From assembly GCF_006345805.1 (NCBI RefSeq), contig NC_042997.1, positions 85,312,001 through 85,376,000 on the forward strand: 64,000 nucleotides of DNA, read 5' to 3'. The stretch is from Octopus sinensis. Lineage: Eukaryota. The notes below the pieces were generated by a model. The model saw only the letters and a program-made list of their open reading frames with translations, made no database searches and was not told where the DNA came from. Shown one piece after another: positions 1 to 64,000 of the stretch. The first letter of the stretch is position 1; every line of letters begins with the position of its first letter. A program made the translations under genes and the position numbers.

Positions 1-41
1 GTGTGTGTATGTGTGTGTATGTGTGTGTGTGTGTGTTTATC

Positions 42-240
42 CAACAAGATTAGCGTTTACGGTAAATTCGAAGTTTCGGTCTGCTTAGCTTTATTGGCTG
101 TGAAGAAATCTAATGAAGGCAAAGCAGGCCGAAACTTCGAAATCACAGTCAACACTATTCTTGTTGAAAAATAATAACTATGTAGTTTACAAAAAGTATT
201 GAGTAAATCTAGCAGTTTAACATAAAATTGTTTTTATTAT
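42..240. mobile_element. Degenerate fold-back element with minimal hammerhead-like motif (Penelope-like pLTR remnant)
   Basis: Imperfect inverted repeat 42-166 (ttcgaagtttcggtctgctt / aagcaggccgaaacttcgaa). The + arm reads CTAATGA-A-GGC-aaagcag-GCC-GAAAC-TTC (110-138), the PLE minimal hammerhead layout with a G5>A change. Abuts (GT)n. Confidence 0.55.
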
Positions 241-254
241 AACCAGACATAATG

Positions 255-465
255 GGACCAGCTGGTAGAATCGTCACCGCGCCGGGCAAAATGCTTAACG
301 GCATTTCTTCCAGCTATAAATTCTGAGTTCAAATTCTATCGAAGTCGACATTGCCTGCCATCGTTTTGGGATCGGTAAACTAAGTTTGAATACTGGAATC
401 CATTTAGTCGACTAGATCCCGTCACACCAAATTTCAGTTCTTGTGCCTATAGTAGAAAGGATTAT
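255..465 (+). mobile_element. tRNA-derived SINE, family A
   Basis: A-box-like gctggtagaa, B-box gagttcaaattc, body similar to the 44517 copy, tail ttgtgcctatagtagaaaggatta. Confidence 0.75.
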
Positions 466-639
466 AACTCGACATATGAGTAACAATATATAAACAGCCG
501 AAATTTGCCATGATGAATCGGTTTCTGACTGAAGAATGAAGGCTCTGAATTACTGTCCGTTTTTCCGTGTTTGTCAATTCGTGAATTTCACGTCCTTTAT
601 ATATAAGTTTTATTATATATATATAAACATACATATGTG

Positions 640-840
640 TATTGTATACCACCCACTGCTTGATAACTGGTGTTGATTTATTTACGGACCTGTAACTTGC
701 AGTTTTCCCAAAAAGCACGATAGAATATGAACCAGACTTAAAAAATAAGTACTGGAGTCGTTTTGCTCGAGTAAACCTTTTACGACAGTGCTCCAGCATG
801 ACCTCAGTCCAATGACTGAAACAAGTAAAAGATAAAAGAA
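640..840 (+). mobile_element. SINE family B, 3' half
   Basis: Ends gtgctccagcatg...cagtccaatgactgaaacaagtaaaagataaaaga, a tail repeated many times in the window (e.g. 9600-9670, 17075-17165, 35045-35235, 37320-37540). Confidence 0.7.
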
Positions 841-949
841 GATGTTGTAGGAATAGCTTCCAAACAAAATACTTAAAGGAATGAAGAATTTCTTTAACGG
901 CATATTCATTCCAGGTTTGTTAAAATAACGCTGTTTCATTTAACACCAG

Positions 950-1700
950 ATTAAGACATCTTTAATATCAGGGCAAGATGAATGCTATCTTCAGAGTTCA
1001 ACTGAATCCTGTACTTTATTTATAAAATATCAGCGATTATTAAAGGAGACGTCAAAATGTTGATAAGAATTATAATGGCTCAATTTTCAATTTCACAAGA
1101 ATTAATATGGATCAATTTTCAATTTCACAAGTATTAGAATGGAGAAATATAAACAGCCAACCATGGTAACATAAAATAACATATGAGCTAAATTAATATA
1201 ACAGTTTAATGAAGCTGAGGGAATTTCATTCAAAACAACCCCTCTTTAGGTTTTGGGGAAAGTGATACTGTTTCACTTTTCATATAGGGCTTTTTTCATG
1301 TCAGAGCAACTTGGTTGCTTCCTTCAAGGTCAAAATGATTTCTTTTCTTTGTTTTCAAGTTCTTAAATGTAAAACACCCTTTTCTACAATAGTGGATCGT
1401 CGCAAAAGGCAACAGCATTACTGTTGCTCTCACATGTATAGTTTTAAAGTTTTCACAGCTTCTAACATACAGGAAAGATGATATATTTGCCATCTCCTAA
1501 AATCCCATCAGATTTTTCAGACACATCAGCCATTTGTAAGTTTAATGGATTTTCATCTCTATTAACAATTTTTGAATTAAACCATGGGAATTTATCAAAG
1601 TGCTGCTGTATAAGTTTAATAGGATGCTTCATAACAAATCCCTTGACGTCACCAAGACTAATATCTTGATAGTCTTTTCAAAACTTTGGTTTAATCCAGA
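950..1700 (-). pseudogene. hAT (Buster/Charlie-like) transposase C-terminal remnant
   Basis: Minus translation LLPFATIHYCRKGCFTFKNLKTKKRNHFDLEGSNQVAL resembles the hAT dimerization motif LLPFxTxYxCExGFS...KTKxRNxL. A second KYRIQLNSEDSIHLAL-like piece lies near 970-1020. Confidence 0.55.
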
Positions 1701-2221
1701 AACTTTTGATCTCTTGCTGAAACGATATTAAATTTTTTTTCTTGCAATACTTTTTTCATTGAAATTACAAGATCAACATATTTATTAGCTACTTATGAAA
1801 AATGTATGCGTGCCAGCCAAATGGCCTTACTGAACTCATCTACAGGAGCATTTTTTGAACCACCAGTTGTCAGAATTTGAAAAATTATAAAATATAATGA
1901 TGAGAACATGTTATTTGTCTCTAAATTATATGTTAATGTTATGGTGCGGTTACTGATGATAATTTCGCCTACCAAATTATTTTTTTGCAAAATAAAATTT
2001 GAAACCTAGGTATAACCGTAAAAAAATAACAAGGTAAAAGTTTTTATTTTTCATTCACTTCGAAATTGCTCTTAAATGTGGTTTTGGTCGTTTTGACTGC
2101 TTCTTCGAGCGTGTAAAACTACCTGTTTAAGGTAGTCTCTCTTGTGTTTAAATGTACACTATTTTATATATATATATACATGTATGTATATATATATATA
2201 TACATGTATGTATATATATAT

Positions 2222-2294
<73 letters not shown>

Positions 2295-2344
2295 TATACA
2301 TGTTTATATATATCTATATGTACATATATATATATACATGTATG

Positions 2345-2684
2345 TGAATGAATTATCTTAGTATTGATAATTCGGTTAATCGATACCTGGGTAGCAAATT
2401 CACGTCAGAAGACACGGTTGAAGCTGCATGCCAAGGGCAGAAACCCCGTGTTCTTGTGTGGTAATTTGTGTGTTTTTTTTATATGAATAAATGAAAGAAT
2501 GGAGTCGAACGAAGATTTTATCAAAATTCCTTTACTCTCGACATATGTTTCGAAGACTGCATACTCTTAATTCCGAAGGAATAAAGGGTGCATTAACTCT
2601 TCGGAATTAAGTGTATGCAGTCTTCGAAACATATGTTGAGAGTAAAGGAATTTTGATAAAATCTTCGTTCGACTCCATTCTTTC
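2345..2684. mobile_element. Fold-back PLE-like element (86-bp arms) with left-only extension
   Basis: Arms 2493-2578 and 2599-2684 (2 mismatches, 20-nt spacer) carry the hammerhead 3' half GAAAC-ATAT-GT(C/T). The left extension 2345-2492 is homologous to 48680-48830. Flanked by (TA)n. Confidence 0.75.
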
Positions 2685-2708
2685 CTATATATACATGTAT
2701 GTATATAT

Positions 2709-2814
<106 letters not shown>

Positions 2815-3789
2815 CTTAAGTTGTCGATTACTGTAATGCGCATATATCTTCAGTTGTAAATTGCTACTAAGATATGGAGTTTTATTAAATTGCCCGGCAA
2901 AATCATTGTTTTCTTTGATTGAAAAATTCACTTGTCCAGTTGTATTTTCTGCTGAGGATAGAAATTCTTATTTTAATTCATATTAGCATCGTTGTTGTTG
3001 TCTAACCTCTGATCAACCCTGGTCAAGAAGAGATCTACCAGGAAAAGCATTCCGACCATGCCGGTCCCACGTTTCTCTATGTGTTGGGAACACGAGATCA
3101 CATTATCCAGAATTGTACGGTCCTTTTTTCTTTAAATTTGGGGTACATTTAGCTTTGATTTCAAGCACGTCAAGTGTCCACATAGAGCCAATCTCTGCGA
3201 GGTTGTTTTTTTTTTCCTTTTCTGAGATTGATTTTGTTGTCATTGTTTAGCGCAGATTAGTTCTTGCTCAATGTTCCTGTTGCAATCATCACGCCTTTTG
3301 TTCAGTCACAATGTAACTGGGAATACATGATCCAGTGTGTCCTTTTCCTCGACGATGGAGCGTATGTTTGTATATGTGTATATGTGTGGATGTGCATGTG
3401 TGTATTTGTATGCGCTTGTGTGCATGTGAGTGATTTGAGGGAAACTTAGCTGTTGTTTTTAAAGACTCTTGTTGACTCTCCCCCTCTCTCTCTCTCTCTC
3501 TCTCTTTTTTTCTCTCTTTCTCTCTCCCTTGCTGTCATTCCTTGCGCTACTGTTTTTCATTCACCTCATTCATCGTTATCTTTTCCCTCCCGCTCTCATT
3601 TCCCCTTTCACTCTCCCATCTTTCTCCCTCTTTCTCCCTCATTCCCACCCTTATCCTCTTCCTCCCCCTCCTCCTCCTTTCCTTGCTACTACTTCTTACA
3701 CCCTTACTGTCTATTACAAGCCCACTTGAAGTTTGCTCGGCCATCAAGCTGTGTTTTGGTTTTCGCTTATTTGGTTTTGTAGTATTAGT

Positions 3790-3858
<69 letters not shown>

Positions 3859-3906
3859 TATTGTTATTGTTGTTTTTGTTGCCTTATCTATCAACAACAC
3901 ACTTAC

Positions 3907-4180
3907 ATAGCTGGGATTCCTCCACTGTAACTCGATCGTTCATCCAGTTGAACTGACACATAACCGCGCTGACAGAACACTGAATAGATTTAGCTAGGGA
4001 GGGGACGGGAGGGGCAATGGTAGAGGTGGTGCTGCTATTGCTGTTGTTGTTGTTGCTGCTGCTGCAGTTGCTGCTGCTGTTTGCTGGCAGGGTGGATGGA
4101 GGAGACAGGTGGCGGCGGCAAAAGGGAGAGGAAGGGAAGTGGAGGAATTTTACAGAGTACTGACAAGAGACTGGGTGGGG
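3907..4180 (-). other. Candidate exon of a minus-strand host gene
   Basis: Minus strand ATGTGTCAGTTCAACTGG...CAGCTAT|GTAAGT (donor at 3901-3906; MCQFNWMNDRVTVEESQL from the ATG at 3961). Lies in a GC-rich island with no recognisable TE and has TCAGT initiator-like motifs upstream. The 5' boundary is uncertain. Confidence 0.35.
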
Positions 4181-5275
4181 TCGGGTCGGGTAGGGGAGAG
4201 TAGGGGGCAGCGAGCGTGTAAAAAGAAAAAAATATTTAAAAAAAAAGAGGACCGAGGGAGTAATAAAATAAATTTGGCGGTGAAAAATAACGAGAACGCG
4301 AACGTCGTGGTTATGGCGGTGCTGGTGCTGGGGGTACTGGGAGTGCTGGAGATGAGGCTGGAGGTGGTGCTGGAGGTGGTAATGGTAGTGGTGGTGATGG
4401 TGCTGGTGCTGGTGGGGGTGGTCGGGTGGTGGTGGTCGGGTGGAGCTGGTGGTGATCGGATGGCATTGCTCGTGCTGGTGTGATGGTGCTTGTATTGGTG
4501 ATGTAGGGGGTTCGAATCTTGGTGGTGGTGGTGGTGGTGGTGGTCTCGCTAGTAGTTGTTTCACCTACCCGTTTTCCCATTCCACTTTCACCCACCCCCC
4601 TAACGCCACTGATTCCGAGATGAGAACTAACACGTGGATAAAGAGGGGAGGGGTAAGAATTAAAGTAAACCCCCACCACTAATACTACTACTACTGCTGC
4701 TGCTACTACTACTACTACTACTACTACAAATGTACTACTACTGCTGTTGGCGTTATTGATGCTTCTACTACTACTACTACTACTACTACAAATGTACTAA
4801 TCACTACGCAGGCACAAGATCAGAGGCTTGATGGGGCCCGACAGTCGATTAAACAGACTTTATTAAAACAAACTGTTACAATATTATATTGATCTTAGAG
4901 TGATAATAGTCACCTTTTATTTACCATAAGAGCGTCACAACATCAGTGGTAAGAAACTCTCAAGAGAGCTGAAGAGCAGACGATTTCAAGAGACGAACCC
5001 TTCATCCCCATTCCCCACCCTCCAGCCGCCATGCAAGTGTTTCGGCCCTTAACTTCTTACACGCTAACGGGGCCGAGCTGCATCCACATCACGATTCTTG
5101 ATTAAAATCAAGATACTCTTGGCCTGAAGAGTAGCTTGCGGTATACACCGCGCTTGGATATTTATCACTTCCAAGGTTCCACTCGCTATGAAACATATGT
5201 AGCCCGTATTTTATCTACTCCATTCCTTAACTCTTGTGTGTGTGTGTGTGTGGTGTGTGTGGTGTGTGTGTGTGT

Positions 5276-5334
<59 letters not shown>

Positions 5335-5835
5335 CGTTTCTAACATTGATCATCCAAGGCTACAAATCATTCGGAAAGGTGTTACGTGCTTTTAACCGAA
5401 TCAAGTCCATTTCAAAATCTGTATTGAATCTATATTTATGCAAAAGAGAAAGCGAACATAGTAAGGTTTGAACATCAGAAATTTGCAGCCATTGGCAGAA
5501 CGGTGGACTAGATACTTTCATTTTTTAGTTCCGACTATTTACATTCCTTTAGTTTGTTGTTATTGATGTTATTGTTTATTTAACCCAAGGTCAACTACAA
5601 ATGTGCAGTTGTCCTATGATCAAAAACATTCTCAGAGTGGCCGTCCATCCCACTTTTTCCTGTATGGAGGAAACCCAGGAGCAGATGATGTAGTGAGTCA
5701 TTTCCTAAAGTATAGGTGTTGCTTACGTCATAAGAATTTAGAAAATTCGAAGAACTACATTCTTATGAGGTAAACAATACACGCGAGCACATGAGAGACG
5801 CACACATTTATCTATCTATCTATCTATCTATCTAT

Positions 5836-7418
5836 CTGGGGTCTGGTTTGGTCCGGACCTCCAAGTGGAGAAGAACTGGAACGAGATAACGAGTAGGGTG
5901 GTCACTCTCGCTCGGCAATGGGCCGAGAGGAAACTGTCCCTAAAAGGTCGAGCGGAGGTGGCGAACACGTACATCGCGTCCGTCATCTACTACCGCCTGA
6001 CCGTCGTACCTTGTCCCGACCCTACCATCACCAAACTACAACGCATCCTCTTTCGCTTCTTGTGGAAAGGATGCGTCCCGATGGTCAGGCGATCCATTTG
6101 CTGTCAACACCCGTTAAAAGGAGGGCTGGGCATGCCGTGGTTGATGATGCGCAGACACGCGCTGAGACTGCGACATCTCTGGCTCTATGTAGACGACGGT
6201 GAACAGGTGTGGTCGCCGTTGTGAGGCACGCTTTCCCGCAGCTCGTCTCCATGACCGAACTGCAGTCGTGGATCAAAAAGAGGCCGAGGAAGGGCGAATG
6301 GCACCGCGAGTGTCGCGTTGCTCTCAAGCAACTCTGCCGTCCTGGGTCGACCTTAAGTGACTTCAACACAACCAAAGCATTCTATAGGGGTTTAGTGGAG
6401 GGGAGGTACGACGACGAGCTCGGAGCGAACCTGGACGTCGACGAGGAGTACCTGACCCGCCTGTTCGGGACGACTTCGGGCCAGGGCCCATGGACAACTT
6501 CCAGAGATCCCTGGCCTGGCAGTGCTACCGAGAAGCGCTACCCGTTCGGGATAAGCTCTATAGACACGGCTCGAGAAACACGGGGCCGACCTGCCCGAGA
6601 TGCGGTCAGAGCGACGAAACCGTTCTGCACGCACTCGTTCAGTGTCCAACAATTTCCGACCTGTGGGCTTATGTCGAACAACTGCTGTCACGTGTGGGAC
6701 GAGTCGGTTTATCAGCTGAGTCTATCGTCAATATTGTCACGCCTCCTTCCTTCAAACGGGAAGGAAGAGCTATTTTCATCATCCTTGTGGCTATGGCGAA
6801 AGAATGTATCTGGTGGACGCGTCTGAAAGGATTGGAGACAAACACTTTCTCTCTGGTCAATCTCTCATCAACTTCTTCAAGTACCACTTGAAAAGGAAAG
6901 TGAGAGTAGAGAGGCAAGTTTTGTCTAGCGAATGTTTTAAAAAAGATGGGTGAATGTAGCAAGAATGGCACGTATGAATGACGAAGCCACCTTGAGCATA
7001 GTCCTATGAACCCAGAAATCGAAAACAGAGAGTTGCTTATTTGCAAAAAAAAAAAAAAAAAAAAAAAAAGAAATATAAAATGTGACTTCATTGACCGAGG
7101 TTACCGTGGTCTTTTCCGCAGGCTTTTCTTTCCACGGGTAAACCTCACCTGTCCTCCCCTTTACACTTCATATTGACATTTCTGTGATAACGATCCCTAT
7201 TGATCATTTTTTTTTCCTCTCCCCCCCCTTTTTTTAATTTTTTTTTTTATTTAACCCCCCTTATTTTTGTCCTCTTTCTCTCCTTTTACGATCCCTTTTG
7301 ATCGAACCTCCCCCTTCCTTTTTTTTTTTTTTTTTTTTTTTTAATACCTTCAAAAAAAAAGCTCTACCTTGTAATTTGTTCTATCTGTGTGCAGCCCTGT
7401 GTGGCTAATAAAGAAACA
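5836..7418 (+). mobile_element. 5'-truncated Tx1/L1-clade non-LTR retrotransposon (post-RT region, zf-RVT, 3' UTR)
   Basis: GVWFG...WAERKLSLKGRAEVAN...FLWKG...GGLGMP and the CCHC motif TCPRCGQSDETVLHALVQCP across frameshifted ORFs 5865-6224, 6209-, 6490-. 3' UTR with AATAAA at 7407. (TCTA)n on both sides. Confidence 0.9.
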
Positions 7419-7488
<70 letters not shown>

Positions 7489-7497
7489 CCTACCTAC

Positions 7498-7552
<55 letters not shown>

Positions 7553-7561
7553 CCTACCTAC

Positions 7562-7608
<47 letters not shown>

Positions 7609-7617
7609 CCTACCTAC

Positions 7618-7656
<39 letters not shown>

Positions 7657-7657
7657 C

Positions 7658-7716
<59 letters not shown>

Positions 7717-7725
7717 CCTACCTAC

Positions 7726-7807
<82 letters not shown>
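7419..7807. repeat. (TCTA)n / (CCTA)n tetranucleotide array
   Basis: Directly visible; about 390 bp following the LINE 3' end. Confidence 0.95.
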
Positions 7808-7808
<1 letters not shown>

Positions 7809-8394
7809 AACCCTCTGACCGATAACTGATGAGGAGTTGAGAACCTTTTGTGCTTGTTTTCCGTTCGTCTGCGCATTTACTGTTTTTAACTTGCCATTTT
7901 GTGTTTGCTTTCTGTTCGTTTGTGCATTTACTATACGATTTTTAACTTACACACACACACACACATATATATAGAGAGAGCGTAACTGCTTTTTCCATTC
8001 CATAAGTAACTTTTGAATCTGATGTTGTATAACATTCGTCATCTTAGAATTACAGAATTACTTCTAACTTTGATATAGAACGAAGTGTATCTGATATATT
8101 CTATTATTTGTTTCCATCTTTGAACCATGGCCATGCTAGAGCACCTCCATGAAAGTACTCCATCGTAGTACTTATTTTGTTTGTTTTTTTTGTAAGTTTG
8201 ATATTTATGCTATCGGACTCTTTTGTTGAACTGCTAAGTTACGAGAACGTAAACAAACCAACAAGCAGAGTTGGAGAAACAAACACAAGAACACACACAC
8301 ATATCTATCTATATAACTATCTATGTGTACGTGTGTGTGTGTGTATGAAACCGCTAATCCTCACACATTTTCTCTCTCTCCGTTTCTCTCCATT

Positions 8395-8540
8395 TTTTCC
8401 TTTTCAATCTTTTCTGTCGAAGAGCGTAGGCTCGAAAAGTCAATCCATTCTTCCTGAGCGTTAAATTAATACATCTACTTGTTGTACTCTTACTTGTGTT
8501 TGTCTTTTTATTTTCTGTATATTTGAACTACACATCCATA
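8395..8540 (+). mobile_element. PLE-like tail fragment with minimal hammerhead variant
   Basis: CTGTCGA-A-GAGC-GTAG-GCTC-GAAA-A-GTC at 8414-8441; related in inverted orientation to 8597-8787. Confidence 0.6.
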
Positions 8541-8555
8541 TATATGTGTGTGTGT

Positions 8556-8596
<41 letters not shown>

Positions 8597-8598
<2 letters not shown>

Positions 8599-8787
8599 GG
8601 GAGAATTCACGAAAAAAACAAAAGACGAAGACAGGTGGTGTAGAAAACAAACAGATGTATTAGTATAACGCTCGGGAATTGAAAAGATCTTTAACGTTTC
8701 GAGCCTACGCTCTTCCACAGAAAGGAACACAGAAAGAAACAAGGAGAGAAAAAAGTGTGTGTAGTGGCTACCGATCTATCATGGCGA
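8597..8787 (-). mobile_element. PLE-like tail fragment with minimal hammerhead variant
   Basis: Minus strand ctttCTGTGGA-A-GAGC-GTAG-GCTC-GAAAC-GTT-AAAG (about 8689-8724). Closely similar copy at 28560-28740, partial copy at 35881-35985. Confidence 0.7.
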
Positions 8788-8808
8788 ATGAATATATATA
8801 TATATAAT

Positions 8809-8874
<66 letters not shown>

Positions 8875-9282
8875 GTACTTTCAGTTTCCACTTACCAAAT
8901 CTTCTCACAAAGCCTTGCTCGGGCCAGGGTTATAGTAGAAGACGCTTAGTCAAAATTCCACGTAATGAGACTAAACCTGGAACTATGTATGGTTATATAT
9001 AAATGCAGTGAACCATTAAATTGAAGGATCACTCAATGCTTTTCAGTAGAGTAAAACCCTTTCTTCATTTTTGCAACGGAAATTATGCAGATGTCAGAAA
9101 GAAAGATTTCACTTGCGACTTGACATTGTATACTTCCAAAATTACTCATGAAATTAAAGAGCTCATCTCTCTCTTACAAGCGACAAGGCATTTTGGTGCT
9201 AGAAATTCAAATCTGTTGCAACCTTCTGTTTTGGGTGTGTTTGTTTTTGCTTTTTTTATTTATACTGTTTCTTTTTATCGGC

Positions 9283-9670
9283 GCTGGGGCGTGACTGTGT
9301 GGCAAGATGTTTGCTTTCCAAACACATGGTTCTGGGTTCATTCCCACTGCGACAATTTTTTTCTACCATAGCCTCGGTCTGGCCAAAGCCTAGTGTTTGG
9401 ATCTGGTAGACAGAAACTGAATGAAGCCCATCGTGTGTGTGTGTATGCGCGTGTGTGTGTGTTTGTGCGTGCGTTCCCAACACTGCCTGACAACCGGTAT
9501 TGGTATGTTTACGTCCTCGTGACTTAGCGGTTCGGCAAAAAGGGCCGATAGAGTAAGTACCTGGCTTAAAAGTAAAAGTAAGCAGTTGGGGTCGATTCGT
9601 TCGACTAAAAATTCTTCAAGTCGGTACCCCAGCATGACCGCAGTCCAATGACTGAAACAAGTAAACGTTA
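9283..9670 (+). mobile_element. tRNA-derived SINE family B (internal (GT)n)
   Basis: ggcgtgactgtgtggcaag head, gggttcattcc B-box, internal microsatellite, conserved 3' half ending atgactgaaacaagtaa. Confidence 0.8.
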
Positions 9671-10556
9671 CTGGAGATACAATCTTAGACTACGTTAGCC
9701 CCCCCCCCCCCCGTTGAAAATAACTAGCAGAACCTTCTGGATCAGGAAGTGCTTCGAATATCTCGATATGTCTTGGCATTAGATCTGGATTCCAGTTCCG
9801 ATTACAGATTATATTTGATTACTGGTGAATACAACAGTCCATTTCATGTTAAAATTCATTACACATAGGCGTTTACCACCAGGTGTAATACTTCGGCAGT
9901 TAGGAAGAAACTCTACACGGTTCCAGTTTTGTTTGTTTTTGTTTTGCTTTTCTGTGGTGGAGTGGGGTGGGGAGTTTTTTTTTTTTTTCTTTTAACTGTT
10001 CGGTTGGCAGGTTTGTGTGTTGGAAGGGTAAAGACGAAGTATTTACTACAAACAAAAGTCAACGAAAATGACACGTTCACATCACTTCCGGAGCAATATA
10101 TTTTGTTTCTTTTCTTTCCATCTTTCTCCTTACTTTTTCCTTCTTTCCCTCCTTGTCTTCTTATTTTCTTCATTTCTTTATTTCTATTTTCTGTCCCTTT
10201 TTTTTACTTCTCATTTTTCAATATTTTTCCCACTCTCTTTGTAACATATATACCTCACAACTCTCTCTCTCCATCCCTTCTCTCTTCTCTCTGTTTCTCT
10301 CTCTCTTTCCCTCTCTCCCTCTGTCTCTCTCTCTCGCTATTTTCTGTATCTCTCGTTATCGAGTATTATTTTACTTTTTTAATGATTTCTTTCTTTTCTC
10401 TCTAAGCCCAGTGTTTCACAGCACTTCTGATTAGAGTGATGAAATGCAGAGGGCAGCACACAACTGAATGTTATTTAAGATTGGGACTACATAAACATTT
10501 TGGCCTGTAGAAATATCTTCAGAGGTGATGGCCAACCAGCAGTTAGTGTGGGGGGG

Positions 10557-10611
<55 letters not shown>

Positions 10612-10869
10612 AAGAGAGAAGTAAAGAGAACAAAAAGTAAAAAGGCTATGATGGAATACTTAATAGCACTGACATTTCTATAAAATATCGATCTTGATGC
10701 CAGAATTGCTGATACTCACGCCTTTGAAAAAAAAAAAAAATCAGTATCTAGTTCACACAGTTTTACATTCTGCGTTCGAAACACACCAAAGCTAACTTCA
10801 ATTTTAAACTTCCGGTTTCGATGAAACATGAAATAAATATAAAAGACGCTTACTCGCCCTTTTCCGAAT

Positions 10870-11250
10870 CAAATTTGGGATCTTCTCAGTCTCATTCGCA
10901 AAAATGAGCCCCCTCATTTATGGTGTATCGATACAACTCTCAATTTTGATTACGATCAACCAATTACTTTGTTTCTTTTCTTTCCATCTTACGTATCGTA
11001 AATTAAAGAATCTGATGTTATTTGGAATTAAAGTTGGGAAATTTGGGTAATTTTAGCCAATCAACAGACTGTGTGGCATTAGCATCCTGTTACCATGACA
11101 ACCGCACGCTGTGTTGTGTTTCACTTCACCCGTGTCTTTGCCGCACGTAAACAATAGCGTGAAATGCCGTCTTTGTGACTTGTAGGTTAAGTCGTTGCAA
11201 ATATAGCAAAAGTTGTTTACGATGTTTATACAGTTTCTTGGCATTATGAA
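10870..11250 (-). pseudogene. Chapaev3-like transposase N-terminal remnant
   Basis: ORF 11053-11244 MPRNCINIVNNFCYICNDLTYKSQRR...GNRMLMP matches the CxNxxDxFCYICG N-terminal motif I associate with Chapaev3 transposases; heavily deleted. Confidence 0.5.
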
Positions 11251-11793
11251 GGAGAATGGACAGTATTGCCAACATTCAGTGACTCATTGATTCAGATAGC
11301 TGGATTTATGATTTCACAAGGTTAATTCCATTCATAAACATTTAAATTAGGAGTATTTCGTAAACTGTTAGCTTCACATTTCTTTTTCTTGAGACAAATT
11401 CTTTGTTGACCGTTGTTATTCTTGTCGTAGTTTACAAATCCAAGCACCGAATGCCAGAACGAAAATCAATCGAACAGTAACGTTAACATCAGGGTAAGGT
11501 GATCTAAACAATACAGCCATTTAAAATTGAATATACTAATTATTATCGTGACGAACACAGCTACTGTCGCTAATAGCTAATTATTCATATCTCCGCCGGA
11601 TTTTAGCGAGCGCCACTGAGTGTTTGGCCATTGTTATAGTGTATTGATAAATATATTAGTCAATGAAATTCCAACATAATCAGATTTTTACATTTTATTT
11701 TTGTGTTTTTAAAATTTTACAATATTGCAATATTACATAGTATTACATATTACAATATGTAATATTACAATATTACATAATATTTTACATGTA

Positions 11794-12303
11794 CCATATT
11801 TTCCGGTGTATAAGCCGCTATTTTTTTACCTGGGAAATTTAGTGTGCAGCTTATAGAAAGGTGCGCCTAACGTGTGTATCTTTTTGTAAGTTTCCGGAGG
11901 AAAATAATTTGTGTATGGAGATCGGATGATTCCACTGAATTTTTCAGAGGAAAGGTCAGTCGGTGAAAGACTACAGTACATTGGTGCCCAGAAGAAAATA
12001 AAGCATATCTGTTTTGTTTTACCTTCATGTTTTGATAATGTTATTTTTAATCTAATAAAGACTTTTTTGTATTGACGAAATGTGTTTGTTGTTGATTATA
12101 GTAAGATAAAATCATAATAATAACGATACATCTCATAGTTATAAAATAAGGCATTTTGAAACTACATACACGTCAACAACAAAAAAGTTTGCTGCGGAAC
12201 CGTAGCTCTATAGGTCTTTTATGTGTGAATAAAACCAAAACTTTCCCAAAAATTTGCCCCCGCAGCTTAAATACCGATGAGCTTTATAGACCGGAAAATA
12301 CGG
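11794..12303. mobile_element. pogo/Tc2-type MITE
   Basis: TA|CCATATTTTCCGGTGTATAA ... TTATAGACCGGAAAATACGG|TA terminal inverted repeats with TA TSD. Confidence 0.85.
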
Positions 12304-12399
12304 TAATTTGTAATGAATTATGTGTATTATTATAAAACTGTATAGATGTAAAAATAAAATGTGAAAATAAGAGATGTAATTTAATGCCATCTGCCGTGC

Positions 12400-26789: not shown

Positions 26790-27345
26790 AAGGAGAAAAA
26801 AAAACAAGATTATCAGAGAAGAAGTAAATACAGAGGAAGCAATGGAAAAGTATGACAATGAATACTAAGTTCTTAACTGACGGGTAAAAGGAAGCTGTCA
26901 TACTGACAGAAATACCTAGCTAGACAAAAAAGACAGAGGCAGAAGCAGCCAGTTGAAAAGATCCAAGAACACTATACAGCATAGTATTAAAGCTAAGTGG
27001 AGCAAAAAGTAGCTTAAACATACCAGTAAAGGGTAAACAGGGAAGGGCTTTGCTGACAACGGAAGAACAAAACTGTCAATGGATGGAATATTTCTGAAAA
27101 ACAATACAACTGAGAAAACGGTACGACTTGGGAAGAAAAAGATAGCGAGCGACGAAGTTGATAAACAACAAAGCTGCTGCTTTGGATGAAATCACCACAG
27201 ACATGCTTAAACACGGTGGGAATACTGTAGTGGCCGAAATGGGAAGTTTGATGAATCGTTGCTGGTGAGAGCAGAAAGTGCTATGGAGTTGGCTGGAAGA
27301 AATCATTTTAAAACTGTAATTACTGGTATTGTACCACACTGCTGG
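26790..27345 (+). mobile_element. RTE-clade LINE EN-RT linker fragment (opposite strand to the adjacent 3' piece)
   Basis: PVKGKQGRALLTTEEQNCQWMEYF...KAAALDEITTDMLKHGG (KAxGxDxIxxEMLK motif). Confidence 0.65.
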
Positions 27346-27767
27346 TAAATGCTTGTAAACATATATATGCACGAAATTAAATATTACACTATTTTCTTTT
27401 GCTAAAATGCACATTTACATAAAATGTACATCTTTAGCAACCAAGAATGTGTTTTGTTAGCCATTGGTTAAACACAAGTTATATTTCTTGTATATGTTTG
27501 TATATGTTTTTGTGAACCATCATTTAAAACTAATATGTAGGGTTTTGTTTACAAACATTTTACCCTTTTGGATAGGAAAAATAGTTGCCAGTTTCATTTT
27601 GATCAAAATGCCTGCTACGCCAGCCAATCGAATTATAATTTATTCCGCTTCCCCTCATCTACATTCAACACCTCCCACTACTACTCACTCACCCTTCATT
27701 TGTGGTTTCAGTTTCCCTCTACCAAGTGTGACCGCGAACAAAATCACTGATGTTTTTTATTATGTGA

Positions 27768-27829
<62 letters not shown>

Positions 27830-28559
27830 TATTAAGACTACACGTGTTTTAGGATAATCAGTCAGACAATTTTTGAGATGAAATGTACCTGTATTTCAAC
27901 CAGCTAACCATTCAGCATACACATACATTCATCATTCTGGCCAGCCAGCCAAACATACATCGAATAATCCATCCATCCGTCCATCGATCCATCTACACGC
28001 ACACACATGTTTCATAGTTATCTGTAACTTAATGCAACAAAGTATGCTCTGACAAGCCGTTGCTGTAGAACACACTTGGAATACCTATTGCAGGACACTA
28101 AACAATCATATAGATGAAACGCACGTCGGAACTATAATATGAACTTGTGTTTATCCTCATTTCTCCAATACATATGCTATAAGTATTTGTAGCATACACT
28201 GATACCTGCTTGAATGTTGAAGATGTTGGACTCCTTCCAGACACAACACCAGACCGTGTCTAAATCATTTGTGTATTGTATGCTTTATACTACAACTATG
28301 TAAGATTACTTCATTAAATTATGCAGTGCATATACATCGTTATATTGAAGGAAAAACAAAAGGTGCGATATCATGGAACTGCCCCCAGTTCAATATCATA
28401 AAACACACACACATACATTCATGTATGTTTATACATATATGTATGTATGTATGTATGTATGCATGCATGTATGTATTTATGTATGCATGTGTGTGTGTAT
28501 GTGTGTGTGTGTATGTATGTATGCATGTATGTACGTATGTATGTATGTACGTATGTATG

Positions 28560-28740
28560 AAGGGAGAATTCACAAAAAAAAAACAAAAGACGAAGACAGG
28601 TAGTGTAGACAACAAACAGATGTATTAGTATAACGCTCGGGAAGGGAAAAAGTCTTTAACATTTCGAGCCTACGCTCTCCCACAGAAAGAAACAAGGAGA
28701 GAAAATGAAGAATGTGTAGTGGCTAGCGATCTATCATGAC
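28560..28740 (-). mobile_element. PLE-like tail fragment (same family as 8597-8787)
   Basis: Closely similar to 8597-8787; hammerhead-like motif at 28658-28685. Confidence 0.7.
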
Positions 28741-28808
28741 ATGTATGTATGAAGATAGACAGATAGATACATACATATAGGTGTACACAAATTATGCCTA
28801 TAAATATA

Positions 28809-28882
<74 letters not shown>

Positions 28883-29161
28883 TACAAATATATATACATA
28901 TATACAAATATACGCATATACACACGCAGACATATATGCATATATGTATATATGTGTGTGTGTCTGTATAAATATATACGTCTATGTCTTCATATGTATG
29001 CATGTATGTATGTATGAATGTATGCACGTGTACATGCGTGTATTCCATAAATGTGATTATAAAACGACAACAACATCACCAGCTTCATGAACTCTTCCAA
29101 TCCTAATTCTAATATCTCAAACATCACTTGAAAAACAAACTGATTAAATGGAGGAACGTAA

Positions 29162-29204
<43 letters not shown>

Positions 29205-29304
29205 TATTATTATTATTATTATTTATTATTATTATTATTATTATTATTTATTATTATTATTATTTTTATTATTATTATTATTATTATATTATTATTATTA
29301 TATT

Positions 29305-29335
<31 letters not shown>

Positions 29336-30070
29336 TATCATTATTATTATTATTATCATTGTTATTATTATTTTTATTATAAGGTTCAGTAAAGAGAGAT
29401 CTAAGCATAATCTTTCTCTGTGGTACTTAAAAATGCATAAAATATAATGAAATTTAAATGCAGGCTAAACACTCTTGTTATTTTCTCTTAATTAATTTAT
29501 CTTTTATAACTTTAATCTCGAACGTAATCTAGCTTGCTCGACTCTCTCATCCATTAGTGTATGATATACATAGTTGGTCGCGCTAATGTGGATTCTTTAC
29601 GTCAGTAAAATCTCAATGCTTTTGACTTCATAGCAAACTGGAGATCCTATAAACAATAATTTACTGGCGCTCTTCACATAAGAAGTTTTAAAAAAAGGCG
29701 ACCTATGTTTTAAAGTTTAAAATTTTGAAGAAAATATATAGAAAAGATATTTTCCTTGCTTTACTAAACATAATTCTGTACAAACAAAATTATAAATAAC
29801 ATGTTCTGTAGTTTATGTTTGTTTTTGAGCGTTTTTCAAGATATCTTTATCTTTTACTGGTTTCAATCATTAAACTACAACCATGCTGGGATACTACTTT
29901 GAAGAGTTTCGTTGAACAGACCCACAAAAGAACTCATGTTATTTTTAAAGTCTGGTACTTATTTCATCGGTCTCTTTTGCCGAGCAGCTAAGTTACGGCC
30001 ACGTAAACAAACCAACATCGGTTATCAAACAGTGGGGGAAAAGCAATCAATAACACACACACACACAAAC

Positions 30071-30110
<40 letters not shown>

Positions 30111-30113
30111 ATA

Positions 30114-30200
<87 letters not shown>

Positions 30201-30209
30201 GTGTGTGTG

Positions 30210-30432
30210 TGTCATTATTCAGTTTACTTCAAGATTTCTTGCTAGAAGAGAAAGAACCGGTTTCTAATCTAGACCCACGGTTCCTTCATTGGAATTTCAT
30301 CAACAACAGGGTATTTTTTTATGTATGTATGTATGTATGCATGTGCAGATTTGTATGTTTTATATATGTATTGTCATGCATATAGTTACATATCTAGACA
30401 TGATCATATATATTTAAATGATAAACTTCTGG
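30210..30432 (-). mobile_element. Second, shorter 3' end of the R4/Dong-like LINE
   Basis: Direct repeat of 30580-30790, including the last codons (QKFII*) and the 3' UTR. Confidence 0.8.
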
Positions 30433-30524
30433 AAACACACACACACACACATATACATACACACACACACACATATATATATATATGTGTGTGTGTGGGT
30501 GTGTGTGTATATATATATATATAC

Positions 30525-30556
<32 letters not shown>

Positions 30557-30579
30557 GGGGGGGGTGCGTGTGCGCGTGT

Positions 30580-31688
30580 GTCATTATTGAGTTTATTTCA
30601 AGATTTCTTGCTGGGAGAGAAAGAAGCGGTTTCTAACCAAGATCCAAGGTTCCTTCATTGGAATTTCATCAGCAACTGGCTATTTTTTGTATATATGTAT
30701 GTGCAGATTTGTATGTTTTATGTATGTATTCTCATGCATATATTTACATATCTAAACATACTCATATATATTTAAATGATAAACTTCTGAAAAAATTTAC
30801 AGGTTATTGCAGTTCCAGTGATGGATTGGATCTGTAGTCTTCGATTTAGCTTTTCTTTTCTGGTTTTGAGACGCCTAATTTCTCAAGATTGGTATTTAGG
30901 TAGTGTGTTTCATATCCCAGGACATTTACAAGTATAAACCTGAACTTGTAATCTGGATAGAGTAACTGCAGATTTCTCAATAGTTAGCATAGGTGTTCTC
31001 TTTTTCACTGGTCTTCAGCTATATATTAACATCCGCTGAGCAGTTAATTTCCACAACTGTGCACAGTCTCTCTTCTCTATCCCAAATCATTATATCAGGT
31101 CTATTGTGCTTACATTTTATTGAGGTCTTCACTAGTACATTCCACCAGTATTCCTTTGTCCTCGGGATTATCCTTCCGACGAATTTCATTATAGAGTGTC
31201 CTAGCTACAACGTCATGTCTCATCGGTAGATAATACTGTGATGACATTTTCAGACAACTGCTTATGATGTGATTGATATCTTCAGTGTGAACTCCATAAA
31301 GTTTCATCGGTTGTCACATTTTACTGCTTTTCCTTCATCCCTTTTGTGCCTCAGGTACTGGGTTGATATTTCCTGTTCCTGGATTGCAAACGCATACGCT
31401 TCAAAGTGGGGAGTAGTAATCCGGCTATTCGTCCATGATAAACTGCTTTGATGATCGATGTTATTATCATCAAGGAGCTTTCTACTAACATATCCATGCA
31501 TAGTCTTCTGCTCATATAGTCTCATCCTTTCATCTAATGATACGTTGCGGTAGAGTCGTGCAACTTCTTTGGGCATGTATTCTAGGTTATCAGACACAGA
31601 GTGTTGCTCAAGGAGCTGTCTTCTAAGTCTTATGATGTTATCAGCCTCATGTATGCAAACTTGGTCAAGGGATGCACTTCGACACTTG
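30580..31688 (-). mobile_element. 5'-truncated R4/Dong-like non-LTR retrotransposon (CCHC and restriction-like endonuclease)
   Basis: KTMHGY...SLSW...AIQEQEIST...EDINHIISSC...RHDVVA...HNRPDIMIWD...VVEISC (PD-(D/E)xK-type RLE); stops present. Confidence 0.85.
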
Positions 31689-31730
31689 TATGTATGTATG
31701 TATGCATACTTACTTTATATACATGTGTAT

Positions 31731-31845
<115 letters not shown>

Positions 31846-32833
31846 TACATGTGCATATTTATATATATGCATATCTGTACATATGTATGTATATATGCAA
31901 GTATATATTTAGAATTTATGAGGAATTTATAAGGTGATGCAGAAGTACTCAGCACTGTGACTTCACTATATCTCATAGCAGAAACATATCTCATATATAT
32001 CTCATAACAGAAAATTAGCTATAAGCTAAAGAAGTCGGTTACGTAGTTCATGTTTCCTTGTCATTTATATATAACTCCAAGCATCATTGATTTTAGCCTG
32101 CTTTCATGTTCCTTGTATATATCAAAGTACTTTTCGTGTTTGGGTCTCCTTGAGTCAGAAGAAACGTAAAGCCTGTAGATCTGAGCGATAAACGGATGAA
32201 GGGGTTGCCAAGCGAGTCAGCAATGCTAAACTCAAATACCTAAATGAAGCCCTGTGTCCATTGATAAGTTTAGTGGATAGCTGGTGACTTCTTGTCGAGT
32301 TTATCCACCCTTACAGACAGATATAGACATACTCAACCAGCTTCCACGCACCAATGAGAGACTTTATATTTGTGTGGCCGGTTTAATCACTGACAGCTAA
32401 ACCATGAAATAGATAGTACTGGTTTACCTGATTACCAGCAATAGATCTTGTAACTTGACACATACAACTGAAAATTAATATAAGTAACCAAATTCATTAC
32501 AACACCTTTCTTGGCGTTGCTTTCTATTCAGTACGCTTTACCTTACTAAAACCGCGAGGTGAACGATCCTCAGCTCTCTTCAGTCAACTATCGTCACCAC
32601 AACACATCAGTGAGCAACGAAAAACGCTTTCATAAACTTTAAAGACGGCTAATAGAATCAGTTTCTCCAGATAGCAGAACGATAGTTCATAGAATTCAAC
32701 AACTTCGGAAGTGCCACCATAAATATTCTTTTCTACTCTAGACACAAGACCCGATCCACCATAGATATTGCACAACATACATTAAGCAAACAACTGCAAA
32801 GCCTCCAAAATCATTTCTCGCAAAGCAACATTC

Positions 32834-32864
<31 letters not shown>

Positions 32865-34006
32865 CACACACACACACACACACAAAGAAAAAAATCAAGT
32901 ATGGACATCTTGAAATACAATACACCAACACTGCAAATAACAGAAATATAATTGCAAACGACACAAACAAATAAAGGAAATAAAACAAAAGGCGAGCATT
33001 ACGCTGGCAAATATTTGTGTCCAACATTAACCACAAAACAAACAGTAAAATGCTATGCAAAATAATTAACAGCACCAATTACTTTAAAAATAGCCACACC
33101 ATATCACATGTCACAATAACAATTTCAAGTAGCCTTTTCACACTTTATTAGCGAGTGAACTCGCTTCTGAAACAATTTCCATAAATCGGTCAACGAAAAG
33201 GGGTATTAGAAAGACTAAAATCACGTCTAGACTCCTCCCTTCTTTAAATCAAATCCCAGTAAAGAAATAAGGATATAACAAAACTCAAAGCTTCAGCACC
33301 CTACAAAATTGCGAATATTTATTAAAAATAATAAAGAGCTAAATGAGTTATTTACACATGCAAGCGTCTTTGACTACAAGTAACAACATAGTCAATTTCT
33401 TAAAACCTAACAATTCTAAAAAATTATAATAATTTCAAAAAGTAACAAACTCCCAAGTGTATCAGTATCACTTAGATACACATACCATCTTTTTACAGTC
33501 TGAAAAAATTCTGAAGAGATTCGATCTTCATATAACCAGATTCCACCTTTTATTTTCGAAATTTAAACACAATCCCATGGATTCACTACATTAAAATTAC
33601 TACACTTTAATCATGATTTACGCAGGTCCTGTCTTGCTAAAATAATCAAAACAAGCGTACATTGTATATTCATAGTCTGCGCACAATCTTAATAGACCGG
33701 CATCTCAACTAAACAAATATAATTACAACGAAAGACCACCTTAGACATTTTGAGATAAACGGTTCTTTGTCCTGATGCCAGTTCAACACAGTCTTGTTTT
33801 TTGTTTCTTTTTTTTTCACTTGTTTCAGTCATTAAACTGTGGCCATGCTGAGGCACCGGCTTCGAGAAGTTTTTGGGTTGAATTAATAAACTCTAGTATT
33901 CATTATTTTCTTTAAGGCTGGTACTTATTCTATTGGTCTGTTTTGCCGGTAGAGGGAGACAAACACAGACACAAAGACACGCTCACACACACACACACAC
34001 ACTCAT

Positions 34007-34078
<72 letters not shown>

Positions 34079-34515
34079 GCACACACATATACATGTTCCA
34101 TATCAAAGCATAGAGACACAACCTGTACACCCGTTAACACATTTACACGAGCACTAGTCTTGCCACCCAGTCCATATAAACACAAAATCCCTATATATGC
34201 TAAAACAGACACAGCATCGATAACCTCATGAGTAAGAGCCAATAAAGGAACTTCTGTGTGGCCCCTGGCTCTTCAGAAGTAGCACCTAAATCTCCTTCAA
34301 ATCACTTTATATTAATTTGGGAAAAAAAAGCAAAAACAAATCCTACTATAGCAATGAATAACGTAGTCCTAGATATTGGTGAATTAGAGGGATGGTCACT
34401 ATTGAATGCTTTTCATCATTAGATCTTGATCACTTTAACAACAACCTCATTAGTTCCAAACAACACGCAGGAACACCACACCACTAGAAATAAATAGGAG
34501 AAGCAACTGACTCAC

Positions 34516-34625
34516 CTCTTTTGTGTTCATCACCATAAGGAAATTCTATGGCAACGCTTAGCAACCTTCTTCAGTCCAATACGTTTGTTGCAAAATACTT
34601 AGGAGTGTATAGGAACACATTTGAA
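34516..34625 (-). other. Candidate 110-nt internal exon (5' UTR with possible start codon)
   Basis: Minus strand TTAAC branch-like motif, TTATTTTTCAG| acceptor, AAGAG|GTGAGT donor. All three frames contain stops. It ends ATG GTG ATG AAC ACA AAA GAG (MVMNTKE, phase 0). Confidence 0.6.
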
Positions 34626-34703
34626 CTGAAAAATAATGAATCGTTAATTTGACAAATTCACAGGACTTATGTTAAATTACTGTTTTGATCTTAGTATGCA
34701 ACA

Positions 34704-34741
<38 letters not shown>

Positions 34742-34956
34742 ACACACACACACAAACATATACATATATATGTATATATATATATATAGAAAGAGAGAGA
34801 GAGTTCATATATTGTCATTAAAACTTCCACAGCTTGAAGTTGAGATCAACCAATCAACTTTTGTTAGAAACATCTTTTTCTTGTTTCAGTTAAGAGACTG
34901 CAAATATGCTGAGGCACCAGCTTGAAGGTTCCTTTGTGCCGAGAGAAGCGCCTATA

Positions 34957-35033
<77 letters not shown>

Positions 35034-35247
35034 ATGCATAGATCTGTCTGTCTCCCACAACCGTTTGATAACCGATGCTGGTGTCTTTTCGTCCCCGTAG
35101 CCTATCAGTTTGGCAACAGAAATCGATATGGTAAGTACCAGGTTTTAAAGATAATTGTGTCGATTCATTCGACTAAAATTCTTCAAGGCGATACCCCAGC
35201 ATGGCCGCAGTCTAATGACTGAAACAAGTAACAGATACATATATATA

Positions 35248-35651
35248 TCTTATATAAAATCCGTTCTGTCTGTCTGTCTGTGTGTCTTCTCGGATCTCGG
35301 GCATCCTCCATCCGATTGCGCTCAAATATGATATGTAGATACCAACAGTATCAGGGCGTGTATAAGTCTTGAATGCGATCGATAAAAGTGAGAATGCTAT
35401 CGATAAAGCCGTTTTTGTCCTGCTTTTCTTCTATCAACCTGTATATAACTGCACCATCCATTTTTTGTTTTTATACTGCTTAAAGACACGTTTCTTTCCT
35501 GCCAAGCTTACTATTTAAACCATGTTTGTGTTCTCCCAGTCAAGCCTTATCATTACTGGTACTTTAAACACTTCGGTTGCATATTTGTGTGAATAAAATC
35601 GTTTATCTTTGGAATAGAAAAAAAGTCTATCCTTATTTCTTCTTTTGCTAG
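35248..35651 (+). mobile_element. Non-autonomous Helitron-like element
   Basis: A|TC start followed by ttatataaaa and (CTGT)n, then a ccgatt...caaa motif; ends CTAG|T. The 3' hairpin is weak. Confidence 0.45.
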
Positions 35652-35786
35652 TGTCTCAAATTTAGGTTAAATCAGTGTTTCTCAAAGGGAGGGCCTATGG
35701 GACGGTGGGACAAGTTGTTTTGAGAAAAATTTGGTTTAAATGTTTGACAACTCAGCACCGTACATTGGACGGGGGGCGTTTTGCTC

Positions 35787-35885
<99 letters not shown>

Positions 35886-35984
35886 GAATTTACAAAACAA
35901 CAAAAGACGAAGACGGATGTGTAAAAAACAAACAGATGTATTTGTTTAACGACCGGAAAGTGAGAAAGTCTTTTACGTTTCGAA

Positions 35985-36320
35985 CGGAGCACCGCCTTGA
36001 AGGGTTTTAGTCGAACAAATCGACCCGAGGAATTTCTTGAAGCCTTGTATCGGCTCCTTTAGTCGAACAGCTGTTACATGAACGTAAACACACCAACATT
36101 GGTTGTCAAGCAGTTATTGGGTACAGACACAGACACAAAGACACACACACACATAGATATATACATATATGTATGTATATAAGACGGCCTTCTTTCAGTT
36201 TCCGTCTTCCAAATCCGCTCACAAAGCTCTGGTCGGTCCGTGACTATAGTAGAAGACACTTGCACAAGGTGTCACGCAGTGAGACTGAACCTGGAACCAT
36301 GTGGTTGGGAAGCAACCACA
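35985..36320 (-). mobile_element. SINE family B (head-to-head with the 36368 copy)
   Basis: Reverse complement of family B. Confidence 0.75.
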
Positions 36321-36367
36321 TTTTATTTGATTTAAAGTATGGCGTGTGTTTTAAAAAATGTTTGGGC

Positions 36368-36532
36368 AGGCGTAGCAGTGTGGTAAGAAGTTTGCTGCTC
36401 AACCACATGGTTCCGGGTTCAGTTCCACTGTGTGACACCTTGAGCAAGTGTCTTCTACTACAGCCTCGGGTCAACCAAATCTTGTGATTGGATTTGGTAG
36501 ATGGAAACTGAAAGAAGCTTGTCATATATATC

Positions 36533-36564
<32 letters not shown>

Positions 36565-36585
36565 TAGATAGATAGATAGACAGAC

Positions 36586-36680
<95 letters not shown>

Positions 36681-37540
36681 CAGACAGATATTATAATTCT
36701 ATAGCTGTCTAATGCTATTTCAGGCCTGAAACCACCTATACTACTGGTGTTGTTATCACCAACTATTTATATTACCGGAGATAATAACAATAATAATATA
36801 TATATAAATATTTACTCTTTATTAATATATTTACACTGAAGCTGTTCTGATTTTGGTGGAAAACAATTCCGAACGCCGGCAGACTTCAACGTGACGAGTT
36901 GAAAAACACTTTTTCAATCGGTAATACTTGCTGATGAAGGTAAGGCATTTCACCAGAACCAGAAATCATGATCCAAATATATTCAAATACCAGAATATAT
37001 AGCATTGGGCTATAGAGGTATGTTTAAATTTCTTTAACCCGTTCGCCCGACTACTGTTGATTTTCTGTCGTATTTTTCAGTGTTTCAGTGTTATTGGTGG
37101 TTCAAATGAGGGTTTTAACTCCTCTATAGCTATCTAATGCTATTTAAGGCCTGCAACCTCCTATATTTTTCTTGTTATTATCAACTACTTATATTACCGC
37201 AGATAATAATAACAATAATAGTATCTATATAAATATTCACTTCTGAATATTTACTCCCGATATGTGTGTGCGTGTGTGTATCTTTGTGTATATGTATATT
37301 TGTGTGTGTGTGTGTGTGTGTGTTTGTGTCTATGTTTGTCCCTCCATCACCGCTTAACAACCGGTGTTGGTGTGTTTACTACCCCGTAACTTAGCAGTTC
37401 GGCAAAAGAGACCGACAGAATAAGTACTAAGCTTAAGAAATAAGTTCTGGGGTAGATTTATTCAACTAAAACACTTCAATGCGGTGCTCCAGCATAGCCA
37501 CAGTCAAATGACTGAAACTAGTCAAAGAATAAAAGAATAA
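36368..37540 (+). mobile_element. SINE family B (tRNA head plus CORE-like domain), split by an insertion of about 700 bp in its microsatellite
   Basis: Head 36368-36530 with gggttcagttcc and tgtgtgacaccttgagcaagtgtctt (CORE-like); the 3' half resumes at about 37320. Confidence 0.7.
36698..37258. repeat. Imperfect direct repeats of about 135 bp, about 425 bp apart
   Basis: tctatagctgtctaatgctatttcaggcctg... at 36698 versus tctatagctatctaatgctatttaaggcctg... at about 37122. Confidence 0.8.
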
Positions 37541-37849
37541 CCACTCCACTATGTGTTCGCTTAAATCATAAATGAGAATAGTTTCTAATACACAAATAAA
37601 CAGAATGGTCATAGTTGAAACACCTTCGATCATTTGTCTGCTCAATTACAGACCTCGATTAACCAACCACCCTATAAACATGTAATGAGCTGGAAAAAAC
37701 AATCCTCGTTTCAAACCAACCTGCAAACAGTTTGCTTGTTTTTTGCAAATAACATTTTCCGATACATTTAATAGAAACATTTACTTTTTGGGTTTAATTA
37801 GACTTTGTAACACAATTTTTATTGCTGGTTATTCGGTGTTATTTGCTAA

Positions 37850-39050
37850 TCGCTAAAGTCAAGAAAATGGCCATTATCACCTTCAAATTTCGCTTTTGTA
37901 ACCTGGCTAATTATATTTACTTATTTCCGATGGGAAAACAAGAGAATACGCACATTTTAATTCGTTTAAGGTTAGAGAGAAAATGAATAAGATATGAATC
38001 AAATTTAACGTGCTTTTATATTTAGTGCAGAGAAGTTTACAAGAGAATAGTTTTTTGCGATTCGCGACTGTAACATAACTCACTTTCGCATGTGAGTCAC
38101 CAAATGTAGTCTCCGATCGGGTTTTCGTTATACTTTTCTTGGAATCAGCCGTTCAAAGACCAATGTATATACTCTAGTAAAAGCACTGGGATATACTGAA
38201 TTTCCTGAGTATGCTCCTAGTTTTTCCTTGAATTTATCAAGATAAACATTAAAGATATGAATTTTCAGGGACATTCTGCAGTTCACTTCACTTTAGTCCT
38301 TCATCTGTTCATTTTACTTCAGTTCATCTTTCGCAACCAGCTCCACACATTTTTCTGCTTTGTGAATAAGGGAAAATCCAAATAACTGAGACAAAATTGT
38401 TCCAAGCTGCTTTTTCTGCTTGCTACTGAGTATGGTGGAGGATTTCGTGCATTCCTAGATCTTCTGTTGTCCGACAAATACATTTGCTTTGGTCTTTGCT
38501 ACAGATACCACAGGGAAGAATTCTTGAAGGTATTTCAAAACGGAACATTCCTTATCAAGAGCCGGGACAAATTGCTTCATAAAGCACAATGATGGGAGTA
38601 ACACCTTCCAAAGCTCTCCCAGTATCTCACACTTGACTCCGGAGAACTCTCATTCGAGTCCTTCCCCACTTGTGTTAGTGCGCAACAGTGTCCCTGCTTC
38701 CCCATAGAGAAAGATAGTAAGGAAACTTGGTAAAGTCACCTTGGTAACTTTATCAAGAATGCCACTATCTTGGAGTCTCCGATAAACGTCACACCTTATT
38801 AATCACACTCATTGAAGGCAAACAGCAAAATTCTTGATGCTGATGTATTCTTCTTTGAGGTGCACGAAATAAACCTGAGGGAGAGAAGGAAACATCTTTC
38901 CATTATGGAGCAATACGGCTTTGAGAATACTAGACGAGCTGGCAATGAAGTGGTGACGCTCATTTGAGTTACAGGTGATTCATTTTGACGGCTGAAGAAC
39001 CTTGAAAAATCCAAGACCCTATTCCCGTAGCATGTAAGTCGCACACTTTT
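37850..39050 (-). pseudogene. Chapaev3-like (CMC) transposase remnant
   Basis: FIASSSSILKAVLLHNGKMFPSLP..HLKEEY...GDSKIVAFL..QGDFTKFPYYLSLWGSRD...FMKQFV.ALDK...MSLKIH...GDYIW; multiple stops and frameshifts. Confidence 0.7.
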
Positions 39051-39208
39051 TCTCTGCTCATTCTCTCCCTAACAGCATCCCTGAAATTGCAATCCGTATT
39101 TTCAACGTCTTCTGACTTGCTGCTCTCTTCTAAAAACGGCTCTCTCTTTCAATCTCTTTCTCCCTCTCTCTCTCCCTCTCTCTCCCCCTCTCTCTCTCCC
39201 TCTCTCTC

Positions 39209-39254
<46 letters not shown>

Positions 39255-40280
39255 ACCCTTTAATTTTCACTCACCCTCTCTCTTCCTCCCTCCTCTCTCT
39301 CTGTGGCAGAATGGGTGCGGGTAGTTCAGGACAGTGAGTGACAACGCGATGTATAATGAAAGGTACGATTACATGATAGCGAAGGAATTCTTGCCAATAT
39401 GATGTTTGGAAAGGCCCATTAAGTACAGGTGATAGTTGATTACGAAGTCAGTAGGTTTTCGCCATTATCTTGGGAGGGATGACGGACTGCGTTGTTTTTG
39501 TTTTCTTATATGTACCATCCTGCAAATGAACAATATGCAAATCTTTTTAAGAAAAAGTAAAATTATCTTAACTACGACTGATGTGTAAAATATTTTTCAT
39601 ATATTTCTTATTTAATATATTTTTTTTTATCATATTGGAAATTTTACATCTTAACTTCTAGAGTTTTGGGAAAGCTTACATGTTAAATTAGGTGCCCAGA
39701 GTTTGCTTTGACCCCAGGTCAAACATGAAGAAATATGCGGTGAGAGCTTTATATAGTTCATCAGATTCTACCACTGTATATTTTGGCTTTTCTCTTGATA
39801 AATTAGTCATCAGACATGGCAAAATGCGTCTACAGATGCTCGCAGCGTTTTGACACCACCTCTAGTAGATGTATGTATGCCTATCTACATATACAACCAG
39901 AACTGCAGTGATGAGCTTTGGGACATGGTATTCTTATTACTATTTCTATTACTGGAAAATTCTAACAAGTTCTTGGAAAAATCTTGAAATTCCAATAAAA
40001 TTTACAATCACTCATCACTGAATCTATCTAAAATGTTCTACAAAACAGGATACTTTCAAAGTACCATTGCCGAGATTACAAAAGCAAGGTTTAAATAGAA
40101 TAATAGCTATTTCTAAAACATTTCAGGCATATGCAATGAGGAAATAACACTTACTGTTCTGGAACAAGAAGGAATAAACATAACTTTATTTGTGTTTTTT
40201 ATCCTGCTGTTATAAAAAAAACTGGAAAATTCTCTACCATCTCGCCATATAAAATAACAACAACAACAACAACAATAATA

Positions 40281-40392
<112 letters not shown>

Positions 40393-40432
40393 TAATAATA
40401 ATAATAATAATATAATAATAATAATAATAATA

Positions 40433-40495
<63 letters not shown>

Positions 40496-41126
40496 GCCAT
40501 TCTACTGTAGGCAAAAGACCTGAAATTTTGGAGGAAGGGGACTACACAATTAGATTAACCCCAGTGCTCAGCTGGTACTTATTTTATCGAAGTCGAAAGG
40601 ATGAAAGGCAATGTCGACCACGTCGGTATTTGAACTCTGAACCGTAAAGAATTGCTACTAAACAATTTTCCGGGTCGTCGCCTTCACTATTACAACAATA
40701 ATAACTTCTAACATAGGGAGTAATTAGTTGGGGGTGAGGAACAGTCGATTATATCGCCCCTAGTACTTTATTTTATCAACCACGGAAAGCAAAGATGACT
40801 TCGGTGGGATCAAAAACTCAAGCATTTTCTCCAACACTCTACAGATTCCTCTGCCAATCCATAAATAATTGACTTGTTGAAAATAGTAGCCAATCTCCCT
40901 TAAATCACATCCTGCAGTTATGAAAATCAAAAAGGGGACGCACACACTGGTTAATGCTGTCCTACGTACACCATGTCTTAAAAATGATAGGTACGTATTT
41001 CATCAAGGATGAGAGGCAAAATCGAACTCGACGGAATTTGGACTTAGAACATGAAGACGAAATGCCGCTAAGCATTTTGCCCGGCCTGCTAACGGTTCTA
41101 CATCAACAACAACAGCAACCACATCA

Positions 41127-41160
<34 letters not shown>

Positions 41161-41500
41161 GGAGGAGGAGGAGGAGGAGGAGGAGGACGTGGAGGCCGAG
41201 GAGGAGGAGGAGGTGGAGGACGACGATGATGATGATGATGACGATGGTGATGATGATGAATGATGATGGTGACGATGATGATGACGACGACGATGATGAT
41301 GACGATGACGGCTACGATGATGATAATGATGTTTGAGCTTTTTCTTTATTAATCGTTGTAACTGTAAAGTAACGGTGTTAATTGTTATAGTTTTGTAATT
41401 GTAGTAATTGGCACACTCATAATTTATAATGTAATTTAGGCAGAGCAGACGTTTGGGCGTTAGATTCCAGCGCAAATTCTTCTATTTTTATAATAGTAAC

Positions 41501-41545
<45 letters not shown>

Positions 41546-41644
41546 GGTGGTGGTGGTGGTGGTGGTGGTGGTGGTGGTGGTGGTGGTGGTGGTGGTGGGT
41601 GGTGGTGGTGGTAGTAGCAGTGGTGGTGTTGGTCGTCGTGTAGG

Positions 41645-41701
<57 letters not shown>

Positions 41702-42336
41702 TAGTAGTAGTAGTTGTTGTTGTTGTTGTTGTCGTTTGTTTCATTTCGTGACCGAGATAATGCTTTCTCTTCTATGCAATTGTTATAATTACTGCAGCGA
41801 AGCAGAGGAGTTTTCTGAAACACAAAATCCTTTTCAGTAAGTTAATTAAATAATTTCATAGCCTTTAAACTGTTTCAGGTGTTGGTGCTTTTTTGTTTTT
41901 GTTTTGTTTTGTAATAACCTGTTGGTTTTTATATAGGAAGAGTCAGACCCTTAGTTAACACGGGTATATTAAATATTATCCACCACCGCTACGACCACTT
42001 CACAAACACATACACACATACACACACACGCACGCACGCACACGCACACGCACACACGCACTCTCTCTCTCTCTCGCTTTCACACTTGTTACTTTTTCTC
42101 TTATAGCTGTCTCGTTCTAACACAACACGAATACATACATTGAAACATACACCCATACATCATGCGGGTATGGGTGACGTACACGCACATACACACATAC
42201 ATACACACATACGTATATAGACACGTGTACGCACACAGAGACACACACATGCACACACGCACATGCATGAGCGCGCACGTACACACACACACACATTTGT
42301 GCACTTACGTAAACCCCGGAGTCGCAGTTCACTTAC

Positions 42337-42420
42337 CTGAAGCTGCACCGAGTGGCCGAGAAAAACACTTAGCAATCAATAACTCCAGGTCTCCTTGTTA
42401 CAAATAGCCAGTTAATAAGA
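42337..42420 (-). other. Candidate upstream (non-coding) exon end
   Basis: Perfect CAG|GTAAGT donor at 42337/42336, an alternative GTAAGT 28 nt downstream (42308) and another at 42466, in unique sequence. 5' boundary unknown. Confidence 0.4.
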
Positions 42421-42894
42421 ACACTTATATGCTATAGAAGTGATAAGTGTCTCTATCTTTACTTACAGCTTAGTTTACACACTCCAATGAACTTGCAGTA
42501 GTAGAAGTCAGATACAATATTTTCTCACGGCAAGTGTTTTTGTGTGAGTGATAAGCACTATTCTAGGACCTCCATTGGTTCAGCCAAAACACAATAAGCA
42601 TCAGCACCTGTGTACACAGGTGCTGATACTTTTTTTTAACAGCTGCTTGTGCATTCAAGTGTCTCTTTCTCGTGCCAATAATGTTCTCCAAAGGAATACT
42701 AGCACTCCAAGGTGACACAGCATAGCACCTGTGTGGTCGATGCTGTTTCTGTCAGGATGCCAACAACCAGAACGGATACCGAATGAAGACAACCTGAACC
42801 GATGATACGAACGAGTGTGAGTTTCCAATCATAGCTATTTTATTTGTTCTTGCAGAAAAGTTATGATTGTCAATATGAATGAAATTAATATGAA

Positions 42895-44010
42895 GTTGTC
42901 CTCGCGTCAACTCTCTTCAGCATCTTCATCAGCATGATGCTCTTGCTGGCCACTGCAAACCTCGATGCGATGGCGTCTACATTAGGTACCCTGGATGGCC
43001 GTCTTTTCAACCTCCGGCGCCTAGAAGCATACACCAAGATCCAAGAGTAACTGATTCATGACCTCCTCTTTGCAGATGATGCTGCACTTGTCGCGCACAC
43101 AGAAAGAGCCCTGCAGCGCATTACATCCTGTTTTGCAGAGGCCACTCAGCTCTTCGGGCTGGAAGTAAGCTTGAAAAAGACTGAAGTCCTACACCAACCA
43201 GCTCCTCAAGAAGAGTACAGCCCGTACCGAAACAGAACTGAAGTCAGTACAGCAGTCCACTTATCTTGGATGTACCATCTCATCAGATGCGAGTATCAAC
43301 AAAGAAATTGACAGCAGACTCGCAAAGGCAAGCAAAGCATTTGGTAGACTGTATAAGCGTGTGTGGAACAACAAGCATATTAAGATCGGCACAAAATGTC
43401 AGCGGCTACAGGGCTGCCGTTCTCACGACGCTTCTATATGGCTCTGCGTCCTAGGTCTCCTACTTCTATCATCTCAAGCTCCTTAAACCTTTTCACCAAC
43501 GCTGCTTCCGTACCATCCACAACATTTACTGAAGCGACTGCATCATCAACACTGAAGTCCTCGAGCGAGCAAAGGTCACCAGCTTGGAAGCCATTTTACT
43601 TGAGACATGACTACGTTGGGCAGGGCACGTTGACAGGATGTATGGTGAGCTCACTACTGGTCAACGCAAGAGGGTAGCACCATGGTAGCGTTGCAAGGAC
43701 TGCCTGAAGCAGTCCCTTAGCATTTGTGACATTGCTTATCGCGAGTGGTCTACTCTTACAGCTGACCGTGTCACTCGGTGCCATACCATCAGCGATGTTG
43801 TTTCTTCCTTTGAGATCTCTCGCAGTTCCTCTGATGAAGACAAACGTCAGAGGCGAAAAAATAATGCAACTGTATCATGAGACCCTGAACAACCATACCT
43901 CTGTCGTCACTACAATCGGATATGTCGATCCCACATCGGCCTTATCAGCCACGAATGAGAGTGCAGACGACGTGGACAGCAGCCTTCGTCAGCGAAGCAA
44001 TTGCCAAGAA
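42895..44010 (+). mobile_element. 5'-truncated RTE-clade LINE (RT C-half and 3' zinc finger)
   Basis: TLFSIF...LDGRLFNLRRL...LLFADDAAL...GLEVSLKKT...YLG...TLLYG...LRWAGHV...CRSHIGLISH. Confidence 0.92.
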
Positions 44011-44427
44011 ACAAGAAGGAAAATATGAAAGAACATACATATTTTGCTAATGTTTTAGTCAGGAGGAAAGAACAGTGTTCATGATCCTTCTGAAAATGGT
44101 GACATTGATACGGAGGACACTCTGTTCGAATATCGATCTTATAAAGGAAACGATGTCGGCGAGAGGAGGGATTTCAGAGGGTTATCGTTCTTGAGAGAAA
44201 TGATTGAGACTATGGTTAATGTGATGCCTGGGAGGTCCTGGGTAGCTCTGGCATCTATTCTTACTCTTTGGTGGACGTCATGAAAAATACTTAACTTCTA
44301 AATAATAATCGTTAAAATGTACTGAAGTTCAACTCTCATTCAGAGAACATACAACATGTAAATTAAGGCCGAAGATGAAGTACACTGACTCAAAATCGCA
44401 ATATTTTAACTTATGGCTTGACGGCAC

Positions 44428-45090
44428 CGCTGGATTAACCCATTAAGCAAAATAAGCACGTGCTTAGGACATCAAGGGATGGAGGCACCGCAGAAATCAC
44501 AATGTTTTGCGGATAAGGCGACGAGCTGGCAGAAACGTTAGCATGTCGGGCAAAATGCTTAGCAGTATTTCGTCTTGTCTTTATGTTCTGAGTTCAAATT
44601 CCGCCGATGTCGACTTTGCCTTTCATCCTTTCGGGGTTGGTAAATTAAGCACCAGTTACGCACTGGCGTCGATGTAATCGACTTAATCCCTTTGTCTGTC
44701 CTTGTTTGTCCCCTCTATGTTTAGCCCCTTGTGGCCAACAAAGAAATAAGAAATAAAAATGGTTCGCGGCACGAAAGAATTCACTTTAAACCTGCTAAAA
44801 TAATATTCGTAATGTCTTATATTTGCTAAGTATAGAAGCAGAAAGTTTACATAAAAGTAATTTTAACGACATCATCGAACGCTTTGCAATTAAAAAAAAA
44901 GAAAAACGGAAATCTTTTCAAATAGAAATAAAGTGGAAGCATACAAAAATAAACATTATTTTCCATCTTACTGTGAATTTTATTTCATTTTGAAAAATAA
45001 GAATTTATTTTATGGTTTATTATCGTTTACATTTTTAATTATTTTTGTTTACATTTCGAACCATTTACATATAGTTGAGGGCACCGCTCT
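44428..45090 (+). mobile_element. Internally deleted hAT (Tip100-like) element interrupted by a SINE
   Basis: ggattaacccattaagcaaaataagcacgtgcttagg end-like motif; LLSIEAE...FNDIIERFAIKK hAT C-terminus at about 44822-44920. Confidence 0.5.
44517..44757 (+). mobile_element. SINE family A with Tx1-like 3' tail
   Basis: gagctggcagaa A-box, gagttcaaattcc B-box, gcctttcatcctttcgggg central domain. Degenerate TSD aaatcacaatgttttgcgg (44494) / aaataaaaatggttcgcgg (44751). Confidence 0.85.
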
Positions 45091-46914
45091 TGAACACTGA
45101 CCTGATGTTGCTTGAATCACAGATCTGAATTTTTTCCCGACGTGCACGTTATGTAAGGCAGACTGACAGAGGCAGCTCAGCCCTCGTATTTCTGACATTG
45201 GTAGCTGATACTAGGCTTCCAGAATTGTTGTTACTATGCAGAGTTTTCCTAAACTTGATAATTTCTTGTTGGCTTTTGTGTAGGTCGCTGTTGTTAGCTT
45301 ATATGTAGGTCACAGATGAATCCTATCGTCACACTCTACGGATGATGGGAATCAAAGTTCGATTATTACTGGCGAAATATGAGTTTGCCATTTGCGGATG
45401 CGGAAATTCATATGCGATGCAAGGTTATTAGCACATCCAGTAAAGCCAATTTATTATCTTTTTTCTCTCCTATAGTGAACGACACTTGACGTGCAATCAA
45501 CAATGAGGCAAATTAGCAGAGTTGACCGAGTATCGGGCAGAATATCTTGCAGTATTTGTTTCAGTTCTTTTCGATCTGAGTTCAAATCCTATCGCTGTCA
45601 ATTTTGCCATCCTTTTGGAGTCGATAAATAAGTTTCCAGTGATGTTCTTGTCCCAATTTTGTTTTTGTTTTCTTGTCTCACCTTCCTTTTCCTTGTTTCA
45701 TGAGAGGGTTCGCGGGGCACCATGTATAATTCACGCCATCAACTTCCCCCCCCCCCCCCACCACCACCTCCACCAGAACAACCAAATGGAGAAAGATTGA
45801 GGGAATGGTTTGGAACATCTCATAACATGTTACTGGAAATGTGAAGGTCGGACTGATGTGCAGTATAGCACGGAACGGAAATAAAGAAGAAGAAAAAATT
45901 TAAAGAACTGAATGTGTCAGTACGTTGGAATGGGTCATTATAATTTTAATAGGCTAAAATGAAAACATATCTTCACCATTAATCATTGGTTCATTTGGTT
46001 ACATTACTTGATGTATAAACAGCAAGTAATGATTTCTTAGGATGTAATGAAATACATAACCTAAATTCTGTAAATTAAATGTGCAAGTCGTTAATGTTTA
46101 TTTTTAATTTGCAAATAATCAACCTTTTGCCTGTCACGTATATTACATGTGATACACAGAACATATTTGCCTGTTGTCCATGCATCATATAAGATACAGG
46201 CTCCCAATTTTTTCAACCACCAGAGTAACTTGAATCTTATGAAAGGAAAAGCTTTTTATTACTCAGAACGTATGAAACAAGGGCTAACTAGAAGTCTGAA
46301 AACAAGCATGGTTATTTAGGATAAACTTAAATGCTTTGGATGGGAAAAGGATTAATTCATGTTCTAACGTGAAGTAATTTATTTGTATACGTATGAAATT
46401 TTAATTAATTATGTGGATTGTACTAAAATAATAAGTTAAGAGTTATATAAACACGCAAAAAATGTACAGAGAGTAATTTCCTTCGTAATAAACATTTAGT
46501 CAGTTAGTTAATAAGTTAATTAGCTAATTAATTGCTTACTCATTTAGTCCGTTTGTTTATATTTATCTCCGTTTGTAATTTCAAATATTTATCAACAAGT
46601 TGTAGGATAAATGAAGGCGGTGCCGTTGTGATGTTTTCCGTTAAAGAAATATTACAAGTAATCATATATATGATAACTATTTTAATGCATCCATTTATCA
46701 AGAATATTAAATGAAATATGAATTATTTGAACTTCTTTTTAAAATTATGAACACGCTATATACATAGTTATTTCAAGAATGCATAATGCATTTTGAAGTG
46801 ATTTATTATTTATGAATACCGGACGATCCGAACAAAAAAGATTAAGCAAACTACATCTCTGTGCGTGTGTGCACGCATGTGTGCGTGAATGTGTGTGTGA
46901 TATACACAGACACA

Positions 46915-46994
<80 letters not shown>

Positions 46995-47384
46995 GGTGGA
47001 GGCGCAATGGCCCAGTGGTTAGGGCAGCGGACTCGCGGTCATAGGATCGCGGTTTCGATTCCCAGACAGGGCGTTGTGAGTGTTTATTGAGCGAAAACAC
47101 CTAAAAGCTCCACGAGGCTCCGGCAGGGGAGGGTGGTGATCCCTGCTGTACTCTTTCACCACAACTTTCTCTCACTCTTACTCCCTGTTTCTGTTGTACC
47201 TGTATTTCAAGGGGCCGGCCTTGTCACTCTCTGTGTCACGCTGAATATCCCCGAGAGCTACGTTAAGGGTGCACGTGTCTGTGGAGTGCTTAGCCACTTA
47301 CACGTTAATTTCACGAGCAGGCTGTTCCGTTGATTCGGATCAACCGGAACCCTCATCGTCGTAACCGACGGAGTGCTTCCACCC
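46995..47384 (+). mobile_element. tRNA-derived SINE family C (CpG-rich, in (TA)n)
   Basis: A-box TGGCCCAGTGG and B-box GGTTTCGATTCC followed by about 300 bp of non-tRNA body. Confidence 0.8.
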
Positions 47385-47389
47385 ATATA

Positions 47390-47720
47390 TTCTTTTAATT
47401 GTTTCAGTCATTTGACTCTAGGACGTATTCTTTGTAGGCTTAGTCACTTATCCTATCGGTCGCTTTTGCCGAACCACTAAGTTATGGAGACGTAAACACA
47501 CCAGCATCGGTTGTCAAGCGATGTTGGGGAAACATATACATACGTATATATATATACATATACATATATACAACGAGCTTCTTTCAGTTTCCGTCTACCA
47601 AATCCACTTACAAGGCTTTGGTGGGCCCGCGTCTATAGTAGAAGACACTTGCCCAAGGTGCCATGGAACCATGTGGTTGGTAAGCAAACTACTTTCCACA
47701 CAGCCACTCCTACGCCTATA
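47390..47720 (-). mobile_element. SINE family B
   Basis: Collinear with 56985-57455. Confidence 0.8.
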
Positions 47721-47767
47721 CACACACACACACAATATATATATATAATATATATATTATATATATA

Positions 47768-47840
<73 letters not shown>

Positions 47841-47869
47841 GCCTATATATACATATATATATATATCTG

Positions 47870-48348
47870 GCTGTTGACCGGAGTGCTACTAAAACTTTCT
47901 TTCAGCTCGTGCTTTCAACAAGCATACATCGACTTCTCTGTCTTTCGCAAGCCGATTTTTCACATGCGTTCTAACTAATTTTTCCACCGTCTAGGCCTAA
48001 AAAAAGCCCTTATTGTTGGTTTCCTTGTCCTGTTATTCATTATTTGTACTGTTTTTTCTTCATTTGTATTGTTTTTACGTCCTGTTCTTGTCACTTGTTT
48101 TACCCCTCTGCAAAAGAATTTTATTTAATTCCTTTTGCAGGAAGGATTGTTTCGGCCAGGCCGTGTTCTGCCCTTACCTTCGAAACACGCATTGAGTCGA
48201 ACCAGGGGCAGCTGATGAAGGGGAATTTTCCTTGTATTGTTTGTCCTGTACTCTGTTTTTTCGTTGTTAAAAAAAGTCCGTTTCCTTGTTTGATTTTATG
48301 TTTTCGTTTCTCGTTGTGTTCTACCTTTATTTGTGGTGTCCTGTACTC

Positions 48349-48352
<4 letters not shown>
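47870..48352 (+). mobile_element. Dispersed repeat in (TA)n, possibly a PLE-like tail
   Basis: cgaaacacgc...ctgatgaagggg...gtcctgtactcatata resembles 55961-56135 and, weakly, 7820-7945. Confidence 0.4.
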
Positions 48353-48428
<76 letters not shown>

Positions 48429-48554
48429 ATATACATATAGATGTAAGAATGTACATATATGTATGTATATATGCATATGTTTTATTTATTTATTATATTG
48501 TTATTATATGACCGAACGCACGCGTTGTTTCTCTTCTCTAAGTAAGTTTTTATT

Positions 48555-48649
<95 letters not shown>

Positions 48650-48874
48650 TATATATATTATGTGAAATAGAAAGATGAATAATCTTGTAGTAGATTAATC
48701 AAAAGTTTAACCGATACCTTAGTAGCAAAAATCACAGCAGTGAACAGCACGGTTGGAGGTACAACCATCTGGCGTTGCAACCGTGCGTTGGTGCGGATAA
48801 TTGAAATTAAAACATTATTGGTGAATTGAAGAAATGGAGCTGAACGCAGATTGAACAGAAATCGTTTTATTTCA

Positions 48875-48954
48875 TTCTACACGTGTTTCGAAAGGCACAA
48901 ATTACCAAAATCCGATTGAATAATGGGACCATATTGTGTCTTTCTCTTCAGGAA
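48875..48954 (-). ncRNA. Mirror copy of the hammerhead ribozyme
   Basis: Exact reverse complement of 49647-49726. Confidence 0.75.
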
Positions 48955-49646
48955 GAAAAAAGGAAATCCGTTGGAAAAACAAAAACAGAACAGAGGCAGA
49001 GCAAAAAACAAATCGAACTGTGCTCCTAAGAGCCCATGGCGAAACTGTTTATCAGTGTATGTTGAGAACCGGTGGCTGAAGAATTCAACAGGTCAGGCAT
49101 CGGTCAACCATGTGGGTGAGGGTGTATAGATGTTCTTTGTGACCGATAATAAAGTTCTGACTATTTAAAGAATATTGGATGTTTTATAAGGGGCGAGAAA
49201 AAATCTACTTAGAGACGTGTGTGTGTGTATACTGTTCTATATATGTGTGTGTTGGCGTAGGGGTAGAAAACATTTTTTGTGTACGTGTGTGCGTTTGATC
49301 GATCAAACGCACACACGTACACAAAAAATGTTTTCTACCCCTACGCCAACACACACATATATAGAACAGTATACACACACACACGTCTCTAAGTAGATTT
49401 TTTCTCGCCCCTTATAAAACATCCAATATTCTTTAAATAGTCAGAACTTTATTATCGGTCACAAAGAACATCTATACACCCTCACCCACATGGTTGACCG
49501 ATGCCTGACCTGTTGAATTCTTCAGCCACCGGTTCTCAACATACACTGATAAACAGTTTCGCCATGGGCTCTTAGGAGCACAGTTCGATTTGTTTTTTGC
49601 TCTGCCTCTGTTCTGTTTTTGTTTTTCCAACGGATTTCCTTTTTTC

Positions 49647-49726
49647 TTCCTGAAGAGAAAGACACAATATGGTCCCATTATTCAATCGGATTTTGGTAAT
49701 TTGTGCCTTTCGAAACACGTGTAGAA
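49647..49726 (+). ncRNA. Type I hammerhead ribozyme (PLE-type)
   Basis: TTC-CTGAAGA-[gaaagacacaa/ttgtgcctttc stem II, 10 of 11 pairs]-GAAA-CACGTG-TA-GAA. Intact core, palindromic stem III (ACACGTGT), GUA cleavage triplet ending at 49723, 3-bp stem I. Confidence 0.75.
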
Positions 49727-49780
49727 TGAAATAAAACGATTTCTGTTCAATCTGCGTTCAGCTCCATTTCTTCAATTCAC

Positions 49781-49833
<53 letters not shown>

Positions 49834-49913
49834 ACATATATACATACATAAGTATATATATATATATAAGTGGAGTTTAATTGTTAACAAGGGAAAATAC
49901 ACACATATATATA

Positions 49914-50429
49914 ACGTAAATTCTCGAGTATAGTCCGCCCTTGAGTATAATACGCAGGGGATTTTTAGGGAGCTGTACATCTGAAAAATCTAAACCTTGT
50001 GTATAATACGCACCCCTTCTCTAACTTGAGTCGTGCGTAATTAAGCCAGCAGCACCTAGTCGAACAAACACTTCCGCGCATGCATAATACAATAATGGTG
50101 ATGTTCTCAACTGTTATATGGGAATGTAAATGTTTGCAAATTGTTTTTGTTACATGATATTCTGTTTTCTGAATACTTTTATTTTAATAAATGTTGCTTA
50201 CTGTAAGTTATGGATGATTCTTTTATGACTTCATTGCTTTCAGGCTAAACTTATGGTATTTTCGCGTCCATCACAAAATGCGTCTGAATAAACATTATCG
50301 GACTGCAAATAGAGACTCGGATATTGCTTAGAAAATGTTTTTCATTTTTAACCTCGTATATAGTACGCACTAGGGATTTTGACCTTTAAATTTTGGGAAA
50401 AAATGCGGATTATACACGAGGATTTACGG
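49914..50429. mobile_element. pogo/Tc2-type MITE
   Basis: TA|ACGTAAATTCTCGAGTATAGTCCGC ... GCGGATTATACACGAGGATTTACGG|TA, with subterminal gtataatacgca repeats. Confidence 0.8.
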
Positions 50430-51134
50430 TATATATAAATAGATAATTAAAAAGGAATGTAAAAATACATTACGAAGGATATATCATAAACAAGGATTAA
50501 TTATCAATGAATATATCAATGGCCAAACATGAAATAATAAATTACATAAAAGAAGAGCATTTATAATTATGAATAAATCACAATTATAACGAAGAGGGTT
50601 GCAAAAACCCTTATACGTTTAGAAATAGCAGTCAGAAACCACAATAAAGCCACTTCTATCACTCACATTTTATCTCCTCACAATAAAGCTGTCTGCGAGC
50701 GACATGACATATAAAATCCACAGTTTAAAAATAAAAAGTTAATTTTTGTAGCGGACTGGATGAAAGATGTGATATCAGGTCAATATGATATAGTCCACTA
50801 CTGAATGTAGCGTGTAAAGATTCTCGCGTCGGAGTACCAATTAACATCGAAAAATCAACACCAAAAAGGAAGAAATATTATTTACATATGTTTATTCGTT
50901 TGCTCGACAGGTAGTTAAAAAGACAGTAGCAATTCTAGAGATAGTGACAACATCGATGACTCGCTGGTTAGTAGTTGATAGCGTAGAAAATGTTGTGTGT
51001 CAGTAGAGAGGGAAAAAGTTAGGAATGCACGGTGCTGACTAGGAAGGAAGTAAGGATAGAGGTGGTATCGTCTTTCTCGCGGCCGAGGAAAGTGCTGCTC
51101 TTGGTCATAGCTGACACAAAAAAGCGTGTTGCTC

Positions 51135-51980
51135 TAGTACCTTCGGTCGAGAATTACTGGCAGTGTATCTCGCCGTCAAGCATTTTTGACACATGCTGGA
51201 AGGTCGCGTTTTCTCCATTTATACAACCATAAACCGCTGTTTTATGCCTTCAACGCCAATCCCGATCGTCACTCACCCAGGGAAGTCCGACATCTAGACT
51301 GTGTTGACAGATTTTCTTGCTGGCCGGAAGCTTTTCCCCTATCGGACACTTCTGCGAAAACTGTAGCCAAAACGCTAGTGTCTCACTGGGTTTCGCGTTT
51401 CGGCACACCCGCAACGATCACCACCGACAGAGGACGACCGTTCGATTCCCATCTTTTCACCGAGCTGACTCGTCTCCTCGGGTGTAAACACACCCGCACA
51501 ACAGCTTACCACTCCGCAGCAAATGGCATGGTTGAACGCTTTCACCGCCAACTCAATGCGGCTATAAAAGCATATCTAGACTGTTCCAACTGGTTGGAAT
51601 ATCTCCCTCTCATCCTCCTTGGTATTCAATCTATGGTTAAGGAAGGAGTTGGGCATACTCCGGCTGAATTGGTTTATGGCACGGCATTCGCCTTACCTGG
51701 GCAGATGATCGACCCTGTTTCACCACAAGACTTTCCGGACCCAGCAAAATATGTTCACCGCTTACGGACATCCATGTCGCATTTGTCCCCTGCAGGCTCC
51801 ATACAACACAACATCGCTTCACATGTCCCAAAAGACATCAATACTTGGACACATGTTTTCGTTAGAAATAATGGAATACATTCTCAACTTCGGTCACCAT
51901 ATTCAAAAAGAACCAATATATTTCGTTCTCGATATTGGAGGAAAACAAAATACTGTCTCTGTTGATCGCTTAAAAAAAAG
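51135..51980 (+). pseudogene. Ty3/Gypsy pol remnant (RNase H fused to integrase core)
   Basis: STFGRELLAVYLAVKHF*HMLEG...HKPL...RHLD, then CVDRFSCWPEA...ITTDRG...TTAYHSAANGMVERFHRQL...TVSVDRLK. Confidence 0.92.
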
Positions 51981-52930
51981 CATTCGTCGAAGAGGACTTA
52001 CTTTCAGTTCCCGCAGTTCCTCAAACGGACTCATCAACTTCACCTTCACCCATCGCAAACACCTCAGATTCTGCAGAACTCCGGCACACCAAATCACGAA
52101 GAACAGTTCGATGGCCCACAAGGTTTGTTCAAGTCTTTCGAGCAAGTACAAACATTTCACTTACTCATCTTCTCAATTATAATGTCCACAATACCCACAT
52201 CAGCAAATAAAAACAAATATTTTTTTTTCTTATGGTTATGAACAATTTACACATACATAACCCAAGTGACTCTGCATCACTCGCATACAAACCAAAAGAA
52301 AACAAAGAACATTTTGTATATATAAAAAAAACATTTTTCTATATCAACGAAAATCATTTTTTATGGACATTTTTCTGCTAATTGAACTGACTGAACATTT
52401 CACCAAACGAACTTTTTCCATGAACATTTTCATTTTTCTGTAAAATTAGATTTCCTTGCATGTACATATGTTTTGCTTTGTTTTAAAAATGATTTGCTCT
52501 CTACATCACACCTGTATGCTTACACACACTTTCACCACTCATATTTTAACGTGTGCTATCACTTGCTCTCCGCGTCACTGAAAAGCAACTTACTTGTATT
52601 AGACCTCTAGTGGCTCGCGTAATCAATAGAATTGCATATCTCCTTCAACGCGCTAGCATATTACATTTATGCTTCTGCCTACGTATATACACATTGCCTA
52701 ACATATTGCACACACCAACTCTGAACGTCGATTTTTTGCTTTCCATTTGTTTTATTTTCCATTTCTTTCACTTCCCATGTTTTTTACATGTATTCATTTG
52801 TCTGTAAATTAAACTGTATTCATTTTTCTGCATTACACACAAAATCACACATTTTCAATATCACACGCATCTGTATCGTGTGATATTGTGGCTTTCTCAC
52901 TAGAATCTCTGTGGCTTTCTCACTAGAACT

Positions 52931-53433
52931 GGGGTAGTGTAAAAACTAACACTTCCTTTTTCCGAGCTGAGATTCGAAACCGAATCTAAAGATTTTCGCT
53001 TGTCTGATCCATGAACAGGCGCGAAAGAAATTTCTTTGTCCTGTCAAAAAGTGATGGATGGATTTCCCTTCGACCTAGGGCCTGAGCCGTGTCATTTAAG
53101 GTTCAAGTGGACAGGAGGCGACCTATGTAGGTAGAAATTACTCCTGTGGTATGTCTGTCCTTCTAGCTGTCATAACCATTATAAATAGTTAGACATACGA
53201 CAGAGGCAGAGAGAGCCATCACCAAGCAGACAACCAGAAAGTAACTTGCGCCAGTCAAGCAGCCAACATAGAACCACATATTCAGCACAGTAGCAGACGC
53301 AGAACATAAACAAACACCACCGAATGACCAACGCATACACAGACACAAAACATGCCTGGTTCTACCTCATTATCGACACAGTATTTCCCCTGTTATTTCT
53401 TCTTCGGCAACTCGAAGTAAGTTGGTAATGTCA
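52931..53433 (+). mobile_element. Polypurine tract and probable 3' LTR of the Gypsy element
   Basis: GGGGTAG then TGT at 52938; TATA-like tataaata at about 53180; possible ...TGTCA end at 53433. Confidence 0.5.
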
Positions 53434-53638
53434 TGTGGTGAATGTTTTGGTGTATACAACAAGGAAATGGAAATGTCGTTTAAATAAATTATTTAAACCA
53501 CAATCAGATGCTTTCCCATTGTTTTACTTTGATGTCGTCCACATGCCTATTTCATCTGCTACTTCAACATCTTTTGCTACACCTTTCCCACTACCTCTCT
53601 ATTGCAATTGCGAAGTTAGGAACCTATCATATTATGTA

Positions 53639-54020
53639 CTGTATCTTAAAATAACAGAAATAAACAATATAACAATTCCATTCTTCTCATCAGAAGAATA
53701 TTCCTATAGATACAAACTGATACAAAATCATGCCTTGGGGCTTACATGCATTTTTACATTCCTTTTTAATTATTTAATTTTCTCACTCATATCCGGTATT
53801 TTGCTGTGGCTCGATTTACCGGTCTTTTCTCATAAACGCTGTGCATGACGTTGGAATTCAGACTTTGAATGTATAGAGGTTGACACATTATTCTTGTCAG
53901 TCGGGATACATGTAAGTCCCAAGGTATGGTTTTGTATCAATGTGTATCTATAGGAACATTCTCCTGGAGAGAAGAATGGAACTGTTATATTGTTTATATC
54001 CGTTATTATTTACGATACGG
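53639..54020. mobile_element. MITE with long (about 110 bp) TIRs
   Basis: 53639-53750 is the imperfect reverse complement of 53908-54020; TA|CYGTAT termini. Confidence 0.75.
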
Positions 54021-54215
54021 TATAAAATATACGGTATATAAATTACAATAGTGAATTAACCTTTTATTTTTTAATTGTGGATTTTATATGTCATGTCGCT
54101 CGTAGACAGCTTTGTTGTGAGGAGATGAAATGTGAGTGATAATAGTGGCTCTATAGTGGTTTTTGACTGCTATTTCAAAACATGTAAGGATTTTTCCATA
54201 ATTATAAACATTCGT

Positions 54216-54259
<44 letters not shown>

Positions 54260-54262
<3 letters not shown>

Positions 54263-55647
54263 GGTGTCCCCCAAAAATGTATGCACACTTTAAACAATTG
54301 TAAAGTAGTTGTTTATTAAAAGACACTTCATTCAACGATGTGTAGAAGCTGCACACTTTCCAACAAAGATTGTGTGGAGTGATGAAGGCACATTCAAATT
54401 AAATGGTTCAATTAACTGCCACAATTGCACCTACTGGGGGCCTGAGAATCTACATGTTATGGTGAAACACTTCATTCTCAAAATTTAATAGAATCTACAG
54501 ACATTATTTTATCGTTTTGTCAATGCCTGTTTTCAAACTGATATCCGGTCTGGTCCAGGCACTGCTGACAACGCAAAGGAATGGAATTACAAGTATCACA
54601 AAAGAATTTGTTTGGTATTTGTGTGCACTCTCGTCCAATGGCTGCTCTCAAATCAGCGACTTGTATGTTTCATAGCGTAGAATTTGTCTTTAAGGTATCC
54701 CCATAAAAAAGTCTAGTGGTGTGAGGTCTGGTGAATTCAACCATACCTCTTCATCCAATCCACCTGTTTAGCAAGATCTCATCAAGGAAGGATCTAACAT
54801 AGCAATGGTAGTGTGGGGGTGCCCCATCTTGCTGAAAATAAAACTCCTCATCTTCAAAGTCTTCGCTAATGTTTGGCATAACAGACTGTTGCAATAAGTT
54901 CAAGTAAACGGACCAGTCACATTAGCATAACAAAAGAATGGTCCAATTAATCCTCTTGATAATAAACCACACCACACAAATATCAAATTAACATGGTGTT
55001 TCACCATAACATGCAGATTCTCAGGACCCCAGTAGGTGCAATTATGGCAGTTAATTGAACCATTTAATTTGAATGTGGCTTCATCACTCCACACAATCTT
55101 TGTTGGAAAGTGTGCAGCTTCTACACATCGTTCCAAGTACCACTCGCAATGCTGCACTCTTTCGTCTGGATCATCGTCATTAATAGCATGGACTAATCTT
55201 GGAATGTAACTTTTCCATTGACAATGCTTCAAAATGCATTGGACAGATGATTTTGGAATACCTACCTCATGACTCGCTTTGCCGCACAGATTTTCTTGGA
55301 CTTTGGTGATTCATTTCCAGTACTCCTTGCTTTGTTGGGGCTGTTGATGTTCGGGTTCTTCTGGAATGCTTATCGTGGACATTCTGAACAGTTCCATCAG
55401 CTTCAAACTTATCTCTAATTCAAGTGATAGGGAGTTGCATTGGTGGATCTGTTTGAAACTCCCTCCCCAACTGTTTTTGCACTTCAACTGCATTTTCACA
55501 CTTCCAGTATCATTTTAGAATGAATTTTCTTTGTTCAAAGCTTAATCTGACTGCCATCATTAAATCCTATAGGTTTCATCTGGAAAGAAAAAATATCAAT
55601 TGAGTTATCAGCTGCTAAAGTGTGTATACATTTTTTGGGACACTCTG
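54260..55647 (-). mobile_element. Full-length but decayed Tc1/mariner element, DD41D-type
   Basis: TIRs CAGGGTGTCCCCCAAAAATGTATGCACACTTTA / TAAAGTGTGTATACATTTTTTGGGACACTCTG in (TA)n. Motifs [16 protein letters not shown] and SPDLTPLDFF; spacing is 41 if the deleted xPPR is restored. Confidence 0.9.
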
Positions 55648-55765
55648 TATATATATAAAGTTAATCCAACCAAGAAAACACAAAAACAAAAAGACACAAC
55701 AACGCGAGGACGTGGAACAAATAAAGTATTATTGGACGCTCAGGAAAGAAGGGAAGAAATATATA

Positions 55766-55801
<36 letters not shown>

Positions 55802-55906
55802 TGTATGTTTGTATGTATGTATGTATGTATGTATGTATGTATGTATGTATGTATGTATGTATGTATGTATGTGTGTATATGTATATATATATACATATAT
55901 ATATAT

Positions 55907-55943
<37 letters not shown>

Positions 55944-56254
55944 GATATATATATATAAATACTCGAAATACGAGAGTAGAAAAGCAGCCAATAACTGATG
56001 AAGGGTTGTTCTTTATGTTGTTATTTGTCTTGTTTTCCATTTGTGGTTTTCGTTGTTCGAAAAAATAGTTCATATTCCATGTACTCACTCGTACTTCGTA
56101 TTTTTTGTACACGTTTCATGACGTCCTGTGCCCACATATATATGTGTGTGTGTGTGTGTGTTTGTGTGTTTTGTGTGTGTGTGTGTGTTTGTGTGTGTGT
56201 GTATGTGTGTGTGGTGGGTGTGTGTGTGTGTGTTGTGTGTGTGTGTGGTGTGTT

Positions 56255-56317
<63 letters not shown>

Positions 56318-56429
56318 TGGTCACTCCCGTCGATTTCGACGTATGTGTGTTTGAAGGAAATGATTTATGGATAAAAAGAAAAGAAGTGGGAAAGAGAAAA
56401 CCTCTTTTAGGAGTAAAAGAACAAAAGTA

Positions 56430-56940
56430 GCTGCGATGGATGCGTAAACGTAGTTTGAGTCCAGGCATCAATTTTGCTATAAAGTTGCAATGGGGACACG
56501 GATGATTTTGATTTTGCCTGGGATTGGGCAAATATGTCTGTTGATTGCTGGATATAATTCTTTCATGGTTCCTTTTCTTCAACTCAAATTATTTTGATGC
56601 ATCATGACACATTTTAAGCTATACAGGTCGATCTACGCAATGAATTTCCAGAGATGTCAAGTCAAGCTGTAGATATTTTAGTGATTGCTTCAACTTATCC
56701 TTACGCTTAAGGATAGGTCTTCCTTTAGCGTGGCCGGTAAAGGTAATATAGGTAGTTAGAATAAATCTCAGCTGTTTCTTCTTGAAACACACCTGCTTAT
56801 TCCATAAGGACAATCTAATATTAAGTCTCAGTTGCCGCTGTATATCAGACAAAATACATATTAAAATCGTATCCTTCATATGCCTAGCTAACATTAGCCA
56901 ATGAAGCACGTGTAATGCTGAATAAATAATACCAAAAAGA
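56430..56940 (-). mobile_element. Degraded RTE LINE 3' fragment
   Basis: GRPILKRKDKLKQSLK...DR...HPCPHCNFIAK..GLK...RIH. Confidence 0.6.
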
Positions 56941-56984
56941 TTCCAATTTTCTCTTTTGTTATATGTGTGTGTGTAGAAAAACAA

Positions 56985-57215
56985 TATACTCTTTCACTTG
57001 TTTCAGTCATTTGACTATGGCCATGCTGGAGTACGCCTTTAGTCGAGCAAGTCGACCCCAGGACTTATTCTTTGTAAGCCTAGTACTTATTCTATCGGTC
57101 ACTTTTGCCGAACCGCTAGGTTACGGATACGTAAACACACAAGCATCGGTTGTCAAGCGATGTTGGGGGGACAAACACAGACACAAACATACACACACAC
57201 ACACACACACACACA

Positions 57216-57302
<87 letters not shown>

Positions 57303-57455
57303 ATATACATATTTCCGCCTACCAAATACAGCCACAAGGCTTTGGTCAGCCCGAGGCTATAGTAGAAGACACCTGCCCAAGGTGCCACACAGTGGGATTG
57401 AACCTGGAACCATGTGGTTCGTAAGCAAGCTACTTACCACATAGCCACTCCTACG
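56985..57455 (-). mobile_element. SINE family B, near full length
   Basis: Head, CORE-like segment, internal (CA)/(TA) tract and tail are all present. Confidence 0.85.
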
Positions 57456-59179
57456 CTTACATTTATTATTATCAATGAAAGCACTATTAGTTCAAAGTTA
57501 ACGATCTGTATATTTACTTAAAGTGTATATATGTTGAAAGCCTTCTAAAGTGCAGTATTCGTCTTGAGAAAGTATCTGTTACAGACTCTACATTGGTGAT
57601 GAAATTGCAAGATCCGGATTTCTGCCCGTTAGCTTCATCAGTAACAAATATCCAGGTCATATTTGCCACGTCACGTAGCAAATATCCACGATATGAGGTG
57701 CGAGTGCGACCACACACCACACACAAACCCACGTAAATGTATATATGCATGTATATTTAATCATGTGAGTGAGTGTATGTATGAGAGTATTTGTATCAGC
57801 ACGCGTGTATGTTAAATTATTAACGTATTTGTTGTGTGTATTTTTTTCTAACGGGTAAAGTAAATTGCTTTCAGCGCCATCATTTAATGGTCTATTTCTC
57901 CTGTTGTTCCTATTGACGAGAAAATACGTGACAAAGTTGACTGATCCTAAATTATTCTTTACAATAATCATTCTCTGTCACTTCTCCATTCAAGTTCACC
58001 ATTCATTTCGTTTATTATAATCCAATTGCAGAAGATATGGGACGATGGATGCATTTATCTATTCAATAAGTCAATTAACCACACCGTCTTGGAAATCGCT
58101 TTTCAAGATTATAACTGGGGATTGTCATTGTCATCAACATCATCGTCGTTGTTGTTGTTGCTGCCGTAGTTTTTGCTGATGATTATGATGATGGCGGCGG
58201 TGGTGGTGGTGGTGGCGGCGGCCAGCAGTGGAGGCGATGGTGGATTTGGTAGTGGAGGTGACGGCGGTGGGGGTAGTGATAGCGGCGGCGGTGGTGGTGG
58301 TGGGGGTGGGGGGGGGGTACAAGTGATAGTCCTGGTAGTGGTGGTGACGGTGTTGATGGAGGTAGTAGAGGTGGTGGCGGTAGTGGTGGTGTTGGTGTTG
58401 GTGGTGGTGGTGGTGGTGGTGGTAGCGGTGGTGGTGATGATGGTGGAAGAGGAGTTGTGTTGGAAAACGAAGTATGGTGGTGGTGGCGGTGGCGGCGATG
58501 GCGACGACATTCCTTTCAGTTTACGTTTGTTTAATCAGATGCGAGATTACTTTCAAACCAATTTATTGGGTGGCGAGGTTGGCGGAATCGTTAAAGCGTG
58601 GATCACGAACATGATTTTAGTGTCTCGATATTGGGTGGCGGGGGAGGTTCTTCTGCTCTTCTCTTTATTTTCTTTGTTTAGCGTTCGAATTCTTCCGAAG
58701 ACAGTTTTGCTTTCCATCCTCCCAAGGTAAATAAATTAATCTACCTGTAATTTACTGGAGTTCTTATAATCATCCTTACCATTCCTGTTACAATGCGTGG
58801 GCTGGTTCCAAAATCAGAAAATGTAATATTTGTGTGTACACATGCGTGCACCTCCCCTCTCTCTCTCTCTTTCACTCTATCACACACACACAGAGACTCA
58901 CACATACACTCACACACACACATGCACACACACACACACACACACGCACACTATTATATGTAAATAAATGTTATGATTTGTACCGAGATTCAACTTCTAC
59001 CGAGATCGACTTTACCTTTCATCCTTTCGGTGTTAATAAATTAAGTACCAGTTAAGTACTGGGATTGATGTAATCGACTATTCCCCTCTCCCAAACTTCA
59101 GGCCTTGTGCTTATAGTTGAAAGGATTATTTGTACCGTGGTTTAGGGCGGTGAGCTGGCAGAATCGTTAGCACGCTGCG

Positions 59180-62100
59180 GTTAATTTGTCTTTGCGAGAA
59201 TTTGGTTAGTAATGGTTATTATTATTTATTGTTATTGTTGCCATTTATTGTTAAATTTTGAACTTATGTTATTGTCCAACGTTCTGTTTTGACAGACGTA
59301 GTGGACTGTTGTTCTCCTCCGTAAGGAGGGGAAAATAATTTTTGAAATAATTTTTGGAAAAAATATTTTTGAAAATATTTATTTTTGTGAAAATGAATTC
59401 GGAGGACAAGCCTTCTAAACGTGACCAAGCTAACCAAAGAGCAACTGCAAAACAAGACAAAATGAACGAAAATGTGAACGAAAGGCATATAAATGCAGTA
59501 AACGGGAAAATGAACCAAGAAGGAAAAATAAATGCTGAAAACGATAAAATGAATAACGGAAAAGTAAACCCAACAGAAGACAATCAAAAGAAGATTAATT
59601 TTGCCACTGCAGCCGGTGTGAGAAAAGGTAAATTGCACATAGAGCTAGATTCACTGCGGCAACACAGAGGTATTTTCGAAAGGGAAGATTTTGACGTTAA
59701 AGCCACCCTCCCTAACGAACTCATCGAAGAGGAAAATAATAACATATAAGACAATGATAATAAGAGACAAGAAAATAAGAAGGCATCCAAAGAACAAATT
59801 GAGAAGTGTCTATAACCCATCTGGCAAGACAAAGAGTTCTTGACCAGAGGGAGAAGATACGCCATAGTAGTGGTGTACTTCAAAAATGAGAAAAAGGTTA
59901 TTAAACACTCGCTCCAACCGATAAAAACCAATGAAGTCATTTTATTACCAACTTATATGGGTAGGAGAACAAGGAAATATTGAGGAAATCCCACCAGAAA
60001 TAAATGTCATTTGGATTATCTCAGCCCTTCTAATAGGGCTTGAGGATAAAATCAAGATGATTGAAGCTTCCAGAATACAACAACAGAACTGGTGGGCCGA
60101 GGGCTTGAGATCATAATCCAAGCCCCCCCCCCCACACACACACACCAGACATTAGCAGGAATTGCTGAGAACATCCAGATCGGAGGAGAAACCACCTTGC
60201 GGGTAATGGTGGAAGGCAGGAAACCCAGATGCTACGAATGTGGCGAAAAAGGCCACATTCGGGTAAACTGCCCCGCCCGCAAGGAGAAAAAGAGGAAAAA
60301 AAGAACAAAGCCAAAAGACCGACCAGCAGAACCCCGGTCCTGATAGTGTTCAACAAGCCGGAGAAAAAGACGGCTGGTCGGCAGTAAGAACCAAAAAAAA
60401 GGAAAGATAATAACAACAACCAACCCAACCCTACAACAACCAAAAGAAAAACTCAGAACACTCAAAGAAAAATTACCCCACACCACCACTATTCCCCCCA
60501 AAAGCCAACAATATCAGATTCTCCCCATCCTATTCCCCTCTCGGCGATGAGTCCCCCTTGCCCCTCTAGTTCGGATTTCTCCCCTCTCCCAGACATCACC
60601 CCTCACCCGCCAAGCCCAGGTAATCTGTCCCCGATATCAAGTCCAAGAAAATCTAACGAATATAAGGAAATACTGACTGCAATAAACAATGGTAACGAAC
60701 AATTAAAGAAAACGTTAAAGCAAATACCAACGGTGTCACCATAAGACTCCAGAAAATATTGCCATTTATAAAATAGATATAACATCTTAAAAAACCACCA
60801 CCCAACTGACATGGGTCCTCCAAGACTTGATTTTAACAAGTCGATGTATGAGGACCTATGTCAGAATATCACCCACGAACCAGTGAAAAAGAGAGTACCA
60901 CTGACTAAGTTAAGTCCATGTCAAGCATTCACGTTGGATGTATAAATGTGCGTGGCTTGACGTCTAGCTGGAAGCAAGGACGCCTCCTAAATGACGTCAG
61001 GTCACGGGATTTAGATGTTGTTGCTACAGAAACCCGGTTGAAGGGGCCAAGAGATCTGTTCCCGCTGTTTGATGGTTACGAGAGTTTCGTCTCTCTGTGC
61101 TGCCCTCATAGCAGGAGCGGGGTGTTGGTCCTATTAAAAGAAACCAGGATTTTGAGAAAAAGTTGATTTTTGCAGATCCAGAAGGTAGGCTGGTCATCAT
61201 TGACTTGACGTTCAGCCGTTGTAAGACTATCAGACTGGTTGCAATTTATGCACCTCAAGATATGGGGCAAACTGAGTATTATCAGAACCTAGAGATGTTT
61301 CTTGGCACATAACATCCCTTAGTTGTGCTAGGAGACTAACTGCTAGGAGACTAATCTACGCGTGCATCTGCGATGCACGCGTAGATTATGTAGGCTCGTG
61401 TGTTAATAGAAGTAATGCTTGCTTCCAGGATCTACTAAGACGTTTTGAGCTGGTAGATCCATACAGACTGGAATTTCCGAATGCTCCATTGTGGGCATGG
61501 GCAAATAGGGACGGATCTTCCAGGTCTTATCTAGATAGAGTATTAATAAGAAAAGTAGATAAGAATATAGCTAGGTTCCACAGTTTCACATGGTCAGCTA
61601 CAGTGATCACAAGATGGTCAACTGTAAGCTCGACATAGATAAGTTATATAGAGGTCCCGGCTACCGGAAACTTAATACGTCCCTTTTGCGATTAAGGAGT
61701 ACAGAGACCGGATTAAGATGTTAATTCAGAGGGCATTAATCGGATCCATTATTAGCAACAAATGGTGGTACGCCTTCAAGCGAGCCATTAAATATGAGTC
61801 CATTTGATATAGCATAGGTTTAGTGGCTAGAGAGGCTAGAAGGGAATCAGCTCTAGTTAAGGCCTTAGAGGAAGCAATGCGAACTGGCTCTGTGGCTCAG
61901 GAGAGGGCCAAGAGACTGGTGTTGAACCAGCACCTCGAAGCCAAACACATGGGTTGCATTTTCAGGGCTAGACAACGTGCAATGGGTTGTGAAGGAATCA
62001 ATGCTGCGGGATGGGCCGGAGTGGAAGAAGCCCAACGTGGAAACCATGTCACAATTTGATCTTTGACGAACCAGCAAGGGAAGTTGATAGACGAACCTGA

Positions 62101-62650
62101 GGAGATGTGTGAGGTCTTTCAGGACCACTTCGCCCAGCTTTTCGGGGGGGGGGGCTGAGTGTAGGAAGGACGTAACGGAATTCCTTGCCGGGCTGCCGTG
62201 TCCCTCGGAGCAGGATGCGAGTTGTAGTGAGGGGCCGATCACGTCTGAGGAGGTAAAAGAGACAATGGAAGACTGCGACGCGGGTAAAGCGCCAGGGCTG
62301 GATGGTCTACTCTACGAGCTGTATAAGAGCATGCTGGACTAGTTCGGACACCTATTGGTGAGTGTCTACGCGAACAGGCAACAAATTGGACTCATCCCCA
62401 GACCTTTACGCCGAGGAGTGTTGACGCTCGTCAGAAAGGACCCGAACAACGGGGATGTCATTGATAATTTTCGGCCCATCACTCTGCTCAACGCAGAGCT
62501 GAAGATTTTGGCTAAAGTGTTATCGAAAAGATTGGCGCGTGTCGCGGATGGGTTGATCGGAGGAGCACAGACACGTGCCATCCTCGGCAGATCCATTCAG
62601 GATAATCTCCATCTTATACGATACACTACAGAGGGAATAAATAACGATTC
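59180..62650 (+). mobile_element. 3'-truncated Tx1/L1-clade LINE (ORF1 with zinc knuckle; ORF2 APE and RT N-part), inactivated
   Basis: ORF1 from the ATG at 59393 with CYECGEKGHIRVNC. ORF2 from 60918: CINVRGL..ETRL, SDHK, KAPGLDGL, NFRPITLLNAELKILAKVL, GRSIQDNL. Many stops and frameshifts. Confidence 0.92.
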
Positions 62651-62744
62651 CATCACTCAATACTCATATAACATTGTGTTGTGGACCATACATATATTGA
62701 GTTCTACACCAGGTTATTAGTCTCACTATGTCTAAGCGATATAT

Positions 62745-62781
<37 letters not shown>

Positions 62782-62916
62782 TGTATATATATATATATAT
62801 ATATAAAGTTTGGCAGCACGTCGGTTTTAATCTACTCAGTCAATGAGTTTTAAAATGGATTCTGACCTTTAAAAATAAACTAAACTAGGAAGTAGCCTAA
62901 ATTAATATTTAAAAAG

Positions 62917-63006
<90 letters not shown>

Positions 63007-63008
<2 letters not shown>

Positions 63009-63505
63009 GTGTTATCATGTACATTGTTTTGTCTTGGTATAAAAGATGGGCTACAGCAAATATTCTGCTCAATACCACAGATTTGCTTGTCAGTTGTTTG
63101 ACCTTAACCAGTTGAGCATGTCCCTTAGTGGCTGACGATATGTGCATCTCTGATCACGAGCAGAAGTAGTGGGGGAGCATCATAGCCATGTGTTGAGAGG
63201 GATTCTTTGGGGTTTGAATAATTCACCTCTGGAAACATGGGTGTTTCGTTCAACATCCTTAAACAACCCTTATTCAGGGACCTTTTGAGCGGGATGGGCT
63301 ACTCAACCTGAAGAAAATTCTAACCGGGCCCCACCTGCAAGGTCATGTGCTGTTTATCTTGATATGAGATCACCATGTCGCGCACATATGGTTGTGATGC
63401 ATGTGCCTGGTGTACCCTTATCAGACGGGTAGTCATGATGGGTATATTGCACTTCGTATATTTTACCCCAGTGTCACTTTGATGGCATGAACTGCTCTCT
63501 CACTC

Positions 63506-63507
<2 letters not shown>
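63007..63507 (+). mobile_element. Non-coding retroelement 3' portion inserted in (AAT)n
   Basis: 500-bp block flanked on both sides by (AAT)n; its 3' tip recurs at 15518-15561. Confidence 0.65.
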
Positions 63508-63562
<55 letters not shown>

Positions 63563-64000
63563 TAGTAGCACCGTCCTGAAAAGTAACGCTTATTAAATTT
63601 TGCCATTTTCCGATAGAGTAAAAACTTTTTTTAATGACGACTACGGTAATAGTAGGTACTTACTTTATTGGAGCGTGATGACGAAAATTTTGTTGCACCT
63701 AATAACAATAACACGCTGAATTACTACGGAGAGGAAGTCGGTGAGAATGAGAAGGACATTAACAGAAATACAGTGTGGCTGACTGGTCTGCTAGATATAG
63801 ATGCGAAAGAGAAATATAATATTCAATAATGTACGCCAAGACGTATTAGGTTTCGGCCAAGGCAGGATAGCTAAATAGCTATATAGTTATATTTTTCTTA
63901 GACCAAGGCTTATATGGAGCTAAACCGCAACAAAATCAACAACAACAAAAATGACAAAAAACAAAAACCAACAGCACTAAAACTAACAACAGCTTCAGGC

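Follow-up and report, generated by a model that had tools for sequence, protein, structure and literature searches.

A head-to-head palindrome in the Octopus sinensis genome as a likely twin-primed insertion of a Hydra-like Penelope element

A 974-bp palindrome in the genome of Octopus sinensis is best read as one young insertion of a Penelope-like element (PLE) with Hydra-clade motifs, in which two 5'-truncated 3' ends lie head to head in a (TA)n tract, likely as a result of twin priming. We assign this reading a probability of about 0.7. The palindrome lies in a 64,000-nt stretch of contig NC_042997.1, referred to here as the window and numbered from its first letter. The locus is a real, young and ordinary product of a known retrotransposon class, and its architecture is the normal one for its family.

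Structure of the locus

An inverted-repeat comparison gave two arms of 487 nt (48814-49300 and 49301-49787) that are 100% complementary and have 0 nt between them, as expected from the first-pass annotation, which had described a perfect, spacerless palindrome of this length. The right arm stops at the (TA)n tract at 49787, and the left arm runs on for 153 nt (48813-48661) before it meets (TA)n after 48661, in agreement with the extension of about 150 bp that had been noted for one arm. Both arms consist of element 3' UTR/pLTR with a hammerhead; one ends at a short 3' site, denoted S, and the other at a tailed site, denoted T. The long arm still matches the native element for ≈5 nt beyond the (TA)n boundary, as far as 48656, and the short arm stops 6 nt short of where S ends of the family most often fall. 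The features of the locus are as follows:

48552..48660, no strand: (TA)n target, left part
48661..49300, minus strand: long, "tailed" (T-end) arm, 640 nt, the 5'-truncated 3' end of a Penelope-like element
48661..48807, minus strand: tail between the short and long 3' ends, about 150 nt, with a predicted hairpin and a 36-codon frame
48870..48958, minus strand: mirror copy of the hammerhead motif, with its core starting at 48951
49300..49301, no strand: head-to-head junction, a 2-nt self-complementary CG overlap of native CGATC
49301..49787, plus strand: short (S-end) arm, 487 nt
49555..49563, plus strand: site where 5' ends pile up in other copies (13/96 arm 5' ends within 4 nt, C|AGTTTCG), with its mirror at 49046 on the minus strand
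49643..49731, plus strand: type-I hammerhead motif, predicted from its boxes and from pairing by hand
49788..49868, no strand: (TA)n target, right part

The centre of the palindrome reads GATCGATC because the arms overlap by 2 nt, the CG common to both, within the native sequence AAC-GATC-AAA. Upstream of this GATC the native element continues in the other 29 of 30 fetched loci, for at least 11 nt and usually much further; the centre of the window palindrome is therefore a truncation point. The first-pass annotation had cautioned that such a centre is also the signature of a DpnII/MboI ligation, and a ligation junction of this kind, or a fold-back read, could in principle have doubled a single PLE fragment. 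The central GATCGATC, the zero spacer and the 0 differences between the arms would all fit such an artefact, as would the finding that none of the listed contigs from four runs on 48661-49340 bridges the centre (contigs drop short fold-back paths). However, the two ends of the insertion differ in the way typical of the family, and the flanks lack mirror symmetry: no BLAST match was found between the unique flanks outside the (TA)n tracts. The central 24-mer occurs at one other genomic position (G000:C14:29371730), in an insertion (L118; G000:C14:29368700-29374800) that has different flanks, 5 differences in the short arm and a 135-nt tandem duplication inside the tailed arm. Furthermore, exact fold-backs at three other loci (L037, L098 and L112), with 2-nt AT or CG overlaps, are centred where the element has no GATC, the one at L098 only 4 nt from the centre in the window. 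Short-end/(TA)n junctions (48808-48814) are also present in contigs of three public runs. The caution thus holds for the appearance of the centre and for the lack of a bridging contig among those listed, while the CG overlap, the match on C14 and the GATC-free fold-backs tell against it. An artefact is unlikely, and we put its probability very low, although assembly polishing or gene conversion may have inflated the shared variants and the 100% identity of the arms. An A/G difference at 49090 was considered as a trace of editing and dropped, since it is present in a DNA-type run too. At least 75% of the sampled words of the stretch were found in 19 listed runs under seven organism codes (20 in total, from 10 studies), which suggests that near-identical copies of the stretch exist under more than one species label.

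On the plus strand, the hammerhead boxes are CUGAAGA (49650-49656) and GAAA (at 49712). Stem II has 11 bp with one A-C mismatch, stem I has 7 bp with one bulge, and stem III is the self-complementary ACACGUGU (49715-49722), an 8-bp self-duplex of -10.3 kcal/mol. It is followed by a GUA with a predicted cut after 49723. The earlier view of two apparently intact hammerheads is borne out by these boxes and hand-paired stems, but not by the model searches or by the predicted fold. At gathering score, the Rfam search of the window returned zero families of any kind, hammerheads included, and the list at E ≤ 10 for 47400-51000 held no hammerhead family but mostly miRNA-type hairpin models, all below cut-off; those over the palindrome centre are driven by the palindrome itself. 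The minimum free energy (MFE) fold of 110 nt has stem II and lacks the active core (z = -0.27). By analogy, the palindromic stem III suggests a dimer-dependent, weak cleavage activity, such as is reported for metazoan PLE hammerheads in the available text of PMC4209133.

Since the arms meet at their 5' ends, the hammerheads point outward; they are likely passengers of the insertion. Hammerhead cleavage was rejected as the source of the arm 5' ends, just 1-2 of 96 of which lie near the cut, in a sample biased toward hammerhead-containing arms. The putative internal starts also face outward, so transcription would have to enter from beyond the insertion to yield a 487-bp dsRNA. Antisense frames of 68 and 39 codons in the arms were treated as chance.

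The window holds several other repeats. A high-copy repeat at 47870-48345 (4,220 candidates, of which 40 were scored at 92-100%) lies between (TA)n tracts, often has short inverted partners and contains GAAAC...GTC and CTGATGA boxes in permuted order with an unconvincing stem I. It may be the terminal part of a different PLE family; six loci of this type showed nothing similar to the parent protein described below. By eye, 51138-52182 holds a frame resembling a retroviral-type integrase core (GPD/FTT-like, with D..D..E spacing) that is probably a fragment of an LTR retrotransposon, 54900-55310 on the minus strand resembles a fragment of a Tc1/mariner-type transposase, and 61276-62720 on the plus strand resembles a LINE endonuclease/RT fragment. 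A second, imperfect inverted repeat (53657-54000) has 95-nt arms, 87% complementary and 154 nt apart.

The parent element and its protein

When the long arm was searched against its own genome, 1,672 candidates were found, and all 40 that were scored were 99-100% identical over 638-640 of 640 nt; the arm sequence is thus not a product of chance. A 28-mer from the hammerhead had 3,152 exact matches genome-wide and 0 control matches. Past the long end, 3 of the 30 fetched loci run into a coding region, 77 exact tail-to-ORF junctions were found, and tandem copies are spaced 3.63-3.64 kb apart, giving a parent unit of 3.63 kb. One locus, L032, carries an uninterrupted frame of 895 aa with RT and GIY-YIG domains (ORF 4212-6896), and was the sole one among 12 long loci checked to have all three marker motifs in one frame; the breaks at the others may stem from decay or from assembly error. 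This is the autonomous element that the first-pass annotation had proposed to seek with an arm. Its suggestion of a very young, non-coding, PLE-derived insertion is likewise supported, the arms being the 3' end of an RT + GIY-YIG element and 99.4-100% identical to its other copies. In the tail, a frame of 36 codons (48768-48661 on the minus strand; 4056-4166 in L032) precedes the main ORF of L032 by ≈45 nt, and its stop codon coincides with the tailed end.

The parent protein had no match in Pfam, and the Pfam GIY-YIG family gave a weak match in 1 of 15 aligned members, but 2,540 protein relatives were found at E ≤ 1e-10. The predicted structure of the L032 protein (mean pLDDT 75) had telomerase RTs (TERTs) as its best Foldseek matches, and the GIY-YIG domain (NAVYQCKV..YIGAS) has a conserved R, E and N aligned to those of its relatives. 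The element accordingly displays the traits of an endonuclease-bearing (EN+) PLE: a single ORF with a telomerase-related RT, a GIY-YIG endonuclease, a partial-tandem pLTR, an inverted 5'-truncated copy, an optional tail, and a hammerhead in the pLTR, the last recognized from its motif and stems. Two long Ser/Asn-rich inserts (residues ≈486-559 and 632-764) have pLDDT < 50.

Hydra-clade motifs are also present, namely RWL (of the RWK type), DKT in place of DKG, a C-terminal EN without CCHH, and CNLC..E..N..CPH, with its CxxC and CxH. The preference of this clade for (TA)n is seen in 120 of 126 3' ends, which adjoin (TA)4 in the 70-locus sample described below. The CxCX5C linker, in contrast, is replaced by SGCRSRNEY or close variants, with a single cysteine, in 50/50 copies; a CxC-x5-9-CP pattern is kept in 47 of the 60 relatives that reach the EN. 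Because of this linker, we regard the element as a Hydra-like variant rather than a textbook member of the clade. From its sequence, the parent is apparently an undescribed Hydra-like family, set apart by eye from Hydra-1_Obim as given in the text of fig. S7.

Paired 3' ends and a twin-priming model

We sampled 70 consecutive loci from the first 85 Mb of C1, corresponding to all 100 listed matches of the 3,152 to the hammerhead 28-mer; the sample therefore represents one part of one chromosome and requires the exact 28-mer in at least one arm. The 3' ends fall at two sites. S corresponds to 48808 on the left arm, with a spread of 0 to -14 nt, and T lies ≈150 nt further; by eye, both share a similar ending context, TTC-ATT-CAC-ATAAT. 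Across the plus strand of the genome, S/(TA)n junctions gave 838 matches and T/(TA)n junctions 1,314. Among the 70 loci, 56 are head to head, 0 are tail to tail and 14 have a single arm, two of these with a 10-12-nt inverted S stub seen by eye. The head-to-head loci comprise 52 of the short + tailed type, two short + short, none tailed + tailed, and two with end types unscored. A mixed pair is thus found in 52 of 54, which for independent ends has P = 8e-14.

The 5' ends of the arms lie anywhere from within the tail to the full length of the element, without defining a unit of constant size. Their pile-up at C|AGTTTCG likely marks a transcription start or an RT stop. Of the 49 two-arm loci, 23 have an S arm that extends further 5' than the T arm and 14 show the reverse, and in the remaining 12 the stops are within 10 nt of each other. 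Such coincident stops (12/49) compare with 3.05 expected and were reached in 0 of 20,000 permutations; outside the hotspot there are 6/40 compared to 1.57 expected (P = 0.002). In nine loci the T arm is wholly inside the tail and the arms do not overlap. The tailed arms of five loci (L067, L070, L076, L078 and L089) start at about +59 to +64, immediately 3' of the predicted tail hairpin, possibly at an RT stop on a structured or protein-bound site. Variants were compared in the 50 loci whose arms overlap by 80 nt or more, with positional and identity-selected loci pooled. In the 33 of these that are not fold-backs, 133 minority letters are common to both arms, compared with 15 family sites at which the arms disagree, and the window arms share three minority letters with 0 differences. 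Junction microhomology of 2-4 nt was seen in 14/48 (16% expected by chance), which is weak evidence, and 28/48 junctions scored as insertions, many from differences to the yardstick copy.

We considered the possibility that the second arm is copied from the first, through fold-back of a cDNA or antisense RNA, with nuclease resolution of the hairpin at staggered sites to yield short and tailed ends. Self-priming has been proposed for inverted pLTRs (PMC3846280, in its available text), and PMC8557442 speaks of "EN-mediated resolution". This snap-back model accounts for the excess of exact fold-backs (12/49), the identical arms and the self-complementary 2-nt centres, and it fits the junction in the window; for an exact fold-back like this one, taken alone, it fits equally well. 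However, a snap-back copy cannot outreach its template, yet the short arm extends further 5' in 23/49 loci while the other arm has the tail. In about half of the loci neither arm could have been copied from the other, since the S arm is longer on the 5' side and the tail is present only on the T arm. With nine loci lacking any overlap as well, self-priming would need a second mechanism for approximately half of the loci. We consider it unlikely as the general explanation, and twin priming, with two start sites on the same RNA, fits better.

In the twin-priming model, the GIY-YIG nuclease would nick both strands of the self-complementary (TA)n target, and each 3'-OH would anneal to one of the two AUAAU-containing sites on the element RNA and prime cDNA synthesis. 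Both cDNAs would pass the uncleaved hammerhead and then stop, and their 3' ends would anneal and be filled in. If the stop points were equal, annealing could occur only via a tiny self-complementary word, leading to a spacerless palindrome. Most likely, a single RNA serves as the template for two RT subunits in tandem; this would explain why the end types pair in a fixed way, why the arms share variants and why their stops coincide. For two arms copied from the same RNA to overlap, strand displacement would presumably be required. Alternatively, an asymmetric complex may contain two RNAs from the same locus; the shared variants fit one or two RNAs alike.

A stronger version, to which we give slightly less than an even chance, is that the family integrates by obligate two-site twin priming, with one RNA and two tandem RTs, each primed by one (TA)n end. 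If so, each insertion would have a short end on one side and a tailed end on the other, and its arms would make a perfect palindrome whenever the trailing RT stops where the leading RT did. One mechanism would then serve for PLE tails, inverted pLTRs and junction palindromes. (TA)n targeting would be independent of the Zn-finger linker, and this genome would contain hundreds of long, perfect, hairpin-forming loci.

The insertion might instead represent a separate non-autonomous element of the retrozyme or MITE kind, mobile as a palindromic unit, or a selected dsRNA/ribozyme device. It is non-coding, it carries two hammerheads, and its centre recurs once elsewhere. However, 5' ends that range from inside the tail to full length do not describe a fixed unit, the C14 copy has other variants and an internal duplication and is no daughter of the window copy, and tandem monomers are absent. 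No head-to-tail hammerhead arrays were found within the window, and the retrozyme-like label of the first-pass annotation is further contradicted by the 5' ends that vary from locus to locus and by copies continuous into the ORF. This reading is largely refuted, and we consider it the remotest of all.

Inverted 5'-truncated copies, one-sided tails and (TA)n targeting have been described before (PMC8557442), as have junction palindromes (PMC3846280) and pairs of hammerheads on opposite strands 100-700 bp apart (PMC4209133), the last two as given in the available text of those papers. The formation of PLE tails and inverted repeats was named as open by Craig et al. 2021 (PMC8557442), and a young, high-copy family provides statistics on this question. 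The new part is the rule that the family follows, with short + tailed pairing in 52/54 and a head-to-head arrangement in 56/70; a literature search, with subscription papers and bioRxiv supplements outside its range, found no paper stating, in its available text, either S + T end pairing or twin priming in PLEs. Taken together, the way the ends pair, the variants common to both arms and the excess of coincident 5' stops yield a model that can be tested and that ties the two start sites observed in vitro to genomic structure. The loss of the CxCX5C linker with (TA)n targeting kept casts doubt on the role proposed for that linker. A rough extrapolation, a lower bound from exact matches, puts the number of inverted insertions in the genome at ≈1,750 and that of near-perfect palindromes at a few hundred; these are possible sources of dsRNA and trouble spots for assembly.

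Comparison with known systems

In LINE-1 twin priming, both target ends prime on the RNA and microhomology joins the cDNAs into an inversion. The second primer lands at variable sites, giving segments without overlap. The model proposed here shares the priming from both target ends and the joining by microhomology; it differs in having a constant second site and arms that overlap in most cases, which leads to inverted repeats.

Hydra-clade PLEs, which include Hydra-1_Obim, have units generally <3 kb (Craig et al. 2021, PMC8557442). The octopus family resembles them in its C-terminal GIY-YIG, DKT, RW-x motif, GLYRDD and lack of CCHH, in the CxxC and CxH around a conserved E and N, and in the hammerhead near the 3' end, the (TA)n targets and the inverted 5'-truncated copies. 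It differs in its longer unit (3.63 kb), in the two low-complexity inserts (486-559 and 632-764), and in the reduction of the linker CxCX5C to one cysteine in 50/50 copies with (TA)n targeting still present. It appears distinct from Hydra-1_Obim because the N-terminal protein sequence and the hammerhead differ when compared by eye. Recently active Penelope families are described in an octopus genome in the available text of PMC13282606.

Among other PLEs, a close parallel is Penelope of Adineta vaga, for which the accessible part of PMC3846280 describes head-to-head inverted copies, junction palindromes, an optional one-sided tail and asparagine-rich ORF inserts, comparable to the Ser/Asn-rich inserts of L032. 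That account explains few copies by self-priming, whereas the octopus family was counted over 70 loci and has arm lengths beyond what self-priming alone gives. The paired min-HHRs in the available text of PMC4209133, with hammerheads 100-700 bp apart on opposite strands, are also similar. Non-LTR retrozymes, as presented in the available text of bioRxiv 10.64898/2026.07.22.740005, share the type-I hammerhead, the PLE origin and the non-coding character, but form head-to-tail tandem units, whereas the window insertion consists of head-to-head truncated copies from an autonomous family.

The Poseidon PLE of Anolis (PAc; Frangieh et al. 2024, PMC11167929) offers the biochemical counterpart. In the available text of that paper, the purified protein cuts and extends both strands in vitro, with two RNA start sites bounding the tail, no need for hammerhead cleavage, and a predicted dimer. 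The two 3' ends around a tail, the AT-rich target and, on the model proposed here, a cDNA that runs through an uncleaved hammerhead are common to both systems. The PAc tail is 30-40 nt, compared to ≈150 nt upstream of the main ORF in the octopus family, and that text does not state that each insertion strictly combines a short end with a tailed one.
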